Origin: a virus | Lineage: Duplodnaviria > Caudoviricetes | Virus record (IMG/VR): IMGVR_UViG_3300022305_000326 | Coordinates: 36,741 to 100,740 of that record | Direction: 5' to 3' (one strand) | DNA: 64,000 bases | Part shown: positions 1 through 64,000 of the stretch, piece after piece | How the letters are laid out: every line of letters starts with the position of its first letter | Position numbering within the stretch: position 1 is the first letter of the stretch | Notes under the pieces: generated by a model | Told to the model about the DNA's origin: nothing | What the model saw: the letters and a program-made list of their open reading frames with translations, nothing else | The model's database searches: none | Position numbers and translations under genes: made by a program

Positions 1-42
1 ATCAACGACCTCAACGTTCGAAGATTGATAAAGGGATAAATT

Positions 43-981
43 ATGAGTGATAATCATGTGTTGTATGTGGAAAGATATAGACCAAAAAAGATAGACGAAT
101 GTATTCTACCTATTCATCTTAAGGAAACATTCAAGGGATTCATTCAGAATAAGAACATTCCAAATCTTATTCTGAGTGGTTCTGCTGGTATCGGAAAGAC
201 TACGGTTGCAAGAGCATTGGCCGATGAACTGAATTATGATTTTCTTTTCATTAACGGTTCGAATGAAGGTAAGTTACTCGATACATTGCGTAATAAGATT
301 CAGCAGTTTACGTCGTCAAAATCATTGGTCAACAAGAGAAAGTTGGTTCTTATTGACGAAGGCGATCAAATGCCCGAAGCCGTGCAGACAGCATTGAGAG
401 CCTTCATCGAAAGTGTTTCTATGAATTGTAGCTTTATCATAACCTGTAACTATAGAAATAGAATCATTGCGCCATTGGCATCAAGATTTTCTGATGTTGA
501 ATTCACCTTACCTAAAAAGGAAACAGCCAGTTTACAAGCACAATATTTCAAGAGAATGAAGTCTATCCTAGATGAAAATTCAATTGAATATGATCCTACG
601 GTTCTGGCAAAGGTAGTTTCGAAGAACTTCCCGGATTTTAGAAAAACGTTAAACAATATTCAGAAATATTCATCCAGAGGAAAGATTGATGAAGGTATCT
701 TCTCGTCAATGGTTGATATGGATATGAAAAACATTATGGGTATGTTGAAATCCCGTAATTTCCGTGATACCAGACTTTGGGTATCATCGGTGACGGTTGA
801 AATGCCACAATTGGTCAGAGGTCTATACGATGCACTATATGAGTACGTACAACCAGCATCTATACCAGATGCCGTATTGATCCTCAATAAGTATCAATAT
901 CAACATGCATTCGTAGTCGATCCAGAGATTAATATCATGGCAATGATGACCGAATTGATGTCAGAATTGGAGTGGAAATAA
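43..981 (+). CDS. 44: Clamp loader large subunit (T4 gp44-like, RFC family AAA+)
   Basis: ERYRP N-terminus, Walker A GSAGIGKT, Walker B IDEGD, SRF motif; position before gp62 and regA. Confidence 0.95.
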   Translation: MSDNHVLYVERYRPKKIDECILPIHLKETFKGFIQNKNIPNLILSGSAGIGKTTVARALADELNYDFLFINGSNEGKLLDTLRNKIQQFTSSKSLVNKRKLVLIDEGDQMPEAVQTALRAFIESVSMNCSFIITCNYRNRIIAPLASRFSDVEFTLPKKETASLQAQYFKRMKSILDENSIEYDPTVLAKVVSKNFPDFRKTLNNIQKYSSRGKIDEGIFSSMVDMDMKNIMGMLKSRNFRDTRLWVSSVTVEMPQLVRGLYDALYEYVQPASIPDAVLILNKYQYQHAFVVDPEINIMAMMTELMSELEWK

Positions 982-1367
982 TGGAACTTAAAGATTTCAT
1001 GAACTCCATAAATTTTGACAAAACTAACGTGATACGAAATGCAAGCGCACCAGAAGCAGCAGAAAAAATGTATCCGGCATTTGTTGTTAATAGAGGACTT
1101 TCATACTTTCCAGAGTGTATTTTCTACGTTAACGAAATCAATCTCTTAAATACAGTGGATAGACTTCAACATTATGAATATCTTTTACATGCAATACCAA
1201 AGGGAAAGCGATTTTCTCGTTGGGGAAAGGCTGAAAAAGATGATGAAATTATAGGTTGTATTATGAAAAAATACAATTATTCAAGAATTCGAGCAAAGGA
1301 AGTCTTGCCGATACTGTCGGATAATGATGTTGAAACTCTAATTAATTCATATAAAACAACTAATTAG
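981..1367 (+). CDS. 62: Clamp loader small subunit (T4 gp62-like)
   Basis: YPAFVVNRGLSYF...KRFSRW pattern; synteny 44-62-regA; start moved to the ATG at 981. Confidence 0.9.
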   Translation: MELKDFMNSINFDKTNVIRNASAPEAAEKMYPAFVVNRGLSYFPECIFYVNEINLLNTVDRLQHYEYLLHAIPKGKRFSRWGKAEKDDEIIGCIMKKYNYSRIRAKEVLPILSDNDVETLINSYKTTN

Positions 1368-1376
1368 GAGATTCAA

Positions 1377-1811
1377 ATGTATAATGTGTTTTTGGGAGAG
1401 CTGAGTAGAGAACAAATTCTAACTCAGATGATAGAAGTCAGATTAACAAGACCTGATTCTTTCCTTATTATAAAAGAGACGTTGACGAGAATGGGAATCC
1501 CTAGCACTAATGGGAATAAACTGTTTCAGTCATGCCACATCTTTCATAAGAAGGGCAGATTTTATATCGTCCATTTTAAAGAAATGTTAGCGATGGATGG
1601 ACTCAATGTCACAATGTCATCTGAGGATTTAGCAAGACGTAACGCAATTGCGCTCCAACTTGAAGAATGGAGATTGATCACAATTGTTGATCATGGTAAC
1701 ATTTCTCATGGGGAAATCGATTTGTTCATCCTGCCACATGAAAATAAAAAGGATTGGGCACTGATACCGAAATACTCAATGGGTAAGAAAATTGTTAGAG
1801 GAGATAGTTGA
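1377..1811 (+). CDS. regA: Translational repressor RegA
   Basis: FLIIKETLTRMGI...LFQSCHIFHKKGRFYIVHFKE signature. Confidence 0.95.
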   Translation: MYNVFLGELSREQILTQMIEVRLTRPDSFLIIKETLTRMGIPSTNGNKLFQSCHIFHKKGRFYIVHFKEMLAMDGLNVTMSSEDLARRNAIALQLEEWRLITIVDHGNISHGEIDLFILPHENKKDWALIPKYSMGKKIVRGDS

Positions 1812-2143
1812 TGAGTGAAGTTGAAGATACTAAAGAAGTAGCAGCGATAAGACTTAATACCGGAGAAGTCTTAGTTGGATATATGGAAGACATGAGTCCG
1901 GGTGTTATGATTATGCGAGACTTAATGAGTATAGAGGCAAGGCCCGGTGCTGGTGGTCAGATGTCGTTAGGGCTTGGTCCATTCATCCCGTTCTGTGCAG
2001 ATTCAACATTTTCAATTTTGACGAATTCTGTGCAGATGATGTTTACGCTTGACGCATCTATTGTTGAGAATTATAAGTCGATTATAAAAAGACTCAAGAC
2101 TGGTTTGATTGTACCGGAAGAAAAGAAGATAATTTTGGGGTAA
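1808..2143 (+). CDS. Conserved hypothetical protein (probable Sm-like beta fold)
   Basis: IRLNTGEVLVG start and GLIVP tail, typical of the small ORF between regA and gp43 in T4-like phages. Confidence 0.6.
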   Translation: MMSEVEDTKEVAAIRLNTGEVLVGYMEDMSPGVMIMRDLMSIEARPGAGGQMSLGLGPFIPFCADSTFSILTNSVQMMFTLDASIVENYKSIIKRLKTGLIVPEEKKIILG

Positions 2144-2145
2144 GA

Positions 2146-4725
2146 ATGATATATTCTAATTTTGTGTTGATGGGTGACACCTTTCTTGTCAGAGGCTATG
2201 ATGATAAAGGTAAGCCATTCAAGAAGCGTGAGAAGCCGTTAGTTTCAGTTTTCATGAAAGACTCTGATATTCCACCATCAGAGTTTACTGATATGTTTGG
2301 TGACGAACTGTCAGAAATAACATTCTCAAGTGTGTGGGAAGCTAAGAAGTTCATCAAAGAAGCGGAACAGCCACTCTACTACAACCATCGTTTTCCATAT
2401 GAGTTGATTAATAGAATGTTTCCGGGTAAGGTCGAAGTCGATATCAGTAAACTGAAAATATGCAATATCGACATCGAATGTGAATCTGAAAACGGATTCC
2501 CTATTCCAGAGGAAGCAGCAGAAGTTGTCAATGCAATTACGTTTGCTGTAAATGATACTTATCATGTGTTTGGTCTAACCGAGACGTTCGACACTTCAGC
2601 TATTATTCTTACCAATGGTGAAGATATCAAATATCATTCATCGGTTACAGAAGAAGAGCTATTGAAGAATTTCGTTACGGTATGGCAGGATAATTATCCA
2701 GATATCGTGACTGGATGGAACTGCGAATTCTTCGATTTTCCATATCTGGCTAATCGTATCAATAACATATTAGGTGAAGATTGGTTATTCAAACTTTCTC
2801 CTTGGAAGAAAGTTGAAATCCAGATGAAGAAGAATGATTTCGGTCAGGAAGTCCAATCTGTTAGTATATCTGGAATTGCTATTCTGGATTATATTGCTCT
2901 GTACAAGAAATTTAGACTTAAACGCCGCGACAGCTATAGACTTAGTAATATTGCAGAAGTTGAAGGTATCGAACAGCAGAAGATGACATACGATGAACAC
3001 AAGACTCTCAAGGACTTGTACCGTAATGACTATCAGAAGTATTTGAGATATAACATGCAGGACGTTAGAACTGTCAAATATCTCGATAAGAAACTGAACT
3101 ATATTCTACTGTCTGTCACGTTGGCATATCAGGCTAAGGTCAATTTCGATGACGTTCTTTCACAGGTAAGAATGTGGGAATGCATCATCATGAACGAACT
3201 TTATGATATGAAAATGATTCCTGAGATTAAGCCACGAGGGATAAAAACCGATAAACTAGTTGGGGCATATGTCAAGGATGCAGAACCGGGATCAGATCAT
3301 TGGTTAGTTTCACTCGACTTGAACAGTCTGTATCCTTCGCTTATCAGAATGTTAAACGTATCACCAGATACCATTCTACAATCCTCACCGAAGGGTACAG
3401 TGGACAAAGATAAGTTGAACAGTATTATCGATGAGTTTATCAATAATAGAAAACCTATCCATGACGGTATCCATATTCAAGCATTTAATAAGTCTAAGTT
3501 CCGCAAGGATAAACAGGGCATCATTCCATATCTTGTAACTAAGATGTATCAGGATAGAAAGAAATATAAGAACCTGATGCTTAAAAAGAAGAAGGAATTA
3601 CAGGATGCTGAAAAGGTAGGTGATTCAGTTTTGATCGCCAATCTGACGAATGAAGTTGCGAAGTTTAGTACGATGCAGGAATCGTTGAAGGTATGTTTGA
3701 ACTCAGTTTACGGTGCAACTGGTAATCAATATTTCATGTTTTTCGATGCAAGATCAGCCGAAGCGGTTACAACGACAGGTCAGGCAGCAATCAAATGGAT
3801 TTCTGTTAGATTGAACGAATACATGAATAAATTACTGAAGACAGCGGATATCGATTACGTGAAGTATATTGACACCGATTCTGTCACATTGAAAATGTAT
3901 CCACTGGTCAAGCACGTCTATGGTGATAACGTTCCAGAAGATGCCAATGTCATTGCCGACTTTCTATTGAAGGTTTTCGATACTAAAATTCTTCCGTTTA
4001 TCGATAAGATGTATGATGAATTTAAGCAGCACATCAATGCTGACGAAAACCATCTATCATTGAAGATCGACACAATTACCAGAAAGGCATTATACCTAAC
4101 CAAGAAGCGATACATCTACGAGGTTATTGATGCTGAAGGTATTAGACATGATCCACCAGAAATGAAAATCATGGGTTTGCAGGCTATCAAATCATCGACC
4201 CCAGCAGCTTCTAGAGTCAAATTGAAAGAAGGTATCATGAAAATTTTCCATGGTACTGAGAGCGAATGTAGGAAGTTTTCTACAGAGTTCAAAAAGGAAC
4301 ATGACAGCCTTCCAGTCGAAGATATTGCAGCACCGTCAGGGATCAGTAATATCACAAAATATGAAGATAGAACAACCGTATATAGAAAAGGTACACCAGC
4401 ACACGTTAAAGCGGCTCTAGTCTATAACAAGGCAATTGATGATTTGGGTCTTGGGTCGAAATATAGAAAGATCATGGGTGGTGACAAGATCAAATATGTG
4501 CTGTTGAGGATGCCGAATCCATTACATCAGGAAGCTATTGCATTTGTCGACTACATGCCAACAGAAATTATGGAAGCATATAACCTGAACAAATATATCG
4601 ACCGAAAGGAATTATTTGAAAAGAACTTCCTTTCACCATACAATGACATGGTAGAAGGTGCGGGATTCAAAACTGGTACCAGAGGTAGTTTGGCTATATT
4701 ATTTGCTAAAAGAGAAACTAAATGA
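2146..4725 (+). CDS. 43: Family B DNA polymerase (T4 gp43-like)
   Basis: Exo DIE motif, DLNSLYPS, KVCLNSVYG, YIDTDS; uninterrupted. Confidence 0.97.
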   Translation: MIYSNFVLMGDTFLVRGYDDKGKPFKKREKPLVSVFMKDSDIPPSEFTDMFGDELSEITFSSVWEAKKFIKEAEQPLYYNHRFPYELINRMFPGKVEVDISKLKICNIDIECESENGFPIPEEAAEVVNAITFAVNDTYHVFGLTETFDTSAIILTNGEDIKYHSSVTEEELLKNFVTVWQDNYPDIVTGWNCEFFDFPYLANRINNILGEDWLFKLSPWKKVEIQMKKNDFGQEVQSVSISGIAILDYIALYKKFRLKRRDSYRLSNIAEVEGIEQQKMTYDEHKTLKDLYRNDYQKYLRYNMQDVRTVKYLDKKLNYILLSVTLAYQAKVNFDDVLSQVRMWECIIMNELYDMKMIPEIKPRGIKTDKLVGAYVKDAEPGSDHWLVSLDLNSLYPSLIRMLNVSPDTILQSSPKGTVDKDKLNSIIDEFINNRKPIHDGIHIQAFNKSKFRKDKQGIIPYLVTKMYQDRKKYKNLMLKKKKELQDAEKVGDSVLIANLTNEVAKFSTMQESLKVCLNSVYGATGNQYFMFFDARSAEAVTTTGQAAIKWISVRLNEYMNKLLKTADIDYVKYIDTDSVTLKMYPLVKHVYGDNVPEDANVIADFLLKVFDTKILPFIDKMYDEFKQHINADENHLSLKIDTITRKALYLTKKRYIYEVIDAEGIRHDPPEMKIMGLQAIKSSTPAASRVKLKEGIMKIFHGTESECRKFSTEFKKEHDSLPVEDIAAPSGISNITKYEDRTTVYRKGTPAHVKAALVYNKAIDDLGLGSKYRKIMGGDKIKYVLLRMPNPLHQEAIAFVDYMPTEIMEAYNLNKYIDRKELFEKNFLSPYNDMVEGAGFKTGTRGSLAILFAKRETK

Positions 4726-5813
4726 ATACAAAATTGTTAGACAGATTGATTAAAAATACCAAAATCAAGGGTGCGGATACCATGAATGATTCCGCATTCT
4801 TCTTACCACCAGAGGAAGTATCAACACCAGTCTATGCACTCAATATTGCATTGAGTGGGTCTTTATATGGTGGATATGATTATGGTGTGTATGGTTGGGC
4901 AGGCGAATCGAAGTCATTTAAGACTATGTTCGGCTTGATTATGATGAAATGCTACTTGGATAAGTATCCAAACGCAGTTGCTATATTCTACGATACAGAG
5001 TTTGGCGCATCACTTGAATATTTCAAGAACGTTGGAATTGACGTTAAACGTGTAGTTCATATCCCGATCATGAACCTAGAAGAACTCAAATTCGATATGG
5101 TCGGACAACTTGATGCTTTGGAGCATGGTGATAAGGTATTCTTCTTCATCGATTCCATCGGAAACATTGCGTCTAAGAAAGAACTTGAAGATGCCAAGGA
5201 AGGTAAGGGTACTCAGGACATGAGCCGTGCCAAGCAATTAAAATCTTTCTGGAGAATGGTAACCCCATACATCAAGACCAAGAAATTACCATGTTGGGCA
5301 ATTCACCACATTTACATGGAACAGGGGTCAATGTACCCAAAGGCCGTCGTTAGTGGCGGTACAGGTGGCATCTATTCAAGTGACGGTATCTATATGGTCA
5401 CTAAGTCTCAGAATAAGGATGGTAAAGATTTACTCGGTTATAACTTTACGATTGTCATTAACAAATCTCGTAAGGTCATTGAACAATCTAAGATTCCGAT
5501 TACAGTGAATTTTGGTGATAGTATCAATCCTTATACTGGCCTGTTCGATCTAGCTATGGAAAGCGGTCATATTATCGCACCTAAGCAGGGATATTACACT
5601 AGAGTTATTGTCGATAAGACTACGGGTGAAGTGAAGCCAGATAAGAATTGGCGCAGAGCAGACGCAGAAACGTCTAAAGAGTTTTGGAATCCGGTCCTCA
5701 ATGAGAGTGATTTCCCTGAATGGGTCAAGACAAACTTCCAGCTAGCAAATAGTCAGTTGTTTAATGATGAAGATGAATTTGCGAAGATCGTGGGTGATGA
5801 TGATGTGGAATAA
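4722..5813 (+). CDS. uvsX: RecA-like recombinase UvsX
   Basis: LNIALSG, GESKSFKT P-loop, FYDTEFG, IDSIGN, SGGTG. Confidence 0.95.
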   Translation: MNTKLLDRLIKNTKIKGADTMNDSAFFLPPEEVSTPVYALNIALSGSLYGGYDYGVYGWAGESKSFKTMFGLIMMKCYLDKYPNAVAIFYDTEFGASLEYFKNVGIDVKRVVHIPIMNLEELKFDMVGQLDALEHGDKVFFFIDSIGNIASKKELEDAKEGKGTQDMSRAKQLKSFWRMVTPYIKTKKLPCWAIHHIYMEQGSMYPKAVVSGGTGGIYSSDGIYMVTKSQNKDGKDLLGYNFTIVINKSRKVIEQSKIPITVNFGDSINPYTGLFDLAMESGHIIAPKQGYYTRVIVDKTTGEVKPDKNWRRADAETSKEFWNPVLNESDFPEWVKTNFQLANSQLFNDEDEFAKIVGDDDVE

Positions 5814-6204
5814 GATAAAATCTTGGTTCAAAAATGACGATTCTTATAGAATCGTCATTTTGTCTGACATTCAGTTAGAATCATCTAAATTAGACGAACG
5901 ACAGAGTGAAGAATTACAATCAATCGGGTTCGAAATTACTGGCGGTAAATTCAAAGGCGTAACTGCAAGATTACGTTCGGTTATACAACGCCCCGTCCCG
6001 GATCAACCAGATGATGACCGTAGATTATATTTGATATTCGATTATGTCGTTATCGGAATACCGAAGAAATGTAATTACACGTTAGATGATATCAATGATG
6101 AGAACACCAGTATTGGTTTAGCCTTCACTGATATTGCCAGACCAATGTTTGAAAATTTCATGCAACAAGTAGTATCACATTATAATGAGACGCCAAATGA
6201 CTAA
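5764..6204 (+). CDS. Hypothetical protein at the gp40 position; paralog of the next ORF
   Basis: Between uvsX and gp41; real start probably 5797-5803; KFKGV...FDYVVIGIP pattern shared with the next ORF. Confidence 0.5.
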   Translation: MMKMNLRRSWVMMMWNKIKSWFKNDDSYRIVILSDIQLESSKLDERQSEELQSIGFEITGGKFKGVTARLRSVIQRPVPDQPDDDRRLYLIFDYVVIGIPKKCNYTLDDINDENTSIGLAFTDIARPMFENFMQQVVSHYNETPND

Positions 6205-6484
6205 TAAAACTGAATTAACGATTTTAGATGATACCAGTAAATTTAATGGTGTAAAATTACTGCTGTGGAATTTTGGTATAGATGATGAAGCTTCATTATT
6301 AACATATCAATATGAGGTGTTATCTATTCCTGATGGGGTAGAATACACGAAATATTCGTTGGAAAATATTGAAGAACCAGCTACACTAGAGTTCCAGCAA
6401 ACCATAGGGAATATAATCCTATCAGCATTGGAAAATGAAATGTTGAATCGCGGATTGGATATGGATTTATTAGATAGAGAGTGA
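6185..6484 (+). CDS. Hypothetical protein at the gp40 position
   Basis: KFNGV...YQYEVLSIP pattern; probable start 6197. Confidence 0.5.
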   Translation: MRRQMTNKTELTILDDTSKFNGVKLLLWNFGIDDEASLLTYQYEVLSIPDGVEYTKYSLENIEEPATLEFQQTIGNIILSALENEMLNRGLDMDLLDRE

Positions 6485-6485
6485 A

Positions 6486-8027
6486 ATGACAAACACAGAA
6501 TTGATGATGTTCAGAGGTATTTTGCAGAATGAGGACTATTATCGTAGAGTAATGCCTCATCTGAAAGTCGAATACTTCCAGAACAATGATACCTTGAAAG
6601 TTTTATTTGAAATAGTAGCGGAATATTCATCGAAGTACAATACCGTGCCTAGCAGAATGGCAATTGATACCATGATGGAGAATCGTGCTGGTATTAGAGA
6701 ATCGACAGAAAAATCATTAGCATCTGAATTGGATGTCATCTATTCTGAATCATTTAACGAAGATTTGAATTATGCGGTTGATAGTGCAGAGAAATTCTGT
6801 CAAGAAACCGCAGTATTCAACGCTATTCAAGAGTCTATCCAGATTCTTGATGGTGAATCTAAGAAACTGACAAAGAATGCTATTCCGCAGTTGTTGCAAC
6901 AGGCTTTGAGTGTAGTATTCAATACTTCGGTTGGTCACGATTATTTCGAAGATGCAGCCCTTCGATTTGATTCGTATCACGATGATGTTGAGCGTATTCC
7001 GTTTTCGATATCGCTACTTAATAAAATTACAAAGCGTGGGTTACCTAAAAAGACGATGGCATGTATCATCGCCCCTACAGGTGTCGGTAAATCCACCATC
7101 ATGTGCGATTTTGCAACGGACAATATCCGAAAGGGTAAGAACGTACTATACATCACGCTTGAAATGTCAGAAGAACGTATTTCTGAACGTATTGATGCTA
7201 ATCTGTTGGATATTGACTTAGACCAATTAGCTAATATGTCTAAGGAAAGATATCTCCGTAAAATCACGGCAGCAAGAGAAAAATGTCCGGGTAAACTGAT
7301 CGTCAAGGAATACCCAACTGGCGAAGCTGGCGCAAATCATTTCAGATATCTTCTACAAGAATTGAAGACTAAAAAGAATTTCGTTCCTGACGTAATCTAT
7401 ATCGACTATCTTAACCTATGTTCTTCAACCAAGATCAAGGGTCGTGAAAATACTTACGTTTTGATCAAGGGTATCGCAGAAGAACTTAGAGCATTGGCAG
7501 TTGAGCAAAATGTACTTATTATCACAGCGTCACAGACCAACCGTAATGGTCAGGGGGCATCAGATTATGATCTTAGCGACGTATCGGAATCACATGGTCT
7601 TGCTATGACCTGTGACTTTATTTTGGCTGTTATTTCGACGGATGAATTAGAAAAAAGTAAGCGATTACGATTCAAGCAGTTCAAGAATCGGTTCGGGTCT
7701 GTATCGGATATTCCGTCATTCCTAGTCGGTATAGATAGAGCTAGAATGAAATTGTATGATATCGATAACCAGTTTGCATCCGAAGGCCCACCGAAAGCTG
7801 CCGTTTCTTATTCGACACCAGTACCAGTCCAACCAGAACGCAAGGTCGAAAATTTCTTCTCGACTGGAAAGAAGGATAAGAGTAAAGCCAAAAAACCGTT
7901 GATGGTTGATGAGGATAGTGACTTCACAGGGGTAATTGATATCATGAATATAAAACCAGTTATAAAACCGGGATATGAAAATCCGTTAGAAGTTTCGGAT
8001 GATGATGTCCCACCATGGGATATTTAA
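6486..8027 (+). CDS. 41: Replicative DnaB-family helicase (T4 gp41-like) with a long C-terminal extension
   Basis: APTGVGKS, YITLEMSE, IYIDYLN, ASQTNR, KNRFG. Confidence 0.95.
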   Translation: MTNTELMMFRGILQNEDYYRRVMPHLKVEYFQNNDTLKVLFEIVAEYSSKYNTVPSRMAIDTMMENRAGIRESTEKSLASELDVIYSESFNEDLNYAVDSAEKFCQETAVFNAIQESIQILDGESKKLTKNAIPQLLQQALSVVFNTSVGHDYFEDAALRFDSYHDDVERIPFSISLLNKITKRGLPKKTMACIIAPTGVGKSTIMCDFATDNIRKGKNVLYITLEMSEERISERIDANLLDIDLDQLANMSKERYLRKITAAREKCPGKLIVKEYPTGEAGANHFRYLLQELKTKKNFVPDVIYIDYLNLCSSTKIKGRENTYVLIKGIAEELRALAVEQNVLIITASQTNRNGQGASDYDLSDVSESHGLAMTCDFILAVISTDELEKSKRLRFKQFKNRFGSVSDIPSFLVGIDRARMKLYDIDNQFASEGPPKAAVSYSTPVPVQPERKVENFFSTGKKDKSKAKKPLMVDEDSDFTGVIDIMNIKPVIKPGYENPLEVSDDDVPPWDI

Positions 8028-8071
8028 TAGATAAATAGAAATTACAATCGACTCAACTATTTGGATAACAT

Positions 8072-8596
8072 ATGACACTTCTAGAAAAATTATCTATGAC
8101 AAGAGATATTAATGACATTCCGTTTGATCGCGCACTAGAGAATGCGCTGGTCAAGATGGGATTAAAAAATCCAGCCAAAGATTCTGATATCTCTCATGAC
8201 TCTGGTAAAGATGAAACCTCAATGTCTACTATGACACCTACATCCCCAAAGGTTGATGTTGCAGAACCAGACAACGATGATGACGAAAATCATCCTGATA
8301 AGTCGGAAAAGAAGACTTGGGAATATGGATATCCAAGAGGTGAGGGATATCATTCGTATCCTACATCAACAGGCTACACTTATTCTGGACCACTAAAACT
8401 CGCATTAGCCATTGATGAAGCCTCCCCACTGGATATTATGATGGCCATCCATAAGGAAGTTATTCTCGAAAAGAATGACAAGGTTGCATCCTTTATCGTA
8501 GTCACAAAAACTGGTCAGAAGTATAACGCTCATACATACGAAGAAGCAGTTAAACTGAAGGCTCAGTACGGCGGCAAAATTGAAAGAGGATTGTAA
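8072..8596 (+). CDS. Hypothetical protein, possibly late/virion-internal
   Basis: ORF after an ATAAATA late-promoter-like motif at ~8031; low-complexity acidic middle. Confidence 0.5.
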   Translation: MTLLEKLSMTRDINDIPFDRALENALVKMGLKNPAKDSDISHDSGKDETSMSTMTPTSPKVDVAEPDNDDDENHPDKSEKKTWEYGYPRGEGYHSYPTSTGYTYSGPLKLALAIDEASPLDIMMAIHKEVILEKNDKVASFIVVTKTGQKYNAHTYEEAVKLKAQYGGKIERGL

Positions 8597-9576
8597 TGTC
8601 ATTTGTTACCCATAATTGGTTCGATCCTGAACTGGAACTTACCAAAAAAATAAAAAGCAATATTTTCAATATTGCTAGAAATGATCATGAAAATGGTCAT
8701 GAAGATGAAGATAATGATGATATCCCGGCATCATTTGCCGGGATAGGTCAGCATTCTGTTGATTCTGGATTATCTGAAGATTCCGAGCAGTTTCTACAAC
8801 CAGATGTACATCTTACACAAGAACATCGCATCAAAGCAAAACATTTACATGATAGTTTGAAGCATCATTATCATATAATGAACGGTTCAGATGTGATGGA
8901 ACATCATCTGGAAAATACACCATCTGACGAATATGATTCGCATGTTGAATCATTACCTCATCATGATAAACCAGCAGATGATACAACTAAATTTAAACAT
9001 GCGGCAGCAGTTGGTCAATACACACTGAGTTCAACAGCTTTAAATAAATCTCTGTTGAAAAGACATTCTGACATGGTCGAGTCCGGAAAAACGAATTCTC
9101 ATACGTCTAATGCCATAAAGGGAATTGATCATCCATCAATTAAGTCGTATATTCACAATATCAGTGCCTTAGATAATTTGACCAGAGATCATATTAAAAC
9201 GCCACATGAATTGGACCTATTCACTGGTATTCATACTGATCCTAGTAAAATTACAAATAAATATGGTAAGGTACATTTACCTGCATACACATCATCGACA
9301 ACTAACTATGACACTGGTAAATTTTTCGCAAAGCTTAAATCTGGTGCTGGAGATTCACCGAAATCTGGAATAGTGAGTCATGTACTTCGTATTAAATATC
9401 CAAAAGATTCAAATGGTGCATACATTGCACATCATTCCAATCACACGTCAGAGCATGAATTTCTCTTACCAAGAGGGTTGACTTTGAAAATCCATAAGAA
9501 TCCAACAAAAATGATCGACAAATACGGGTCGGAGATTCATATCCATGACGCAGAACCAGTTAAGGGACACAAATAA
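8596..9576 (+). CDS. His-rich ADP-ribosyltransferase (Alt/VIP2-like R-S-E clade)
   Basis: YTxSSxxLNxxL, YTSSTT (STS), VLRI, SEHEFLLPRG (ExE); LFTG where YRG is expected. Confidence 0.8.
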   Translation: MSFVTHNWFDPELELTKKIKSNIFNIARNDHENGHEDEDNDDIPASFAGIGQHSVDSGLSEDSEQFLQPDVHLTQEHRIKAKHLHDSLKHHYHIMNGSDVMEHHLENTPSDEYDSHVESLPHHDKPADDTTKFKHAAAVGQYTLSSTALNKSLLKRHSDMVESGKTNSHTSNAIKGIDHPSIKSYIHNISALDNLTRDHIKTPHELDLFTGIHTDPSKITNKYGKVHLPAYTSSTTNYDTGKFFAKLKSGAGDSPKSGIVSHVLRIKYPKDSNGAYIAHHSNHTSEHEFLLPRGLTLKIHKNPTKMIDKYGSEIHIHDAEPVKGHK

Positions 9577-9842
9577 TGTCATTTACAAATAATAATTTTG
9601 ATATGCGTGACCCGTTAGTTAAACTGGTCATGTCATTCTTGTCTGAACAGAGTGGTATCCCTGACGACAGCGATATGGAGACTGGTGAGGTAGAACAGCA
9701 GCCGACAGCAGCAGAGTTCAAGAAAGGTACTCAGCCCGAAAATGAACTCACTGACACCATTCAAATAAATCCTGATATGTCATCAACTACACAGTCTCCA
9801 GATAGTCAAGACAACTCATATACCTACAACGCCCAACAGTAA
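9576..9842 (+). CDS. Hypothetical protein
   Basis: Translationally coupled ORF (TAATG overlap). Confidence 0.5.
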   Translation: MSFTNNNFDMRDPLVKLVMSFLSEQSGIPDDSDMETGEVEQQPTAAEFKKGTQPENELTDTIQINPDMSSTTQSPDSQDNSYTYNAQQ

Positions 9843-9844
9843 TT

Positions 9845-10231
9845 ATGACATTTAATGCGATTCAGTATTCCTTCCAGTTATGGGTGACGGAAGGAAATTC
9901 ACCACTAAAATTCAGAGAATTCAAAGATGAATATAGTAAATTCATCTTCATAGGAAGGATACTGAAATCATATAAGTTGAAAAATAACCTAAACATAAGA
10001 TTATTACTGAATCACATTATAATCCTTTATAATATTTTCGGTGAAAAGATAACACCTCTATTCTTCCTCACCACTGATGAAAGTGTATGGCCAGAAATCC
10101 ATGCAATCCTTCAATACCTAAATCGTGTTCCGATCCCACCAACTATAGTGATAAGTGAATATTCTATAGTCATTGATCTGAACGAATACCCTGCTAATGT
10201 GGACGTTATTAAACTACTTGAGACGTTATGA
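9845..10231 (+). CDS. Conserved T4-like phage hypothetical protein
   Basis: RLLLNHIIILYNIFG motif, recalled from T4-like phages. Confidence 0.6.
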   Translation: MTFNAIQYSFQLWVTEGNSPLKFREFKDEYSKFIFIGRILKSYKLKNNLNIRLLLNHIIILYNIFGEKITPLFFLTTDESVWPEIHAILQYLNRVPIPPTIVISEYSIVIDLNEYPANVDVIKLLETL

Positions 10232-10800
10232 TTTTATTCGAATCCAATATACAGTCTGTAGACGAACGCTTGGTCACTACTATAATAAGTAGATTGACTC
10301 AGCCATTCGTTGACATGGACGAGTATAAACAGGGTCTTATAGATGATTCGGGTAATGTCTTAGTTAAACGTGGTAAGAAGAATGGAAAGCACAGACTTTC
10401 TAGATTTTCGTTATTGATCATAAATCTTAAAAAATTGATCAAACGTTCCATACCAGATAGCAATATTAGACCTGTAGCTTTAAGTCTATTGTTATTAAAG
10501 GAACATGTTGAGCGATTAAGTGAGCAGACTATTCAACATTTAGCTGAATCTATGAATTCAGATATGGCGATTGATACGTATCTGTTTGAAAGTGAAGCCC
10601 CTGTTAATGTATCGAATGCTTCACCACAACCACAACCAACTTCAGATAACATACAGTTCCCTGAACCACCGGCAGTCAAAAAGAAAAAGAAAATGGTTGG
10701 ATACAAGGTTAAAGAAATTAATGAATGGTCAGATATGGACAAGTATCCTGATGGGATTACACTGTACATAATAGGTTCTGATAGTGTACTGAAGGTCTGA
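10228..10800 (+). CDS. Conserved hypothetical protein
   Basis: YKQGLIDDSGNVL...NLKKLI; coupled to the upstream ORF. Confidence 0.55.
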   Translation: MILFESNIQSVDERLVTTIISRLTQPFVDMDEYKQGLIDDSGNVLVKRGKKNGKHRLSRFSLLIINLKKLIKRSIPDSNIRPVALSLLLLKEHVERLSEQTIQHLAESMNSDMAIDTYLFESEAPVNVSNASPQPQPTSDNIQFPEPPAVKKKKKMVGYKVKEINEWSDMDKYPDGITLYIIGSDSVLKV

Positions 10801-10801
10801 C

Positions 10802-11197
10802 ATGACAACATTACTTACAATTGCTGGTATATTGAAAAGAATTCCATTTATTGTATACGTAGTGCTGGCAGTCCTATTACTAATTGGCTATTTGTACCTG
10901 AACAATCAATCATTGAGTAGACACCTTAAAGTTTCAGATACAAAACTGGCAGATGCGACAGAGTTGGTCGATAACATTAAAACTAATGAAACTAAAAGAT
11001 CCAAGATAATAGATAATGTTACTATTGTAGTGAAGAAGCAGACAGTGAAGCCGGAAAACGATCCATTATCAGATAGCAAGATTGTTGAAATGGCAAAGAC
11101 CAAAGGTGCCTCGGTTACTTCGAATTACATCAACACTAATTTGAATGCAACCTTGTTGTGTATAGAAAAGATTACCAGAGATGACACCTGTGAATAA
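10802..11197 (+). CDS. Inner-membrane spanin (Rz-like)
   Basis: Single N-terminal TM helix, helical periplasmic part, C-terminal Cys residues; overlaps a lipoprotein gene. Confidence 0.7.
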   Translation: MTTLLTIAGILKRIPFIVYVVLAVLLLIGYLYLNNQSLSRHLKVSDTKLADATELVDNIKTNETKRSKIIDNVTIVVKKQTVKPENDPLSDSKIVEMAKTKGASVTSNYINTNLNATLLCIEKITRDDTCE

Positions 11198-11483
11198 ATT
11201 ATTATGTGGTCTATTGCTAGTTTTTATGGTCGGATGTAATCCTCAAACTACGACTAGACCTGATGCCAATTCAATAGTGAAACTGAAGTTACAACCGTTA
11301 CCACCGTTAGATTTAAAACCTTATTATTTTGAACTGAAATATCTCAACCAAGATAACGTGTGTATGTCTATGGATGGTGTCAGAAGAATCAGTGAATTGA
11401 ATACTATCCTCAGAAACCGAATAGAACTACAGAACAAGTATATACAAAGCTATCAGAAATACTACGAATCTGATAGCAAATAA
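11181..11483 (+). CDS. Outer-membrane lipoprotein spanin (Rz1-like)
   Basis: Signal peptide with lipobox MVGC, Pro-rich segment, additional Cys. Confidence 0.7.
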   Translation: MTPVNKLLCGLLLVFMVGCNPQTTTRPDANSIVKLKLQPLPPLDLKPYYFELKYLNQDNVCMSMDGVRRISELNTILRNRIELQNKYIQSYQKYYESDSK

Positions 11484-11526
11484 CTATAAGTCATGACATA
11501 ATAAGTCACGACCCGAAGACATTATT

Positions 11527-12600
11527 ATGATAGACGCGAATACCCAAAAATATTACATCAATAGAATGGCACAGTCCTTGACTCATTTTAAATGGGTTGG
11601 TGAGACTGGAACTTTTAGGTGCCCGTTATGTGGCGATTCTAAGAAGAATAAATTCAAGACCAGAGGGACATTTTACAGAAAGTCTACGCAGTCTGGTAAG
11701 ATGGTTTATGCTTTTAAATGTTTTAATTGCAATGAACCCAAGTCTTTCACCAATTTCATGAAAGAACAGTTCCCGGAATTGTATAAAGAATACCTATCGT
11801 TAAGATTTAAAAAAAATATTTCTGTTCAAGATGCCGGTATTCCTTCGTCGTTTGGAAGAAAATCTAAACTAAAACAACTGAGTACGACGATAAAGCCGAT
11901 TCTATCGAAGCCTATTGCCGATCTTGATACGGAACATGTAGCGTATAAATATTTTTCCAAAAGAATGTTTCCGGAAAAATACAAAACCATATTACACTAC
12001 ACCGATAACTTCTCGAAATACATCATGGAAGATTATTTTCATGGGAATGACGAAGCCATCGATAGATACAAAAATATGCATTTACCGAAAGACCCTAGAA
12101 TCATTATTCATTTCAATGATAGGGACGGAAATTCACGACTGGTACAGGGAAGATCACTTGATCCAAACTGTGAATTGCGATATATTACCGTTAGATTTGA
12201 CGAAACTTTCCCGAAAGTCTACGGATTAGATCGACATGATAAGGACAAATTGACACTGATCGTAGAAGGACCGTTTGATTCCATGATGTTACCCAACTGC
12301 CTAGCTATAGGTGGAGTAGGATTATCAGACGATCTATTACAATTTACAGGAATAGACAAAACGAAGTGTATCATGGTATATGACAATCAGCCAAGAAATG
12401 CGGATGTTGTCAACCAGATAAAGCGAGCGATAGAATTGGGTGTCAGGGTTGTGATCTGGAATGATCCTATCAGTGTAGAGAAAGATATCAATGCAATGTT
12501 AATGTCTGGAATTGACCGTAAGGCTCTAGTCAAATACTTAGCAACGCATAATTATAGTGGGTTAATGGCACGATTGCAGTTATCAAAATGGGCGAAATAA
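11527..12600 (+). CDS. 61: DNA primase (T4 gp61-like)
   Basis: FRCPLCGDS...CFNC zinc finger, VEGPFDS, YDN, KDIN TOPRIM motifs. Confidence 0.95.
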   Translation: MIDANTQKYYINRMAQSLTHFKWVGETGTFRCPLCGDSKKNKFKTRGTFYRKSTQSGKMVYAFKCFNCNEPKSFTNFMKEQFPELYKEYLSLRFKKNISVQDAGIPSSFGRKSKLKQLSTTIKPILSKPIADLDTEHVAYKYFSKRMFPEKYKTILHYTDNFSKYIMEDYFHGNDEAIDRYKNMHLPKDPRIIIHFNDRDGNSRLVQGRSLDPNCELRYITVRFDETFPKVYGLDRHDKDKLTLIVEGPFDSMMLPNCLAIGGVGLSDDLLQFTGIDKTKCIMVYDNQPRNADVVNQIKRAIELGVRVVIWNDPISVEKDINAMLMSGIDRKALVKYLATHNYSGLMARLQLSKWAK

Positions 12601-12611
12601 TAAGGAGAAAT

Positions 12612-13589
12612 ATGGAAACGCCGAATATTTTAAAGAAACAGGATGTCTATATTATAGAATATCCAGAAGCAGTAAAATTTGCAGATACACAGAACTCCGT
12701 ATTCTGGACCGCAGATGAAATTGACGTATCAAAAGATGTACAAGACATTATGACAGGTATGACGGAATCAGAACGTTATGCCACAATTGAAGTGTTAAAG
12801 TTATTCACGCAATATGAATTAGCTATCGGTAATGAATATTGGGGCGAACGTGTTAAGAGGGATTTCCAAAGACCTGATATCCAGAGAATGGCAAACTCGT
12901 TCTCATATTTTGAAATCAATGTACATGCACCGTTCTATAATAAGTTAAACGAAGCACTACATCTTAATACCAAAGAATTCTTGAGTGAATATAAGCAAGA
13001 CCCTGTTCTGTCAAGTCGTATGGCATTCATTGATGAACAGTTGAATAGTCCCGACACATTACATTCCCTTGGTGTTTTCTCGATGGTAGAGGGCGCAATC
13101 CTTTATAGTAATTTTGCATTTTTGAAGCATTTCCAGTCACAAGGAAAGAACAAGATGTTAAACGTTGTTCGTGGAATTAACTTCTCTGTTCGTGACGAAA
13201 ATCTTCATAACGAAGGTGGTGCATGGTTGTTCAGAACACTACTGAAGGAATCAAACATTTCGGACGAAAAGACGGATGAATTGTTTAAGGGTATCATTGA
13301 TGCAGCCCATCATATTAGAGAACATGAACATAGAATCATCGCTAAGATGTTCTTGAAGGGACCAATTGAAGGTGTCACCCAAATTCAAATGAATAATTTC
13401 ATTGATTCCCGCATTAATCTGTGCCTCAGTAAAATCGGCATCCGTAAGATTTTCGATGTGACGTATAATCCTATTGCAGACTGGTTTTATAAAGGTATTA
13501 ATTCTTACACCTTCCATGACTTTTTCACTGGAACAGGTAATCAATACAATCGTAAATGGGATGAATCAAAGTTAGGATGGGCGAATTAA
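12612..13589 (+). CDS. nrdB: Ribonucleotide reductase class I beta subunit
   Basis: FW..E, EINVH...Y, VEG...YSNF, RDENLH diiron motifs. Confidence 0.93.
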   Translation: METPNILKKQDVYIIEYPEAVKFADTQNSVFWTADEIDVSKDVQDIMTGMTESERYATIEVLKLFTQYELAIGNEYWGERVKRDFQRPDIQRMANSFSYFEINVHAPFYNKLNEALHLNTKEFLSEYKQDPVLSSRMAFIDEQLNSPDTLHSLGVFSMVEGAILYSNFAFLKHFQSQGKNKMLNVVRGINFSVRDENLHNEGGAWLFRTLLKESNISDEKTDELFKGIIDAAHHIREHEHRIIAKMFLKGPIEGVTQIQMNNFIDSRINLCLSKIGIRKIFDVTYNPIADWFYKGINSYTFHDFFTGTGNQYNRKWDESKLGWAN

Positions 13590-13590
13590 A

Positions 13591-15294
13591 ATGAAAGATA
13601 AAAATATCTACGAAAAACTCTCAGAAGAACGCAAGAAGCTTCAAGAGGAAGGTAAACTACCAGAATGGTTCACAACGGCAGGTTGGCAGTTGTTCAAGAG
13701 TAAGTATCTTTATGGTACAGATGACGGTTTCCGTGGTCAGGCTCGTCGCATTGCAAAAACTGCTGCTCAATGGGCACCAAAGACTGGTGAATATGGTTGG
13801 GAAGAAGCTTTCTATGACATTATTTGGAACGGGTATCTGTCATGCTCGACACCAGTTCTAGCCAATACAGGAACAGATAAGGGAATGCCAGTAAGCTGTT
13901 CTGGTCAATATATCGGTGATTCTATCAGTGCATTCTACGGTAACCGTGCAGAAACCGCCATCTTGACAAAGGAAGGTTTCGGTACAAGTGGTTATTTTGG
14001 TCATATCAGACCTCGTGGAGAAACGTTTAAGGGTGGTGGTGTCGCTGCTGGTGCTGTTCCAGTTATCGATTCATTTAGACAGGATATGAGATACGTCGCG
14101 CAGGGCACACAACGCCGTGGAGCATTCGCCGCATATCTTGACATCGATCATGGTGACTTTGATGAATTGGCCGATCTTCTTAAGAATGATCCAGACGATT
14201 TGAATATTGGTTGGAATATTTCATCAGCATTTATCGAGCGATTAAAGAATGGTGATGTAGAAGCCGATAGACGTTACAAGAAAGCTCTATTCATTAAATT
14301 GATTACTGGTAAAGGATACTTCTTCTTCACCGATAAAGTTAATGGGAAGCGTCCTAAAGGATATGTCGACAATGAATTATTTGTTCATGCTTCGAACTTA
14401 TGCACAGAAATCACATTAACAGCCGATCTTGAACACACTTTTACGTGTGTACTTTCGAGTGTTAATGCTGTTCACTTTGATATCATTAAGACTAAGAATG
14501 TGGTCTATATTGCAACAGTATTCTTGGATTGTATCGCTCAAGAATTCATTGAACGAGCAAGACATATTCCGGAATTAGAGAAGGCGGTAAGATTTACCGA
14601 GAAAGGTCGCGCATTAGGATTGGGTGTATGTGGATATCACACGTATCTACAGTTGAACAATATTCCATTTGAATCGTTCGAAGCTCATATGAAGAATAGT
14701 GAAATCTTCAAGCACATTCATGATGAGTCCCTAAGAGCCTCTAAAATGCTCGCAGATCACTTTGGTGAACCAGAATGGTGTAAGGGTACAGGTCTACGTA
14801 ATACGCACCGTATAGCCATTGCTCCTACGATGTCAACGGCTCAGATCATGGGTGGAGTGTCACAAGGAATCGAACCTTTCTTGGGTAACGCATTTAATCA
14901 GGCTGGTGCTGCTGGTGAAATTGAACGAGTTAACCCTGTACTGATCCCAATAATGAAAGATCGTGGAGTCTTCACCAAGAAAATTATTGACGATATTGCA
15001 GAGAAAATTGGTTCAGTGCAGCATGTTACATGGCTTAATGATCATGAAAAATTAGTATTCAAGACAGCATTTGAAATCGACCAGAGAACTATTCTAAGAA
15101 AGGCGTCAACCAGAGCCAAGTATATCTGTCAATGGCAGTCTTTGAACCTATTCTTCTCCGCAGATGAATCCGAAGATTACATTTCAGAAATTCATAAAGA
15201 AGCGTTCCTTGACCCAAACATCTTGGCATTGTACTATATGAGAACACAGGCTGGAGTTTTGGCCTCTAAAGACGAATGTATTGCCTGCCAGTGA
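13591..15294 (+). CDS. nrdA: Ribonucleotide reductase class I alpha subunit (compact, no ATP cone)
   Basis: STP, PVSC, QGTQRRGA, SNLCTE, IAPTMST, LYY, C-terminal CIAC. Confidence 0.95.
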   Translation: MKDKNIYEKLSEERKKLQEEGKLPEWFTTAGWQLFKSKYLYGTDDGFRGQARRIAKTAAQWAPKTGEYGWEEAFYDIIWNGYLSCSTPVLANTGTDKGMPVSCSGQYIGDSISAFYGNRAETAILTKEGFGTSGYFGHIRPRGETFKGGGVAAGAVPVIDSFRQDMRYVAQGTQRRGAFAAYLDIDHGDFDELADLLKNDPDDLNIGWNISSAFIERLKNGDVEADRRYKKALFIKLITGKGYFFFTDKVNGKRPKGYVDNELFVHASNLCTEITLTADLEHTFTCVLSSVNAVHFDIIKTKNVVYIATVFLDCIAQEFIERARHIPELEKAVRFTEKGRALGLGVCGYHTYLQLNNIPFESFEAHMKNSEIFKHIHDESLRASKMLADHFGEPEWCKGTGLRNTHRIAIAPTMSTAQIMGGVSQGIEPFLGNAFNQAGAAGEIERVNPVLIPIMKDRGVFTKKIIDDIAEKIGSVQHVTWLNDHEKLVFKTAFEIDQRTILRKASTRAKYICQWQSLNLFFSADESEDYISEIHKEAFLDPNILALYYMRTQAGVLASKDECIACQ

Positions 15295-15306
15295 GTTAGG
15301 AGCGTT

Positions 15307-15756
15307 ATGAAAGTTATATTCTTGGATTTTGATGGTGTTGTTTCAAAGGGATTTACCAAGAAGTTCGACAAAATGTCTTTATTCTGTGCTTTCATGAGGC
15401 AGAATAAAGACGTTAAGATTGTCATATCGTCATCGTGGCGAGAGTTCAGATCGATGGACGAATTACGACTATTTTTCGATGAGGATGTTAGGGATCAGGT
15501 TATCGACAAGACTCCAATATTGACATGGGACGATGACCTAACTGATATTCCATTCGAAAGATCACATGAAATTGGTCTATGGTTACATGATCATCCAGAA
15601 GTGACACGTTATATTGCACTTGATGACTGCCCTGAACTTTTCGATAAGGCATTTAAAAATCTGTATACCGTTAACATGGGTACAGGTATAACTGAATGTG
15701 ATATTAAAACTATACAGAGAATCATTAATGAAACTAATAATAGCAGGAAGTCGTAG
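15307..15756 (+). CDS. HAD phosphatase of the Swiss-Army-knife RNA-repair type
   Basis: FLDFDGV, IVISSSWR, ALDD. Confidence 0.8.
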   Translation: MKVIFLDFDGVVSKGFTKKFDKMSLFCAFMRQNKDVKIVISSSWREFRSMDELRLFFDEDVRDQVIDKTPILTWDDDLTDIPFERSHEIGLWLHDHPEVTRYIALDDCPELFDKAFKNLYTVNMGTGITECDIKTIQRIINETNNSRKS

Positions 15757-16078
15757 TATTCTACATTATCCGGTAATACCTCTCAATATAGCACGATTTT
15801 CATGGCATAAGGATATCACAGAAATAGTATCTGGTACAGCGCGAGGGGTAGATTTACTTGGTGAAAGATATGCGATTGAAAATGACATTCCTGTAACACG
15901 TTTCCCTGCTGACTGGAATAGATACGGTAAATCAGCAGGAGTACGTAGGAATGAAACGATGGGTGACTATGCAGATAGATTGATATTGTTTTGGGATGGT
16001 GAGTCATCAGGTTCAAAGCATATGATGATGTATATGGCGAAAATAAAAAAACCATTTAACGTAATTATCGTAAAGTAG
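15728..16078 (+). CDS. SLOG/YspA-like (DUF2493-type) protein
   Basis: IIAGSR, SGTARGVD, PADW..YGKSAG..RN, FWDG.S.GS. Confidence 0.8.
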   Translation: MKLIIAGSRSILHYPVIPLNIARFSWHKDITEIVSGTARGVDLLGERYAIENDIPVTRFPADWNRYGKSAGVRRNETMGDYADRLILFWDGESSGSKHMMMYMAKIKKPFNVIIVK

Positions 16079-16137
16079 TTTAAATAAAAGGTACGAACAG
16101 GACTATAGAAATATGAGAATTAGTATCTAAACAACCG

Positions 16138-16172
16138 AAGACCATACAGTGTGCTGCTGTATGGTCTTTTTT
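16138..16172 (+). terminator. Intrinsic terminator-like hairpin upstream of phoH
   Basis: AAGACCATACAG...CTGTATGGTCTT followed by a T run. Confidence 0.65.
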
Positions 16173-16195
16173 ATTGTCAACCAACTGGAGTAACC

Positions 16196-16963
16196 ATGTC
16201 TAGAAAGCGCAGAAAACTAATAAACACCCCACATGCTGCTAGTAAATCCAATGTAGACTATCTCGATTATCACAGCTACGATAACGAGGAATCAAATTAC
16301 CAGAGAGAGTTACCAAAGCGCCGTCAAAAACCAGCACCATTGACAGCCAAGACCGCCAAACAAAAGGAATATATTGACGCAATTTACGGAAGTCCACAGA
16401 TTGTCGTATGCGGTCCAGCAGGCGTAGGTAAGACTTACATTGCAGCTAGAATTGCTGCTGAGATGTTGTCGAATAAAGAAGTCGATAAGATTGTAATTTC
16501 AAGACCGAACGTCAGTTCTTCCAAGTCTATTGGTTACGTTCCCGGCGATAAGAATATGAAATTTCAAGGTTGGGCGATTCCAATTCTTGAGGTATTAAAG
16601 GAATATCTCGGTGAAGGCGCATATGACTATTATCTAAAGAATGAGAAGATTGAATTGGTTCCATTCGAATACATGCGTGGAAGATCGTTCAACAACTGCT
16701 TCGTTATCGTTGATGAATTCCAGTCAACTACAGTTGATGAGGCTATTTGTATAGTGACCAGAATTGGAGAGAATTCCAAACTGATCCTTATGGGTGACGT
16801 TAGGCAGAAAGACATCAAACAAGAAGGTGGTCTTGAGTTTGTTACCAAGATGGTGAAAACTCGATACAATCTGAGAAATTTTGTCAAGCTAATTGATTTC
16901 GATCTGACGGATGTTGTTCGTTCAGGTGTATGCTCAGCATGGGTATACGAGATTTATGACTAA
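16196..16963 (+). CDS. phoH: PhoH-like ATPase
   Basis: GPAGVGKT, YMRGRSF, VDEFQ, TRIG, GD..Q.D, VRS. Confidence 0.95.
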   Translation: MSRKRRKLINTPHAASKSNVDYLDYHSYDNEESNYQRELPKRRQKPAPLTAKTAKQKEYIDAIYGSPQIVVCGPAGVGKTYIAARIAAEMLSNKEVDKIVISRPNVSSSKSIGYVPGDKNMKFQGWAIPILEVLKEYLGEGAYDYYLKNEKIELVPFEYMRGRSFNNCFVIVDEFQSTTVDEAICIVTRIGENSKLILMGDVRQKDIKQEGGLEFVTKMVKTRYNLRNFVKLIDFDLTDVVRSGVCSAWVYEIYD

Positions 16964-16993
16964 ATAATAGTCAACATCTAATAGACGACCATC

Positions 16994-17455
16994 ATGAATA
17001 TCAACGAAGAAGTATCGAATTACAATATAACGTATTCACACGAAATCAATGATAAGGGTGGTCGTCGATTAGAGCAAAGAACTGCTACTGTTTCTGGTCG
17101 TTCAAAGGAACATGCACATAAACAATTCAGTAGTAGTTCTGCCTCAAAGTTGGCAGGCTTCAAGATTCATTCAGTCGAACCATCAAAGGGATTAGACACG
17201 TTCATGAAAGAATCTCTTGATGACGATAGAAAATTAATTGCCACATATCGTAGGCAGGATCATCTAGACAAAGCCAAGATATCAATGGCAGGCGGAAGAT
17301 TAAGTAACTATCATTTAGCACTGGCTCACAGTAACCAAGCTAAGATCGCTAAGATAAATGGTGACAAAGAACGAGAAGAATCACACACGAAAATGGCCGC
17401 GATACATAAAGAAAAGTATCGAAAGGCCAAAAAGAATGACGATTCAACAAGTTAA
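16994..17455 (+). CDS. Hypothetical protein, possible internal head protein
   Basis: Follows a CTAAATA motif; INE and FMKE gp21-type sites; His/Lys rich. Confidence 0.5.
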   Translation: MNINEEVSNYNITYSHEINDKGGRRLEQRTATVSGRSKEHAHKQFSSSSASKLAGFKIHSVEPSKGLDTFMKESLDDDRKLIATYRRQDHLDKAKISMAGGRLSNYHLALAHSNQAKIAKINGDKEREESHTKMAAIHKEKYRKAKKNDDSTS

Positions 17456-17990
17456 GGTAGGTATAGATTATTCAATTACGTGTCCCACTATCTGTATAGA
17501 CGGTGGGACATTTTTCGAGTTTCATTACACGAAAGCTGAAAATAGATTCACTGGAAAGTGGACTAGTGGAATCTATAAGTTCGTTGGACACAAATATCCA
17601 GAATACAAATCTGATCTTGAACGCTACGATCAGATTTCTGACATCTTTATAAACGCAATGTCAGCATATAAACCAACTCTCATTAATATTGAAGCATATT
17701 CGTATGGATCGAATGGTAAGTCATTCAATCTTGCGGAGAATACTGGGCTGTTGAAATATAAAATATGGAAAACATTCGGTATAGAATGCAAGACCTTTTC
17801 ACCAATGACACTGAAAAAGGTCGCAACTGGTAAGGGTGTTGGTAAGAAAGATGTCATGTATAAGGCATGGGATGAACAAATGCCATTCCTAAACCTATAC
17901 ACTGTTTTCAAAGTCAAGCCGACTAAAAATGTTGGTAGTCCAATTTCTGATATTATCGATTCTTATTATCTTACAAAGTGTGGGGTTTAG
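17436..17990 (+). CDS. RuvC-like (RNase H fold) nuclease
   Basis: GIDYS, IEAYSYG, LAE, P.TLKK, DIIDS acidic motifs. Confidence 0.7.
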   Translation: MTIQQVKVGIDYSITCPTICIDGGTFFEFHYTKAENRFTGKWTSGIYKFVGHKYPEYKSDLERYDQISDIFINAMSAYKPTLINIEAYSYGSNGKSFNLAENTGLLKYKIWKTFGIECKTFSPMTLKKVATGKGVGKKDVMYKAWDEQMPFLNLYTVFKVKPTKNVGSPISDIIDSYYLTKCGV

Positions 17991-17994
17991 GATT

Positions 17995-18002
17995 TATAAA
18001 TA
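17995..18002 (+). promoter_or_regulatory. T4-type late promoter TATAAATA
   Basis: Exact T4 late consensus 40 nt upstream of the tail sheath gene. Confidence 0.75.
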
Positions 18003-18042
18003 ACAAGTGTATCTTTCATATCATTAATTAGGAGAATTACAG

Positions 18043-19788
18043 ATGACATTCGGTGTCTCTCCCGGCGTTGTATCCCGCGAAATCGACTTAACCACGATTA
18101 TCCCGGTCGCATTCGGAACAAATACGGCTTTTGCAGGCCAAGCAAACTGGGGACCAATCGGCGTCCCGGTTTTAACATCATCTGAACCAAATTGGATCAG
18201 CACCTTTACTCGTCCTACGGATGCGGTAACTGGCGTCGATTATTTGATCACAGCCTCTATTCTTGCATATACCAATTCATTATATTTCTCAAGAATTGGT
18301 TCAGCATCAACGGACTTGAACGCAGTCTCACCAAAAGCTGCTCTTGGTGCCGATCCTGCTCCAACTCCGGAATATGTCCCTAATGCAGAAGTGTTTACTG
18401 CTGGTGGAACGATCTATTCAGTAACAGCACATCTTCTAGCAAGATATCCAAGTGCTTTAGGAAATGGTATTGGCGTTATTGTCTGCGATGGTTCTGTTCA
18501 GTATGCATCACCATCATTCGCAGCTTATCGCAGAAACTTCCCATCAGCACCATCGACCTCAGAATTCGTTTCTGCTCGTGGTGGTTCGAATGACGAAATT
18601 CACATTCTTGTTGTCGACAATACTGGTGCATTCTCTGGTATTGCAGGACAGATTCTTGAAACCTATCCGTTCGTTTCAAAGGCATCAAATGCAAGAACTG
18701 AAAGTGGAACATCAAATTATTACATTGACGTACTGAATAACAATTCTCAGTATGTTTATGGAATCAATCCTGATAACAGTGCTGTTGGTCTAGGTCCAGA
18801 AGTTGGTCTAGCAGCAAGCGGAACTGCATTCACCCGTTCAACTGCAACCAGCGTAATCACCTATGCATTCACTGGTGGTGTCACTGGCGTCCCAGCATCA
18901 AGCGATAAATTGGCTGCTTATGACGTATTCAAGTCAGCCGAAACTGTTCCAGTATCAGTAATTGCTGGTGGTACCGCAGATGAAACCTTGAGCGAATACT
19001 TAATCCAGAATATCGCAGAAGCCCGTAAGGATTGTGTTGTATTCATCTCACCACCAGCAAATCTTGTTGTCGGTAAGACCAACTTCGATACCGTTGCAAC
19101 TAACGTTGCGAACTATCGTACAACCACTCTTGGAACCAATTCATCATATGGTTTCATGGATTCCGGTTGGAAGTACATGTACGATAAGTACAATGACGTA
19201 TATCGTTGGATTCCTTTAAACGGTGATATTGCGGGACTATGCTCAACAACTGATAGAGTTGCTGATCCATGGTATTCAATTGCAGGATTCACTCGTGGTC
19301 AAATCAAGAACGTTGTTCGTCTTGCATGGACCCCAAATGAAGCTCAGAGAGACGTACTGTATCAGGTCGGTGTCAACCCAGTAGTTGCATTTCCGGGTCA
19401 GGGCACGGTCTTGTATGGTGATAAGACTCTTCTATCAAGAACTTCAGCATTTGACAGAATTAACGTCCGTAGATTGTTCATCATCCTACGTACATTGGTT
19501 TCAACTGCTGCACAATCAAGCCTATTCGAATTCAACGACGAGTTTACCCGCGCACAGTTCGTATCATTGGTTGAACCATTCTTGAGAGATATTCAGGGTC
19601 GTCGTGGTATTACGGATTTCAGAGTTGTTTGCGATGAAACGAACAACACACCACAGGTCATCGACTCTAACCAGTTCAAGGGTGACATTTATGTTAAACC
19701 TGCCCGCAGCATCAACTTCATTCTTCTAAGCTTCGTTGCCGTTAGAACTGGCGTAGCATTTGAAGAAGTTGTTGGTCAGGCTGGTTAA
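18043..19788 (+). CDS. 18: Tail sheath protein (gp18)
   Basis: SPGV...EID, WGP, YMYDKYND, GDIAGL, AFDRINVRRLF, KPARSINFI. Confidence 0.97.
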   Translation: MTFGVSPGVVSREIDLTTIIPVAFGTNTAFAGQANWGPIGVPVLTSSEPNWISTFTRPTDAVTGVDYLITASILAYTNSLYFSRIGSASTDLNAVSPKAALGADPAPTPEYVPNAEVFTAGGTIYSVTAHLLARYPSALGNGIGVIVCDGSVQYASPSFAAYRRNFPSAPSTSEFVSARGGSNDEIHILVVDNTGAFSGIAGQILETYPFVSKASNARTESGTSNYYIDVLNNNSQYVYGINPDNSAVGLGPEVGLAASGTAFTRSTATSVITYAFTGGVTGVPASSDKLAAYDVFKSAETVPVSVIAGGTADETLSEYLIQNIAEARKDCVVFISPPANLVVGKTNFDTVATNVANYRTTTLGTNSSYGFMDSGWKYMYDKYNDVYRWIPLNGDIAGLCSTTDRVADPWYSIAGFTRGQIKNVVRLAWTPNEAQRDVLYQVGVNPVVAFPGQGTVLYGDKTLLSRTSAFDRINVRRLFIILRTLVSTAAQSSLFEFNDEFTRAQFVSLVEPFLRDIQGRRGITDFRVVCDETNNTPQVIDSNQFKGDIYVKPARSINFILLSFVAVRTGVAFEEVVGQAG

Positions 19789-19813
19789 TAGTTAGAATAA
19801 CGGAGTATTAAAA

Positions 19814-20371
19814 ATGGCACAGTTTAACATTAATGATTTCCGTTCAGCGTTACGCGCAGACGGTGCTAGACCGACGCTTTTCAAGGTCATTCTAACAGCA
19901 CCAGTCTTCGCGGCTTTGAACGTCCCACAGCTTTCGTTTATGGCAAAAGCTACACAGATGCCGGGATCAACAATTGGAACCGTTCAGCAGTCGTATTTTG
20001 GTCGTAAGATCAAATTGGCTGGTGATCGTAATATTGCGGATTGGCAGATCACAGTTATTAACGATGAAACATTCGATATGTACGGTGCGTTTGAGCGTTG
20101 GATCAATGCAATGGCCCATACATCAACTAGATTGAATGCTCAGCGTGTTCTTGGTGCAACATCTTCACCAGCATCATATGTTGGTCAGGCTCTTGTTCAG
20201 CACTATGGCAAGGAAGGTAATGTAATTCGTACAATGAAATTGACTAATGTATGGCCTTCTGATGTATCACCAATCGATCTATCGTGGGATGCTAATGACA
20301 CGATAGAAGAATTCGGTGTCACATTCAATATGGACTGGTTTGAAGTTGTTGATGGTGTTGGTCCAAACTAA
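19814..20371 (+). CDS. 19: Tail tube protein (gp19)
   Basis: GARPTLF, YFGRKIKLAGDR, W.ITVIND, IEEF.VTF. Confidence 0.95.
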   Translation: MAQFNINDFRSALRADGARPTLFKVILTAPVFAALNVPQLSFMAKATQMPGSTIGTVQQSYFGRKIKLAGDRNIADWQITVINDETFDMYGAFERWINAMAHTSTRLNAQRVLGATSSPASYVGQALVQHYGKEGNVIRTMKLTNVWPSDVSPIDLSWDANDTIEEFGVTFNMDWFEVVDGVGPN

Positions 20372-20381
20372 GGAATAAACC

Positions 20382-20681
20382 ATGGCAGACTATAACATCG
20401 ATTTAATTATGCATCACAAAGCACAGGCTGAAAAGCACGGTGCTGCTGGAAACAAATCCTCATATCATGAACACATGTATGGGGTACATAATGAATCATC
20501 AAAGTATCACCAGTTGATGGCAAACAAAGCAACCGATAGAAAAGAAAAAGAAAACCACACAAACCTAGTTGGACAACATAAGACGAAGGCAGCAGAACAT
20601 TTTGGGTATTACATGAACGCAGATAGAAAGATCAATGAATCAATCATTGGTTACAAAGCGTTTATTAGCCGAAAAGTTTAA
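20382..20681 (+). CDS. His-rich hypothetical protein, possible internal protein
   Basis: AAGGA RBS; repeated HxxxA/HxxH pattern; ends before a terminator. Confidence 0.55.
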   Translation: MADYNIDLIMHHKAQAEKHGAAGNKSSYHEHMYGVHNESSKYHQLMANKATDRKEKENHTNLVGQHKTKAAEHFGYYMNADRKINESIIGYKAFISRKV

Positions 20682-20705
20682 ATCACCGATAAGAGTGATG
20701 TTAAA

Positions 20706-20731
20706 GGGGAGCATTATGCTCCCCTTTTTTT
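20706..20731 (+). terminator. Intrinsic terminator
   Basis: GGGGAGCA-TTA-TGCTCCCC followed by a T run. Confidence 0.85.
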
Positions 20732-20768
20732 GTTTAAATAAAATACAAATATACATGGGTATTATAAT

Positions 20769-22481
20769 ATGGCACTTTTCAAACTGTTCGGTTACAATCA
20801 CGTTTCTTCATCGGAACAGTTACCACCAGAACAAAAACCACTTATTCGTTCGTTTGTTAATCCAGAGAATGAAGATGGTGCTAAAGATTACGGTAACCAT
20901 AATCTAGGTGGTTCATTTTCATATGCATTAGACTTGGATAAATCTGTAACTAACCAAGCTGCATTGATTAACGAATATCGTGGCACCTCACAGATTCCAC
21001 AGGTTGACATGGCAATCGAAGATATCGTGAATGAAGCCATAGTTATTGACGATGGTAGTCAGCCATTAGAATTGCATTTGGATGACACCACAATATCAGA
21101 TAGCACCAAGAAGATCATAATGGATGAATTTGATCATGTTCTCAGTCTTTTGAAATTTCCAATGAGATCGCATGACATCTTCAAGCGTTACTATGTAGAT
21201 GGTCAGTTGAACTATCACAAAATGATCGATGAAAAAAATCCTATGGACGGTATTCAGGAACTACGATTCATTGATCCACGTAACTTAGTCAAGGTCCGTG
21301 AACACCAGACAACAAGTTCTAGTAATGGTATCGACTATCTTTCACTGAAGTCAACTAATTATATCGAGTATTGGGTCTATAACGAATCAGGCTTCACTAA
21401 TAGTCCGACAACTGTTGGCGCACAGACTACATTGACCGGAATCAAAATCGCAAGAGATTCTATCGCTCATGTTAACTCAGGAACAATTGATCCTAATAGC
21501 AAGCTGATTATGAGCCATCTACACAAGGCAGTCAGAATTGCTAGACAGCTACGAATGCTTGAAGACTCATTGATCATCTATAGAATCTCAAGAGCCGCTG
21601 AACGTAGAATTTTCTATATTGACGTAGGTTCTCTACCTAAAGCTCGTGCAGAACAGTATATGCAGTCTATTATCGCAAAGTATAAAAACAAACTGGTATA
21701 CGATGCTGGTACTGGTGAACTGCGCGATGAAAGAAAGCACTTGGCGATAACCGAAGACTTTTGGATTCCTCGTTCAAACGGACAGGATGGTACGAAGATC
21801 GAAACCTTGAAGGGTGCAGAAAATCTAGGCATTATTGCGGACGTTGAATATTTCAAGAATAATTTATATGACGCTCTAAACGTACCAAGATCACGCATGG
21901 ATTCAGAAACCATGTTCAGTATTGGTAAGTCTGGTGAAACCACACGAGACGAAGTTAAGTATTCTAGATTTATCGATAGACTGAGAACCAGATTCACTAT
22001 TCTATTCGATGATCTATTGTCATCACAATTAAAATTGAAGGGAATTGTCAATGACGATGAATGGCAGGTAATCAAGAAGAAGGTCAAGTATAAGTTTAAT
22101 AGAGATAACCACTTCGCCGAATTGATGGAAAGTGAATTGAACCTGAACAGAGTCACTTTACTTGAACAGTTTGACAACTATACAGGTAAGTATTTCTCTA
22201 AGGAATGGATTTTCAAGAATATCCTCAAGCTGGATGACGATCAAATCGAAGAAATTTACGAACAGATTCAGGAAGAAATGATAATGGATAATCAGATGTT
22301 GCTTGACGACCATTTGATGAAGATGAAGATGGGTCTTGTTGCTCCTGATCCGGAAACTGGTGCTGCTGTTCCACAGTTTCATCAGGGTGGGATGAATGAG
22401 ACAGAATCAGATGACCTAAATAATTTGCTCCAAACGTTAAAAGAAGAAACGGACGCAAGAATAGAATCTCGTAAATCATAA
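20769..22481 (+). CDS. 20: Portal vertex protein (gp20)
   Basis: IYRISRAAERRIFYIDVG, EDFWIPR, TRDEVKY. Confidence 0.97.
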   Translation: MALFKLFGYNHVSSSEQLPPEQKPLIRSFVNPENEDGAKDYGNHNLGGSFSYALDLDKSVTNQAALINEYRGTSQIPQVDMAIEDIVNEAIVIDDGSQPLELHLDDTTISDSTKKIIMDEFDHVLSLLKFPMRSHDIFKRYYVDGQLNYHKMIDEKNPMDGIQELRFIDPRNLVKVREHQTTSSSNGIDYLSLKSTNYIEYWVYNESGFTNSPTTVGAQTTLTGIKIARDSIAHVNSGTIDPNSKLIMSHLHKAVRIARQLRMLEDSLIIYRISRAAERRIFYIDVGSLPKARAEQYMQSIIAKYKNKLVYDAGTGELRDERKHLAITEDFWIPRSNGQDGTKIETLKGAENLGIIADVEYFKNNLYDALNVPRSRMDSETMFSIGKSGETTRDEVKYSRFIDRLRTRFTILFDDLLSSQLKLKGIVNDDEWQVIKKKVKYKFNRDNHFAELMESELNLNRVTLLEQFDNYTGKYFSKEWIFKNILKLDDDQIEEIYEQIQEEMIMDNQMLLDDHLMKMKMGLVAPDPETGAAVPQFHQGGMNETESDDLNNLLQTLKEETDARIESRKS

Positions 22482-22496
22482 TAGACATCATTAAGC

Positions 22497-24032
22497 ATGA
22501 GTTCAATAGAGAAAAAGGTAGCAGTCGCAATCACGGCGGCTATATGCAACGTCCGTGAGGAGATTTCGAATATACAGTTGAACTTGATCGAGACAATCGA
22601 TTCAAGAGTCAACGGTCTATCTGTGCCTATTCTGGAAAAAATCGTCCAGAGATTGAACGATTTAGAAATTGACAAGGATAGACTTACGAGTCTAATCGAA
22701 TCAAAATCTATACAGATTATAGAAGAACATATTCACAATAACACTATCCAGAATATTGATGTAGATATTCCGAATGATGTGATCAGACAGCATAATATTG
22801 ATGCATTGACGACTAAACTAGATGAATCATTTCAGTCAATATTGACTGAAATGATTCAGATTAAAGATGTGGCATTACCATCATTATCAAATATATACCA
22901 TAATCACGATGGAATCTACGCCACATTTGATCACAGTCACGATGATATTTGGTCAGAGGTCAGAACTCTGGAAAGATTGCAGACCGATGATCGCCAAAAG
23001 ACATTAGAATTCAACTCAAATCTTCTCAACAGAGTCGACAAGAGTGATGCAAGTGTAAAGGCGGAATTGTTGAATTTGATATCTCATATAGAAGAATCGA
23101 AAGAAGCTATATGGAAAGATTTCAATAAACACTCCGACGAAACCGAGAAAAAATTAAGTGATCTGATTTCAGACCTATCAAAATCTCTGAATGTATTTGA
23201 ACGTGATGTTGGTCTTAGACTGAAATCACTCGATAAAGAATATCAGTTGATAGGTGAAGAATTACAGAATGCACTGAAAAGGGTTAGTGCCAAACTGAAT
23301 GATGGTCTTGAATCGAAAGCTAATATTCAACACTATCACCCAGAATTCAAAACCTTCTCCCAGAAGGATCATACGCATAAAGAATTTGATAAGTTCTCTA
23401 AGCTATTAGACAAAATAGACACGAACACTCTGAAGAAGTCCGATATCAATTCTCTTATCGATGGTGTATTGAAGAAAATTCCTGAGCCAATTCCCGGAAA
23501 GGATGGGATCGGCTGGGAATTTAAATTTGATAAATCTGATGAAGGTATTCTACTTTATCGTAAAGAAGGCGATTCTAAGTGGAATAAGCAAGACTTACGT
23601 GGTCCTAGAGGTCTTCCGGGGAAAAATAGCGACGGTGGTGGGTTCGGTGGTGGTGGCGGTGGTTCTATTCTCGACATTAAAAAGAATGGAACTTTGGTCG
23701 GTCGTGGTATTACTGCATTGGATTTTGCCGGTCCGGTAAACGTAACCAATCCAACATCCGGTATAGCTAGAATAGAAATTGTCGGTAGTAGTGGGGGCGG
23801 CTCGTCAGTCAGACAATATTTTACTTCGGTATCATTAACAGCGAATATCCCATTGGCGATTGTCCATGGACTAAATTTAACAGATCGTGACGCATTTCAG
23901 ATAAATGTAATGAAAAATCACGGTCAAATTTCCGTTTCTGTAGAAAGTATTGATGTCAACGGCTTAATCATAACATCAAATGTCACACTATCAGATGTTA
24001 AGGTCACTGTAACAGGGGCATCGTCCACATAA
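22497..24032 (+). CDS. Coiled-coil/collagen-motif structural protein
   Basis: Long helical region, short G-X-Y repeats (PGKDG, RGPRGLPGK), Gly linker, C-terminal beta domain. Confidence 0.55.
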   Translation: MSSIEKKVAVAITAAICNVREEISNIQLNLIETIDSRVNGLSVPILEKIVQRLNDLEIDKDRLTSLIESKSIQIIEEHIHNNTIQNIDVDIPNDVIRQHNIDALTTKLDESFQSILTEMIQIKDVALPSLSNIYHNHDGIYATFDHSHDDIWSEVRTLERLQTDDRQKTLEFNSNLLNRVDKSDASVKAELLNLISHIEESKEAIWKDFNKHSDETEKKLSDLISDLSKSLNVFERDVGLRLKSLDKEYQLIGEELQNALKRVSAKLNDGLESKANIQHYHPEFKTFSQKDHTHKEFDKFSKLLDKIDTNTLKKSDINSLIDGVLKKIPEPIPGKDGIGWEFKFDKSDEGILLYRKEGDSKWNKQDLRGPRGLPGKNSDGGGFGGGGGGSILDIKKNGTLVGRGITALDFAGPVNVTNPTSGIARIEIVGSSGGGSSVRQYFTSVSLTANIPLAIVHGLNLTDRDAFQINVMKNHGQISVSVESIDVNGLIITSNVTLSDVKVTVTGASST

Positions 24033-24133
24033 TATAGATATATAAGAGATTGATGATTGTGTAATTAAACAAAAGTTTTAAATAATTACAATACAGCTAA
24101 CACACCCATTTTGATATTAAATTAAGGTATAAA

Positions 24134-24901
24134 ATGTCCGAAAAAGAAATTTACACAGATTACAATTTTGCTCGCGTCGGTCAGGTCAGAGACTTTCGAG
24201 TGCATAATGTAACAACCACAGAAAGAAATTCACTATCACTAGCTCTTGGGGCTGGTAATTCAGGTTTGCACGTATATGACACGACAATTAAATCGGCATA
24301 TTATTGGGACGGTGCAGCATTCCAGCCAGTAAGTCCAGTTATAGCAGGGGCGATGGTTTATAAAGGAACCTACTCTGATACTGTGAATACACCAACAACG
24401 CCAGAAATGGGACACGTTTATGTATGGAATGGCGGTAATTCCACTTTAACGTGGAGTACACAAACCTTTAACCCAGATGCTATTGTACAAAATGGTGACC
24501 AAATTATATACCGTGGTTCTGGCGTATGGGATATTTTTCAGGCAGATTTAAATCCTGCAAGTGAAACTGACGCTGGCTACATTGCAATCTCGACCCAAGC
24601 TGCAACTAATGCAGGTACTAATGATACGACCGCCGTTACTCCGTCAAAATTGAATGGGTATAGAGTGGCTAAGTCACTGGCTTCAGTATATTTCGCCAGT
24701 TCCGTAAACACAAGTGCGTTAACCCCTTTAACCATAACTCATAATCTAAATCTTCAGAATAGAAATTCATTTGTTATCAGTATCAAGAATTCCGCGCATT
24801 CTGAAATCACTCTTGATGTTGATTCAATCGATGTAAATTCCCTTACTATTACATCATCTATAGCCTTGACAGGATTATTCGTGAGTATTGTAGGTTTCTG
24901 A
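24134..24901 (+). CDS. Fibre-associated structural protein
   Basis: ASET.AG...AT.A...AGT..T.AVTP tail-fibre repeat; C-terminal domain shared with the upstream ORF. Confidence 0.6.
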   Translation: MSEKEIYTDYNFARVGQVRDFRVHNVTTTERNSLSLALGAGNSGLHVYDTTIKSAYYWDGAAFQPVSPVIAGAMVYKGTYSDTVNTPTTPEMGHVYVWNGGNSTLTWSTQTFNPDAIVQNGDQIIYRGSGVWDIFQADLNPASETDAGYIAISTQAATNAGTNDTTAVTPSKLNGYRVAKSLASVYFASSVNTSALTPLTITHNLNLQNRNSFVISIKNSAHSEITLDVDSIDVNSLTITSSIALTGLFVSIVGF

Positions 24902-24902
24902 T

Positions 24903-25211
24903 ATGTCATCCAGAGACTTTCTGACTAATGTCGATCTAGTTCAAAATAATGATCCTAGTAATCCTTTAAGTGGATATGTTAGAATCATTGCCAAACCTGA
25001 CGATAGACTTTATTTAAGACTTAATAGTGGAGTAGAGGTCGAATTGACGAATAATTCGACCTCTACTTCTGCACCTGTAGAAAATAGATATGAAGTATTC
25101 GATGATGAGGTGGTAACTGTGACTATAGGAAGAATAATGTTTCAGTATGGTGCGTTGGTAAACAGAGGGTTTCTGATTAATCGCGGTAGAATTATAGAGG
25201 TAGCTAACTAA
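24903..25211 (+). CDS. Hypothetical structural protein
   Basis: Coupled ORF in the fibre cassette. Confidence 0.5.
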   Translation: MSSRDFLTNVDLVQNNDPSNPLSGYVRIIAKPDDRLYLRLNSGVEVELTNNSTSTSAPVENRYEVFDDEVVTVTIGRIMFQYGALVNRGFLINRGRIIEVAN

Positions 25212-27451
25212 TGTCAGGTGGAGTATATATTGCACCAAAGGTTGATATTGCAAATTCAACTTTAATTACATACATTCAAGGTATTATGCAGGTTGGAGAT
25301 ATTGCAACCGTAGCCGATACCACAACAGGACTACTCTACTATATTCCAAAGAGTGGATCACCATATCAGGCCGTTTCTGGTGTAACCAGTGTAGCAGGTC
25401 TAGGTGGTACAGTAAGCGCAGCTTCTCTTGCCGCTGCTCTCGATACTTACTTTCTTACACCAGCAGAAGGTAATGCTGCTTATGATGCAATAGGTGCTGC
25501 AAGCACTGTTCAAAGCAACCTTACTTCGCACATAAATAATGCATCAGGTGCACATGCTGCTTCTGCTATTTCAAACGTAGCGGCGGGTGGTATTTCAGCA
25601 ACTAACGTACAAGCTGCGCTTAATGAATTAGATTCTGAAAAAGCCAACTTAGCATCTCCTGCATTTACAGGTAACCCAACAGCACCTACACCTTCTCTCG
25701 GTGACAATGACACTAGTATAGCAACAACTGCTTTCGTAAATGCAGAGATTGCAAATGATGCTCCTAATGTTACATTAGCAAACGTAGGATCAGCACCAAA
25801 TGCTCAAGGTGCTTCACTTTCATCTCAACAACTAACTCTTCAACCAGCATCGGGTTCATTTCCCGGTTTATTGTCTTCTGCTAACTTTAATAACTTAGCT
25901 AGGTTTTTTGGTACTGCTCTATTTAACGTAAAGGACTTTGGTGCAGTAGCGGATGACGTTCTTGGTGCTGGTGGTACTGATAATAGTACAGCAATTCAGA
26001 ATGCTATTAATGCTGCTCAGTCTGCTGGTGGTGGTATTGTATTCTTTCCACCCGGACTATACAGTATTCAGACTGGTCTTACCGTAACTGGAAATTCAGT
26101 TCATCTAATGGGCTGTGGTTCTTCATATACAGCAGATGTTGGTGACTATAGAGCAACAGGTGGTTCATGGCTTTCATGGCGCGGTCCAGCTAGTACAATA
26201 ATGCTTACTGTTGCACCAAATGCAGGTGCTTCTCAGAATCCTATTTTTGGATTTAGAATTACAGGTTTGAACTTCGATGGTCGTGACCTTCAAGTAGGTT
26301 CTACTGATACTGGTGCAACTCCGCCTGCAATCGGTATTTTAATGCAGGCAGTTGCTGGTGCGCATTTGCAGGACTTCTTCATGAATGGTCCGTTTACAAC
26401 TGCTGCCATTAGTCTAGGTGCTTTGACTGCGGGCACAATTGGTGGTGTAGATACTCACGGTGTCGTAAGATCAATTTTTGAAAGATTCTGCATCAGACAG
26501 TTAGATGGTGCTGCTCCCGGTATTGGTATTCAGTTTTCTGGTACAGCAACAGCAAACGTAAATTTCTGTAAGTTCGATACTTTCCAGATCATGTATCTTG
26601 GTTCATCGAGCAGAAAACCTGCGATTCAACTTGGTAACTCAGATTCTAATACTTTCGTCATGGGTGCTTGTAACCGAGCAGGTTCGGGTACTACGAATTG
26701 GGGTATTGAAATTCTAGGCAGTAATACAAGCGCATCAGAAGTTTCTCGTGCTAATTTTTTCATGCACTGCTCAGCAGGAGCCAACGGTGTCTTCCTTGCA
26801 GGTACAGCAAGTGGTCGTGATCCAGCGGGTACATCAATTGCTGCATTGAACTTTACCAACCCTTCCACGGATAACCAATTAAGACCTTATTCTACTGAAA
26901 ACGGAGAGCCTGTTCCTGTTTTTGGTACGGGCTCTACTGGTGGTTATGGTATTACAGGTGGTTCAACCGGACCTAGATTTTATTCGGAAGGTGCAAGTTT
27001 AGCATCTAGATCAGCACAGTTGGTAATCAATACAACTGCTTTGACTAGTATTGTTTCATTCGTTGCTCCACCTAACTTCATGAAAGCAGGAACAGTAATT
27101 GAACTGAGATGCATGGGTTATGTTTCAAACGCAGCGGTAGCATCTACGCACAACGCTCAGGTTAGATTCAATGCAGCAAACCCTATTGGTACTCTTGTGG
27201 CATTGGGTGCAACGGCAAGAACTACACAACCTGCGTCTATTACATGTAGATTTGTTCATAACGGAACGACAGTGGTAGGTTCTTTGCAATATACAGTAAT
27301 GGGTGGTGCTGTTGTAAGTGCAACATCAGTAACTTCAGGCGGTGCTGTTGCAACGAGTGCTGCTTGTACCATCGATCTAGTACTAACTTCTTCAATTGCA
27401 ACTTCAACCTTTACAGTAAATACAGCAGAAATCGTACTAGTAAATCAGTAA
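25211..27451 (+). CDS. Tailspike/fibre with a pectate-lyase-like beta-helix (candidate depolymerase)
   Basis: SPAFTGNPTAPT...IATTAFV fibre repeat; FNVKDFGA...DNSTAIQNAINAA...VFFPPGLY beta-helix entry motif. Confidence 0.85.
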   Translation: MSGGVYIAPKVDIANSTLITYIQGIMQVGDIATVADTTTGLLYYIPKSGSPYQAVSGVTSVAGLGGTVSAASLAAALDTYFLTPAEGNAAYDAIGAASTVQSNLTSHINNASGAHAASAISNVAAGGISATNVQAALNELDSEKANLASPAFTGNPTAPTPSLGDNDTSIATTAFVNAEIANDAPNVTLANVGSAPNAQGASLSSQQLTLQPASGSFPGLLSSANFNNLARFFGTALFNVKDFGAVADDVLGAGGTDNSTAIQNAINAAQSAGGGIVFFPPGLYSIQTGLTVTGNSVHLMGCGSSYTADVGDYRATGGSWLSWRGPASTIMLTVAPNAGASQNPIFGFRITGLNFDGRDLQVGSTDTGATPPAIGILMQAVAGAHLQDFFMNGPFTTAAISLGALTAGTIGGVDTHGVVRSIFERFCIRQLDGAAPGIGIQFSGTATANVNFCKFDTFQIMYLGSSSRKPAIQLGNSDSNTFVMGACNRAGSGTTNWGIEILGSNTSASEVSRANFFMHCSAGANGVFLAGTASGRDPAGTSIAALNFTNPSTDNQLRPYSTENGEPVPVFGTGSTGGYGITGGSTGPRFYSEGASLASRSAQLVINTTALTSIVSFVAPPNFMKAGTVIELRCMGYVSNAAVASTHNAQVRFNAANPIGTLVALGATARTTQPASITCRFVHNGTTVVGSLQYTVMGGAVVSATSVTSGGAVATSAACTIDLVLTSSIATSTFTVNTAEIVLVNQ

Positions 27452-27987
27452 TGCTAAACTTAAAAGAAATATTTCAACAGAGAACTAGAAATGGGAATCA
27501 ATGGGGATATTCACAAGATGACGGATATACTGTAACTGGTGAAGTACTTCAGGATGATAAGTGGATAGGGGTTTCTTGGATTAGAGATAGTTCAGGAAAC
27601 CTTTATTCACAGCATTCTAGAGCTTATGATATTGATCTGAGAGTAACAAAAAGAGATTACAGCTATACTACTAGTAGAATTTTAGATTCTGAATTTGTCA
27701 TATCTCAAGATAGAGATGCTTTAGTGTTTTATACTGTTGAAATGCAAGCACAACTTTTACTAGCAGGAACTTCTTATGCTAAGGTTTATATGTATGCAAA
27801 CGGAATTCTTGTAAGTACAGTTCAGAATCTTTTAACGATGACATTGTTGCTTGGTATAACTGAAACTACCGTTCAACAAAAAATACTCTGTGGATGCATT
27901 CCAGCAGGAACAACTGTACAACTTGTATCTGAAATATCAGGTAATGCAAGTGCAACTATTGTTGGTCAAATGGAAGTTCTTTTATGA
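27451..27987 (+). CDS. Hypothetical protein (fibre accessory)
   Basis: TAATG overlap with the tailspike stop; beta-rich C-terminus. Confidence 0.5.
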   Translation: MLNLKEIFQQRTRNGNQWGYSQDDGYTVTGEVLQDDKWIGVSWIRDSSGNLYSQHSRAYDIDLRVTKRDYSYTTSRILDSEFVISQDRDALVFYTVEMQAQLLLAGTSYAKVYMYANGILVSTVQNLLTMTLLLGITETTVQQKILCGCIPAGTTVQLVSEISGNASATIVGQMEVLL

Positions 27988-28142
27988 AAATTATTTCAAT
28001 ATTCAGATGCATAACTTGTCAGACTCAAATAGCTCAATCTGAATTTGGACTTACTCAGGAAGTCTATGATTCACTCCGAGAGCATCTTGAAGTTCATCCG
28101 TTGCATGAATTAGCTCAAAGATTTGCAAAGGAACAGGAATAA
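27984..28142 (+). CDS. Small protein with a CxxC...HxxxH zinc-finger-like pattern
   Basis: 52 aa, MKIISIFRCITCQ...REHLEVHPLH; below the ORF-track length cutoff; ATGA overlap. Confidence 0.5.
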   Translation: MKIISIFRCITCQTQIAQSEFGLTQEVYDSLREHLEVHPLHELAQRFAKEQE

Positions 28143-28182
28143 TTAAACACACCAGCTTTGATAATGTACCGATTAAATATTC

Positions 28183-28190
28183 TATAAATA
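28183..28190 (+). promoter_or_regulatory. T4-type late promoter TATAAATA
   Basis: Exact consensus upstream of the prohead core genes. Confidence 0.65.
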
Positions 28191-28262
28191 AAATGTCACT
28201 GATAGTGGTATATCTAATCTATCAAGCTCGGATCAACCACAAAACATACATCGATAATATAA

Positions 28263-28517
28263 ATGAACAAAATTATAAAAATTCTCAAAAAGGCTGCTGA
28301 TTCAGAGCTTTCAAAAACCATCACATTTTCCGATGGGTCTGAATTAGAAATTGATTCTGATATCGCACTTCAAGTTCTGGATATCTACGAATCAATGGAC
28401 GAATTTGAGAGATTGTCATTTGAAGAGGCAATTGAAATCTCGGCAGATGATTTCATATCAGAGATTAACGAACATTCGTCAGATATTAATTTTGATGACG
28501 ATCTAACAGAGGAATAA
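28263..28517 (+). CDS. Acidic protein at the prohead-core (gp67/gp68) position
   Basis: Synteny before gp21; very acidic. Confidence 0.45.
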   Translation: MNKIIKILKKAADSELSKTITFSDGSELEIDSDIALQVLDIYESMDEFERLSFEEAIEISADDFISEINEHSSDINFDDDLTEE

Positions 28518-28519
28518 AA

Positions 28520-28852
28520 ATGTCATATAAAATTTTCACACAGGCTGCTCATGGCGACAGTTCAAAGATTTACGATGGCGCACAGCTAGTTCGTAATGCC
28601 TTGACCGTCAAGGGTGCAGCTTTAATCCGCAATATTCAGGCACAGATGTATGGTGGATCGATCAATGAGTCCATGAAATTGATCAAGACTCATACTAATG
28701 GAAATAAAACGGCAAAGGTCTACAAGGATAATGAATGGGGTGAATACCGCGTCAAGCATTATACCGATGGAAAACACCACTCAGAAGCAGACTATCATGC
28801 TGGTGATGCTGACGATGCCCACAACACAGCACAGTCTTGGTTGAAAGGATAA
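28520..28852 (+). CDS. Putative prohead core/internal protein
   Basis: Directly upstream of gp21; internal SINE site. Confidence 0.45.
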   Translation: MSYKIFTQAAHGDSSKIYDGAQLVRNALTVKGAALIRNIQAQMYGGSINESMKLIKTHTNGNKTAKVYKDNEWGEYRVKHYTDGKHHSEADYHAGDADDAHNTAQSWLKG

Positions 28853-29514
28853 TGAATAAGTCTCTAATGTTAGTCGAATCAAATTTCGACACTCAGACAT
28901 TATGTGAAGAAAAGAATGGTGTAAAGAACTGGTACATCAATGGTGTCTTCATGCAAGAAGATGTCAACAACAGAAACCGTAGACTTTACCCTAAGAATGT
29001 CATGGAATCTACAGTCAACCAATACGTGAACGAATATGTCAAAACTAATCGTGCCGTTGGTGAACTGTCTCATCCAGATACCCCAGCAATTAATCTTGAG
29101 CGTGTATCACACATCATCGAAAGTATCTCACACGAAGGTAAGAACTATATTGGTAAAGCCAAGGTTCTAAAAACTCCAATGGGTTCTATTGCAATTGGTC
29201 TACTTGAAGGTGGTGTAAAACTTGGCGTTTCTTCTAGAGGGACAGGAAGCTTGGTTGAAAATGGATCAGGTATCAATGTCGTTCAGCCTGACTATAAACT
29301 ATCAACTATTGATATTGTTTACAACCCAAGTGCCCCAGACGCTTTTGTTCAAGGTTTGATGGAAGGTCACTCTTTCGTATGGAATACCTTAGAAGAAGAT
29401 GTTGAATTCGTAGAAGCTCTTAAGAGTGGAATCAAGAAAACTCCTTCAAGACAATTACAAGAACAAAAAATACAAGCCTTCGAAAAATTCATGAATAAGG
29501 TAAAGGGACTATGA
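28852..29514 (+). CDS. 21: Prohead protease (gp21)
   Basis: NRNRRLYP, GELSHP, GVSSRGTGS, D.V.NPSAPDA. Confidence 0.95.
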   Translation: MNKSLMLVESNFDTQTLCEEKNGVKNWYINGVFMQEDVNNRNRRLYPKNVMESTVNQYVNEYVKTNRAVGELSHPDTPAINLERVSHIIESISHEGKNYIGKAKVLKTPMGSIAIGLLEGGVKLGVSSRGTGSLVENGSGINVVQPDYKLSTIDIVYNPSAPDAFVQGLMEGHSFVWNTLEEDVEFVEALKSGIKKTPSRQLQEQKIQAFEKFMNKVKGL

Positions 29515-29921
29515 AATCATTCAAACAATATATCGCTGAGTCAAATTTACCAGTTGATGATATCAAAGATTTACATCAGCAATCAGCCCAGCATCTACAG
29601 ATAGCAAAGCATCACCATGACGAGATGATGAAAGCTCGTAGCGAAAGAGATTTCAATAAGTTTGGCGAACACGAACTATTACACCATGATGCAATGCATA
29701 AATATCATTCAGCACAGTACGATTTAGCCCTTGGTCGCGCACCACAAGACGCAAGATCACAGAACCATGAAATGACCTATGGTAACGCAGGATATCATGG
29801 TGTTAGATCAAATTATCATATTGACAATCGTGACGAAAAGCATTTTGATTATTCAAAGAGTGACGCACGCGATTCTCAGTTCAGAAATGCTCTCAGAGCC
29901 AAAAAGGACTTCATGAAATGA
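29511..29921 (+). CDS. His-rich putative internal head protein with a capsid-targeting sequence
   Basis: N-terminus MKSFKQYIAE resembles the T4 internal-protein CTS (MKTYQEFIAE). Confidence 0.65.
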   Translation: MKSFKQYIAESNLPVDDIKDLHQQSAQHLQIAKHHHDEMMKARSERDFNKFGEHELLHHDAMHKYHSAQYDLALGRAPQDARSQNHEMTYGNAGYHGVRSNYHIDNRDEKHFDYSKSDARDSQFRNALRAKKDFMK

Positions 29922-30538
29922 AATCATTTAAATCAATTATGTCAGAAGGCTATACCATAAGTAAGGGTACAGCAGCGAAGCCAGAAGAAAGTTCTGTCGC
30001 TGAAATTGGATACAAGCCTAATGATTACTCTAAAAAGACACATGCACAACTTCATTATATTATGAAGGATGCTAGTGAAGCTGCCAAGAATATGAAAGGT
30101 ATGGATTCTAAGGCAGAAGCGAAGTATCTCGACCAAGTTAACGATGCTTCAACCGAACTATATAAAAGAAAGAAAGCTGGTATTAATGTCAATGAATCCA
30201 TGTCAGACGATGATCAGGATGAACATGATTGGCATTCTTATAAAGCAGGTCATCATGAAAATGAAATGCAGGGCCATGCAAGAGAATTGATGAATGGTCC
30301 GTCTGGCGCAAATGGTGGTGTATATTCTGCAATCAATCATTTGAGTGGTAACGATGATCACGAAGGTATTACACCTGATAAGTATCAAGCGATGGCACCT
30401 CACATGGCCGCTCTTGAAGATGCTATGAGAAAAGCGCATGAAGCATATCACGGTCAAATGGTTGCGCATCACAAAGAAAAGCACGATGAACATTTGGGTC
30501 ATATTGCTGGAATTGTTGCAAAATACGCTAAAGTTTAA
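29918..30538 (+). CDS. His-rich putative internal head protein
   Basis: N-terminus MKSFKSIMSE; internal NVNE site. Confidence 0.6.
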   Translation: MKSFKSIMSEGYTISKGTAAKPEESSVAEIGYKPNDYSKKTHAQLHYIMKDASEAAKNMKGMDSKAEAKYLDQVNDASTELYKRKKAGINVNESMSDDDQDEHDWHSYKAGHHENEMQGHARELMNGPSGANGGVYSAINHLSGNDDHEGITPDKYQAMAPHMAALEDAMRKAHEAYHGQMVAHHKEKHDEHLGHIAGIVAKYAKV

Positions 30539-30583
30539 AAAGTTAAATAAAGTACACCAACAAATAATTTTGGAGATTAAAAG

Positions 30584-31693
30584 ATGAAGAAGAGTATTGC
30601 AGAAGTTCTAGCAGAAATGGAATCTGCACACGCTAACCGTCCAGCAGATAATACCTCTGCCGGTGAACCTGCCTCTGCTGTTGCTGCTGATCCTGCAACT
30701 ACTTTGGGTGGTGGTGATGCACACGCTAACCGTCCAGCAGACCAGTCAGGTAATGGCGAAGTTTCTGACCGTCCACAGGGTTCATCTGTTCCACCATCAG
30801 GAACAGCTACACCAATGGACCCTAACGGAATTCCAGCACCAACAGGTCCAGTGGATGTTAATCAGAAATGGGACGAGTTGATGTCACTTATGATGTCATT
30901 CAAGCCTATGAATGAATCAGAATATTCAATCAAGTTTAACAAGAATGATTTCGGTTCACTATTTGAATCAGAAGGCATTTCATCAGAATTCGGTGATAAG
31001 GCATTGACCATTTTCGAATCTGCTGTTAATAGCAGAATCAAGTCTGAAATCGTCCGTATTAACGAAACCGCAAATTCATATTTCACCGAACAGGCTAAAG
31101 AACTTGAAGCCCGTATCGTTTCAGAAAATGACGAACGTATTGACGCATATTTGAACTATGTTGTCGAACAGTGGGTTAAGGATAACCAGATTGCCATCGA
31201 ATCAGGATTCAAGGTTTCTATTGCCGAAAACGTCCTAACCGGAATCAAGGCATTGTTCACCGAAAACTTTGTTGAAATTCCTGAAACAAAGGCAGACCTA
31301 GTTGAAGAATTAGTTGGCAAGGTTACTTCATACGAAGCCGCACTTGCAGAAGCAATTAAAACCAACAATGATCTAAAGAAGAACTTGGCTGAATCAACTA
31401 AGGCAAATGTTATCTCTGGATTTGTTCAGGGTATGACTGCTGTTAAGGCTGACAAGATCAAGAGCCTTGCAGAAAGCGTCGAATTCACCAATAGCTCAGA
31501 ATTCATCACCAAGTTGAAGACCCTATCTGAAAATTACTCAGATAAGAAGTCAACCAAGTCAGGTGATTCCGGTTTAATCGTTGAAGATAATGGTAAGGTC
31601 GTTGTCGAAAACGCACCGGCATTCACGAACTCAGAAATTCCAGAAATGGCAAGATTTGTTCAGGCAACACAGATGTACTCGCCGAAAAAATAA
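30584..31693 (+). CDS. 22: Prohead core scaffold (gp22)
   Basis: IFESAV, YLNYVVEQW..DN..AIE, LF.ENFVEIP; position before gp23. Confidence 0.92.
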   Translation: MKKSIAEVLAEMESAHANRPADNTSAGEPASAVAADPATTLGGGDAHANRPADQSGNGEVSDRPQGSSVPPSGTATPMDPNGIPAPTGPVDVNQKWDELMSLMMSFKPMNESEYSIKFNKNDFGSLFESEGISSEFGDKALTIFESAVNSRIKSEIVRINETANSYFTEQAKELEARIVSENDERIDAYLNYVVEQWVKDNQIAIESGFKVSIAENVLTGIKALFTENFVEIPETKADLVEELVGKVTSYEAALAEAIKTNNDLKKNLAESTKANVISGFVQGMTAVKADKIKSLAESVEFTNSSEFITKLKTLSENYSDKKSTKSGDSGLIVEDNGKVVVENAPAFTNSEIPEMARFVQATQMYSPKK

Positions 31694-31707
31694 GGCGTTT
31701 TTAAAAA

Positions 31708-31715
31708 TATAAATA
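31708..31715 (+). promoter_or_regulatory. T4-type late promoter TATAAATA
   Basis: Exact consensus upstream of the major capsid gene. Confidence 0.75.
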
Positions 31716-31754
31716 ATTTTGTAGTTTATCAAAATACATCAAGGAGATACATAA

Positions 31755-33161
31755 ATGTCAGGTTCTAAATTTGAAGCCCTAAAGAAGAAGTGGGGCGCTA
31801 TCCTAGAAGCCGAAGGAATGCCAACGATCCGCGAAAGCTATCGTAAGAGCGTTACCGCACAGCTTTTGGAAAATCAGTACGATGCTATGCGTCAGCAGAA
31901 TGCTGCTGAATCTGGCGGAAATCTTTTCGAATCAACCCAGCCAGTTAACACTTCAGCCGATTTCGGTGGAATTGCTGGTGCAGGTTCATCAAACATCAAG
32001 GCATACGACCCAATTTTGATTTCATTGGTCCGTCGTACAATGCCAAACATGATTGCATACGACGTTTGCGGCGTTCAGCCAATGACAGGCCCAACAGGCT
32101 TGATCTTTGCAATGCGTCCGAAGTATGTCAATCGTGATGCAATGACTGGCGCAAAGACAATGGGTAACGAATCATTCTATAATGAAGTCGATACCGATTT
32201 CTCTGGCGATCAGCTAGACGGTAACACCCAGTCTGGCACAAATCCGAAGGTCTTAAACGACGCAACTCCGGGTCCATATACAACTGGCCGTCCAATGTCA
32301 ACCCTAGCTGGTGAAACTCTCGGTGCTGATGAAGCCCTTGCAACAAATCCTTTCAAGGAAATGGGATTCACCATCGAAAAGGTTCCAGTTACAGCTAAGA
32401 CTCGTGCCCTTAAAGCCGAATACTCAGTTGAACTTGCACAGGACTTAAAGCAGCTTCATGGTCTTGATGCAGAAACCGAATTGGCAAATATTCTTTCATC
32501 AGAAATTCTTGCCGAAATCAATCGTGAAATCATCCGCACGATTTACATCATCGCTAAGAAGGGCGCAACCAACACAACAACTCCGGGCGTATTCGACCTA
32601 ACAAACGACTCAAATGGTCGTTGGGCTGTTGAAAAGTTTAAGGGTTTGATGTATCAGATCGAACGTGACGCTAACGCAATCGCTCGTGAAACTCGTCGTG
32701 GTAAGGGTAACGTCATCATCTGTTCTGCTGACGTAGCATCTGCTCTTGCAATGGCTGGTATCTTGGATTCAACCCCAGCACTTCAGGCTAACCGTCTTGA
32801 AGTTGACGATACTGGTAACACCTTCGTCGGTGTTCTAAATGGTCGCTATAAGGTCTTCATCGATCCATATGCAACCAGCACCACAAACGATGATAACTTC
32901 TTCGTTGTTGGTTACAAGGGTCAAGCTTCAGCATTTGATGCAGGATTGTTCTACTGCCCATATGTTCCGCTTCAGATGTATCGCGCTGTTGGTGAAAACA
33001 ACTTCCAGCCTAAGATTGCGTTCAAGACTCGTTATGGTCTTGTTGCAAATCCATTCGCTGAAGGTCTAAACGCTGGTCTTGGTGTTCTTACACCAAACGC
33101 TAACGTGTTCTACCGTCGCGTTAATGTCTCTGGTTTGTCAGGTGTTGCTGCTGGCTACTAA
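31755..33161 (+). CDS. 23: Major capsid protein (gp23)
   Basis: DVCGVQPMTGPTGLIFAMR, RALKAEYSVELAQDLK, FYCPYVPL, FKTRYG. Confidence 0.98.
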   Translation: MSGSKFEALKKKWGAILEAEGMPTIRESYRKSVTAQLLENQYDAMRQQNAAESGGNLFESTQPVNTSADFGGIAGAGSSNIKAYDPILISLVRRTMPNMIAYDVCGVQPMTGPTGLIFAMRPKYVNRDAMTGAKTMGNESFYNEVDTDFSGDQLDGNTQSGTNPKVLNDATPGPYTTGRPMSTLAGETLGADEALATNPFKEMGFTIEKVPVTAKTRALKAEYSVELAQDLKQLHGLDAETELANILSSEILAEINREIIRTIYIIAKKGATNTTTPGVFDLTNDSNGRWAVEKFKGLMYQIERDANAIARETRRGKGNVIICSADVASALAMAGILDSTPALQANRLEVDDTGNTFVGVLNGRYKVFIDPYATSTTNDDNFFVVGYKGQASAFDAGLFYCPYVPLQMYRAVGENNFQPKIAFKTRYGLVANPFAEGLNAGLGVLTPNANVFYRRVNVSGLSGVAAGY

Positions 33162-33180
33162 GACGTAAAGCCGTCAAACA

Positions 33181-33207
33181 AAAAGGGAGCTTCGGCTCCC
33201 TTTTTTT
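33181..33207 (+). terminator. Intrinsic terminator after gp23
   Basis: GGGAGC-TTCG-GCTCCC with flanking A and T runs. Confidence 0.9.
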
Positions 33208-33247
33208 ATGTTCGCTAAATAAATAAAATATTATAACTGGCAGACGT

Positions 33248-33934
33248 ATGAAAACATTATCACAATTTCTGGCTGAAAAAGAGGTAATTCGTTCATCTGA
33301 TAAAGGTCAATTCGACTATCAGCATGGAATCGTTCATGCAGAAAAACCCGGATATTCTAAACTAGGGTCAGGCGCATTTGGTTCAGCACTAAAAAAGAAT
33401 AGTGATGATTCCGTCTATAAAGTATATCGTTCAGATAGTCATGATGTTGCGGCTGAATTTCATAGACATGCAATGAAAGAAACAAATCCACATTTACCTA
33501 AAATTAGTAAAATGGTAACTGTTAAACATCCTCAAGGCGTACATACTGTTATATCAAAAATGGAAAGATTGTATCCATTACATAATCTCTCCCATGACGA
33601 ATTGAAAAGTTCTTGGGAACATGCCTTCGGTAAATCTGCACCAAAGGACATAACACCTTCGCATATTTCTGATCATATTGAAAGACATATCAAGGCCCAT
33701 AGCGGAATGGGTAAAATTCCCGGCAAGGCAACGTCACATTTCACGAATGCTGCGAGTGATATTGCAGCAATTGCATCTAATGGTAACGGTAAAATAGATA
33801 TAAAACCAGAAAATATAATGGTAAGAAAGAATAAAACTGGTCCACATCATTTGGTAATAAACGATCCTGTGTGGGGTGGTGAAGCTGAATCACACAATAA
33901 TCACGAATATAGTTCAGGAGAAAGTTGGTCATGA
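33248..33934 (+). CDS. Ser/Thr protein kinase 1 (T7 gp0.7-like) with a CTS-like N-terminus
   Basis: MKTLSQFLAE; LGSGAFG, VYK, DIKPENIM, INDP. Confidence 0.85.
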   Translation: MKTLSQFLAEKEVIRSSDKGQFDYQHGIVHAEKPGYSKLGSGAFGSALKKNSDDSVYKVYRSDSHDVAAEFHRHAMKETNPHLPKISKMVTVKHPQGVHTVISKMERLYPLHNLSHDELKSSWEHAFGKSAPKDITPSHISDHIERHIKAHSGMGKIPGKATSHFTNAASDIAAIASNGNGKIDIKPENIMVRKNKTGPHHLVINDPVWGGEAESHNNHEYSSGESWS

Positions 33935-34752
33935 AATCCTTCACAGAATTTTTAATGGAAGCATTGGTCATTAAAAAATCACCAATTCACTCTAAAGAAC
34001 TTTTCCATAAGATAAGCGATGCATCACGTACAGGTTATCAGCGTTTGGGTGGTGGGGTATTCGGTGTGGCTGTCCGCAAGAAAAATCCAGAATCTTCATC
34101 TGCTGATCATGTCTTTAAAATTGCACAGACCGACTTAGAAAATCCTCATGAAGACCCGTACATGAGACACGCCGTACATTCAATGAATAATCACACAACA
34201 AATGATCATTTACCGAAAATAGAAAAGATACATTCCATTAAGACTCCTACTGGTGCTGTCCATGTCGTCAAAATGGAAAAATTGCATTCAATGTCATATG
34301 CAGACGAAAATGAATTGAAATCAATGCATCATCACGCATTCGGATCACATTTCAACGATAATCCGGTGAATGCTTATAGCAGAATTAATTCAAATGTATT
34401 CACCAACAAAATAAACAAACATGTTTCTGCTCATCAATCTGCGACTTTATCGGGTAAAACTTATAATGATCCTGAATTTTTAAAGTTCCCGAATCATATG
34501 AAAAAGACAATCGCTCATTTGGCAAGAACGCCACTGAAGATGAACGACAAGCATTCTGGTAACGAAGTAGGTCCAGACTTACATACTGGCAACATAATGA
34601 TGAGAAGCCACCCTGACGGAACGCATCACCTTGTAGTCACTGATCCTTTTGTTAGCTATAAAGATTTGGGAAGCGTGAATCGTGGTGGTCATGGTATCCA
34701 TTATAAGAAAGAATATAGATCATACAAGAAAACCGGGATGAAAGACGAATGA
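33931..34752 (+). CDS. Ser/Thr protein kinase 2 with a CTS-like N-terminus
   Basis: MKSFTEFLME; LGGGVFG, VFK, DLHTGNIM, VTDP. Confidence 0.85.
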   Translation: MKSFTEFLMEALVIKKSPIHSKELFHKISDASRTGYQRLGGGVFGVAVRKKNPESSSADHVFKIAQTDLENPHEDPYMRHAVHSMNNHTTNDHLPKIEKIHSIKTPTGAVHVVKMEKLHSMSYADENELKSMHHHAFGSHFNDNPVNAYSRINSNVFTNKINKHVSAHQSATLSGKTYNDPEFLKFPNHMKKTIAHLARTPLKMNDKHSGNEVGPDLHTGNIMMRSHPDGTHHLVVTDPFVSYKDLGSVNRGGHGIHYKKEYRSYKKTGMKDE

Positions 34753-35612
34753 AAACATTTATCGATTTTTTAAATGAGGCTTATACTGTAACTAAGACCG
34801 ACCATCCATCGTCAAAGAATCTTTTCAATACAATGAAAAGTTCCATGACAAAGAATAAGGAATATAAAACGCTCGGAAAGGGTGCTTTTGGTATGGCTGT
34901 TCAGAAATTGGACAAGGTGAAGGAAGGTAGAAAAACTCAACGTGTCGAACAAGAACCAAACACCGTATATAAGGTTGCTAGAACTACGTTGGAGAATCCA
35001 TCGGATGATCCTTATATTCAGCACGCAAAGCATTCAATGGACAACCACGAGACTAATCCACACTTACCGAAAATAGAAAAGATACATTCTATTAAAACGC
35101 AGACTGGTGCCGTTCATGTTGTGAAAATGGAAAAATTACACCCAATAAATTCACTATCCCATGAAGAACGTCATGCAATGTGGAAACATGCTTTCGGTAA
35201 ACCTTTGAACACGGACGTTGGCTCTCCGATGGCTCACAATATGGCATCCAATCTGCGTCTGCATATCAATGATTATGTCACGGATAAAAAGAGAGGCATA
35301 AATTATAATGAATCGGAGTCATGGGGAGCTAGAAGACACCGACTATTACCTACTCATATGAGAAAGGCAGTTGAACATGTTGGTAACAGTATCATAAAGG
35401 CTAATAAGGTGTCTCCTCATACTGAGACATATCTCGATTTGCACGCTGGAAATATCATGGCGAGACAGCATCCATCCGGTGAAACTCATCTTGTTATAAC
35501 TGATCCTACAGCATCAAGAAAAGATATAAAGGGTTTGAAAAAACCAGAAAATAGAATCAAATATGCTGCAAAAACTCGTCAAATCAAGAAGGAAAAATCA
35601 GATGAAACTTAA
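34749..35612 (+). CDS. Ser/Thr protein kinase 3 with a CTS-like N-terminus
   Basis: MKTFIDFLNE; LGKGAFG, VYK, DLHAGNIM, ITDP. Confidence 0.85.
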   Translation: MKTFIDFLNEAYTVTKTDHPSSKNLFNTMKSSMTKNKEYKTLGKGAFGMAVQKLDKVKEGRKTQRVEQEPNTVYKVARTTLENPSDDPYIQHAKHSMDNHETNPHLPKIEKIHSIKTQTGAVHVVKMEKLHPINSLSHEERHAMWKHAFGKPLNTDVGSPMAHNMASNLRLHINDYVTDKKRGINYNESESWGARRHRLLPTHMRKAVEHVGNSIIKANKVSPHTETYLDLHAGNIMARQHPSGETHLVITDPTASRKDIKGLKKPENRIKYAAKTRQIKKEKSDET

Positions 35613-36303
35613 TCAGTTTTTAACAGAAGCCGATAAGATGGGTGACCACTATAATGAATATTCGTCTAAGGTCAAGTCAAAATCAGGATATGACACTTTG
35701 GGTAGTGGTACTTTTGCGACCGTCATAAAGAAGAAAGGTGACGACAATCATGTCTATAAGATATCTAAAACGTACCAAAAGAATCCTGACCATGATCCCT
35801 CCTATGCTTACCTGAAATCTAGCATGAAGAATCATGAATCAAATTCGCTGTTTCCAAAGGTCCATGCCTTACATGTCATTCCACATAAAGACGGTAATAT
35901 CCACGTATCCAAAATGGAAAAACTACATTCTGTCGATGATCTACACCCGTCAGAAAGATTGAAAATTTTTCACCATACATTCGGACATGAAGTGAAAGGG
36001 GCAAATGATATCAGTGGTGATGCCATCGCATTACATCTGAGAAAGCATAGACTAAATCATGAAGAGAATAAGACTCACGATCCTAAATTACCACAACACA
36101 CTCGTAATCACATAGAGCATATCAATTCATTACTGAGTGGTATCGAGAAGAGTAGTAAATCTGATCCTAGAGCAGACATGCATGGTGGTAATATCATGGC
36201 AAGAAAGACCCCGGAAGGACACCAACTTGTACTGAATGATCCGGTCGTTTCAAGTAATGATGTGTTTAGACATAACAAAGAAATACATAATTTTAAATTT
36301 TAA
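35602..36303 (+). CDS. Ser/Thr protein kinase 4 with a CTS-like N-terminus
   Basis: MKLNQFLTE; LGSGTFA, VYK, DMHGGNIM, LNDP. Confidence 0.85.
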   Translation: MKLNQFLTEADKMGDHYNEYSSKVKSKSGYDTLGSGTFATVIKKKGDDNHVYKISKTYQKNPDHDPSYAYLKSSMKNHESNSLFPKVHALHVIPHKDGNIHVSKMEKLHSVDDLHPSERLKIFHHTFGHEVKGANDISGDAIALHLRKHRLNHEENKTHDPKLPQHTRNHIEHINSLLSGIEKSSKSDPRADMHGGNIMARKTPEGHQLVLNDPVVSSNDVFRHNKEIHNFKF

Positions 36304-36317
36304 TAGAGAACAATATA

Positions 36318-36812
36318 ATGGCTGAGATTTGCGAAAATCCAAACACTGACCTAAATTTTGCCTTAAATAATAAGGCATCATTGGTCATTCCAAATCTTGA
36401 TGGGTTTGTTCTAGAGGTATTTGCATTTAATATACCGAATATGACATTACCAGCAGCAAGTCATTCAATGCCATTCACTAATGATAAGCTACCGGGTGAT
36501 AAACTTCAGTATGGTTCATTCTCGGTTAGCTTCCATGTATTGGAAAACTATAAGAACTACAAGCAGATTTTCAATTGGATGTCGGATATAGGTCGTCAGA
36601 AAAATCTGAAGCAGTATGCCGACAAGAAAAATTTCAGGGAAGACGCATACGTCCTTGCAAAGAATGCAAACTATGGTACTACCATGAGAATCAACTATAT
36701 TCAGGTGTGGCCGACAAAATTATCGAGCGTTGAATTCGCCTATAATGTGACCACCCCTGAACCTATCTCATGCACCGTTGAATTCGCATACCATTATTTC
36801 GACCTAGCGTAA
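36318..36812 (+). CDS. 3: Tail tube terminator/completion protein (gp3-like)
   Basis: Tube-fold pattern PGDKLQY, NY..IFNWM, WPT.LS; position next to uvsW/uvsY. Confidence 0.75.
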   Translation: MAEICENPNTDLNFALNNKASLVIPNLDGFVLEVFAFNIPNMTLPAASHSMPFTNDKLPGDKLQYGSFSVSFHVLENYKNYKQIFNWMSDIGRQKNLKQYADKKNFREDAYVLAKNANYGTTMRINYIQVWPTKLSSVEFAYNVTTPEPISCTVEFAYHYFDLA

Positions 36813-38309
36813 CTGTACATCTTCCATATCTACATCAAAATTTTGATCGATGTAGTATTCGTAACGTTTGATAAACTGTTCTAGTGTAGAGTTATTTTCA
36901 CGTTTACCTATTGTCATATCATCGACAATATCGTAAACAGTAGCTTTATCCTTACCACCGAACAGTCTCAAAATACGACCGATAGACTGCAATACGCGAA
37001 TCTTGGACTTGGTTGGCGATCCTAGAATCATATTGTGTAGGTTTGGTGCATTAGAACCCGTCGAGAATGAACCGAAACTTGCGACTACGATTGCATTATC
37101 CATTCCGGCTAATGATTTACGATACATATCTCTAGTGTCAGGATCAACCTTTCCTGTCATCAAGATAGCAACCTTATTATGATTAGCTGCAACCTTACAC
37201 AATTTCTCGTAAAATACGTTGGCATGTTTATCTACCAGATTAAACATGACGACCGTATTACCCTTACATGATAATGCCAGCTTTAGGATATAGTCCTCTC
37301 TAGCTTTAGAATCAATGATATATTCGACTTCTTCCTGATAAGAACCGATCTTCTTAGGGACCATTTCTTTTGTATAATGTAGAATTTTAGCTCTGATTCT
37401 TACTCTGGTTAACTCGCCTCTATCCATCAATTCCGAAGATGTTGAGTATATGACCGGCTTTGCGAAGATACCCTGTAGTACATATTCATGGAGCTTCGTA
37501 TCGTCTAATGTTCCCGTAAAACCTAAACGATATTCTGCATCACACTTTTCCAGTATACCTTTCGTGCATTCTGCCGTATATTCATGAACTTCGTCACAAA
37601 GAATAGCGTCGAACTGACTGAACCATTCAGCTTCTAATCTATAAAGCGACTGCCATGTCGATATTACGACTTTCTTATTACCGAATATCTTACTCTGACC
37701 TTCGTAAATTACATGCGTATTTTTGCCTACGTCCCATTTATTGTCAACCGAATATTCTTCGAAGTCACCTAGCAACTGTTTTACCAGACCGATTCTTGGT
37801 ACTATGATAAGGACAGTTTTGTTTATGGCAACCAGTGGTCTTAGTATGGAATACATAATAAGTGATTTACCCGATCCTGTTGCCGATATAACGAGGTTTC
37901 TTTTCTTTATCAGGGAATCAGCGACAGCCTTTTCTTGATAGTCACGAATAGTGAATTTTGAAGGGAGATTTAAATGATGCATAATCTTCCCAGCCGTTGA
38001 CTTACCGATACAAGCCTCTGAGCGTCGATTTGGGACACTTACGTCTTCTAGTGCTACCGTATATCCCCTAGCGACACAGAACTCTTCTAGAGCCTCATAC
38101 AGCCCCAAATACATACACTTCGTATTAAGGTTTAGAAGTCTAAGTTTACCGTCCCACTGTTTTGCTTTGAATTTTGGGGAGTGTTTGTAGTTAGGCATGA
38201 AGTAAGAGAAGTGTTCCTGTATTTCTCTCAGCATCCATGGTTCACCGTACAGTTTCATGTGTACGTTGTTTATTTTCTGAACGATTAATGTATTATAAGG
38301 AGTTGTCAT
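36804..38309 (-). CDS. uvsW: SF2 DNA helicase UvsW
   Basis: WDGKLRL, RDYQ, ATGSGKS, STWQS, DEVH, GFTGT, LQSIGRILR. Confidence 0.93.
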   Translation of the reverse strand: MTTPYNTLIVQKINNVHMKLYGEPWMLREIQEHFSYFMPNYKHSPKFKAKQWDGKLRLLNLNTKCMYLGLYEALEEFCVARGYTVALEDVSVPNRRSEACIGKSTAGKIMHHLNLPSKFTIRDYQEKAVADSLIKKRNLVISATGSGKSLIMYSILRPLVAINKTVLIIVPRIGLVKQLLGDFEEYSVDNKWDVGKNTHVIYEGQSKIFGNKKVVISTWQSLYRLEAEWFSQFDAILCDEVHEYTAECTKGILEKCDAEYRLGFTGTLDDTKLHEYVLQGIFAKPVIYSTSSELMDRGELTRVRIRAKILHYTKEMVPKKIGSYQEEVEYIIDSKAREDYILKLALSCKGNTVVMFNLVDKHANVFYEKLCKVAANHNKVAILMTGKVDPDTRDMYRKSLAGMDNAIVVASFGSFSTGSNAPNLHNMILGSPTKSKIRVLQSIGRILRLFGGKDKATVYDIVDDMTIGKRENNSTLEQFIKRYEYYIDQNFDVDMEDVQLR

Positions 38310-38310
38310 A

Positions 38311-38679
38311 ATGAATACCGACGATAATGGATTGGAACTAGTGGCGTCATGCGTCGTTCTGAAAAATGGAACAGAGCTTTTGACTTTGATTACAACTGAA
38401 CATGTTGAGAAAACATGCTATTTGTTTGATCCCGTTCAAGTGTTGAAGGGCATAGATCAGGGATCAGCAACTTTTATTGTTCGTCGTTGGATAGAACTCA
38501 GTGATGATCGAATCTATATGATTCCTAAAGAGGAAGTCCTAACTGTATGTAATATGTCCGATATGGCGTTGGCTCGATACAACGAAATCAGACGCAAGAT
38601 GTATATTGACAAGAAACCTGACACTGAAGAAGAATATGAGCCTACCGAAACGGTACCTGAACGAAAATATTTACATTGA
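38311..38679 (+). CDS. Conserved hypothetical protein (Sm-like)
   Basis: LKNGTELL...DP...RWI; TAAGGAG RBS; usual neighbour of uvsW. Confidence 0.6.
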   Translation: MNTDDNGLELVASCVVLKNGTELLTLITTEHVEKTCYLFDPVQVLKGIDQGSATFIVRRWIELSDDRIYMIPKEEVLTVCNMSDMALARYNEIRRKMYIDKKPDTEEEYEPTETVPERKYLH

Positions 38680-38760
38680 CCTATTGACAATAACTCTGAA
38701 GGTCATTAAACTTAAAACCGTTAGGCACCCCCGGTGATAATTACTAATAATAGGTGACCA

Positions 38761-39198
38761 GTGAAAATTGAAGATATACAAAAAGAGTGGGACAGTGATA
38801 GTGAAGTTGATGCTTCGCACTTATCAGATCAGATTAGTAAAATTCCATACCTTCATAGTAAGTACATGAAGATTCTATTTGATGAGAAAATGATCAAATC
38901 GAAGATCGATCGTCAGATCGATGAATTGTTACCTGACAAAACGATGTACTATCGAGGCAAACTTGATGAGGAAACAATAACCAAGCGTGGATGGAAACCG
39001 TTCAATTTATTCTTAACCGCACAGGATACTAATATGTATCTGACTGCTGACAAAGAATTAGCGGACTTAAAACAACGTAAAGGAATTGTCGAAGAGAAAA
39101 TCCGTTACGTTGAGGAAATTATAAAGCAGGTAAACCAACGCAATTTTCTTATTAAGAACCTCATCGACTGGCAGAAATTCACATCAGGTTCCAATTGA
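38761..39198 (+). CDS. uvsY: Recombination mediator UvsY
   Basis: IPYLHSKY, YYRGK, R.F.IKN.IDW.KF..G; GTG start. Confidence 0.9.
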   Translation: MKIEDIQKEWDSDSEVDASHLSDQISKIPYLHSKYMKILFDEKMIKSKIDRQIDELLPDKTMYYRGKLDEETITKRGWKPFNLFLTAQDTNMYLTADKELADLKQRKGIVEEKIRYVEEIIKQVNQRNFLIKNLIDWQKFTSGSN

Positions 39199-39254
39199 CA
39201 TTAATATTTGGTTGAGTAATAATGATGGTACGATAACAAGCTTGAGGTATTATT

Positions 39255-39821
39255 ATGTTCGTATTTGACGTTGAAACATTAGATTTAGAATCTACAGCAG
39301 TCTTATTGGCTGTAGGTATGGTCCATATCAAGGATGGTGTGGATTATGATTACGAGTCATTATTTGAGACTGGAAAATTCATTAAATTCTCAGTAGAGGC
39401 CCAAACTGGAGTGAGATCGATTTCCAAGAGTACGCTTCAATTCTGGTCTGAACAGGAAAAGGAAGTCCGAAAACTCATTCTTAATAGAAGCCATGAAGAT
39501 AAGACACCGTTTGATGGTATTATTGAACTCAAGGATTACATGAACAAGTGTGACCCAACCAGAAGTTCAATGGTCTTCACAAGAGGCCCATTGGATCAAA
39601 TGGTCTGGCCATCATTCTGCAAGTCTTTTAATGCATACGACCCAATCGGCTATAAGAGATTCCGTGACGTTAGAACTTTTGTCGATTGTATTACAGGCGA
39701 TACCACTGGATATTGTAATATAAATAAAAAGATAATCCAACCACCAAACTTCATGGCTCATCATCCAGTACACGACGTTGCTAGGGATGCGTTAATGATG
39801 TTATACCCAGACACGGAATAA
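39255..39821 (+). CDS. dexA: 3'-5' exonuclease (DexA-like, DEDDh)
   Basis: FDVETL, TL.FW..Q, RG..D, RDVRT, HHPVHD..RD. Confidence 0.8.
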   Translation: MFVFDVETLDLESTAVLLAVGMVHIKDGVDYDYESLFETGKFIKFSVEAQTGVRSISKSTLQFWSEQEKEVRKLILNRSHEDKTPFDGIIELKDYMNKCDPTRSSMVFTRGPLDQMVWPSFCKSFNAYDPIGYKRFRDVRTFVDCITGDTTGYCNINKKIIQPPNFMAHHPVHDVARDALMMLYPDTE

Positions 39822-39822
39822 T

Positions 39823-40257
39823 ATGACAACTGTAGCCTTCGACGGTAAAACTTTTGTGAGTGATACGCGAATGGTTGCAGAGTATTATACTGACGGTAAT
39901 TGTAGAAAAATATTCGAAATTGGTAATTTTATAGTAGGCATTGCTGGTGAATATGCCCAATGCCTACTTTTCATTGAAGAATTCAAGAATTGTGGTACGG
40001 ATTTGAGTAAATCATTTCCAATGGATCATATTTCTGGAATGACGAGTATGATTTACAATAAATCCAATAAGAAATTATATCGTTACGAAGGTTCTGGTTT
40101 GCCTATGTTGATCAAACCACCTTATGCAATAGGATCAGGATCATCATTTGCCATGGGGGCCATGAAATATGGTGCTTCAGCGGAAGAAGCAGTTAAGATT
40201 GCGATAAAATTGGACATTAGTAGTGGTCTTCCACTCAATAAAATCGAGGTAAAATAA
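39823..40257 (+). CDS. Ntn-hydrolase (HslV/proteasome-beta-like) protein
   Basis: N-terminal MTT nucleophile, SD.R, KI, AIGSGS, A.EAV..A..LD..S. Confidence 0.75.
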   Translation: MTTVAFDGKTFVSDTRMVAEYYTDGNCRKIFEIGNFIVGIAGEYAQCLLFIEEFKNCGTDLSKSFPMDHISGMTSMIYNKSNKKLYRYEGSGLPMLIKPPYAIGSGSSFAMGAMKYGASAEEAVKIAIKLDISSGLPLNKIEVK

Positions 40258-40499
40258 TGGTTATGCCGAATACACAAACGTTAGAAGAATTGGTTACGGA
40301 ATATTCGGATAGGTCTACGATTTTCGATGCAGTCAAAATTCAGTATGATGTTGCCGATTTCAATCTTTACATGACCGAAAACAAGCTGGTGAACTATCTT
40401 GTTAGGGCTAATCTTAAAACTGTTATCGTGGATGGCTACACCTACATCGTGACGGACGGTAGACTCGTCAAATCTACGTTGGCGGTTCCTGCACCATAG
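40257..40499 (+). CDS. Hypothetical protein
   Basis: Coupled ORF with a GAGG RBS. Confidence 0.5.
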   Translation: MVMPNTQTLEELVTEYSDRSTIFDAVKIQYDVADFNLYMTENKLVNYLVRANLKTVIVDGYTYIVTDGRLVKSTLAVPAP

Positions 40500-40502
40500 G
40501 AC

Positions 40503-40531
40503 TTGACAACAGTCTCTTGATGGTGTATCAT
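40503..40531 (+). promoter_or_regulatory. Sigma70-type early promoter
   Basis: TTGACA-N17-TATCAT. Confidence 0.7.
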
Positions 40532-40538
40532 GTTCACC

Positions 40539-41237
40539 ATGAACAAAAAATTATACACTGTTGGCGACATTCATAGCTCAAACTCTGCGGAGTTGGAGAA
40601 AATCTTCCGTGCGGTTCGTCTCGATGACGCCAAGATCATTCTGCTTGGTGATCTTGTTGATCGTGGGACTGAACTCAAAACTGTGATGCAGATGATTTCC
40701 GAGAATCGTGATATCATCGAAGGTATCACTGTGGGTAACCACGACCACAAAATTTACCGTCATTACATGGGCAATAGGGTCAATCTTGGCCGTGCCGCTG
40801 GTATGACCGTAAAGGAAATGGACGAAGATAACGATACGAAAGAGCGGTTCATTTCGATGATCGAAGAATATGGTTATCTCTGGATGCGTCACGAAAAACA
40901 TATCTTTGTGCATGGTGCTATCAGGTCATTCTTTTATGAAGAAGAACCTGTAAAATATGTTGATCTTATTGCACGTAAAACAGTCCGTCAGCACACTGAA
41001 TATGATTGTGTATTCTACGGTTTCACTGACGGAAAGTATGATGATGGCGGCAAGCCCGTTCGTGATATGCAATGGATCAATGAAGTCAAGGCTGATTGGA
41101 CCGTATGGAAAGGTCATGACGTTCTGTCAACATTTACGGAGATTAACCATGTCAATTCTATTGGCGGTCGCGTTGTTTTTATGGATACTGGTGGTGGCTT
41201 TACTTATGGTAGGCTGACTGCCAAAGAGGTTATTTAA
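40539..41237 (+). CDS. Calcineurin-like metallophosphoesterase
   Basis: GDIH, GDLVDRG, GNHD, VHG, GH, DTGG. Confidence 0.9.
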   Translation: MNKKLYTVGDIHSSNSAELEKIFRAVRLDDAKIILLGDLVDRGTELKTVMQMISENRDIIEGITVGNHDHKIYRHYMGNRVNLGRAAGMTVKEMDEDNDTKERFISMIEEYGYLWMRHEKHIFVHGAIRSFFYEEEPVKYVDLIARKTVRQHTEYDCVFYGFTDGKYDDGGKPVRDMQWINEVKADWTVWKGHDVLSTFTEINHVNSIGGRVVFMDTGGGFTYGRLTAKEVI

Positions 41238-41247
41238 GGATATAATT

Positions 41248-42486
41248 ATGAGTAACATTGAATTTTTTGAAACGAACGGGAAGCCAATCAAGGCTTGGAC
41301 TAATGGTGTTCCTGTTGAAGAAGATGCTAAGAAACAGCTAAAACTGATTTCTGGCCTACCTTTTATTTTTAAGCATATTGCGGTTATGCCAGACGTTCAT
41401 CTTGGAAAGGGTGCAACTGTTGGGTCTGTTATTGCAACCAAGGGGGCCATCATTCCCGCTGCTGTGGGGGTTGACATCGGATGCGGAATGATGGCCGTCA
41501 AACTGAACATAAAGGCGAATGATCTACCGGATAATCTGGCTAATCTTCGCGGAATGATCGAAGCCAAGATTCCTCATGGTCGTACTAACAATGGCGGTGA
41601 AGGTGATAAGGGTGCAAGAAACGCATCAACCTTAGAAGGCACACGTAAGGTTGATGTTATGAATCTTAATCTTAAACTGCAAGATTTTATTAATAAGAAT
41701 GATCACCGTCATCTTATTAAACCTGCATCTAGACTGGTCAATCATATTGGTACTCTCGGTACTGGTAATCATTTCATTGAAGTCTGCCTTGATACGGAAT
41801 CAAATGTTTGGATCATGGTCCATTCTGGTTCGCGTGGTATTGGTAATGCAATTGGTACTTATTTTATCGACAAGGCTAAGGAAGAAATGGCTCGGTATTT
41901 CATTAATGTTCCAGAACAGGATTTGTCATATCTTGTACAAGGAACCAAGATTTATGATGACTATATTGAAGCAGTGAGTTGGGCACAGGATTATGCAAGA
42001 CTCAACCGTGAAATCATGATGAATGATGCAATTGAATGTATGAAGAAATTCGTGCCACATATTGCTGTAGATATCGTAGAAAGTGCAGTCAATTGTCATC
42101 ATAATTATGTTTCGATTGAAAATCATTACAATGAAAATGTTATTGTGACTCGTAAGGGTGCGGTATCGGCACAGAAGGATCAGTTGGGGATTATTCCGGG
42201 TTCTATGGGAGCAAAATCTTTCATTGTTCGTGGTAAGGGTAACAAAGAATCGTTCTGCTCATGTTCTCATGGTGCTGGCCGTAAAATGTCCAGAACTGCG
42301 GCTAAGAAAATGTTCACGATTGATGATCACATTAAGGCTACTGAAGGTGTTGAATGCCGCAAGGATGCTGATGTTATTGATGAAACCCCACAATCGTATA
42401 AGGATATTGATGCAGTTATGGCGGCACAGTCAGACCTTGTTGAAATTGTCGCAACGCTGAAGCAAATTTTGTGCATCAAAGGCTAA
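41248..42486 (+). CDS. rtcB: RNA ligase RtcB
   Basis: MPDVHLG.GATVGSV, GVDIGCG, GTLGTGNHFIE, HSGSRG, HHNY, PGSMG, SHGAGR. Confidence 0.97.
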   Translation: MSNIEFFETNGKPIKAWTNGVPVEEDAKKQLKLISGLPFIFKHIAVMPDVHLGKGATVGSVIATKGAIIPAAVGVDIGCGMMAVKLNIKANDLPDNLANLRGMIEAKIPHGRTNNGGEGDKGARNASTLEGTRKVDVMNLNLKLQDFINKNDHRHLIKPASRLVNHIGTLGTGNHFIEVCLDTESNVWIMVHSGSRGIGNAIGTYFIDKAKEEMARYFINVPEQDLSYLVQGTKIYDDYIEAVSWAQDYARLNREIMMNDAIECMKKFVPHIAVDIVESAVNCHHNYVSIENHYNENVIVTRKGAVSAQKDQLGIIPGSMGAKSFIVRGKGNKESFCSCSHGAGRKMSRTAAKKMFTIDDHIKATEGVECRKDADVIDETPQSYKDIDAVMAAQSDLVEIVATLKQILCIKG

Positions 42487-42488
42487 AA

Positions 42489-42953
42489 ATGTTTAAAAAA
42501 TATGACACTATAGTTCAAGAATTTAAGGGTGAATTTAGATGGCTGTCGAATTTTTGGCCGTGTGATATTTCATATGGCGGGTTAATTTTTCCGTCTGTCG
42601 AAAATGCATACCAAGCTTCTAAATTCTCAACAGACGAAGAAAGACTTAAATTTATACAAATATCGTCAGGTCATGCTAAACGATTGGGAAAGTCTGCAAT
42701 TTTAAGAAATAGTTGGGACCGAGAGAAGGTTGGAATAATGCGATCACTTCTTATCGAAAAATTCAGAAACGAAACCTTAAAATGTAGATTACTCGACACT
42801 AATGGTATGTTACTTGAGGAAGGAAATAACTGGAAAGATACCTTTTGGGGAGTTGATCTTAATACAGGTAAAGGGTCAAATATTTTAGGTAAACTCATTA
42901 TGGAAATTAGAGACGGTATTAACAGACGAACGGTAGTTGACAGTCCTGATTGA
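42489..42953 (+). CDS. NADAR family protein (YbiA-like)
   Basis: LSNFW, FPSVENAYQA.K, AKRLG, L.E.N.W.D.FWG, G.N.LG..IM..R. Confidence 0.9.
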   Translation: MFKKYDTIVQEFKGEFRWLSNFWPCDISYGGLIFPSVENAYQASKFSTDEERLKFIQISSGHAKRLGKSAILRNSWDREKVGIMRSLLIEKFRNETLKCRLLDTNGMLLEEGNNWKDTFWGVDLNTGKGSNILGKLIMEIRDGINRRTVVDSPD

Positions 42954-42964
42954 TGTGCTATAAT
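42937..42964 (+). promoter_or_regulatory. Sigma70-type early promoter with an inverted repeat around -10
   Basis: TTGACA-N16-TATAAT; arms at 42944-42957 and 42968-42981. Confidence 0.7.
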
Positions 42965-42987
42965 GGTCACATCAATCAGGAGATACC

Positions 42988-44082
42988 ATGTTAGAGATTT
43001 ATCTGATTCACGTTGCATGTCTGCTTCTAGGTGCAATCTCGATCACCTATGGATGGTATCGTAATAGAAATTCCTACGATGCTCATAATAATTTGGGTAT
43101 GAGCATCGGCTTGCATCTTATTGTTCAGGTTATAGTCGCATTTGTTCTCTATCTTCCAACTTTCAGTTCTATGAAAGATGTCGAGATTCTTAATGGACAG
43201 GTTACAGGAAAATTTTCGGAGAAAGTGTCTTGTAGTCATTCTTACAGTTGCAATTGCCGTACAGTATCGTCAGGTTCTGGTAAAAACAGAACAACCAGTC
43301 GAGTTTGCGATACCTGTTACGAACACAGTTATGATATCGATTGGGTGGTTAAGTCTACATTTGGTAGAAGTACAATCGACCGCATTAATCGTCAGGGTAC
43401 AGAAGAACCTCCACGCTGGACTGCGGTTTCTGTAGGGGAACCGTTTTCTTCACCGCACGTTTACGATAATTATGTTTTGGTCGATCCAGAATCTTTGTTT
43501 AGTGAACGTCAGTTTCTTGTAGTAAAATATAAAAATCTACCTGCATACCCGAAGGTCTATGATTACTATAGAGTCAACCGTGTAGTTCCGTTGTCTGGAA
43601 AATATACGACTTTTGCAGCAGATTTGAACCATAAATTGAATATGTCATTGAGAACTGTTGGGTCTAATAAGCAGGTCAATATTATTGTAGTTGTTGGTAG
43701 TAATTTAACCGATGATTATATGCGAGCAATCCGTCAGTATTGGTTTAATGGTAAGAAGAACGATGTTGTTGTTCTTATTAGCGAAGCTGACAATAAAATC
43801 GAGAATGCTTATGTATTCGGATGGGCCAAGAATTCTATTTCCGATATTGAGATTCGTAATGCTTTGATCGGATCGGACTTGACAGCCGAATCTGTGTCTG
43901 GTATAATCATCACGAACACCATGAAGTATTTCGTTCGTCGCAGCATGAAAGAGTTCGAATATCTTCTGGATCAGGCAGTTGTACCTTTGTGGGCAGTTGT
44001 AGTATCATTGCTACTGATGTTGGGAGCGCATATTTTTATGCACCTTAAAATTTATGAAGTACCCACTCGTCGTTTTTATTAA
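42988..44082 (+). CDS. Membrane protein with a Cys-rich periplasmic domain
   Basis: Two N-terminal and one C-terminal TM helix; CSHSYSCNC...CDTCYEH; GKKNDVV. Confidence 0.65.
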   Translation: MLEIYLIHVACLLLGAISITYGWYRNRNSYDAHNNLGMSIGLHLIVQVIVAFVLYLPTFSSMKDVEILNGQVTGKFSEKVSCSHSYSCNCRTVSSGSGKNRTTSRVCDTCYEHSYDIDWVVKSTFGRSTIDRINRQGTEEPPRWTAVSVGEPFSSPHVYDNYVLVDPESLFSERQFLVVKYKNLPAYPKVYDYYRVNRVVPLSGKYTTFAADLNHKLNMSLRTVGSNKQVNIIVVVGSNLTDDYMRAIRQYWFNGKKNDVVVLISEADNKIENAYVFGWAKNSISDIEIRNALIGSDLTAESVSGIIITNTMKYFVRRSMKEFEYLLDQAVVPLWAVVVSLLLMLGAHIFMHLKIYEVPTRRFY

Positions 44083-44094
44083 TTGGAGAATGTG

Positions 44095-44640
44095 ATGGCT
44101 AAGGCTTTGGTTGTTGTCGGTATTTTTGTAACTGGTATTATTCTTTTCATCATGGCACTCATTGGTTGGAATAATGCAGCAGTCATCACTGAAAACAGCA
44201 TCAGTGCATCGGATCAGGATCGACAGACAGTTCTTTCGAACTACACCACGAAGATTCAGGAAATGGCACAGATTCCTGCAATGTATCGGGATGATCTGAC
44301 TAAGGTTTTCAAGGATAGTATCGGCGCTCGTTATGGTGCGGATGGAAGTAAGGCACTGTTTCAGTTCATCAAGGAACAGAATCCTAATTTCGATTCTTCG
44401 ATGTATACCAAGCTGCAAACTGTCATTGATGCAGGCCGTACTGATTACACCATGAGCGAAAAGGTTCTTATCGATAAGGTACGTGTATATCGTAATGATC
44501 TTGGAATCTTCCCAAAGTCGTTTTTCCTATCATTCCTTGGATTCCCCAAGATCGATCTTGAAAAGATGAAGCCTCTGGTTGAATCTGCGACTAAAGTCAA
44601 GTTCGAAACTGGTGTTGACAGCGCGATCAAGATTCGGTAA
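44095..44640 (+). CDS. LemA-like membrane-anchored helical protein
   Basis: N-terminal TM helix, EQNP, AGR..Y, FP..F; paired with the upstream membrane gene. Confidence 0.55.
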   Translation: MAKALVVVGIFVTGIILFIMALIGWNNAAVITENSISASDQDRQTVLSNYTTKIQEMAQIPAMYRDDLTKVFKDSIGARYGADGSKALFQFIKEQNPNFDSSMYTKLQTVIDAGRTDYTMSEKVLIDKVRVYRNDLGIFPKSFFLSFLGFPKIDLEKMKPLVESATKVKFETGVDSAIKIR

Positions 44641-44646
44641 ACTTTC

Positions 44647-44680
44647 AGGGAACGGTTGTTTAGACCGTTCCCTTCTTTTT
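44647..44680 (+). terminator. Intrinsic terminator
   Basis: AGGGAACGG...CCGTTCCCT followed by a T-rich run. Confidence 0.75.
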
Positions 44681-44690
44681 GGAGATTATA

Positions 44691-45164
44691 ATGGATATTG
44701 TGACAGCACCCAACGAAGTCGTTACGCAAAATAAAATCGTATTTTTGGCCGGAACTATTGAAATGGGACATGCCGAAGAATGGCAGACTCAGTGGGCAGA
44801 ACGACATAATAATAAGAAAATTACGTTCCTGAATCCGCGTCGTAAAGAATGGGATGCTTCTTGGAAACAGTCCATCAATGAACCTAAGTTCAAACAACAG
44901 GTCGATTGGGAACTTGATGGACTAGAATACGCTAATGAGGTTTGGTTCTATCTTAAGGGTGGTTCCATGTCCCCAATCAGCCTAATGGAACTCGGATACG
45001 TTGCGGCATTTAAACTTATCAGTCCATATTCCGGAGTTTATGTTGTGTGTGATAAGAATTTTTGGCGTCGTGGTAATGTAGAAATTATCTGTGATCGCGT
45101 CAATATTCCTCTGTACGACAACGTCGAGATTTTTCATCACGATGTGGATTTACGATATGCTTAA
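44691..45164 (+). CDS. Nucleoside 2-deoxyribosyltransferase-like protein
   Basis: VFLAG.I, W, LNPRR, QVDWE, SPISLMELG. Confidence 0.85.
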   Translation: MDIVTAPNEVVTQNKIVFLAGTIEMGHAEEWQTQWAERHNNKKITFLNPRRKEWDASWKQSINEPKFKQQVDWELDGLEYANEVWFYLKGGSMSPISLMELGYVAAFKLISPYSGVYVVCDKNFWRRGNVEIICDRVNIPLYDNVEIFHHDVDLRYA

Positions 45165-45480
45165 ACTGTATATCATGGTCAGGAATGACAATATGAACAT
45201 CGGTCAACAGGCCGCACAAGCGGTTCATCTAGCAGTTGAGGCATCATCACTGAAAGATTTTTCTGAATGGAAACGGGATAGTAATACTGTCGTCCTTCTA
45301 TCAATCGATGGAGTTCGTGGTATGAGAAATCTACTTCACTGGATGAATGCTGTTAAACAAGACTACGTTACATTTAGGGAACCAGATCAAGGTAATACTG
45401 AAACTGGTTATGCAATCATTATGGATAGTGATGCACCATGGGCGCATATTAAAGAACTACGGCTGTTAGGTAATGTATAA
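45157..45480 (+). CDS. Peptidyl-tRNA hydrolase 2-like protein
   Basis: KLYIMVR.D, GQQAAQAVH, W....NTVVLL, FREPD, L.LL end. Confidence 0.75.
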   Translation: MLKLYIMVRNDNMNIGQQAAQAVHLAVEASSLKDFSEWKRDSNTVVLLSIDGVRGMRNLLHWMNAVKQDYVTFREPDQGNTETGYAIIMDSDAPWAHIKELRLLGNV

Positions 45481-45850
45481 TATTCAACATACTAAAGATC
45501 GCCTGAAATCATTCACGGAATTTCCGGTTGGATGGGAACATGATGATTCGCAGCCGGGAAATCTAAGGCATTATACTATGCTTATCGATGTTCTGGATGA
45601 TGTTAAATCATGGCAACTCAATGGTATGATTTATCATGATGGTTCTCTAGGATTATTCTTTTATAACGATAAGGACTATGTGACTATCGAAATAGTGGAT
45701 TACAAGTTTGAATTGTTCTACTATGATATTGTCACCAAGAATCATATTTTTGAAGAAGGATTGTCGCACAGAGAGTTACTTGACAGTCTACATAGACTGT
45801 GGTATAATACACACACTGGACGGATAGACTGTCCAGACACAAACTTATAA
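45473..45850 (+). CDS. Hypothetical protein
   Basis: Coupled ORF; its 3' end overlaps the next promoter. Confidence 0.5.
   Translation: MYNIQHTKDRLKSFTEFPVGWEHDDSQPGNLRHYTMLIDVLDDVKSWQLNGMIYHDGSLGLFFYNDKDYVTIEIVDYKFELFYYDIVTKNHIFEEGLSHRELLDSLHRLWYNTHTGRIDCPDTNL
45780..45808 (+). promoter_or_regulatory. Sigma70-type promoter of nadM-NUDIX
   Basis: TTGACA-N17-TATAAT with extended -10 TG. Confidence 0.8.
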
Positions 45851-45865
45851 GGGATAGACTCTATG
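45816..45865 (+). promoter_or_regulatory. Tandem GATAGAC-loop hairpin leader (copy 1)
   Basis: CTGGACG-GATAGAC-TGTCCAG, then a second GATAGAC ending 3 nt before the ATG. Confidence 0.65.
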
Positions 45866-46951
45866 AAGAAGTACAATACTGCGGTTGTCATTGGTCGTTT
45901 TTCTGGCGTGGTCCATAAGGGTCACTCTGAACTTTTCAAGGCTGCGGCTAAGCTGGCAGATAATGTTGTCATTATCGTTGGATCGTCGTTCAAGGCTCGG
46001 GATTTCAAGAATCCGATGAGCTTCGATGAACGTAAGGCTATGATTGGAATTCAGCTTGATTCGATGGAGATTGATAATCATTCCATCTATGGCGTTCCAG
46101 ACTATCTCTATGATGATGATGCATGGGTGTCGGAAGTGACCTCTGTCATCGAAAACGACAAATGTATTGATTCTTCATATAGTCGCAAGATTGCAGAGTC
46201 TAATATTATGGTGCGCGATACCGTTCTCGTTGGTTGCCATAAGGACAATTCGTCGTGGTATCTTGATCGTTTCCCTCAGTATGACTATGTTGAAATTCCA
46301 GTTTCCAACGGTAATGGAAAGGAACTCAACGCCACTGATATTCGCCATATGATCTACACCCAGCCCAATATCTATGACGCCAAGGATTTTGTGTCGTCTG
46401 AAGTGATGAATTATGTTCACCACTGGATGAATTCGACCGCGTGTTCCGATATGACCAAGAGCTATCTTATGAACCTTGACTATGCCAAGCCATATGTCAA
46501 TCTTCCATATAAACCGACATTTGTTACTACTGACGCCGTGGTTTTCTGCAAGAGTCATGTCCTCGTAGTGGTACGAAAGGCGCATCCGGGTAAGGGTCTG
46601 TTTGCACTACCGGGTGGATTCCTTAATACTAATGAACGTATCCGTGATAGTGTTATTCGTGAACTTATTGAGGAAACGCGAATTAAAGTCCCACATACCG
46701 ATCTCGTTATCAGTAAAATGAAGGAATTCGATCACCCGAATCGTTCACTTCGATATGGCCGTACAATTACTCATGCTGGTTTTATTAATCTTAAGTTTAA
46801 TGGTATTGGACTTCCGAAGGTTCGTGGTTCAGATGATGCAGAACATGCACAGTGGGTTCCGCTGACCATGCTCGACCGAATGAATGACAAGTTCTTTGAA
46901 GATCATTATTCAATCATTAAGTATTTCCAGTTTAGACAGGAGCAGGTATGA
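45863..46951 (+). CDS. nadM: Bifunctional NMN adenylyltransferase / ADP-ribose NUDIX hydrolase
   Basis: IGRF...HKGH, GS...KNP.SF.ER, KD.SS.YL..FPQ, NATDIR, Nudix box GG.....E.......RELIEET, SDDA, FEDH. Confidence 0.93.
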   Translation: MKKYNTAVVIGRFSGVVHKGHSELFKAAAKLADNVVIIVGSSFKARDFKNPMSFDERKAMIGIQLDSMEIDNHSIYGVPDYLYDDDAWVSEVTSVIENDKCIDSSYSRKIAESNIMVRDTVLVGCHKDNSSWYLDRFPQYDYVEIPVSNGNGKELNATDIRHMIYTQPNIYDAKDFVSSEVMNYVHHWMNSTACSDMTKSYLMNLDYAKPYVNLPYKPTFVTTDAVVFCKSHVLVVVRKAHPGKGLFALPGGFLNTNERIRDSVIRELIEETRIKVPHTDLVISKMKEFDHPNRSLRYGRTITHAGFINLKFNGIGLPKVRGSDDAEHAQWVPLTMLDRMNDKFFEDHYSIIKYFQFRQEQV

Positions 46952-47295
46952 TGGTTTATATTGAGATGATCCTGTCAAAGATTAAGTATTTGGATTGGAC
47001 GTTCGAATTGGATTCTAAACATACTGCATGGTCTGATACTCAAACTCGTGAAACTTCTCATATGATCCGTGTTAAGTTTAACGCACCGGATAATGACAAT
47101 CCGTCAAATACAACGGAACAATATGGTCGTTGGTGGGTTCTACCCGACAATTTTACGGAATCTGATGTTATCCGTACTGCATGGAAAGCTATTGAGTGTG
47201 CGGTAATTCATGAAGCACAGGAACAATTCACATATAAGGGCGTTCGTGTGCTTGACCCTCATCGTGACCTAACTATCGTAGTGGAGAAAATTTAA
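46948..47295 (+). CDS. Conserved phage hypothetical protein
   Basis: GRWW, RTAW.A....HEA.E.F.Y.G....DPH. Confidence 0.6.
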   Translation: MMVYIEMILSKIKYLDWTFELDSKHTAWSDTQTRETSHMIRVKFNAPDNDNPSNTTEQYGRWWVLPDNFTESDVIRTAWKAIECAVIHEAQEQFTYKGVRVLDPHRDLTIVVEKI

Positions 47296-47774
47296 TGATT
47301 GAATTATCAACGGATGTATTGTCACCGACTGAGGGTATTATTCTCCACGGCTGCAATGCTCAGGGCGGATACGGTTCCGGTGTCGCTGGCGCAATTTCGG
47401 CAAAATACCCACAGGCCGCTAAGGAATATTTCAAACTATTCAAGGAACCAGTCGATCCACAGCGATTGATCGGTAAATGTCAGTGGGTTAAGATTAACGA
47501 AAATCTTTATATTGTCAATGCTTTTACTCAGTTGACAATGGCGAAGGTTTATGGTGATCGTGTTGCCATTCCAGAAATGATTGAAAAGGTACTGGAACGG
47601 ACGATGTATGTTATGAAGAATTATGAATTTGTCGGTGATCTTCATGTCCCACGTATCGGATGTGGTCTTGGCGGACTGCGATGGGATGATGAAGTTAAAC
47701 CAATCTTCGAAGCGTTCTCTGTTAAGCTTAAAGATAATTGCAATAAGGATTTGTACGTACACTTCATCGCTTGA
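47295..47774 (+). CDS. Macrodomain (DarG/TARG1-like ADP-ribosyl hydrolase)
   Basis: HGCNAQG.YGSGVA..I...YP, VN.FTQ, PRIGCGLGGL.W. Confidence 0.88.
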   Translation: MIELSTDVLSPTEGIILHGCNAQGGYGSGVAGAISAKYPQAAKEYFKLFKEPVDPQRLIGKCQWVKINENLYIVNAFTQLTMAKVYGDRVAIPEMIEKVLERTMYVMKNYEFVGDLHVPRIGCGLGGLRWDDEVKPIFEAFSVKLKDNCNKDLYVHFIA

Positions 47775-47799
47775 CATGTGAATGTGATTGTGGTATAAT
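47771..47799 (+). promoter_or_regulatory. Sigma70-type promoter of nampt
   Basis: TTGACA-N17-TATAAT with extended -10 TG. Confidence 0.8.
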
Positions 47800-47803
47800 G
47801 TAT

Positions 47804-47856
47804 CTAGGGTGGATAGACTGCTCTAGTTTCTAAATTTATAGGAGATAGACTCAATG
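47804..47856 (+). promoter_or_regulatory. Tandem GATAGAC-loop hairpin leader (copy 2)
   Basis: CTAGGGTG-GATAGAC-TGCTCTAG, then GGA-GATAGAC-TCA-ATG. Confidence 0.65.
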
Positions 47857-49254
47857 ATTAACGATAGCGTAACTCTTGGTGGTATCAAGCCGGTTTTTGT
47901 TGCAGATGGTTATAAGTATTCGCAGGCTTATCAGTATCCTGAAGGAACTGATCTGATTTATTCTTATGGCGAATCTCGTGGTGGACCGTTCGACCAGATG
48001 CGAGTCTTTGGTACGGAACTGTATGTCCGTCGATTCCTTATGAGTAAGATCACTCGTGCTGACGTTGATAAGGCACAGAAATATGTCGAATCTTTTGGTA
48101 TGGTCTTTAACCGTAAGCTCTGGATGAAAATTGTTAATAAGTATAAGGGTTTTATCCCTGTTACGTTCTATGCCGTCCCTGATGGTACTGTCATTCCAAT
48201 TAAGATGCCGATCTACGCTATCGAAGCTAAGGATGAATTCCATAGTATTGCATCCTTTCTTGAAAGTGGTGCACTCGGAAGTATCTGGTATCCTTCGACC
48301 GTTGCTACTATTTCATGGAGAATCCGCAACGTAATTCGTGAGTTTTATAACCTCACTGGCGGTATCGATGGAATGATCCCTTTCGCCCTGAATGATTTCG
48401 GTCTTCGCGGCGCTGGCTGTCCAGAACTCGCAACTATCGGCGGAATGGCGCATCTTCTTTCGTTTGAAGGTACCGACAATATCCCTGCCTTTATTAGCGC
48501 ATGTGAACTGTTCGATGCCAAGCTCGCACCATCAGGCGTTTGTGCAAGTGAACACTCAACCATGACTTTCCTTGGTCGTGAAGGTGAATTCGCGCAGTTC
48601 GAAATGATGATCGACAAGTTCGCACACAAGGGAATCATGGCCGTTGTTTCGGATGGTTACGACTACTATAAGGCAGTAACCGAATTCTGGTGCAGTCCCC
48701 GTATCGTTGCCAAAGTCAAAGCGTCTGGTGCCAAGGTCGTTATTCGTCCAGATAGCGGTAATCCGGTCGATATTATCATGTGGACACTTGAAAAGCTTGC
48801 CGCCGCATATGGCAGCACTGTGAACGATGCTGGTTATTGGCAGATTGACGCTAGTATCGGTCTTATCTATGGAGACGGCATCAACGAAACCACTATTCGT
48901 GAAATCCTGAATGCCATGGACAAGGATGGTTGGGCTGCATCTAATATCGTATTTGGTATGGGTGGTGCACTTCTACAGGCTGTCAATCGTGACACTATGA
49001 AGTGGGCACAAAAGACTTCGTATGGATCGATTAATGGTGTCGGATTCGGTGTGTCGAAAGACCCAATTACCGATCCGGGGAAGAAGTCCAAGACTGGTCG
49101 TGTAACCACGCTGAGACTGGCTGATGGTAGCTATGCGGTCGGCGATAAGGATAATATCCCTGAAGGTGCGGTAGATATCATGCGCCCACTTTATGCATCA
49201 GGAGCTATCATGAATTTTCAGACTTTCACTCAGATGCGGGATAACGCACCATGA
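47854..49254 (+). CDS. nadV: Nicotinamide phosphoribosyltransferase
   Basis: D.YK.SQ..QYP, ESRG, WYPSTVAT, DFG.RG, ASEHS, VSDGYD, IRPDSG, GDGI, FGMGGALLQ..NRDT, KDP.TD.GKKS. Confidence 0.95.
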   Translation: MINDSVTLGGIKPVFVADGYKYSQAYQYPEGTDLIYSYGESRGGPFDQMRVFGTELYVRRFLMSKITRADVDKAQKYVESFGMVFNRKLWMKIVNKYKGFIPVTFYAVPDGTVIPIKMPIYAIEAKDEFHSIASFLESGALGSIWYPSTVATISWRIRNVIREFYNLTGGIDGMIPFALNDFGLRGAGCPELATIGGMAHLLSFEGTDNIPAFISACELFDAKLAPSGVCASEHSTMTFLGREGEFAQFEMMIDKFAHKGIMAVVSDGYDYYKAVTEFWCSPRIVAKVKASGAKVVIRPDSGNPVDIIMWTLEKLAAAYGSTVNDAGYWQIDASIGLIYGDGINETTIREILNAMDKDGWAASNIVFGMGGALLQAVNRDTMKWAQKTSYGSINGVGFGVSKDPITDPGKKSKTGRVTTLRLADGSYAVGDKDNIPEGAVDIMRPLYASGAIMNFQTFTQMRDNAP

Positions 49255-49910
49255 AACAGTATGAATTTGAGAGTGGTGTGACCATTCGCGGGACAGTTAA
49301 ACGCGAATGGTCACAGAATGAAATCAAGAATGAGCCGATGTTATTCAATTGTTCACTTGGGTCTGCCTATAAATTGAGTGGACCCATTACTAAAGACATT
49401 ATTGCGACGTTGCCGGATGATTGGCACGATACTCCCGTAGTCGTTGATTCACGAGTTCATATGCTTAAGAAGGGATATTACCCATGTATTCCCGGATTTC
49501 ATCATGATGATGTTCCACGCTCACGTTCAGACGGTCAGCCAAATTATCACCGTCCAGAATATCGTTCAAAGCATTTAATGGTTCTTGTTAATGGTGACAT
49601 TTGTCCGACAGAATTTGCATTAGGTGTCGCAGAATTTGATGAAGTTCCAGTTGGCCAGACAATTTATAAGGAATGGCATAAGACTGTAGTGAAGCATCTT
49701 GATGATGGAATTTTACAGAAATTTCATGCACCCGACCGTACATTGATCCAGTTCGATGATAGAACATGGCATCAAGGTACACAGGCTGTTGCAGATGGTT
49801 GGAGATTCTTCATCAGGTTTTCACAGAACACTGATAGGACGTTTAGCCCGACAAACGAGGTCCGTAGGCAGGTACAAGTTTATTTGGAAGCACCAATGGA
49901 AGGATGGTAG
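49251..49910 (+). CDS. Putative 2OG-Fe(II) dioxygenase
   Basis: IPGFHHD (HxD), WHQG distal His, WRFFIR. Confidence 0.65.
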   Translation: MKQYEFESGVTIRGTVKREWSQNEIKNEPMLFNCSLGSAYKLSGPITKDIIATLPDDWHDTPVVVDSRVHMLKKGYYPCIPGFHHDDVPRSRSDGQPNYHRPEYRSKHLMVLVNGDICPTEFALGVAEFDEVPVGQTIYKEWHKTVVKHLDDGILQKFHAPDRTLIQFDDRTWHQGTQAVADGWRFFIRFSQNTDRTFSPTNEVRRQVQVYLEAPMEGW

Positions 49911-49919
49911 GAGAATGTA

Positions 49920-50900
49920 ATGGGCGGAAACGCAATTAAAGATGCAAGACGTATCGATTATGCCGAGTTATGTATAATTGAGACTGAAATTAAGACGAAA
50001 TTATCTCAGTTCGATGTTGATATGGATTGGGAAATTCCAGCGGCTTATCGAAAGAAAGAGACGTTCGGTGATATCGATATCTTAATCACATATAAATCGG
50101 ATAACTGGAAAGATAACATCCTTAAAATTTTCCGTCCATCCCAGCATAGTTCTAACGGCAATTGTCTGTCTATTGATTATGACGGTGTTCAGGTTGATTT
50201 TATATACTATGAAACTTATAGTGAATTTCTGACCGCTTATAATTACTTTTCGTGGAATGATTTGGGTAATCTATTGGGTAGGGTTGCGCATAAAAATGGT
50301 ATGAAATTTGGCCATGACGGGTTGTGGTTGCGCGTAGAATATGAAGGAACGTATCTAGGTTACGTGAAAGTGACCGATAATATGAAATCTATCCTGAAAA
50401 TTCTAGGATATGATTATAAAAGATGGGCTATCGGGTTTGATACTCTAGAAGACATTTTTCAGTTCGTAGTGTCGTCCCAACATTTTGATCCTAGTAGCTA
50501 CGAGTACGAAGCCTTAGATCACCAGAACCGACTGAGGAACAGGAAGCGTAAGGTCTATCAAGCATTCTTAGAATGGTTGAAGGATAAGACTTTTCCGTCA
50601 CCGTCACCAATATATCTAGGTTTACACGATACTAATGTCTTCACTAAGAGGGATGCACTTATTGAAAACCATAAAATGCAAAAGTACCTAAAACAGTTCT
50701 TCAATGGAAATATTGTGACGGAGTTTACAGGACTTACCGGAAAGGAATTAGGTGAGTTTATGTCAGAATATAAGAATCAATATCAGAGTTTTGATGTTCA
50801 TGTATTGTCAGAAATAGAACGGCATGGTAGTATGGAAAAAACTATAATGGAGTTTTATAATGCCAAGAAAGACTTACGAGATCGAACAGAATGTCCTTGA
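49920..50900 (+). CDS. Pol-beta/PolX-like nucleotidyltransferase
   Basis: YR.KETFGDIDILI, QVDFI, DLGNL.GR.AH..G.KFGHDGL. Confidence 0.75.
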   Translation: MGGNAIKDARRIDYAELCIIETEIKTKLSQFDVDMDWEIPAAYRKKETFGDIDILITYKSDNWKDNILKIFRPSQHSSNGNCLSIDYDGVQVDFIYYETYSEFLTAYNYFSWNDLGNLLGRVAHKNGMKFGHDGLWLRVEYEGTYLGYVKVTDNMKSILKILGYDYKRWAIGFDTLEDIFQFVVSSQHFDPSSYEYEALDHQNRLRNRKRKVYQAFLEWLKDKTFPSPSPIYLGLHDTNVFTKRDALIENHKMQKYLKQFFNGNIVTEFTGLTGKELGEFMSEYKNQYQSFDVHVLSEIERHGSMEKTIMEFYNAKKDLRDRTECP

Positions 50901-51495
50901 TTTGTTACTGCAACATCCAACTAAGAATGTTATATTTCAAGATGAATCGGGAATGGTATATCATGTGCGCGATATTAAAGATGTTAAGCTGAATAGTAAT
51001 TACAAGTCTAAGACAGATTTGATTATAACTGACCATCGGAACGAAGATTTCAGAATTTCCGTAAAGAAGACGAATTCTCATCGATGGGAATCATCAGACA
51101 CATCGATGAAAGATTTATCCTTAAAATTTATAGAAAAATTGAATGAGTGGGATATTCTAAATTATGATGGTGCCAGACTTGCGGTAGAGTACGCGGTCAA
51201 GTTACCAGATCATTACGAGGATCGTTTAGTTTTTGGAGACGCAGATTGTGTGATAATAGTGAAAGATATTGAAGATTTTGCAACGGATATTCCGAGATCA
51301 ACTTCACGGTTTTTCGGGACATTTCTCCCAGTAGGAAAGAAATTACCAGAGGATCAAGAGCCATATCTCTTATTAAGAAACGATAGATTTAGACGAACGT
51401 TCAAGGATTATCCCGGTGTTAGATGTGAAGTCGTCAAAAAGGCCAGATTAACACCGAACACGTTAATCGTAAATTATTCTGATGTGATGCCTTGA
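50860..51495 (+). CDS. Putative PD-(D/E)xK nuclease
   Basis: E...KTDLII...RISVKK restriction-endonuclease-like motif. Confidence 0.55.
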   Translation: MPRKTYEIEQNVLDLLLQHPTKNVIFQDESGMVYHVRDIKDVKLNSNYKSKTDLIITDHRNEDFRISVKKTNSHRWESSDTSMKDLSLKFIEKLNEWDILNYDGARLAVEYAVKLPDHYEDRLVFGDADCVIIVKDIEDFATDIPRSTSRFFGTFLPVGKKLPEDQEPYLLLRNDRFRRTFKDYPGVRCEVVKKARLTPNTLIVNYSDVMP

Positions 51496-51520
51496 CATAT
51501 TGGAATAAATGTTGTATAAT
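51492..51520 (+). promoter_or_regulatory. Sigma70-type early promoter
   Basis: TTGACA-N17-TATAAT. Confidence 0.75.
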
Positions 51521-51559
51521 CACAGGGCAGTAAATTAAACTTTCAACTAGGAGTAGATT

Positions 51560-51763
51560 ATGAGCAATTCAGTAAACCTTCGCCCACAGGCCAAGACCGT
51601 CCTAAGCCATCTGAATCGTGGCAAGGAACTTTCACCAGCACAGGCACGTTCACGCTATGGCATCGCCTGCCTATCTCGTTCGATTAGTGAAATCCGCGCT
51701 GCGGGTGTCAACGTGAAGACACGAGAAAAGCGTGACGGCTCAGGCGTCATGTACTTCATCTAA
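51560..51763 (+). CDS. Small winged helix-turn-helix protein
   Basis: Q...VL.HL..G..LS...A...YGI..LS..ISEIR..G; has its own promoter and terminator. Confidence 0.75.
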   Translation: MSNSVNLRPQAKTVLSHLNRGKELSPAQARSRYGIACLSRSISEIRAAGVNVKTREKRDGSGVMYFI

Positions 51764-51771
51764 GGATGATA

Positions 51772-51804
51772 AGGGGAATGGTGAATCACCATTCCCCCTA
51801 TTTT
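51772..51804 (+). terminator. Intrinsic terminator-like hairpin
   Basis: GGGGAATGGTG/CACCATTCCCC followed by TATTTT. Confidence 0.65.
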
Positions 51805-52281
51805 ATGAATATTAATCATTACGCAACAAGATTTAAACAATTACAATTACTGGCAGATTCGTCTACGTGCATTCGTCGTGGTGTTGCTGCGATGGTCATA
51901 GATGAGGAAACGAATCATCCTCTGGTTGACGGCTATAACGGTACGATGCCCGGTGACAGTAATACATGCTCTAATATTCACGGTAAATGCGACCGTACTA
52001 TATTCAATGTACCATCAGGTACTAGATATGACATTGGGTGCTATCATGCCGAACGGTCATGTATCTATAGAGCAGCAGAATTTGGCATTGCCTTGAATGG
52101 TAAAACCATGCTAATAACAGAGGTTCCATGTCTAGACTGCGCAAAGGCAATTGCTAGAGTTGGGATCAAAAAGGTCATTCACCGAAATAGTGACTGGATT
52201 GATGCAGAAGGACCAAAGTATCTAATCTCCAAGAACATAGAAGTGTGTGATTTACAAACAATTATAGGAAATATAAAATGA
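51805..52281 (+). CDS. cd: dCMP deaminase
   Basis: STC.RR.V.A, GYNG, HAE, PC..C. Confidence 0.9.
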   Translation: MNINHYATRFKQLQLLADSSTCIRRGVAAMVIDEETNHPLVDGYNGTMPGDSNTCSNIHGKCDRTIFNVPSGTRYDIGCYHAERSCIYRAAEFGIALNGKTMLITEVPCLDCAKAIARVGIKKVIHRNSDWIDAEGPKYLISKNIEVCDLQTIIGNIK

Positions 52282-52808
52282 AAACAAGTGTGTTTATCGG
52301 CTTCGTTACAAAGGGTTGGTTAAATGTTGACTATCGTAAAACTGACGGTAGTGTTCGTAAACTCAAATTGACCGCAAGTCCATTTGTACATGGAACTAAT
52401 GGTATTGATTATATTGGGTGCGAACAGGATGAGTTGGTTTCAGTATATTCTGATGAGCATGGTGGAATTATCACAGTATATCCAGCGAATATCATCGCAT
52501 CCACGTTTGAGCCTCTTGATGTCAAGAACCTATCACTCTCAACTTCCACGGTGACACAGCAGGATGTTATTACGGCTATCAATAATGCGCCGTGGTTAGA
52601 ACCAGTAACCAAGCAGTATTGCGTATCTGATCTAGATTGCGACTGCACTACTTCCACATATTTTACAGTAGAAGAAGCAGTAAAGGCTTATGTAGACGTA
52701 TATTGCGGTGGTGTTGTTGATGACGAAGAAACTCTCAATGTTCTTCAGGTTGTCAAGAAGGTAAAAATTACACCTAACCGATCATATGGCATCGAGGATG
52801 TGACCTAA
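52278..52808 (+). CDS. Hypothetical protein with an N-terminal WYL/SH3-like motif
   Basis: V.YRK.DGSVR....T. Confidence 0.45.
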   Translation: MKTSVFIGFVTKGWLNVDYRKTDGSVRKLKLTASPFVHGTNGIDYIGCEQDELVSVYSDEHGGIITVYPANIIASTFEPLDVKNLSLSTSTVTQQDVITAINNAPWLEPVTKQYCVSDLDCDCTTSTYFTVEEAVKAYVDVYCGGVVDDEETLNVLQVVKKVKITPNRSYGIEDVT

Positions 52809-52809
52809 T

Positions 52810-53061
52810 ATGGCAAGACCTAAGTTAGAAGATCAGGTAATTGATCTTAATACCATCGACCAATTAAACAAGTCTATTGATCTTGGTATGAAACATAACT
52901 ATAGGTTTCAGAATGGTGAGCCAATTCAGTTAACATCTGAATTGGCATCATTCGTGAAACGTAAGTTGATGGAACATAAACCAGCTAAGCGTATTGAATA
53001 TATTAACCGTATGATGCATTCAGCTACGGCATTCCATTCAGCATTGACCGAATTGTTCTGA
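52810..53061 (+). CDS. Hypothetical protein
   Basis: ORF with a GAGG RBS. Confidence 0.5.
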   Translation: MARPKLEDQVIDLNTIDQLNKSIDLGMKHNYRFQNGEPIQLTSELASFVKRKLMEHKPAKRIEYINRMMHSATAFHSALTELF

Positions 53062-53068
53062 GGTAATC

Positions 53069-54040
53069 ATGATACATGTAATTGGTAAGGGTAGTATCTC
53101 AGCGAAGATTGTTGCCGATTCTATTAGTGCATATGGTAAGAGAATCACGACCTTTGAACTGGAATATCCTAGATTTATTCATTCTGAGTTTACGACTCAT
53201 CGAATGATTTCGAAAAATGCCGCATCTTCAAGAGCTATTCCTGTTAATAAGATGATTGAAAATATCATCGCTAATACAGCAATGCCGATTCATTGGGGTA
53301 AGAATCAGCCCGGAATGTCAGCAAAGGAAGAATGTGACCAGATGTTTAATTTGTCTTGGGGGCATAGTGATGAAACGATGTATCCTCTAAACACCAGAGA
53401 GGACATGTGGAGAGAATCACGTAGTTTTGCAATATATGTTGCAGAAGCTTTCAGTCGTGCCGGTTATCATAAACAGATAGTAAATCGTTTATTGGAGCCT
53501 TATCAATTCATGAAGGTTGTTGCCACAGCCACAGAATGGGACAACTTTTTCTGGCTCCGTGACCATGAAGATGCACAACCAGAAATTAGAGAATTGGCAA
53601 GAGTCATGTTGCTGGCGATGAATCAATCTAAGCCTGTAATCCTGTATGAAACAGAATGGCATATGCCATATTTTGAAAATGGATACTGGAAAGAGCATTT
53701 TTCAAATAATACTCTTGAAGAAGCATTGATGATTTCGTCATCATGTTGCGCCCAAACATCATATAGAAAGTCCGACGACAGTCTAGAAAAGGCTATCATT
53801 GTGTACAATAAACTGGTAGAATCTAAACCAGTACATGCAAGTCCTTTTGAACATCAGGCAAAACCTATGAAACACATTTCTAGTGCGAATGACGCAATGA
53901 ATATCGCAAAGTGGGAAGCAGGTGTTACGCATTTGGATTCATCGTTCAGATTATGGTCAGCCAATTTTTGTGAATGGGTCCAGCATAGAAAACTTATTAA
54001 CAATGATGATTGTAAAAATTATTCAGGTATATTAAAATGA
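53069..54040 (+). CDS. thyX: Flavin-dependent thymidylate synthase
   Basis: PRFIHSE..THR..SKNAASSRAIP, HKQ.VNRLLEP, LR....AQPEI, HASPFEH. Confidence 0.9.
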   Translation: MIHVIGKGSISAKIVADSISAYGKRITTFELEYPRFIHSEFTTHRMISKNAASSRAIPVNKMIENIIANTAMPIHWGKNQPGMSAKEECDQMFNLSWGHSDETMYPLNTREDMWRESRSFAIYVAEAFSRAGYHKQIVNRLLEPYQFMKVVATATEWDNFFWLRDHEDAQPEIRELARVMLLAMNQSKPVILYETEWHMPYFENGYWKEHFSNNTLEEALMISSSCCAQTSYRKSDDSLEKAIIVYNKLVESKPVHASPFEHQAKPMKHISSANDAMNIAKWEAGVTHLDSSFRLWSANFCEWVQHRKLINNDDCKNYSGILK

Positions 54041-54555
54041 CACATATTTTTTGGGATATGGATATGGTACTGTGCGATTTGCATGGTGTCTTCCATAAAG
54101 AAACTGGACACTTGATCAAAGAGGGTGATTTTCATCCCGATGACATTTTCTATCCATGGTTTGAGAAATTTGTCGAGGAAGGTAGAATGGCGACGTTACC
54201 AGAAATGCCAGATTTTTATGACATGGAAAGTCTGTGTATAGAATTCCATGGTAAGGGATATGTCAATAGAATCATGTCATCGTCCACGAACAGACCGTAT
54301 GCCGATAAAGTCATTGAACAGAAAAAATGGTGGCTGAAGCCTACGGCATTCGATAAAATCGAACAGATTTTTGTCAAGGGGGCCAAAATGAAAAGTCAGT
54401 GGTTGATCGATTCTGGTCTTAATCCATCAGAATGTATCCTGATTGACGATTTTCATGGTGCTGGACAGCCGTGGGCTGATGCTGGTGGTATTTGGATCAA
54501 GCATGTGTCATACAAAGACACTTATAATCAATTAAAGGAATTGGGACATGTATAA
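54037..54555 (+). CDS. 5'(3')-deoxyribonucleotidase (HAD)
   Basis: DMD.VL.D, K..WL, ILIDD, W..AGG. Confidence 0.8.
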   Translation: MTHIFWDMDMVLCDLHGVFHKETGHLIKEGDFHPDDIFYPWFEKFVEEGRMATLPEMPDFYDMESLCIEFHGKGYVNRIMSSSTNRPYADKVIEQKKWWLKPTAFDKIEQIFVKGAKMKSQWLIDSGLNPSECILIDDFHGAGQPWADAGGIWIKHVSYKDTYNQLKELGHV

Positions 54556-55021
54556 GCAGGTAGAAATTAAGATTTTAGATGGTAGAGCCAGCGTTCCTTC
54601 ATATGGTACGATTGGGTCTGCCGGATTAGACTTAAAGGCGATGTTAGACGCCGTTGATAGTCGTGATGGAAAGGTTCTATTACCGAATACAAGTCATATG
54701 ATTGGCACAGGTATTGCTGTTAATATGATGGATAAGGGCATGGCAGCAGTAATCCTACCGCGCTCAGGACTCGGTTCTAAGGGTCTTATTTTAGGTAATA
54801 GTGTTGGACTTATCGACTCTGATTATCAGGGCGAATTGAAGATTTGTATGTGGAACCGCACAAATGAAACTAAGTATATAAGTCAAGGTGATAGAATTGC
54901 GCAATTGGTTTTTGTCCCTATTATTCATGCCGATTTTAAGGTTGTTGAAGAATTCGGGGAAACGACCATCAGAGGTACAGGTGGTTTCGGATCAACCGGA
55001 ATTAGCGGACCACTACCATAA
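54548..55021 (+). CDS. dut: Trimeric dUTPase
   Basis: AGLDL, PRSGLG, GLIDSDYQG, GDRIAQ, RG.GGFGSTG. Confidence 0.97.
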   Translation: MYKQVEIKILDGRASVPSYGTIGSAGLDLKAMLDAVDSRDGKVLLPNTSHMIGTGIAVNMMDKGMAAVILPRSGLGSKGLILGNSVGLIDSDYQGELKICMWNRTNETKYISQGDRIAQLVFVPIIHADFKVVEEFGETTIRGTGGFGSTGISGPLP

Positions 55022-55036
55022 AACCGACGAACGGTA

Positions 55037-55065
55037 TTGACAGCCTGATCCATGAGTGATACAAT
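55037..55065 (+). promoter_or_regulatory. Sigma70-type early promoter with an inverted repeat around -10
   Basis: TTGACA-N17-TACAAT; arms at 55046-55058 and 55067-55079. Confidence 0.7.
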
Positions 55066-55093
55066 ACACTCATGGATCACTTAAGAGGGTAAG

Positions 55094-55396
55094 ATGAAAG
55101 CAATTATTGTTGCTAAGAATGACATTGGTCGTACAGATAAGATTTTCCCGCTGCTTTGCTTCGCTTCATATAAGCAGGCGGAAGTAAAGTACCTAACAGA
55201 GCATTGGAACCGGATTGTTTTTGATAGTGACGTATATGACACCGTGCTATGTTTTCACTCTATGAGTGAGGCACCACCATCAGATAAAATTAAGTTGATC
55301 CATTCTTTCGGTGGATTCGTGTATTTTCATTCCGAACAGATCGACACCACGACTACATTCGGTCGTATTCGCACTAACGCAAAGTGGATGCTATAA
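55094..55396 (+). CDS. Hypothetical protein
   Basis: GAGGG RBS after a promoter. Confidence 0.5.
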   Translation: MKAIIVAKNDIGRTDKIFPLLCFASYKQAEVKYLTEHWNRIVFDSDVYDTVLCFHSMSEAPPSDKIKLIHSFGGFVYFHSEQIDTTTTFGRIRTNAKWML

Positions 55397-55623
55397 TGAA
55401 GGATAAAGATAAGGATAGTTACGGTAAGAGTTCGCGTGAAAACTGCACTCGTCGTAAGTCTGTCACCAAGAAAGATGTCATGACTGACCCTATTATGAAA
55501 AAGGGTCATACCCATCTTAAGGAACATAAGGCAAGTCGCACTAATAATAAAACAATGCTTCGCGGTCTTGATATCGAGACTGCCGAAGATTTCGATGAAT
55601 TCTATCTCAGGGATATTGAATGA
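55396..55623 (+). CDS. Hypothetical basic protein
   Basis: TAATG coupling. Confidence 0.45.
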   Translation: MKDKDKDSYGKSSRENCTRRKSVTKKDVMTDPIMKKGHTHLKEHKASRTNNKTMLRGLDIETAEDFDEFYLRDIE

Positions 55624-56150
55624 TTATAGGTATTTCAGGTAAAGCTAGAAGTGGTAAAGATACTGTATGTGGAATGATACAGGATTATCTCCCAAATTCT
55701 CACAGGTATGCATTCGCCGATCCTATCAAAGATGCGTGCAGAGTGATATTTAGCTGGACAGATGAACATCTTTATGGTAATCTTAAGGAAGTCGAAGACC
55801 CATTCTTTAAGATTTCACCGCGTAAGGCACTACAGACGTTAGGTTCCGAATGGGGCCGTGACATGATCAACCGTGACCTGTGGTTATTGGTTGCTGAGAA
55901 GTTCTGTAACGAGCATGAACACGTAATTATTCCTGACATTAGATTCCAGAATGAATACGACTGGATTAAGAATAATAACGGTATCATTATTCATATCGAA
56001 CGTCCGGGTATTCTCATTGAATCATCGGCTCATCAATCGGAATCACTTGGTCTTACTAAGATGATCGATGACTATTACATAGTTAATAACAGATCACTTG
56101 ACTGGTTGAGGTCTGACGTTAAGCGAATTGTTGAGGATTTACCTCTATGA
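55620..56150 (+). CDS. Deoxynucleoside monophosphate kinase
   Basis: GISGKARSGKDT, FADPIK, PR..LQ.LG.E.GR, DIRF.NE, H.SE. Confidence 0.9.
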   Translation: MIIGISGKARSGKDTVCGMIQDYLPNSHRYAFADPIKDACRVIFSWTDEHLYGNLKEVEDPFFKISPRKALQTLGSEWGRDMINRDLWLLVAEKFCNEHEHVIIPDIRFQNEYDWIKNNNGIIIHIERPGILIESSAHQSESLGLTKMIDDYYIVNNRSLDWLRSDVKRIVEDLPL

Positions 56151-56404
56151 ATTCCGTGATTAGATATGTTCTATATCAACCGGAACATGATGCATTTCTT
56201 TCAAAAACTGCAAGGAAGGGTTTGAAATATGCAGAGGTAATGATGGACTTGAAACAGGCAAGTCTTGTTGCAAATTCTTATGGCTGTAAGATAAGAGCAG
56301 TTCGTATGGAGCTTGTCGATGGTGATATTGAACCACTTGACAATCCACAGGACAATGTGTACGATATAGAAGTTACCAATACAGAGGTGGCGACTACAAT
56401 TTAA
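56147..56404 (+). CDS. Hypothetical protein
   Basis: ATGA coupling. Confidence 0.45.
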   Translation: MNSVIRYVLYQPEHDAFLSKTARKGLKYAEVMMDLKQASLVANSYGCKIRAVRMELVDGDIEPLDNPQDNVYDIEVTNTEVATTI

Positions 56405-56420
56405 TTTATGAGGATGTCTA

Positions 56421-58619
56421 GTGAAACTTAATTATGCGGCTGACAACGTGCAGATTTTTGGTGGTGAAGATGACACTACCAATTATACGATTCAGGGAAG
56501 TGCTAAGATGTTCCAGATTCTATCGTCCGGTGTTTATTCGGACAAGATTCTGGCAGTAGTTCGTGAAATTTCATGTAATGCATACGATAGCCATATTCAG
56601 GCGAATAACGTAAAGACACCAATTGATGTGCATATGCCGACATCTTGGGAAAACTGGTTCGCCGTCCGCGACTATGGCGTTGGTATGTCAGAAGAAACTA
56701 TTAAGAAGGTTTATACTTCTTATGGTAATTCAACCAAGACCGACAGTAACGAAATGACCGGCGCACTTGGTATCGGTTCGAAATCACCATTTGCTTACAC
56801 CAAGTCTTTCACTATCACTTCCATTTTCGATGGAATTAAGTCAGTCTATTCCGCTTATATCGGTGATGATTATAAGCCTAAACTGTTAAAGATGACTTCG
56901 GTTGAAACTACCGAAAATAATGGCGTCGAAATTAAGGTACCTGTTGAAGCAACGGATCGTTATAAGTTCGTCGAGGCTGGTTCTAAGGTGTATCGTTGGT
57001 TCGATACGAAACCGAAGCTGAACGTGACCATCGATATTCATGATCCACTCGCAGGATTACGTGTACTATCCGATAAGGATGGTATGAAGATTACATATTC
57101 AGTGAATTCTTGTGCCCATTGGGCAAAGCAGGGTACTGTTGCATATCCAGTGAACGTTGCTAATTTTAGACATCTTTTGAGTGATAATGTTTTTAGTGCG
57201 ATGACCTATACGTCCACAGTTGTCGAGTTTGATATGGGCCAGTTGGACATTACAGCTTCACGAGAAGCATTGTCATATGATATTGTGACTCAGCAGAATC
57301 TTGCAGATAAGTATGAAAAGAGATATAATGAACTTATTGCAGAAATTCTGACGAATCTTGGTAATGAGCAGTATTACTTTGACTGTGTTCTGAATTATCA
57401 GACAAACCGAGAGTTCTACAATCGGATCGGAGTAACGAAAAATTACATCCATAAGAAGTCCGGTCGTGTCGCAACTGAACGAAACGTAAATCTTGGTGAT
57501 CTGGTAACTAAAATCGTAACTAAGGCAGCAGTTCCACCAACAGTTACAACTCCACTTATTCCTGAAGAATGGCACTATAATGCAGAAATGCAATATGGTT
57601 ATTACAGAAGCAATAAGTTTAAGGTCGCAGGTTACGGAAACAGTGGTTGGAATTATGTAATCGATAACGTTCCGACTAAAATCTTTATCGTGGATGGAAA
57701 TTTGAAGTTGTCTGAGAATCAGATTGCCGGAAGAATCCAGACCGCTATGGGCAGCGATTATATCAAGTTTTATGTGATGAGGGTTGCCATCGGACAGAAC
57801 GCAGCCAATTTTAAAACTGAAATTGATAAATTGATCGACGCAAGTTCTTCAGTTGTTATCGAAGTTGGATCATTGCCGAAATATGTCACTCAGAGAGCCG
57901 CATACACGAAGACCACATATGCTGCTAGTGTGTTCACCACGTACAATAACGAGTGGGCAAAGGAAACCGTTGTAGAGTCGGTTGTACCAAATACAAAGAC
58001 ATACTATATGGATATTTCTATGGCGGGTAGAGACAAGTTTAAGCACATGAATATTGAAAGGTTCGTGAGTGCGATGATCACTCTGCATAAGCACGCATAT
58101 CCAAATATTGATATTCGCGTTGTTGGTCTTAATAAAAATCAGGCAAAAAATTTGGGTGCTACATGGGAAAATCTGGAAGAACACGCTGTTAATATCGTTC
58201 AAGACTTCCGAAAAATTAAAGCCGCTAGCATTGCTATGAGAGAATATTATCACAAATATGATCAACTCTTCAATTCACATTTGTTGAACACCCACACTAC
58301 TCATCTGTGGAATTTTATTGTGAAATATGCTGTCAATGGTGATCTGTTGTGTGCGGACAAAATTGATAAGTTCGTGAATTTTTGTAATGCTAACGCAATT
58401 AGTAATGCAGATCACGACAAATATCTGGCGATTAAGGGTAGTAGTATTTGTCGTGATGTAGTATTCGACAATACCGACATTGACAATAATCATAAATTGA
58501 TCCATGATATGTATGTCGGTATTCCGAAGCTGCCAAAACTTGCCAGCATGATCAATAATGTTGTAGATAAAGATGCCGCCACGGAACTCGTACAGTTCCT
58601 TAACCTTTACATGAAATAA
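56421..58619 (+). CDS. rIIA: rIIA protein
   Basis: LS..VYSDK..AVVRE...NA.D, RDYG.G, STK..SN...G.LG.GSKSPFAYT GHKL-like domain. Confidence 0.92.
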   Translation: MKLNYAADNVQIFGGEDDTTNYTIQGSAKMFQILSSGVYSDKILAVVREISCNAYDSHIQANNVKTPIDVHMPTSWENWFAVRDYGVGMSEETIKKVYTSYGNSTKTDSNEMTGALGIGSKSPFAYTKSFTITSIFDGIKSVYSAYIGDDYKPKLLKMTSVETTENNGVEIKVPVEATDRYKFVEAGSKVYRWFDTKPKLNVTIDIHDPLAGLRVLSDKDGMKITYSVNSCAHWAKQGTVAYPVNVANFRHLLSDNVFSAMTYTSTVVEFDMGQLDITASREALSYDIVTQQNLADKYEKRYNELIAEILTNLGNEQYYFDCVLNYQTNREFYNRIGVTKNYIHKKSGRVATERNVNLGDLVTKIVTKAAVPPTVTTPLIPEEWHYNAEMQYGYYRSNKFKVAGYGNSGWNYVIDNVPTKIFIVDGNLKLSENQIAGRIQTAMGSDYIKFYVMRVAIGQNAANFKTEIDKLIDASSSVVIEVGSLPKYVTQRAAYTKTTYAASVFTTYNNEWAKETVVESVVPNTKTYYMDISMAGRDKFKHMNIERFVSAMITLHKHAYPNIDIRVVGLNKNQAKNLGATWENLEEHAVNIVQDFRKIKAASIAMREYYHKYDQLFNSHLLNTHTTHLWNFIVKYAVNGDLLCADKIDKFVNFCNANAISNADHDKYLAIKGSSICRDVVFDNTDIDNNHKLIHDMYVGIPKLPKLASMINNVVDKDAATELVQFLNLYMK

Positions 58620-58628
58620 GAGGTAAAT

Positions 58629-59417
58629 ATGATTAAGAGTAAAAAGAAGATTAACGCTATTTTGACGAGTAGCACCCTTGAAATCACGTTCACAAGTGAT
58701 GCTTCAACTGCATCGATTGCCAGATCAGTGACAAATTTCCCATCTTTCATTGAGGCATTGAATGACGATGATGAAAAGGCTCTACGACTATTAGTCGATG
58801 CAGCAAGCCGAATTCGCTCAGTGAACGGAAACATTCGTATCGACGGCGAAAACGTGTTCTATAAGGATCACCAGATTCACGGTACGTTCGTTGATCGTCT
58901 GCTTGAATATAGTGGCCTTAAGCTGGAAACGTCAGCTATTATCGGCTTCATCGAAAAGTTGATGCTGAATCCGTCATTCAAGGTCATCGAACACTTGTAT
59001 ACGTTCCTAGAGTATGGTAAGCTACCTCTTACTGAAACGGGCAACTTCCTAGCATACAAGGTGGTCCGTGGCGACTATCTTGACAAGCATAGCGGAACTA
59101 TGGATAATAGTGTCGGCAAGGTCGTTACCATGAACCGCAGTCAGGTAGATGATGAACGAGATAACACCTGTTCAAGTGGTCTGCATTTCTGTTCGTTTGA
59201 ATACATCAAACATTTCCTAGCATCATCAGGTGATCGTATTGTTCTGGTGGAAGTGAATCCTACGGATGTTGTTTCTATCCCACGAGATTACAATAACACT
59301 AAGGCACGCTGTTGCGGTTACACTGTTGTTGCTGATGTTACAGACCAGATGACATACGGTACAAAGCCTGCTAAAGTTATGACGCAGACCTTTGTTCGTG
59401 ACGGTTGGAGCAACTGA
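58629..59417 (+). CDS. rIIB: rIIB protein
   Basis: NPS, G.FLAYK.V, V.M.R..VDD....TCS.GLH, V.P.DVVSIP.DY...K.R.C.Y. Confidence 0.93.
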   Translation: MIKSKKKINAILTSSTLEITFTSDASTASIARSVTNFPSFIEALNDDDEKALRLLVDAASRIRSVNGNIRIDGENVFYKDHQIHGTFVDRLLEYSGLKLETSAIIGFIEKLMLNPSFKVIEHLYTFLEYGKLPLTETGNFLAYKVVRGDYLDKHSGTMDNSVGKVVTMNRSQVDDERDNTCSSGLHFCSFEYIKHFLASSGDRIVLVEVNPTDVVSIPRDYNNTKARCCGYTVVADVTDQMTYGTKPAKVMTQTFVRDGWSN

Positions 59418-59425
59418 GAAAGATG

Positions 59426-59454
59426 TTGACAGCCAGTATGCAATAGGGTATACT
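59426..59454 (+). promoter_or_regulatory. Sigma70-type promoter of the tRNA region, with an inverted repeat
   Basis: TTGACA-N17-TATACT; ACAGCCAGTAT/ATACTGGCTGT. Confidence 0.7.
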
Positions 59455-59472
59455 GGCTGTGTTGTAGAGTTA

Positions 59473-59549
59473 GGGCGTGTAGCTCAATTGGTCAGAGCAC
59501 GAAACTCATAATTTCTTGGTTGTCAGTTCAAGTCTGACCGCGCCCACCA
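59473..59549 (+). tRNA. tRNA-CAU (probably Ile2/lysidine type; Met possible)
   Basis: Cloverleaf, loop CTCATAA, encoded CCA. Confidence 0.85.
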
Positions 59550-59554
59550 CTAAT

Positions 59555-59782
59555 ATGTTATCCAGAGATTTAATTATGAAAGAACTGTTTGACGCTGAAG
59601 GTAACTACACCAAGCTCGCCTTATCTTTCGAGCTTCGTCTCCGGGACACTCCAATACTCGATCTTATTGCATATGCAAGAGAACAGTGTTATGATATGCG
59701 TCATGCAGAATACATCATCACTTCGGCTATTCAGGAATCGTTTCTCATCGAACGCCTTAAACACCGAAGTTCTACAAATTAA
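59555..59782 (+). CDS. Hypothetical protein
   Basis: ORF trimmed to start after the tRNA. Confidence 0.45.
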   Translation: MLSRDLIMKELFDAEGNYTKLALSFELRLRDTPILDLIAYAREQCYDMRHAEYIITSAIQESFLIERLKHRSSTN

Positions 59783-59784
59783 AA

Positions 59785-59858
59785 GGCTTTATAGCTCAAC
59801 GGTAGAGCAGTCATCTCTAAAATGATCAGTCAGGGTTCAAATCCCTGTGAAGCCACCA
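59785..59858 (+). tRNA. Amber suppressor tRNA (anticodon CUA)
   Basis: GGCTTTA/TGAAGCC acceptor, GCTC/GAGC D-stem, GTCAT-CTCTAAA-ATGAT anticodon arm, CAGGG-TTCAAAT-CCCTG T-arm, CCA. Confidence 0.85.
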
Positions 59859-59882
59859 GTTTCAAATATGTATGAGGTTTAT

Positions 59883-60068
59883 ATGGAATATATTCTAGTT
59901 TTATTTTTGTATGTCGGGATTTTTGGCGACAGTGATTCTGTCACAGTCACAAATATTCCCGGATTCCATTCAAAGGAATCGTGTATGCAGGCCGGAAAAC
60001 TTGCTGCTCCATTGGTTGCAAATACTAAGAAGGAATTGAGTTTTGTTTGCCTTCCACGAGGTAATTAA
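59883..60068 (+). CDS. Small secreted/membrane protein with a Cys pair
   Basis: GAGG RBS, hydrophobic N-terminus, F.SKE.C...C. Confidence 0.5.
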   Translation: MEYILVLFLYVGIFGDSDSVTVTNIPGFHSKESCMQAGKLAAPLVANTKKELSFVCLPRGN

Positions 60069-60523
60069 TGTTAATTAAACAAAATGCAGTGAGACATGTT
60101 CCGACTGGCGAGATTATCGTTTCTCGTCATCGACATGATTATGCAACATCTAAGGATGGTAAGTATTTTCTGGATGGCGGTACGGATTACACCAGAACCA
60201 ATATTCCTCGTGAAAATAGGGATTGGGAATGGTTGACAATCAACAGCCAGTATGATACGATTGTTGAAATGAAGGAACGGTTTGTGTGGGGTAGTCGTGG
60301 TAAGAATGGTGATCAACCACTTACCTACAATCTGATGAAGGACTTGACAGAAGATCATCTACGTGCTATCATCACTCATATCATGGAAGTTCATGGTAAT
60401 GATGAAACGAAGTATATCAATGAGCCAGCTTATGTTATTGCCGATGCTATTCTTTGGGATAAATTTGTAGCAAAAACAGAAGCTTGCAGAGAATTGAGTA
60501 AAAATATCGAAGAAAGTGCTTGA
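60068..60523 (+). CDS. Conserved phage hypothetical protein
   Basis: S.HRHDY...DGG.DY.R and WG.RGK.GDQPL...HL.AI. Confidence 0.6.
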   Translation: MLIKQNAVRHVPTGEIIVSRHRHDYATSKDGKYFLDGGTDYTRTNIPRENRDWEWLTINSQYDTIVEMKERFVWGSRGKNGDQPLTYNLMKDLTEDHLRAIITHIMEVHGNDETKYINEPAYVIADAILWDKFVAKTEACRELSKNIEESA

Positions 60524-60561
60524 CACCGAGATAATCTTTACTATATACTGTACACACATTG

Positions 60562-60729
60562 ATGAAGAATAAAATGCTCAAAGAGTTACTTGATAAATTA
60601 GTTGGACAATTGCCGGGAGTTGATTCCTTGGCCAATTTTCCGGCATCTGTATTGAGTAATATAAAAGTTATTTTGTTGTCAACCGCAGTAGTAGTTTCAG
60701 TTGTTATAGTGTATAATCTAGTGACCTAA
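60562..60729 (+). CDS. Small protein with a C-terminal TM helix
   Basis: 55 aa ORF between a TTGACA promoter-like site (60520) and a terminator; below the track cutoff. Confidence 0.4.
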   Translation: MKNKMLKELLDKLVGQLPGVDSLANFPASVLSNIKVILLSTAVVVSVVIVYNLVT

Positions 60730-60749
60730 CTCTAATCTGTATTTTGAGA

Positions 60750-60784
60750 AGGCCACTAAGAGATAAAACTCTGGTGGCCTTTTT
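60750..60784 (+). terminator. Intrinsic terminator
   Basis: AGGCCAC...GTGGCCT followed by a T run. Confidence 0.7.
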
Positions 60785-60803
60785 AGTTTGAGAAGAAAGT
60801 TGT

Positions 60804-60832
60804 TGACAGATGCATTGTAGTGTGGTAGAATA
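60804..60832 (+). promoter_or_regulatory. Sigma70-type promoter driving the ncRNA/tRNA operon
   Basis: TTGACA-N17-TAGAAT with extended -10 TG. Confidence 0.75.
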
Positions 60833-60842
60833 GCTGAACAAG

Positions 60843-61192
60843 ATAAGAATAAAACGGGTAATGACCAAATCGTCTAAGTGCAATGCTTACCGAAGGTCAC
60901 TTACGGAACTTGACCATATGATGAATATGGTTACCGCGCTATGGGGAATACTTCCACTTTATGTGGACTCTCCGTGAAAGTATAGTTGCATGTTACCTCG
61001 AAACATGCTATATTGGACTGGGTTATAAGTTGACAGCCGATGAATATTAACTTATCGTGGAGTGCGACTGCCGGTGAAATTAAAAGCGCACAACGTTAAC
61101 ATGACCGGCTTAAGTTCGTAACATAAACCACTATCTTGCTCCATGCTTGAGCCAGTGGGTAACGGGGATTAGAGGTTCACCCGTATTTTTAT
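60843..61192 (+). ncRNA. Large structured RNA of unknown class (~340 nt)
   Basis: No ORF of 60 aa or more; end-closing stem ACGGGT/ACCCGT; at least six internal helices. Confidence 0.6.
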
Positions 61193-61194
61193 AA

Positions 61195-61255
61195 GGATGG
61201 TCTTCTAATCAAGAACGTTAATTCAATGCTGGTATAAACTCCAGCCCATCCACCA
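61195..61255 (+). ncRNA. Anticodon-less mini tRNA-like element
   Basis: GGATGG/CCATCC followed by ACCA; GCTGG/CCAGC T-like arm; TTCT/AGAA mini-stem. Confidence 0.6.
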
Positions 61256-61261
61256 AGTTTT

Positions 61262-61355
61262 GCCTGTATAGGTTAATGGTAGACCCCCGGCCTTATACCC
61301 CGGTTTAGCGCCAGATTAGCGCACAGTCTTGGTTCGATTCCAAGTACAGGCACCA
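61262..61355 (+). tRNA. tRNA-Ile(UAU) with a long variable arm
   Basis: GCCTGTA/TACAGGC, loop CTTATAC, GCGC/GCGC V-arm, CCA. Confidence 0.75.
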
Positions 61356-61393
61356 ATTACGTTTTTCGGTATCGCATAACCGTCCAGTTTATT

Positions 61394-61467
61394 CAGTCTG
61401 AGTTGTTACGGTAGCATCAAGGTTTTGGAAGCCTTGGGCGTGGGTTCGACTCCCACCAGACTGACCA
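61394..61467 (+). tRNA. tRNA-Pro(UGG), atypical D-arm
   Basis: CAGTCTG/CAGACTG, loop TTTGGAA, A73, CCA. Confidence 0.75.
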
Positions 61468-61473
61468 ATTAAT

Positions 61474-61550
61474 CCGAAATTAGCTCAGTCTGGTAGAGCA
61501 CTTGCTTTGGGAGCATGGGGTCGCACGTTCAAGTCGTGTATTTCGGACCA
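61474..61550 (+). tRNA. tRNA-Pro(UGG)
   Basis: Canonical cloverleaf, loop TTTGGGA. Confidence 0.9.
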
Positions 61551-61558
61551 GTTTCAAT

Positions 61559-61636
61559 GGTTGCGTGCCAGAGTGATCTAATGGCGTTGCCTGCAAAGCA
61601 AATGTATCGTTGGTTTGAATCCAACCGCAACCTCCA
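61559..61636 (+). tRNA. tRNA-Cys(GCA)
   Basis: Loop CTGCAAA, U73, CCA. Confidence 0.85.
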
Positions 61637-61654
61637 CTAATTAAAGGTATTAAA

Positions 61655-61924
61655 ATGACACCAGAACAATTTTGCTATTGGTTACAGGGAATGTTGGAAG
61701 TAGATTCACCAACAGTTCTCACACCTAATCAAGTGAAAGCGATTAAAGATCATTTGGGAACAGTGTTTAATAAAGTGACGCCGAAGTATCCATTCGCTCC
61801 TATTAATCCTATTCCGGTATGGCAAAATCCTCACATAACTCCGTTTGCCATACCACCGATGTTGTTTCCGAAATGTGAAACTCCGGTAGATTTTCCGGGA
61901 GCAGTACCCAAAACATATTGTTAA
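61655..61924 (+). CDS. Conserved phage hypothetical protein
   Basis: MTPEQFCYWLQG...IKDHL..VF.KVTP. Confidence 0.65.
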   Translation: MTPEQFCYWLQGMLEVDSPTVLTPNQVKAIKDHLGTVFNKVTPKYPFAPINPIPVWQNPHITPFAIPPMLFPKCETPVDFPGAVPKTYC

Positions 61925-61931
61925 GAATTAT

Positions 61932-62023
61932 AGAACGTTGACAGAGTTTGGTTTATTGTCGCACCCTGCTAAGGTGATGGTTCCGAAAGGGACACTAGGG
62001 TTCGAATCCCTAACGTTCTGCCA
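61932..62023 (+). tRNA. tRNA-Ser(GCU)
   Basis: Loop CTGCTAA, long V-arm, G73. Confidence 0.88.
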
Positions 62024-62101
62024 CGACTAGAGGAAAATGTTGGTTCGAATCCAACCACGTTCAGTAAGATCGTAGTCGTCTAAGGGAAAGGACATCTTCG
62101 T
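62023..62101 (+). ncRNA. Circularly permuted tRNA mimic (YrlA/Y-RNA-like architecture)
   Basis: Order is T-arm, loop-closed acceptor stem, D-arm, enclosed by a GAGGA/TCTTC stem. Confidence 0.65.
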
Positions 62102-62110
62102 TTTAAAAAT

Positions 62111-62200
62111 GGATAGGTGGACATTGGTACGTCGCACTGTCTTGAAAACAGCCGCCTTACGTGAGTAGGGTTGTCAGTTCAAATCTGGCCCTATCCGCCA
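62111..62200 (+). tRNA. tRNA-Ser(UGA)
   Basis: Loop CTTGAAA, long V-arm, G73. Confidence 0.88.
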
Positions 62201-62223
62201 CTATTATTAATTATGAGGATATT

Positions 62224-62544
62224 ATGACAGAAGAAACTAAGTACACCACCGAAGACGGTTATGAATATAGCTATGATACTTCAACTGGCACTCTCAAGTG
62301 CAGTTATGAGACATTTATCGAAGGTCTGACCGAAATTGAAGATGTTATCGAAGACCAGCGTCGTTGGATGACTATGTATCGCCGTGTAGTTTCTGTTAAT
62401 ATTGATGGTGTTGAACGATACTTTAGATTGTATTATGATATGGCTTCAACCGAAAATTCGGGCGATAATGAATATTCGTTCAGAGATATGATTGAAGCGA
62501 AGGAAGTGTTTAAGAAACAAATCCTAACTTATGTTTACGAATGA
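62224..62544 (+). CDS. Hypothetical protein
   Basis: GAGG RBS; start moved downstream of the tRNA. Confidence 0.55.
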   Translation: MTEETKYTTEDGYEYSYDTSTGTLKCSYETFIEGLTEIEDVIEDQRRWMTMYRRVVSVNIDGVERYFRLYYDMASTENSGDNEYSFRDMIEAKEVFKKQILTYVYE

Positions 62545-62549
62545 TTAAT

Positions 62550-62623
62550 ACGGTCGTCTTCCAATGGTAGGATCACGGACTCCAAACCCGTCAATGTCAG
62601 TTCGAATCTGACCGACCGTGCCA
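62550..62623 (+). tRNA. tRNA-Trp(CCA)
   Basis: Loop CTCCAAA, G73. Confidence 0.88.
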
Positions 62624-62635
62624 AATAGGTGATTT

Positions 62636-62764
62636 ATGACAGAAGAAGAAACCAGACAAGCTTTTAAACAAGCTTTTGAAATTTTAGACAGAATTGATAA
62701 AATGTTAACAGAAATTGAACTTCGATGTGAAGAACGAATGAGGTTGACAACGAACGCTTCATGA
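62636..62764 (+). CDS. Small hypothetical protein (42 aa)
   Basis: AGGTGA RBS; MTEEETRQAFKQ...; below the track cutoff. Confidence 0.4.
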   Translation: MTEEETRQAFKQAFEILDRIDKMLTEIELRCEERMRLTTNAS

Positions 62765-62772
62765 TGTATAAT
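62744..62772 (+). promoter_or_regulatory. Sigma70-type promoter
   Basis: TTGACA-N17-TATAAT. Confidence 0.75.
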
Positions 62773-62783
62773 AGATTCACGAC

Positions 62784-62860
62784 GCGCTGATAGCTCAACT
62801 GGATAGAGTCAACGGTTTCTACCCGTTAGGTTGGGGGTTCGAATCCCTCTCGGCGCACCA
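62784..62860 (+). tRNA. tRNA-Arg(UCU)
   Basis: AACGG-TTTCTAC-CCGTT, CCA. Confidence 0.88.
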
Positions 62861-62866
62861 ATATTT

Positions 62867-62950
62867 GCCTCTGTGGTGGAATGGTATACACAGAAGACTT
62901 AAAATCTTCCGCCTTCGGGCTTGTCGGTTCGAATCCGACCAGAGGTACCA
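62867..62950 (+). tRNA. tRNA-Leu(UAA)
   Basis: Loop CTTAAAA, V-arm, A73. Confidence 0.92.
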
Positions 62951-62974
62951 AGTTAGTTGTAAATAGTTTTAATT

Positions 62975-63049
62975 GGGGGTATAGTATAGTTGGAAAAATG
63001 GTTGCCTTGCACGCATCAGTCGCCAGTTCGATTCTGGCTACCTCCACCA
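62975..63049 (+). tRNA. tRNA-Ala(UGC)
   Basis: G3:U70, loop CTTGCAC. Confidence 0.88.
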
Positions 63050-63055
63050 TTTAAT

Positions 63056-63130
63056 GCGTCTATGATCTAGTGGCTATGATGACTCACTGTCGATGAGTAC
63101 GTCGGGGTTCGATTCCCCGTAGACGCGCCA
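63056..63130 (+). tRNA. tRNA-Asp(GUC)
   Basis: Loop CTGTCGA, G73. Confidence 0.85.
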
Positions 63131-63209
63131 TATTGTTACAAACGTTAGAGATTCCACGTTACGGGTCTGAAGGTTGACAGTTACTTCATTATGAACTGTC
63201 AAGAATTTT

Positions 63210-63285
63210 GCTAGAGTAATTCAATTGCGTAGAATGGTCCCCCGATTAGGGATTCATGTCGGTTCGAGTCCGGCCTCTAGTACCA
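63210..63285 (+). tRNA. tRNA-Ile(GAU), atypical (C33, U37)
   Basis: GTCCC-CCGATTA-GGGAT; good acceptor and T arms. Confidence 0.7.
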
Positions 63286-63294
63286 TTGTTATAT

Positions 63295-63368
63295 TGCAGG
63301 GAAGTGGATAAGACCCATGCGAGCCTCATAAGCTTGAGAACCGGAGCGTTACCGGCGACTGCTACTTT
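63295..63368 (+). tRNA. Degenerate initiator-like tRNA-CAU
   Basis: CGAGC-CTCATAA-GCTTG; 1:72 mismatch; atypical T-loop; no encoded CCA. Confidence 0.5.
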
Positions 63369-63371
63369 TAT

Positions 63372-63451
63372 ACCCTGATATACACTCTCGCTACGAACGA
63401 GTTGAAATGTTAATTGGATACATGCGGGTTCGACTCCTGCTCAGGGTACCA
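63372..63451 (+). tRNA. tRNA-Arg(ACG)-like, with no D-arm at the normal position
   Basis: ACCCTGA/TCAGGGT, CTCG-CTACGAA-CGAG, GCGGG-TTCGACT-CCTGC, ACCA. Confidence 0.65.
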
Positions 63452-63461
63452 AACAAAGTTG

Positions 63462-63490
63462 TTGACAAACTAACCCGATGATGATAGAAT
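63462..63490 (+). promoter_or_regulatory. Sigma70-type promoter
   Basis: TTGACA-N17-TAGAAT. Confidence 0.7.
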
Positions 63491-63517
63491 AGTCTCATCA
63501 AGTTTAGGAGAAGTTTC

Positions 63518-63748
63518 ATGGATTGTGCCGAAGTTGTTAGTCAAATGTCTGTTAAATATGGAAGTAGGCTTACAGAAACTCTCAACATTCTAATGAAACC
63601 AGAATGTTTGGAATGTGGATACCTCATGAATAAGGCAACGAAACACTACAGATGCAATGTTGTTGGATCATGTCCGGCAGCAACACTTTCGGATAGAATC
63701 ATAAATTCCATCAATGATGTTGTAACGTATAAAACCGTCCTTAGCTGA
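63518..63748 (+). CDS. Small Cys-rich (zinc-binding?) hypothetical protein
   Basis: AGGAG RBS; CLEC...C....SC; 3' end overlaps tRNA-Phe. Confidence 0.5.
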   Translation: MDCAEVVSQMSVKYGSRLTETLNILMKPECLECGYLMNKATKHYRCNVVGSCPAATLSDRIINSINDVVTYKTVLS

Positions 63749-63809
63749 GATAGATTAGCGCGATGTTGAAGCCATCGAGACACCTGTGCGATTCGGGTAG
63801 GGCGGACCA
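63735..63809 (+). tRNA. tRNA-Phe(GAA), atypical D and T loops
   Basis: CGATG-TTGAAGC-CATCG, CCA. Confidence 0.75.
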
Positions 63810-63831
63810 AATTAGTTTTAAATAGTTATAT

Positions 63832-63906
63832 GCACATGGGCGCAAATGGACAGCGGAGCGGCTTTCAACCGATTGCTAGTGGGTTCGATTCCCATCATGT
63901 GTACCA
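63832..63906 (+). tRNA. tRNA-Glu(UUC)
   Basis: Loop CTTTCAA, GCACATG/CATGTGT acceptor, CCA. Confidence 0.75.
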
Positions 63907-63913
63907 ATTTTAA

Positions 63914-63999
63914 GGGTAAGTATACCGTTAAGGAGACGGAGCAGTCTGTAAAACTGCGGCTTAAATGCTCGGTGGGATCGTTACCCACATTACCCACCA
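63914..63999 (+). tRNA. tRNA-Tyr(GUA)
   Basis: GCAGT-CTGTAAA-ACTGC, V-arm, A73; atypical T-loop. Confidence 0.8.
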
Positions 64000-64000
64000 A

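Follow-up and report, generated by a model that had tools for sequence, protein, structure and literature searches.

Four tandem T7-type kinases with T4-like capsid-targeting peptides behind a phage major capsid gene: a candidate packaged kinase set

Behind the gp23-type major capsid gene of an uncultivated T4-like phage, four genes (K1 to K4) encode relatives of the T7 gp0.7 kinase (T7K) in which all catalytic residues are present, as judged from PHROG assignment, profile-profile alignment and structure comparison. Each of the four proteins starts with a peptide resembling the capsid-targeting sequence of T4 internal proteins (IPs). We consider it likely, with some reservation, that these T7K-type kinases are loaded late into the head by means of this tag, trimmed, ejected together with the DNA and active before phage expression. 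The kinase set, as we rate it, combines two known systems, a T7K-type kinase and T4-type capsid targeting.

Gene order and late-gene context

The window, i.e. the whole stretch of DNA analysed here, comprises 64,000 nucleotides (positions 36,741 to 100,740 of IMG/VR record IMGVR_UViG_3300022305_000326). K1-K4 are co-oriented at 33248-36303, inside a late head/tail module (Table 1), with ATGA stop/start overlaps at K1/K2 and K2/K3 and an overlap of 11 nt at K3/K4. A preliminary description of this DNA had reported four overlapping paralogs after gp23 and a late-type motif; the open reading frames, the overlaps and the TAAATA motif were all confirmed. The length of K2 is counted from an ATG preceded by AGGAG, the ORF list giving a TTG start at 33925, and that of K4 from the ATG of its tag, with a further in-frame ATG upstream at 35563. 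The C-terminal tails of K2 and K3 are rich in Lys. The phage encodes an S77 protease of the gp21 type and a scaffold of the gp22 type, both of which T4-type cargo requires, and their orthologs in a sister phage (L005) have PF03420 Peptidase_S77 and PF25623 T4_CASP, respectively. Two internal-protein-like genes, IPa and IPb, adjoin the protease gene and lie between it and the scaffold gene; family matches were looked for in Pfam and PHROG and none was found for either. The gp23 of the window is about 60% identical to the corresponding proteins of T4-like phages from marine and soil sources.

Table 1. Features of the kinase locus and its surroundings (window coordinates)
Feature	Coordinates	Strand	Remarks
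gp21-type prohead maturation protease (S77)	28837..29514	+	phrog_207 head maturation protease, E 9e-72
IPa, internal-protein-like, 136 aa	29511..29921	+	starts MKSFKQYIAE; matches tag pattern; 10.3% His
IPb, internal-protein-like, 206 aa	29918..30538	+	starts MKSFKSIMSE; matches tag pattern; 8.3% His
gp22-type prohead scaffold	30584..31693	+	phrog_237 head scaffolding protein, E 6.7e-62; starts MKKSIAEVLAE
gp23-type major capsid protein	31755..33161	+	phrog_138, E 1e-155
Intrinsic-terminator-like hairpin 3' of gp23	33180..33205	+	11-bp stem, TTCG loop, T run
Late-promoter-like motif CTAAATAAATA / CTAAATAAATAA	33215..33225 / 33215..33226	+	28-32 nt 5' of K1, just past terminator
Kinase K1, 228 aa	33248..33934	+	phrog_15752, E 4.6e-6; MKTLSQFLAE; DIKPENIM; NDPV
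Kinase K2, 273 aa	33931..34752	+	phrog_15752, E 1.2e-9; MKSFTEFLME; DLHTGNIM; TDPF
Kinase K3, 287 aa	34749..35612	+	phrog_15752, E 9.6e-8; MKTFIDFLNE; DLHAGNIM; TDPT
Kinase K4, 233 aa	35602..36303	+	phrog_15752, E 2.5e-10; MKLNQFLTE; DMHGGNIM; NDPV
K2/K3 high-identity tract	34135..34292 (K2), 34989-35146 (K3)	+	158 nt, 74% identity; holds 26-nt repeat
Tail-tube-fold gene (gp3-like?) directly 3' of K4	36318..36812	+	phrog_45 tail tube, E 4.8e-22

Late transcription of K1-K4 is suggested by their position in the late module and by a TAAATA motif that is enriched before late genes. Among the 27 copies of TAAATA on the plus strand, 12 are intergenic (intergenic DNA makes up 7% of the window; odds ratio 10.7, p 9e-8), and intergenic copies stand 28-55 nt before the sheath, portal, fibre, scaffold and capsid genes and before K1. 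The motif 5' of K1, however, reads CTAAATAAATA and differs from the T4 form, TATAAATA, which counts against its reading as a late promoter.

Kinase family and fold

All four proteins match phrog_15752, the T7 gp0.7-type kinase (E 4.6e-6 to 2.5e-10). In hhalign comparisons, a 114-member family profile (A2) aligned with residues 65-220 of T7 gp0.7 at a probability of 98.0% (E 1.6e-13, 155 columns) with Gly loop, Lys, D.H.GNIM and DP(V) all in register, and an alignment of the four paralogs alone (A1) reached 72.9% (E 3.1e-5). The resemblance in motif style to T7 gp0.7 that had been noted at the outset is borne out by this comparison and by the kinase fold of K4 described below, as are the kinase motifs that had been listed for each gene. 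In A1 the Gly loops of K1 to K4 read GSGAFG, GGGVFG, GKGAFG and GSGTFA, the lysine stands in a VYK or VFK context, the catalytic loop is present throughout, and the metal-binding (T/N)DP motif occupies the DFG position. Columns G40, G42, K58, D184, N189, D206 and P207 are invariant, and the motif columns align with LGNGHF, VIKV, DMHSGNIM and TDPV of T7 gp0.7. The DPV motif described for the T7K family (PMC13645617) is kept in K1 and K4. T7K and K1-K4 are alike in their homologous domain, with a G-x-G-x-F loop, a V-x-K lysine, D-x-H-x-G-N-I-M and DP(V) for DFG; both are without a regulatory activation segment, and both are almost confined to phages. The C-terminal shut-off/DNA-binding domain of T7K, in contrast, is absent from K1-K4, which terminate 20-45 residues past DP, the A2 alignment stopping at residue 220 of the 359 of T7 gp0.7. 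Jumbophage and prophage homologues of T7K also have no such domain (PMC13645617). The predicted mature proteins have masses of 24-31 kDa.

Scans of K1-K4 with NCBIfam and with Pfam at E up to 1 (PF27024 Phage_T7_kinase possibly being outside the Pfam set used) returned no kinase family, so that the four proteins are placed in the T7K family by PHROG assignment, profile-profile alignment and comparison of structures. More distant family members gave PF27024 matches rated only 'weak' or 'faint', and a PDB sequence search with the kinases yielded only marginal N-lobe matches to SYK (E 0.17).

The AlphaFold2 model of K4 (pLDDT 94, pTM 0.89) shows a protein-kinase fold with a much reduced C-lobe. 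Among viral structures, most of the best matches to it were either T7-like phage kinases or uncharacterised proteins from uncultured phages, and T7-like phage kinases were among the top matches in BFVD (E down to 8e-11). All PDB matches were protein-kinase-like, with moderate VIA Z-scores of 7.7-8.3 to Mps1, PKR, IRE1 and PINK1 (for Mps1 Z 8.3, rmsd 3.7 Å over 145 residues). The top rows of the Foldseek PDB search were APH(2'') aminoglycoside phosphotransferases (E about 1e-4). Together with the strongly reduced C-lobe, these rows would suit enzymes of the aminoglycoside/choline-kinase type that act on small molecules, or kinase-fold proteins that are catalytically dead and serve as structural head contents. 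We consider either reading highly improbable: distance-based re-ranking brings protein kinases to the first places, the sequence-profile homology given above is to the T7 protein kinase, and K1 has the classic Ser/Thr-kinase loop D-I-K-P-E-N. None of K1-K4 looks dead, for all four have kept the Gly loop, the Lys, the Asp and Asn of the catalytic loop, and the Asp of DP.

The N-terminal peptide and the proposed route into the head

The T4 reference tag MKTYQEFIAE, quoted in the preliminary description, was verified at the start of both T4 ipII and ipIII, and the four capsid-targeting-like N-termini noted there were confirmed as well. M1, K2, F7, L8 and E10 are invariant among the paralog tags in A1, while the next ~25 residues vary. 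The tags of K1-K3 fit the T4 positions one by one and that of K4 does so given a one-residue deletion; agreement with T4 IPI, IPII and IPIII is found at M1, K2, (T/S)3, hydrophobic 4, F7, aliphatic 8 and E10. According to T4 genetics, residues 4 and 7 serve targeting and residues 8 and 10 processing (PMC9026906), and the conservation in K1-K4 coincides with these positions. In the K4 model residues 1-10 have low confidence and lie outside the core. Across both strands of the whole 100,740-bp contig, 754 ATG-initiated ORFs reach 60 aa or more. The pattern MK-x(3-5)-[FYILMV]-[LIMVA]-x-E was found in only seven of them, namely K1-K4, IPa, IPb and the scaffold gene, and in nothing else. At the level of sequence this supports the view that K1-K4 carry a T4-type capsid-targeting and cleavage peptide that is otherwise restricted to prohead-core genes here.

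A second compositional feature links the kinases to IPa and IPb independently of the tag. In all six proteins His makes up 7-10% of the residues, the proteome median being 1.5%, and among the products of 118 genes they account for six of the eight richest in His (Mann-Whitney p 5e-5). Kinase-family members that carry a T4-type tag have 7.2% His on average, the other members 3.5%. Because the tagged kinases form one clade, the shared tag and the His richness are partly inherited and not independent within it. The His richness common to the tagged proteins is a separate clue to fitness for packaging. An Alt-like ADP-ribosyltransferase gene (8596-9576) was also considered as tagged cargo and was dropped, since its product, though His-rich, has no clear [LI]xE at the N-terminus.

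The N-terminal peptide could have another meaning. K1-K4 may be unpackaged T7K-type kinases, made late or always, that stay in the cytoplasm, with a peptide that is a family trait or has a role in folding, regulation or translation start. The wider kinase family (1,833 representatives at E ≤ 0.001) lends this some weight: [LIVMF]xE occurs within the first 12 residues of 115 of 132 representatives (87%), phages of other kinds included, so that an N-terminal helix ending in Glu could be a family trait and not a loading tag, and the confinement of the tagged kinases to a single clade fits the same reading. We nevertheless find it unlikely. The same peptide stands on two unrelated small genes beside the protease, IPa and IPb, and on the scaffold, and the His richness that IPa and IPb share with the kinases would be left unexplained. 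In a 372-kb jumbo phage the kinase N-terminus, MKIxELLxE, is likewise present on 15 non-kinase genes of the same phage, and the peptide therefore tracks the phage and not the kinase; a PHROG scan of ten tag-sharing genes of jumbo phage G006 assigned no functions. T7-like kinases of podophages that are without a prohead protease are also without the tag.

For the packaging of K1-K4 we infer the following course. K1-K4 would be small, basic, constitutively built Ser/Thr-type protein kinases, transcribed late together with the head genes. In each of them, the N-terminal stretch of 9-10 residues would dock the protein onto the gp22 scaffold core within the prohead, and the gp21-type protease would then cleave behind Glu 9 or Glu 10. 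The mature kinases would remain in the DNA-filled head and then be ejected with the DNA, and host proteins, probably including defence proteins, would be phosphorylated ahead of any phage gene expression. A promiscuous kinase made late might harm the producing cell, which counts against this explanation.

The same tag would also bring the kinases into the prohead if they worked there, on scaffold, internal proteins or portal, or served as DNA-associated internal proteins, with no role in the next host. For this reading the evidence from the tag is identical, and the basic character of the predicted mature proteins (pI 8.9-9.8) is as expected for DNA-associated head contents. Virion kinases of poxviruses, moreover, function in morphogenesis. 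We regard a role confined to the prohead as quite improbable, since an arms race over host targets would account more readily for the lineage-specific expansion to 4-5 diverged copies than would an unchanging task in assembly, and since those T4 proteins of which a mature part stays in the head, namely the IPs, Alt and foreign proteins bearing the tag, are ejected into the host (PMC9026906).

Comparison with T7 and T4, paralogs and relatives

T7K is a hyperpromiscuous kinase whose very broad phosphorylation disarms several bacterial defence systems (PMC13645617). Its gene is early and lies at the genome end, whereas the K1-K4 genes lie within a late head/tail module. T7K has no T4-type tag and carries ~64 other residues before its Gly loop, whereas K1-K4 are tagged; it is also single and belongs to PHROG 2828, whereas these phages have four to five paralogs assigned to PHROG 15752. 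Homologues of T7K are known in Autographiviridae, jumbophages and prophages, and the survey that describes them mentions neither T4-like phages nor packaging (PMC13645617).

In T4, the enzyme Alt and the IPs are packaged and later ejected, and foreign proteins given the 10-residue tag likewise reach the head and, from there, the host (PMC5694885, PMC9026906). Alt is an analogue in function: a late host-modifying enzyme that enters the prohead by means of a short N-terminal propeptide, which gp21 cuts after Glu (ITE-6), and that is delivered at time zero (PMC5694885). It differs from K1-K4 in catalysing ADP-ribosylation, not phosphorylation, in an unrelated fold and in a 6-residue tag where K1-K4 have a 10-residue tag of the IP type; packaging, shown for T4 Alt, is what we infer for K1-K4. 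The T4 IPs share with the kinases a T4-like head module with gp21 and gp22, basic mature proteins and a gene content that varies among relatives. They are, however, small and non-enzymatic (IPI blocks a restriction enzyme), whereas the kinases are full enzymes with no homology to them beyond the tag. A limited literature search found no published report of packaged T7-type kinases, in agreement with the earlier statement that no packaged multi-kinase system has been described.

T7 must first express T7K, which counteracts defence systems such as Retron-Eco9 and DarTG1, and delivery of a ready-made kinase would close this time gap, as Alt and IPI do in T4. If K1-K4 are indeed injected, phosphorylation would join the short list of phage-injected activities, the T7K family would be placed in T4-like phages, unreported by the published survey (PMC13645617), and the occurrence of the kinases as diverging sets would be explained. 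Small constitutive kinases with a natural capsid-delivery tag could in that case also be used as tools.

The four paralogs are old, their divergence lying mainly in the inter-lobe insert and the C-terminal tail, and they probably differ in their targets. They are mutually 30-42% identical, whereas each has an ortholog of higher identity in L005 (K1 66%, K2 79%, K3 83%, K4 86%). The near-identical DNA noted earlier for K2 and K3 is real: a 26-nt string occurs in exactly two copies, one at 34210 and one at 35064, where chance would give 0. Its reading as a recent duplication did not hold, because the paralogs are only 30-42% identical and each has a 66-86% ortholog; for these reasons the stretch has the look of a tract left by local gene conversion, or of a segment under strong constraint. 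Codon-window identity between K2 and K3 is 80-84% in the tract vs about 45% elsewhere, and the matching stretch of the L005 pair is lower, at 58-73%.

In 50,697 phage records, neither megablast of the locus nor tblastn of K3 produced a match, two further family members used as tblastn queries retrieved nothing but two Stenotrophomonas jumbo phages, and no cultured close relative came to light. Jumbo phages CBB and RaK2, whose virion proteomes are published, are represented among the structure matches of K4; as the family profile finds nothing in either genome, both are too distant to serve as evidence. Related loci were located by a degenerate DNA pattern for D-x-H-x-G-N-I-M-x-R. Copy number varies among relatives, as the preliminary description had expected: L005, a close relative, has five tagged kinases at the same place, and in a second lineage, that of a more distant T4-like phage whose gp23 is only 60% identical, five kinases that are tagged and rich in His stand among the gp2, gp3-like, gp14 and gp15 genes.

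More tentatively, and with a little less confidence than doubt, we extend the proposal from K1-K4 to T4-like and related large phages at large. Such phages may load diversified sets of T7K-type kinases into the capsid in advance and inject them along with the DNA, so that host defence and nucleic-acid-binding proteins would be phosphorylated broadly from time zero, ahead of transcription. The lineage-specific growth to four or five copies would then reflect an arms race over targets, the His richness of tagged cargo would be physically required if proteins are to be stored in the DNA-filled head or to leave it, and the short M-K-[LI]-x-E-[LI] N-termini of most wider-family members would be loading and cleavage tags of jumbo phages.

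In the second-lineage phage a Phage_TTP_2 gene also follows a kinase gene.

Kinase identity and gene arrangement

Positions 33248–36303 are filled by four open reading frames, K1 to K4, which share one direction and overlap successively by 4, 4 and 11 nt. AGGAG and AAGGA precede the K2 and K4 starts that give MK N-termini, and the same MK starts were picked by the gene caller in a relative, L005 (155.6-kb ENA contig). Pfam and NCBIfam scans of K1–K4 gave no family match; all four matched phrog_15752, annotated as a T7 gp0.7-type kinase, with E 4.6e-6 to 2.5e-10. A profile built from the four and searched against 1.84 billion proteins retrieved 1,833 representatives at E ≤0.001 and 293 at ≤1e-10. 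Comparison with T7 gp0.7, proposed in the preliminary description, aligned 114 family members with its residues 65–220 at 98% probability (E 1.6e-13), and T7 LGNGHF, VIKV, DMHSGNIM and TDPV fell in register with the kinase-family motifs. The motifs listed in that description were all recovered in the alignment of K1–K4. For the AlphaFold2 model of K4 (pLDDT 94, pTM 0.89), PDB matches were protein-kinase-like without exception; on re-alignment protein kinases led (Mps1, Z 8.3, then PKR, IRE1 and PINK1), and T7-like podophage kinases were among the best viral matches. The fold is minimal, ending soon after the DP motif without an activation segment. We are therefore highly confident that K1–K4 are T7-type protein kinases. 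Small-molecule or dead kinases are very improbable, and against the latter every catalytic residue is present in all four.

The T7 kinase has DPV in place of DFG, and this motif keeps it in the active conformation; its activity is hyperpromiscuous and disarms Retron-Eco9 and DarTG1, and homologues occur in Autographiviridae, two jumbophage groups and a few prophages (PMC13645617, 2026). DPV is retained in K1 and K4, and K1 carries the classic D-I-K-P-E-N catalytic loop, whereas the C-terminal domain of the T7 kinase is missing in all four.

Immediately 3' of gp23 lies a hairpin with an 11-bp stem and T run, followed, upstream of K1, by CTAAATAAATA at 33215. TAAATA occurs 27 times on the + strand of the window and 6 times on the − strand; 12 of the 27 copies are intergenic, a compartment covering 7% of the window (odds ratio 10.7, p 9e-8). 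Intergenic copies stand 28–55 nt upstream of the sheath, portal, fibre, scaffold, capsid and K1 genes, a placement that would fit a putative late promoter element of T4 type.

Coordinates of the kinases and other features in the window and related contigs
Feature	Record	Position	Strand	Description
K1	window	33248-33934	+	ORF
K2	window	33931-34752	+	ORF
K3	window	34749-35612	+	ORF
K4	window	35602-36303	+	ORF
Hairpin	window	33180-33205		3' of gp23
IPa	window	29511-29921		internal-protein-like
IPb	window	29918-30538		internal-protein-like
ADP-ribosyltransferase	window	8596-9576	+	326 aa; PF03496, 38 bits (above cut-off), E 1.2e-9; weak Alt-like PHROG match
Small ORF	window	20382-20681		99 aa, after tail tube gene; His 10.1%
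Proteasome/HslV-like subunit	window	39823-40257	+	144 aa; PF00227, E 1.5e-9; N-terminus MTT...; adjoins UvsY- and UvsW-type genes
RtcB RNA ligase	window	41248-42486	+	412 aa; E 4e-128
Cytidylyltransferase-like/NUDIX fusion	window	45863-46951	+	
Nicotinamide phosphoribosyltransferase	window	47854-49254	+	NAMPT-type
Untagged ORF	L005	6333-7787		484 aa, no Pfam match; between gp23 and kinases
Fifth kinase	L005	7814-8506		no counterpart in window
RtcB ortholog	L005	16499-18649		716 aa; intein-splicing and HNH domains
Kinases, second phage	L158	6124-10068		
Kinases, second phage	L008	10001-10804		
Large ORFs	L011	8101-14032		636 and 1,343 aa

The N-terminal peptide and histidine content

The N-terminus of T4 ipII and ipIII is MKTYQEFIAE. 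For head loading, residues 1–10 of IPIII are enough, with 4 and 7 serving chiefly targeting and 8 and 10 processing, and foreign proteins are carried by this tag into the head and then into the host (PMC9026906, a review of Black's work). T4 Alt, a packaged enzyme, loses six residues at ITE-6 (PMC5694885). K1–K4 and their orthologs all have F7, L8 and E10, with L or F at position 4; positions 3, 5, 6 and 9 and about 25 following residues vary. Residues 1–10 of the model (pLDDT ~60) lie outside the core. Among 754 ATG-initiated ORFs of at least 60 aa on the whole contig, seven carry the pattern: K1–K4, the scaffold and two small genes between protease and scaffold, IPa and IPb. The stretch between protease and scaffold is the classical site of core and internal protein genes. 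Mainly because of this confinement, we read the peptide as the phage's own prohead address and not as part of the kinase; it is probably a capsid-loading and cleavage tag. That the kinases are cytoplasmic only, with an incidental N-terminus, appears unlikely.

A property independent of the tag links the kinases to the internal-protein-like genes. Median histidine content is 1.5% across contig proteins and 7.0–10.3% in IPa, IPb and K1–K4, which take six of the top eight places among 118 genes (Mann-Whitney p 5e-5, with truly independent observations numbering about three because the kinases are paralogs). All tagged non-scaffold proteins contain 7–10% histidine, the richness recurs in two further phages, and within the kinase family the mean is 7.2% with a T4-type tag versus 3.5% for others. 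The ADP-ribosyltransferase (10.4%) is also in the top eight; no clear [LI]xE tag was seen at its N-terminus.

Genome setting and history of the kinase set

The window is the final 64 kb of a 100,740-bp IMG/VR virus record (estimated completeness ~55%), and its source is a T4-like phage. Downstream of sheath, tail tube and portal genes on the + strand come a prohead protease of gp21 type, a scaffold of gp22 type and a gp23-type major capsid protein, the last only ~60% identical to its counterparts in Pseudoalteromonas, Synechococcus, Methylophilales and Sinorhizobium T4-like phages. No close relative was found among 50,697 phage records searched. The cytidylyltransferase-like/NUDIX and NAMPT-type products form an NAD+ salvage pair; such pairs have been described as phage counter-defence.

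L005 has the same head module, with five tagged kinases between gp23 and a tail-tube-fold gene. K1–K4 pair one to one with four of them at 66, 79, 83 and 86% identity, whereas paralogs share just 30–42%; the set is therefore old. The recent K2/K3 duplication claimed in the preliminary description is contradicted by these values. Its 26-nt string does occur exactly twice, and a 158-nt K2/K3 tract shows codon-window identities of 80–84% versus ~45% elsewhere; the same stretch of the L005 pair is lower (58–73%). Rather than marking a recent duplication, the tract looks like a segment under strong constraint or a product of local gene conversion in the lineage of the window. The untagged 484-aa ORF of L005 is shared with another relative, L007, and absent from the window.

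A second T4-like phage, a 112-kb Logan contig whose gp23 is 60% identical, carries five kinases that are tagged and His-rich; they are scattered beside gp2, before a gp3-like gene, and between gp14 and gp15. A TnsA-like endonuclease ORF separates two of them. Copy number, which the preliminary description proposed to survey, is four in the window and five in each of L005 and the second phage. In the tree a single clade holds the tagged kinases; inside it the second phage's five group with one another and with P0051, a metagenomic representative, and are set apart from the lineage of the window, which points to separate expansions.

The wider family and a proposed role

Most other family members begin M-K-[LI]-x-E-[LI], and [LIVMF]xE lies within 12 residues in 115 of 132 single-domain representatives, versus 22% of background ORFs. 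Many of these members lie on pieces of very large genomes. An S77 protease is encoded in all complete or large records with family kinases, and T7-like records of ~40 kb have neither this protease nor the N-terminal motif. In a complete jumbo phage record with an S77 protease (G006, 372,016 bp; loci L138–L156), 17 of 431 genes start M[KR][LIV]x[ED][LIVFM], typically MKIxELLxE, where residue frequencies give a rough chance expectation of ~1. Two are family kinases; ten others tested gave no known function. In this small sample the kinase N-terminus follows the tag of the resident genome, which argues for a loading signal.

We lean towards a chain, proposed from computation, in which the kinases would be synthesised late, loaded into the head by their tag, relieved of it by cleavage, ejected, and would act on host proteins at time zero. 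Packaged kinases active during assembly are a rather improbable variant. T7-type phage kinases and tag-mediated packaging of ejected effectors in T4 are already known separately, and the tag has been suggested as a general route by which T4-like phages could load diverse proteins (PMC9026906). The literature searched held no T4-like phage with four or five T7-type kinases as tagged cargo; this combination, as putative cargo, appears new and is well supported by computation.

Tandem pairs or larger kinase groups are frequent in large-phage fragments from IMG/VR (L014, L019, L034, L042, L047, L057, L063 and L080, the last with four family kinases). On L011, a 165-kb phage contig, the kinase profile matched seven separate stretches of the 1,343-aa ORF, and its two large ORFs may be fused kinase-domain arrays or a polyprotein.

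Follow-up and report, generated by a model that had tools for sequence, protein, structure and literature searches.

Both leaders described here come from an uncultured T4-like phage. Positions refer to the window, i.e., the whole 64,000-nt stretch of DNA that was analyzed, and all features given with coordinates lie on the plus strand. The window carries an NAD+ salvage pair that belongs to the NARP2-type Nampt + Nmnat pathway. The first gene, nadM-Nudix (45863..46951), encodes a 362-aa NMN adenylyltransferase and ADP-ribose pyrophosphatase (Pfam CTP_transf_like and NUDIX), and the second, NAMPT (nadV; 47854..49254), encodes a 466-aa protein (Pfam NAMPT_N and NAPRTase). Between the two leaders (46948..47774) lie genes for a 115-aa protein (phrog_1540), which is also present in the relatives L008 and L024, and for a 159-aa Macro-domain protein, the stop codon of which overlaps the -35 element of the NAMPT promoter. 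The stop codon of a 125-aa ORF upstream of nadM (45848–45850) reaches one base into the second hairpin of the nadM leader. Close DNA relatives were not found among cultured phages using megablast and blastn, NAMPT was at most 43% identical to proteins of cultured phages, and a single-protein locus search of IMG/VR returned no match.

Depletion of NAD+ is a common bacterial route to abort phage infection, and the Nampt + Nmnat pathway (NARP2) is one phage answer to it. The NARP2 paper (bioRxiv 10.1101/2024.02.11.579819) reports that NAD+ is produced in excess and that the KVP40 operon is toxic when cloned in E. coli, and it describes the pathway as costly because PRPP is consumed. These properties provide a rationale for tight control. 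A conserved leader element would reveal how the expression of NAD+ salvage is set.

Each gene has its own consensus sigma70-type promoter, in agreement with the first-pass annotation of this DNA. Both promoters match the consensus at 12 of 12 positions, with TTGACA and TATAAT separated by 17 nt and a TG extension at the -10 element (45780..45808 for nadM and 47771..47799 for NAMPT). The spacer of the nadM promoter contains a perfect 8+8 palindrome (45783..45800) with a third copy of ATAGACT; this palindrome is identical in L008, whereas neither the NAMPT promoter nor L024 has it. A first hairpin, P1, follows each promoter. In the nadM leader (45816..45836), CTGGACG and TGTCCAG flank GATAGAC and form an 8-bp stem including a top G.U and G-C, and in the NAMPT leader (47804..47826), CTAGGGTG and TGCTCTAG flank the same GATAGAC in a 9-bp stem with three G.U pairs. 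In the minimum-energy fold, both stems are lengthened by G.U and G-C, which leaves an AUAGA pentaloop at 45824–45828 and 47813–47817, respectively. The NAMPT transcription start, as predicted from the -10 position, would fall 1–3 nt inside the P1 stem and clip 1–3 bp. A second GATAGAC lies at 45853–45859 in the nadM leader and at 47844–47850 in the NAMPT leader, 30 and 32 nt after the first copy, and ends 3 nt before the ATG in both genes (2–4 nt in relatives). That is, the earlier description of GATAGAC-topped first hairpins on differing stems was reproduced base for base, together with the placing of the second copies. The linkers are AAACTTATA (nadM leader) and AAATTTATA (NAMPT leader); the former (45837..45849) is A-rich and unconserved and has the stop codon of the upstream ORF at its 3' end. 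The AAA(C/T)TTATA linker that had also been proposed is present in both leaders, but outside the window it is kept in L008 only and not in L024 or L253.

The second GATAGAC had been assigned to the Shine–Dalgarno (SD) region. This location is correct, but the copy is not single-stranded; it forms the top of a 3–4-bp hairpin, P2', in which the SD is the 5' arm and the two arms covary. In the P2' of nadM (45850..45862), the 5' arm is the SD (AGGG), the loop is AUAGA and the 3' arm is CUCU, with the AUG directly after it. In that of NAMPT (47842..47852), GAG within the SD (GGAG) pairs with CUC around AUAGA, one base before the AUG. The P2' of nadM folds at -0.6 kcal/mol and its SD nucleotides are 24% unpaired on average. 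Across the clade of the window, the folding energy of isolated P2' ranges from -0.6 to -3.2 kcal/mol and its SD nucleotides are 0–58% unpaired, the median in canonical leaders being 65%. As a whole, the NAMPT leader folded no better than shuffles (z = 0.56). GATAGAC occurs 16 times in the window versus 7.7 expected, a count that no shuffle reached; four of the 16 copies are in the leader arrangement, and no other copies are so placed.

Both hairpins are kept on different stems in four lineages (the window, its closest relative L008, the L024 group and L253; NadM 44–85% identical), and the GAUAGAC loop sits on six different stems across them. In the four-lineage alignment, 91% of cells pair, whereas shuffles reach 71%; both partners are changed in 10 of 13 pairs, three of the four P2' pairs among them. 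The window and L008 share only 53–56% of third codon positions, whereas they are 98.8% identical in the nadM promoter and leader and 85.5% identical in the NAMPT promoter and leader; the NAMPT P1 of L008 has two stem changes, both from G.U to Watson–Crick pairs. The consensus promoters are kept in L008 only, the nadM promoter with one -10 change, and not in L024 or L253. The spacing between the loop copies ranges from 30 to 39 nt across the clade. Judged from these relatives, the promoters and the AAAYTTATA linker lie outside the conserved element.

The twin-loop form appears to be limited to this clade. An exact twin-motif scan of viral contigs yielded none and then 30 stretches, only three of which, all from the L024 group, were real; the remainder had 0–2 flanking pairs. 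The same scan of metagenomes yielded 14 stretches, of which L010 alone was real. These exact patterns missed L253, which was recognized by eye, and R2, a model of the twin-loop form, detected no further member among 97 viral loci. An extra GGATAGACT in records of the L024 group was discarded, as it lies inside a coding region and has no hairpin.

P1 itself is the hallmark of a widespread leader family that precedes nadM and nadV in phages and bacteria, with approximately 150 copies in approximately 240 loci, almost all of them directly ahead of nadM or NAMPT. The first-pass annotation had proposed a covariance model of nadV/nadM leaders; such a model, R1, built without the window's clade, recovered the family and confirmed that the motif is present in related leaders. 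On the 64-kb window, R1 ranked the two leaders first and second, with 22.3 bits for the nadM P1 and 22.4 bits for the NAMPT P1 (E = 0.026 each), well below the 30–57 bits of canonical members, and its alignment of both broke in the second hairpin, P2. In the 100.7-kb record, they were the only two matches below E = 0.1. R1 gave 53 matches (E <= 1) in 83 loci (80 NAMPT-anchored viral loci and three relatives), 82 matches (E <= 0.1) in 80 nadM-anchored viral loci and 54 matches (E <= 1) in 80 bacterial NAMPT loci. Matches in all three sets were on the sense strand without exception, and the bacterial matches listed were at gene starts. In the nadM-anchored set, 67 of the 86 copies found by pattern precede nadM or NAMPT. 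Whole phage records of 88–318 kb contained two significant copies each and no more. As claimed earlier, the element is common to both NAD-salvage genes, and to exactly these two. Among five whole bacterial genomes, R1 gave one match, the phage-trained model being too weak at that scale. A convincing copy was not found in the cultured phages ValKK3, RB16, ACP17 and RsoM2USA; the motif is missing from many phages with both genes (ValKK3, RB16, ACP17), indicating that the element is dispensable. Synechococcus phage BUCT-ZZ01, which grows on S. elongatus PCC 7942, has the variant loop GAAAGAC, and carriers of the motif among bacteria include Lysobacter, Microbulbifer and Achromobacter.

The loop-to-AUG distance is 33–45 nt in the family and 40 and 42 nt in the window. 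Across 63 family sequences, stem positions were 85% paired versus 47%, with 419 double-change cells. G.U pairs outnumbered A.C mismatches in the stems (95 vs 12). The GAUAGAC loop occurs in 56 of the 63 members, and three have A-U in place of G-C as the closing pair. Position 2 of the loop can be U, C, A or G, and loops of the G type tend to be found together in one genome. Besides the SD, only 5–7 nucleotides are conserved, and the linker is not. The usual P2 of the family shows the SD in a pentaloop (GGAGN) on arms of 5–8 bp, with the 3' arm abutting the AUG. In the window leaders, this canonical P2 gives way to P2', which has the SD in its stem and AUAGA in its loop. Thus, the tandem-loop leader first proposed is indeed common to both window genes, but it is a clade-specific variant of a family whose second hairpin usually presents the SD in its loop. 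Many family copies are internal, between cistrons, rather than at 5' ends, and in several T4-like phages P1 lies just downstream of a TATAAATA late promoter. Pairing of the loop in a pseudoknot or with an anti-loop was also considered and rejected; sequence complementary to the loop was not enriched upstream or downstream of 106 copies.

We consider it almost certain that this is a real, selected RNA element. The annotation had favored an RNA element over a DNA operator, and the covarying stems, the excess of G.U over A.C, the strand specificity and the fixed distance to the AUG bear this out. It had also set the leaders apart from the nadA and pnuC NAD riboswitches; consistently, no Rfam match was obtained at the leaders at the gathering score or at E up to 10. 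More broadly, no family of Rfam 15 matched in the window, 20 phage loci or 10 bacterial loci at the gathering score or at relaxed thresholds. The literature yielded nothing relevant on a leader, hairpin or riboswitch of nadV, nadM or NAMPT, and an RNA leader is not mentioned in the NrtR paper (PMC2330246) or in the NARP2 paper. Apparently, there is no earlier description of a conserved RNA control element dedicated to precisely this gene pair across many unrelated phages and bacterial chromosomes.

The element likely acts on translation initiation, and the leader probably limits the amount of enzyme made. In a tentative working model, to which we would give slightly less than an even chance, the leaders would be translational operators whose reader is an oligomeric factor, probably one of the two enzymes. 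Their two hairpins, the stable P1 close to or at the 5' end of the transcript and the weak P2' 0–1 nt before the AUG, share a G-C-closed AUAGA pentaloop, P2' being the clade's replacement for the usual SD-in-loop hairpin. A factor that reads AUAGA would bind P1 and, in this clade, also P2'. As P2' is not stable enough to remain closed by itself, binding would clamp the SD and the start codon shut and block the 30S subunit; in the absence of the factor, P2' would open and the gene would be translated. The twin-loop form of the window is the most informative version of the element so far: a second recognition loop caps a weak hairpin that includes the ribosome-binding site, which points to a loop-reading, site-clamping factor. 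The canonical family has one AUAGA loop only; therefore, a two-site clamp cannot be the general mechanism.

Whether a protein reads the loop at all seems to us an evenly balanced question, and that it is NadM-Nudix or NAMPT is a possibility with clearly less than even chances, with NadM-Nudix slightly favored. These two candidates, both dimeric and nucleotide-binding, would be the most likely readers because the element travels with both genes across unrelated phages and bacterial phyla. With an enzyme as the reader, the leader may impose a feedback limit on a PRPP-consuming pathway, possibly relieved by substrates. We know of no case of RNA binding by NadM-Nudix or NAMPT. In five bacterial genomes with the motif before NAMPT and no nadM nearby, NadM is encoded elsewhere, and in three Vibrio genomes of one lineage with NAMPT and without a full NadM, no motif precedes NAMPT in any. 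A complete record with nadM and the motif but without NAMPT was not found. Since either gene is rarely found without the other, co-occurrence cannot tell the two candidate readers apart. The products of the 115-aa and 125-aa ORFs were rejected as readers, as neither ORF was seen outside the clade and the motif elsewhere occurs without them.

Among the alternatives, a metabolite-sensing riboswitch survives best, although we regard it as unlikely. Here, an NAD-related ligand (NAD+, NMN, ADP-ribose, nicotinamide or PRPP) would bridge the two AUAGA loops, stabilize P2' and hide the SD without any protein, much as guanidine bridges two ACGR loops in the guanidine-II riboswitch. The guanidine-II architecture recurs here: twin hairpins with the same loop are joined by a variable linker, and the second of them is located at the ribosome-binding site. 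The AUAGA loop contains a self-complementary UA step, and an occurrence across unrelated phages and bacterial phyla with one constant set of metabolic genes is what riboswitches typically show. However, the second loop of the far commoner canonical form is the SD (GGAGN) rather than AUAGA, so that a ligand pocket of two like loops cannot be general. In addition, 5–7 conserved nucleotides outside the SD and an unconserved linker argue against a riboswitch, no Rfam family matched (mini-ykkC included), and a reader that co-evolves would explain the variable loop position 2 and the co-occurrence of G-type loops within a genome better than an unchanging ligand would. That the AUAGA hairpins bind an NAD-related metabolite directly, as a loop pair in this clade and with the SD loop elsewhere, is slightly less probable still. 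If they did, the salvage enzymes would be switched on only after NAD+ breakdown, e.g., by Thoeris, DSR or SIR2-type defenses, and the leaders would form a novel class of riboswitch and, among viruses, the first sensor of immunity based on NAD+ depletion.

It is improbable that a universal host component reads the site, either as a standby or enhancer hairpin for the 30S subunit or S1, or as a 5' hairpin and RNase entry site (E, G or RegB-like) that sets the half-life. Such a reader would account for the spread over many hosts, and it accords with the location of P1, which in the window is close to or at the predicted 5' end and in several T4-like phages follows a late promoter, with the AU-rich linker after P1 and with the GGAG shown in the loop of the family's second hairpin. 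However, a generic stabilizer needs no invariant loop, the element is found on two genes per genome only, although a universal machine sees all mRNAs, and the many internal copies do not suit a role at the 5' end. A DNA operator, in which ATAGACT direct repeats about three helical turns apart and the nadM spacer palindrome would bind an NrtR-like or phage-encoded repressor, is very improbable: three copies do lie 30–32 bp apart around the nadM promoter, one of them in the perfect palindrome between -35 and -10, and NrtR represses nadV operons in some bacteria (PMC2330246), but the differing stems always pair, with the G.U excess and on the sense strand only, the AUG spacing is fixed while promoters come and go, the repeat spacing does not hold a helical phase, and the palindrome is missing from the NAMPT promoter and from L024. 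An NrtR-type palindromic operator was likewise rejected for the wider family, given its conserved non-palindromic center, variable arms and constant sense orientation. A CsrA/RsmA target (GGA in a loop and GGA in the SD) was rejected because the family P1 loops GAUAGAC and AAUAGAU have no GGA; the GGA in the window leader straddles stem and loop.

Compared with known systems, the class I (nadA motif) and class II (pnuC motif) NAD+ riboswitches are likewise cis-regulatory RNAs before NAD metabolism genes, but their architectures differ from that of the window leaders. Guanidine-II (mini-ykkC) resembles them in its two short same-loop hairpins, variable linker and second hairpin at the ribosome-binding site; however, its loops are ACGR tetraloops instead of AUAGA pentaloops, its genes differ, there is no Rfam match, ligand binding frees the SD, and its pair of like loops is absent from the canonical relatives of the window leaders. 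In the com-mom translational activation signal of phage Mu, a protein-binding hairpin lies directly 5' of a second hairpin with the SD and the start codon, a layout that the window leaders resemble; there, the protein Com activates by opening the second hairpin. The autogenous translational operators of E. coli thrS (ThrRS) and T4/RB69 gene 43 (DNA polymerase), both bound by enzymes, also have a hairpin with a sequence-specific loop beside or overlapping the SD, and it is this layout alone that likens the window leaders to them; that of thrS presents two like hairpins to a dimeric enzyme, the binding of which competes with the 30S subunit. In contrast to these operators, the window loop does not evidently mimic a natural substrate, and the element stands before two genes of one pathway, in phages as well as in bacteria. 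The twin-loop leader, a compact RNA of about 50 nt, is a further candidate among the few regulatory RNAs that are enzyme-read or built of twin hairpins.

Comparative sequence analysis resolved the leaders of nadM-Nudix and NAMPT (nadV) into two covarying RNA hairpins each, with identical loops. All of the features that the first-pass annotation listed here were found in place when the sequence was re-read. Both genes have promoters with 12/12 sigma70 matches and a TG extension, and the transcription starts of both leaders are predicted ones. Although GATAGAC tops the first hairpin (P1; 45816-45836 for nadM and 47804-47826 for NAMPT) where the annotation had placed a seven-nucleotide loop, each stem gains a G.U and a G-C pair in the computed fold; therefore, the loop proper is AUAGA, a pentaloop, and not the full heptamer. 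The second GATAGAC copy can fold as a hairpin of its own with 3-4 bp (P2'), the 5' arm of which is the Shine-Dalgarno (SD) sequence. P2' alone is predicted to be weak (-0.6 to -3.2 kcal/mol), with its SD nucleotides mostly paired, and according to the folding model it contains the SD together with the last bases upstream of the AUG. The window holds more GATAGAC copies than expected (16 versus 7.7), and only the four in the two leaders stand in the twin layout. The element is limited to the two salvage genes.

The 64-kb window makes up the 3' part of an IMG/VR phage record of 100.7 kb, the completeness of which CheckV puts at approximately 55%; within the window, the G+C content is 39.7%, and 14 tRNA genes form one cluster. 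The nearest relatives of this phage are uncultured and 155-159 kb in size, and UvsY and rIIB are among their T4-type genes; L009, related more distantly through NAMPT, has UvsW, gp23 and the prohead protease as well. All genes around the leaders lie on the + strand: a nucleoside 2-deoxyribosyltransferase-like gene (44679-45164; PF15891, E = 4e-27), a weak PTH2-like ORF, a 125-aa ORF (45473-45850) upstream of nadM, nadM-Nudix (45863-46951), a 115-aa ORF (phrog_1540), a Macro-domain gene, NAMPT (47854-49254), directly 3' of it a 219-aa ORF (49251-49910; phrog_1843), and a Pol-beta-like nucleotidyltransferase. The syntenic locus L008 has no gene at the position of the 219-aa ORF. Several unrelated loci (L059, L062, L069 and L166) also have a homologue of the deoxyribosyltransferase-like gene adjoining NAD-salvage genes. 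The 125-aa ORF spans the nadM promoter and P1 and has its stop codon in the linker; therefore, ribosomes translating it from read-through transcripts would open P1 and stop 13 nt upstream of the nadM AUG. L008 retains this ORF (72% identical); L024, a more distant locus, does not. The spacer of the nadM promoter (45783-45800) is a perfect 8+8 palindrome between -35 and -10, which holds a third ATAGACT copy and is identical in L008; L024 has AGTCTA approximately 21 nt upstream of its own nadM P1. The palindrome could serve as a DNA site or take part in an alternative pairing of read-through RNA.

NAMPT and NadM searches for relatives with the twin layout yielded one close relative, L008 (NAMPT 87% and NadM 85% identical), and one more distant lineage, the L024/L025/L010 group (NadM 52% identical). 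The nadM-anchored viral loci supplied a fourth lineage, L253 (NadM 44% identical). The motif is present in homologous leaders of L008, the L024 group and L253; its absence from such leaders was one of the results that, according to the first-pass annotation, would refute the proposal. The window and L008 are 53-56% identical at third codon positions, and their promoter-leader regions are 98.8% (nadM) and 85.5% (NAMPT) identical; the differences in the NAMPT leader fall in the promoter spacer, the linker and two stem positions, where G.U becomes Watson-Crick. In L024 and L253, the P1 stem sequences are wholly different and the linkers unrelated, and both AUAGA hairpins are kept; the upstream sequence of L024 shows weak consensus promoters or none. 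The 3' arm of P2' tracks the local SD (AGGG/CUCU, GAG/CUC, GGAG/CUCC and GAGG/CCUC). Across seven distinct twin-loop leaders, 91% of cells pair, whereas shuffles reach 71% and slid controls 24-47%, and two-sided changes occur in 10/13 pairs, including 3/4 P2' pairs. A covariance model of this form (R2) scored the window leaders at 72.9 and 64.6 bits, the window being part of its training set; over 97 further viral loci, nothing exceeded 31 bits except L253, a training-set member.

The twin-loop form belongs to a wider two-hairpin family. In 80 viral loci fetched with a NAMPT profile, GATAGAC recurs as a 7-nt hairpin top on stems of unrelated sequence; without exception it lies on the sense strand, 33-45 nt upstream of the NAMPT or nadM ATG. 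In these canonical leaders, the pentaloop of the second hairpin (P2) is the SD (GGAGU, GGAGA or GGAGC) and its 3' arm reaches the AUG; the P2 helix covaries strongly in leaders selected without regard to P2. We trained a covariance model (R1) on 29 canonical leaders, omitting the window's clade, and it recovered the family: 53 matches at E up to 1 in a set of 83 loci (the 80 viral loci anchored on NAMPT and three relatives), 82 at E up to 0.1 in 80 viral loci anchored on nadM and 54 at E up to 1 in 80 bacterial loci with NAMPT, all on the sense strand. The bacterial matches come from Lysobacteraceae, Microbulbifer, Cellvibrionaceae, Achromobacter, Methylophilaceae and a cyanobacterium, and those listed lie at gene starts. 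These counts favour GAUAGAC loops because the training leaders carry them; the variants AGAGA, AGUGA and AAAGA were seen by eye and in a cruder hairpin scan. In the window, the two leaders rank first and second (22.4 and 22.3 bits), and five whole phage records (88-318 kb) as well as the window's own record contain exactly two significant copies each. The third-best window match (37928-37980; 17.7 bits, E = 0.22) has an imperfect stem and the loop GAUAGUC, and is probably due to chance; an SD-in-loop hairpin stands there also, ahead of an ATG, and such hairpins may be common in this phage.

The 63 aligned members have 85% of cells paired (47% in shuffles) and 419 double-change cells. In 106 copies, 95 G.U pairs stand against 12 A.C mismatches; therefore, the structure belongs to the sense RNA and not to a DNA palindrome, and together with the covarying stems and the single orientation this bears out the first-pass view of an RNA element. 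The loop is GAUAGAC in 56/63 members, and A-U replaces the closing G-C pair in three of the 63, so the closing bases pair and the loop proper is AUAGA. Loop position 2 may be U, C, A or G, and G-type loops tend to share a genome as a raw pattern that ignores kinship. Downstream of 86 pattern-found copies in the nadM-anchored loci lie NAMPT (34), nadM (33) and a few recurrent small-ORF families.

The leader also precedes three recurrent small-ORF families (approximately 77-125 aa) in other phages (first: L009 4617-4671, L149 650-705 and L257 ~2251; second: L093 170-225 and L266 ~2382; third: L255, L264, L274, L293 and L329); therefore, the regulon has members beyond nadM and NAMPT. The L149 contig, binned as a Nitrosarchaeum MAG, carries tRNA genes, nadM and NAMPT with phage-type AT-rich leaders, and is probably viral and misplaced in an archaeal bin. 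A 343-aa gene 3' of NAMPT likewise has the leader in front of it in some Gammaproteobacteria (L210 4939-5002 and L191 4005-4078), and this gene recurs 3' of NAMPT in approximately 12 bacterial loci. The cultured cyanophage Synechococcus phage BUCT-ZZ01 (ON615601; L246 ~1575-1640 and ~2925-2986) has a canonical leader with the loop GAAAGAC before both nadM and NAMPT and could serve for laboratory work on the family.

Rfam 15, which the first-pass annotation had proposed to search, gave no match at the leaders of the window, phage loci or bacterial loci at gathering or relaxed thresholds. Full-text literature searches found no description of the leader, and neither the NrtR paper (PMC2330246) nor the NARP2 paper (bioRxiv 10.1101/2024.02.11.579819) mentions an RNA leader. 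A freshwater-2 RNA (RF02980, 52 bits) lies directly 3' of a phage NAMPT gene at L067 3939-4013.

We propose that some factor recognizes the AUAGA loop and that, in the window's clade, a second reading site was substituted for the SD-in-loop hairpin. In the simplest logic, an oligomeric reader on both loops would hold P2' shut and block initiation; in the reader-free leader, P2' would open and permit translation. The second loop was able to change from SD to AUAGA, which speaks against a fixed tertiary contact linking the two canonical loops and in favour of each AUAGA hairpin being recognized independently. The element accompanies nadM and NAMPT in unrelated phages (T4-like; jumbo, 310-385 kb) and several bacterial phyla; because it moves with these genes, its reader should be cassette-encoded, universal or a metabolite. 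We favour the first, with NadM-Nudix or NAMPT, the two dimeric enzymes that bind nucleotides, as the probable autoregulator through putative RNA binding, and with a weak preference for NadM. NadM is present somewhere in 5/5 motif-bearing bacterial genomes; three Vibrio genomes of one lineage have NAMPT and lack both full NadM and the motif, and no complete genome with nadM and the motif but without NAMPT was found. Nampt and Nmnat form the NARP2 pathway, a phage answer to NAD+-depleting defences, which is reported to overproduce NAD+ at the cost of PRPP and to be toxic when cloned (bioRxiv 10.1101/2024.02.11.579819); feedback control would therefore make sense. A metabolite reader would make the leader a twin-hairpin riboswitch, perhaps in the manner of guanidine-II, which we regard as unlikely, and a site for a universal factor such as the ribosome or an RNase seems slightly less likely still. 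A DNA operator is largely excluded by the strand asymmetry of the element and its covarying stems.

Elsewhere in the window, two consensus early promoters (42937-42990 and 55037-55090) each have a 12-13 bp inverted repeat, the 5' arm of which lies inside the promoter spacer and the 3' arm of which begins just past the -10 and extends into the SD. In the L008 homologue of the 42937-42990 repeat, pairing is kept by a compensatory change from G-C to A-T. By analogy, both repeats look like the logic of T4 gene e, soc and I-TevI, in which read-through transcripts hide the SD and transcripts from the proximal promoter begin within the hairpin.

Follow-up and report, generated by a model that had tools for sequence, protein, structure and literature searches.

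Phage tRNA arrays are now viewed as counter-defence and translation-tuning modules, and the extra non-tRNA RNAs that they encode have been without an assigned function since the discovery of rnaC and rnaD of phage T4 in the 1970s. The T4 pair are RNAs without an established function (PMC9697503). Both belong to a T4-type tRNA cluster, in which rnaC (species 1, 139 nt) and rnaD (species 2, 119 nt) are annotated beside the tRNA-Arg gene in the same orientation. GOLLD and ROOL, two large ncRNAs likewise without established function, are associated with phage tRNA arrays and are often encoded beside tRNA genes of phages or prophages.

Two further systems are relevant to an RNA that stands ahead of tRNA genes. 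In eukaryotes, the 3' end of the long ncRNA MALAT1 is produced by an RNase P cut at a downstream tRNA-like structure, mascRNA. The put RNAs of phage HK022, which are ~70 nt long and fold into two stem-loops, bring about processive antitermination.

At the locus analyzed here, within the terminal 64 kb (hereafter the window) of an IMG/VR virus record of 100.7 kb, a non-coding stretch most likely encodes a genuine ncRNA made ahead of the phage tRNAs. In kind it resembles the stable RNAs of phage tRNA clusters that still await an explanation, among which it is unusually large, and it would be the first product of its operon. It shares with rnaC and rnaD its location in the tRNA cluster of a T4-type phage, but there is no sequence similarity to them (local alignments score 14-16, and shuffles average 16-17). 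The T4 RNAs are about one third of its size and lie at the distal end of their cluster, whereas the new RNA occupies the promoter-proximal head; furthermore, rnaC bears a canonical T-arm sequence (GGTTCGAATCC) near its 3' end, which the new RNA lacks. As a large phage ncRNA beside tRNA genes it also recalls GOLLD and ROOL, but it is half their size or less, has none of their ornate, GNRA-rich architecture, and is seen in two phage lineages.

The phage and the organization of the locus

The record encodes a Gp23 capsid protein, a Gp20 portal, a tail sheath and a family B polymerase, and thus represents a T4-like phage. Its capsid protein is at most 61% identical to that of any GenBank phage, the nearest versions being those of Pseudoalteromonas phage XG4, the Methylophilales Melnitz phages and cyanophages, which places it on a deep, uncultured branch. 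There are 16 tRNA genes in the window, all on the + strand (ARAGORN and Rfam); two lie near 59.5-59.9 kb and the remainder extend from 61.26 kb to the end of the window. The genes rIIA and rIIB lie directly upstream of the ncRNA locus.

The initial annotation had placed a structured RNA behind a strong promoter at the head of a tRNA operon, and the layout collected in Table 1 agrees with this: the promoter is followed by ~350 nt of ncRNA, a tRNA-like minihelix and then the tRNA genes. The predicted promoter is of the early type and lies one base away from the position first given, with a predicted +1 at about 60838. Between 60832 and the first tRNA block there are two weaker promoter-like sites (10/12 and 9/12), both within the ncRNA, and the later parts of the tRNA array have strong promoters of their own according to the promoter scan. 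The ncRNA is non-coding, conserved, and in one transcription unit and orientation with the tRNA genes. The hairpin that appears to close the preceding unit received no call in a simple terminator scan.

Table 1. Features of the ncRNA locus and its surroundings, in window coordinates (L002, the related phage; helix assignments are predictions)
Feature	Position	Strand	Basis or remarks
Promoter of upstream unit	60520-60549	+	
Small membrane-like ORF of upstream unit	60574-60729	+	
Terminator-like hairpin GGCCAC...GTGGCC with T5 run, closing the upstream unit	60751-60784	+	Read from sequence
Sigma-70-type promoter TTGACA-17-TAGAAT with TG extension	60803-60831	+	Scan score 11/12
Conserved ncRNA body, ~348 nt	60838-61185	+	~95% identity to L002, no ORF, no Rfam match, fold z
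P1, 5' strand ACGGGT (end-closing helix)	60854-60859	+	MFE and centroid of both homologues, consensus fold, probability >0.6
Hairpin B, CCGAAG/CTTACGG, loop GUCA	60890-60906	+	Probability >0.6 in both; no change between lineages
Hairpin C, TGACCATAT/ATATGGTTA, loop GATGA	60911-60933	+	Sole L002 change in loop (U60922 to A)
Hairpin D, ATGGGGA/TCTCCGT around TCCAC/GTGGA	60941-60975	+	Sole L002 change in terminal loop (U60959 to C)
Hairpin E, GCATGTT/AACATGC	60982-61013	+	L002: three substitutions and one insertion, all in terminal loop
3' half, conserved sequence with several candidate folds	61014-61178	+	Complementary words
P1, 3' strand ACCCGT (61179-61184), then ATTTTTAT	61179-61192	+	Sequence
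tRNA-like minihelix	61195-61255	+	Stems GGATGG/CCATCC (6 bp) on GCTGG/CCAGC (5 bp), ACCA end, variable interior
First tRNA block: tRNA-Ile(UAU), two tRNA-Pro(UGG), tRNA-Cys(GCA)	61262-61636	+	ARAGORN, Rfam

The stretch is non-coding. The longest frame starting with ATG is 38 aa (60861-60977), and no credible ORF appears under code 11 or with TAG read as Q or TGA as W, nothing exceeding 64 codons from stop to stop; the absence of a long ORF, remarked on at the outset, thus holds also under recoding. Recoding was considered in view of a tRNA with a CUA anticodon encoded by the phage, and a protein gene translated through this suppressor was rejected, as the TAG=Q reading yields no ORF. The CUA tRNA (an amber suppressor, labelled 'Pyl' by ARAGORN) is kept in both phages, at 59785-59858 in the window and at 9834-9907 in the related phage. 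TAG terminates 3 of the 54 long open frames on the + strand.

A sharply bounded block of conservation

A homologue of the ncRNA was seen in one other phage lineage, which was reached via the neighboring DUF7695 protein and comprises L002 (ENA ERZ650262 NODE_1, 155 kb) and an identical Logan contig, L003; the two are counted as one lineage. Both phages share the gene order rIIA, rIIB, small genes, promoter, ncRNA, tRNA-like element and tRNA-Ile(UAU). The ncRNA block aligns to L002:10772-11122 with 94.6% identity over 351 columns, and within 60837-61185 L002 shows 16 substitutions and two 1-nt insertions. The surroundings are far less conserved, at 59-82%: identity is 75.6% in the promoter region of the ncRNA (60796-60836), 76.3% in the adjacent small ORF, 59% in the tRNA-like element, 81.9% in tRNA-Ile and 63.5% in the first tRNA-Pro, and about 76% in the protein-coding DNA of the region. 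At the four-fold degenerate sites of genes close by it is as low as 30-58%. Within the promoter of the ncRNA the hexamers are kept (TTGACA/TATAAT in L002), while the spacer and flanks have diverged.

Conservation sets in at the predicted +1, the two preceding bases being different in L002, and it stops one base past the 3' strand of the closing helix (61185). That the conserved block is bounded by the +1 and the end of P1 is the strongest evidence that the selected unit is a transcript. Nearly every base of the ncRNA is under strong purifying selection, and a sequence held more tightly than those of the adjacent tRNAs points to a demanding molecular role.

Conservation in the vicinity is, at the same time, patchy: identity likewise reaches 94-96% in the upstream promoter and terminator, with one loop base different in the terminator-like hairpin and a value of 94% for the segment 60730-60795. 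At four-fold degenerate sites, identity climbs along 56421-60523 toward the tRNA array, from 30% in rIIA through 52% in rIIB to 58% in the DUF7695 gene. Taken together, the patchiness and this rise imply that part of the contrast between the ncRNA and its flanks could reflect a more recent regional exchange. The corresponding proteins are 93% (rIIB) and 70% (rIIA) identical between the two phages, and the gradient points to a mosaic ancestry of the region adjoining the tRNA array.

Predicted fold of the ncRNA

The + strand has a minimum free energy of -102.4 kcal/mol, compared with -88.1 +/- 5.1 for dinucleotide shuffles (z = -2.8; 0 of 100 shuffles equal it), while the minus strand reaches -84.3 kcal/mol (z = -1.44) and the L002 homologue folds with z = -2.4. 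Helices were retained when their pairing probability exceeded 0.6 in each homologue, computed separately. Six helices pass in both, namely P1, B, C, E and the two nested stems of D; the list includes GACCATAT/ATATGGTT and CCGAAG/CTTACGG. The predicted fold of the + strand is thereby a set of 5' hairpins inside a helix formed between the two ends. P1 could continue inward through GACC/GGTT, AATC/GATT and TC/GG, the change of C60865 to U in L002 retaining a G:U pair, and by inspection hairpin E could be extended outward by TATAG/CTATA, which falls below the probability filter.

The distribution of changes between the lineages is in keeping with these helices. None of the 16 substitutions lies in the 78 paired bases of the six robust helices (P about 0.017), five of them, together with an insertion, lie in the 21 bases of their loops (P about 0.002), and 11 are at bases unpaired in the window-only MFE structure (P about 0.006); these P values are rough, since independence is assumed and three of the loop changes are adjacent and perhaps a single event.

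The 3' half (about 61009-61178) has no helix above 0.6 in both homologues. Candidate helices such as ATAAGTT/AACTTAT, GCCGGT/ACCGGC and CCACT/AGTGG can be drawn, three partners are conceivable for the segment 61097-61110, and pairs of the window-only MFE structure in this half are broken by four of the substitutions in L002. The strand ACCCGT that closes P1 has an alternative local partner in ACGGG (61163-61167), with which it would form a weak terminator-like hairpin with a 12-nt loop, and the U-run after P1 is shorter in L002 (ACTTTTAAT). Accordingly, although every complementary word listed in the initial annotation is present where it was placed, its description of the RNA as highly structured applies to the 5' half and the closing helix but not to the 3' half with its competing pairings, for which several of the proposed helices find no support. 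ACTGG/CCAGT loses one pair in L002, the possible pseudoknot GTGCG/CGCAC is unsupported, and the A/U-rich pairing ATAAGAATA/TATTTTTAT, which would lengthen the closing helix, falls in part beyond the conserved block and is weakened in L002 by a U-to-C change and an insertion.

Between the two lineages compared there is no compensatory double change within the ncRNA, and with two lineages and no such change the fold remains a prediction. Over the same evolutionary distance, compensatory changes are found in the acceptor and T stems of tRNA-Ile(UAU) and in the tRNA-like element. Stems that stay invariant while their neighbors covary appear to be held at the level of sequence and not merely of pairing. 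Because compensatory changes would have been tolerable, this invariance suggests that the identity of the bases matters, be it for tertiary contacts, for a protein partner or for alternative pairings.

Two copies of the 9-mer GATGAATAT are present in the ncRNA. The first (60920-60928) supplies the loop of hairpin C with its initial five bases and starts the 3' strand with the remainder, and the second (61039-61047) lies entirely in the loop of the candidate ATAAGTT/AACTTAT hairpin. A 'twin-box' RNA was considered and rejected, as only the first copy is altered in L002 and the copies do not co-vary.

A tRNA-like minihelix as a potential processing signal

The element that follows the ncRNA has neither a D arm nor an anticodon arm and is not called as a tRNA by ARAGORN. 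Its stems are maintained between the phages by compensatory double changes: in the acceptor stem U:A is replaced by A:U, and in the hairpin C:G by U:A. Its interior, which includes an indel of 8 nt, is only ~50% alike. Bacterial RNase P requires, as its minimal substrate, an acceptor/T-like stack that ends in CCA. Given this resemblance, cleavage at the minihelix or at the next tRNA would free the ncRNA, and we propose that the minihelix is the processing signal that sets its 3' end.

The arrangement parallels that of MALAT1 and mascRNA: in each case a long ncRNA is followed by a small tRNA-like structure with no normal anticodon arm and with a CCA end, in which the acceptor/T-like stack is the conserved feature. 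The two systems belong to different domains of life and are not homologous; moreover, in the phage any downstream tRNA could serve the same purpose, and cleavage is deduced from the structure. The locus would nonetheless offer a clean example from a bacterial virus of a long RNA followed by a putative tRNA-like processing handle.

Searches for relatives and for known RNA families

No Rfam 15 family was matched by either copy of the ncRNA at the gathering score or at E <= 10. This includes RNase P (RF00010/RF00011 and relatives), tmRNA, group I introns (RF00028), GOLLD (RF01998), ROOL (RF03087) and the T-box (RF00230), so that the earlier inability to assign the RNA to tmRNA, RNase P or a group I intron is borne out by the models. 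ARAGORN reported neither a tmRNA nor a tRNA in the stretch at default or 80% thresholds, no T-arm precedes the 3' strand of P1 as in a tmRNA, and there is no split ORF or split tRNA flanking the ncRNA. A T-box leader was set aside because, in addition to the unmatched model, the word UGGUUACCGCG (60927-60937), which resembles what we take to be the T-box word UGGNACCGCG, is ~250 nt from the only terminator-like element.

In sequence databases, blastn against 50,697 GenBank phage records gave nothing at E <= 1e-5 and, at E <= 10, a single 30-nt chance match (E = 4) in an archaeal provirus; PLSDB plasmids gave no match. Pattern scans of IMG/VR (four ncRNA words, a two-anchor pattern and the anticodon arm of tRNA-Ile) returned zero or chance matches, an 18-mer scan of JGI metagenomes nine matches, all chance and with unrelated flanks, and a 19-mer scan of GTDB genomes one chance match. 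A covariance model, R1, found no match in the genomes of Pseudoalteromonas phage XG4, Methylophilales phage Melnitz and Sinorhizobium phage phiN3, and there is no paralogue of the ncRNA in the window or in L002.

Scans through the flanking genes gave a similar picture. IMG/VR scans with DUF7695 and rIIB recovered no relatives, and a search of 5.8 billion proteins with the flanking genes recovered the L002 lineage only, the next matches being at ~50% identity; the distant relatives of rIIB and DUF7695 at that level do not adjoin a tRNA array. A third near-identical source (ERZ650251) is a 600-bp contig that ends short of the ncRNA. The drop in the identity of the flanking proteins from 77-94% in the L002 lineage straight to ~50% indicates that this phage clade is barely sampled. 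The neighboring proteins belong to no informative family and include no evident partner protein.

Two functional assignments were discarded on the basis of the window and the record. The complementarity of the ncRNA to phage genes within the 64-kb window is no greater than chance, which removes an antisense regulator of these genes, and the 100-kb record has no reverse transcriptase or TnpB, which removes a retron, DGR or OMEGA guide RNA.

With a non-coding sequence, a predicted promoter, no Rfam or tmRNA match and high conservation, a novel RNA is the best reading, as had been suggested initially; the accompanying term 'class' is generous for an RNA known from two related phages, both uncultured, whose two sequences cannot prove fold or function.

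A proposed trans-acting RNA released from the head of the operon

The reading that we favor, and which we regard as evenly poised between right and wrong, is that the locus encodes a putative stable ncRNA which is cut from the leading part of the tRNA operon transcript, has its two ends held together by P1 and acts in trans via a tightly constrained surface. Host RNA polymerase would start at ~60838 and transcribe the ncRNA and the tRNA genes as one polycistronic unit, with the ncRNA coming first. Host RNase P would cut on the 5' side of the minihelix (about 61194/61195), exonucleases would trim back to the closing helix, giving the 3' end at the point where conservation stops, and the paired ends would protect the resulting RNA. 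The RNA might then act in trans on a host factor, in a tightly packed or protein-bound form, possibly as a scaffold or decoy tied to the tRNA and counter-defence function of the array; it would not work as a simple antisense RNA.

A bolder version, which we hold to be improbable, would make the RNA the founding member of a new class of densely packed catalytic or ribonucleoprotein phage RNAs, its near-invariance stemming from an active site or from tight association with a conserved host machine. Were this true, it could act on tRNAs or on tRNA-directed defences, for instance by processing or protecting the phage tRNAs or by trapping an anticodon nuclease.

Alternative explanations

The most serious rival is a cis-acting leader, either an attenuator or a put-like processive antiterminator, that controls read-through into the tRNA genes; we consider it unlikely, though appreciably less so than the other alternatives. 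As an attenuator it would exploit the competition of the distant ACGGGU and the local ACGGG for the strand ACCCGU, which the U-run follows; as an antiterminator it would modify RNA polymerase and so allow transcription of a long untranslated array. The ncRNA lies immediately after the +1 of the only strong promoter before the first tRNA block, and, like the put RNAs, it is a structured and sequence-constrained element that directly follows an early phage promoter and precedes a long operon. Its 3' end consists of a helix followed by AUUUUUAU, the strand ACCCGU has two alternative 5' partners, and several segments have more than one perfect 7-nt partner (e.g., CATGTTA/TAACATG and ATGTTAC/GTAACAT), a multiplicity that fits a conformational switch and would explain the invariant stems. 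Nevertheless, its ~350 nt are, as a matter of general knowledge, several times the length of known put RNAs or typical attenuators, and it differs from the former also in its closing helix and in the want of any sequence or model match. With 5 bp around a loop of 12 nt, the local hairpin would make a weak terminator, and L002 has a shorter U-run. Neither a riboswitch nor a T-box model is matched at E <= 10, and further along the array has strong promoters of its own. Furthermore, the covarying minihelix that follows looks like an excision signal, for which a purely cis-acting leader would have no need.

The stems that are invariant and show no covariation would also be expected if the stretch had no function as RNA, being instead an element that works as DNA, for example an origin of replication or a region bound by protein, or the product of a recent gene conversion or cassette exchange. 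The rise in four-fold-site identity from 30% to 58% toward the region, which suggests a mosaic history, speaks for exchange, as does the presence of HNH and Seg-like homing endonuclease genes in the tRNA array of L002. Homing endonuclease genes drive local co-conversion in T4-type phages. We judge that there is only a slim chance of this explanation being correct: the edges of the conserved block fall within a base or two of the +1 and of the end of the closing helix, with flanks at 59-76%, the substitutions avoid the robust helices and gather in their loops, and the + strand folds markedly better than the minus strand, which a duplex DNA element does not require.

Some local resemblances could be read as signs that the ncRNA is an RNase P RNA, tmRNA or group I intron that has diverged strongly or been rearranged. 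The ends of the ncRNA are paired, as in P1 of RNase P, CCGGCUUA (61105-61112) equals the 3' strand of E. coli P4, and a GAUGAAU occurs as in J18/2. In addition, the 14-nt word TGCTTGAGCCAGTG (61144-61157) is common to the ncRNA and positions 299-312 of E. coli rnpB, presumably the P15/P5/P18 region of the M1 fold, and no 14-mer was shared with rnpB in 2000 shuffles. The similarity to rnpB, however, ends with this word, and M1 RNA has the shared words in a different order. By inspection, the ncRNA has no 5' strand of the AAG(U)CCGG type that could pair with CCGGCUUA, and the P4 pseudoknot that would mark an RNase P RNA, formed by CR-I (GGAAAGUCCGG, with a bulged U) and CR-V (ACAGAAnCCGGCUUA), is absent. 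L002 alters the 14-mer and changes CCGGCUUA to CCGGAUUA, and the number of short words in common with rnpB is as high for a coding stretch near 42,000 as for the ncRNA. Hence, the 14-mer is probably a chance match. An intron is opposed by the lack of flanking exons, since the promoter abuts the 5' end. With the covariance models silent as well, membership in any of these families is very improbable.

Finally, that the stretch encodes one or more very small proteins, such as the 38-aa frame, which is also open in L002, is hardly credible, as this frame lacks a usably spaced Shine-Dalgarno sequence, its four differences from L002 comprise three non-synonymous (T2I, K3E, M21K) and one synonymous, conservation continues unchanged for 200 nt beyond its stop codon, and the 1-nt insertions of L002 fall elsewhere in the block.

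Other features of the array

Several further observations concern the neighborhood of the ncRNA. At the promoter of the upstream unit (TTGACA-18-TATACT), 48 nt (60517-60564) are identical in L002, spacer included, unlike the ncRNA's own promoter, whose spacer diverges; there may be an extra regulatory site at this position. The tRNA-Ile(UAU) gene (61262-61355) is 94 nt long and has a long variable-arm hairpin of the class II kind, which is unusual for an isoleucine tRNA. The 38-nt spacer that follows it (61356-61393) is 90% conserved in L002 and may be a small functional element in its own right. The counterpart in L002 of the tRNA-Pro(UGG) at 61394-61467 receives no ARAGORN call.

The content of the array differs considerably between the two phages, yet the ncRNA is retained in both. 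L002 has an extra gene of 205 aa after tRNA-Ile, and HNH (12875-13306) and SegE-like GIY-YIG (16936-17571) endonuclease genes lie among its 28 tRNA genes.
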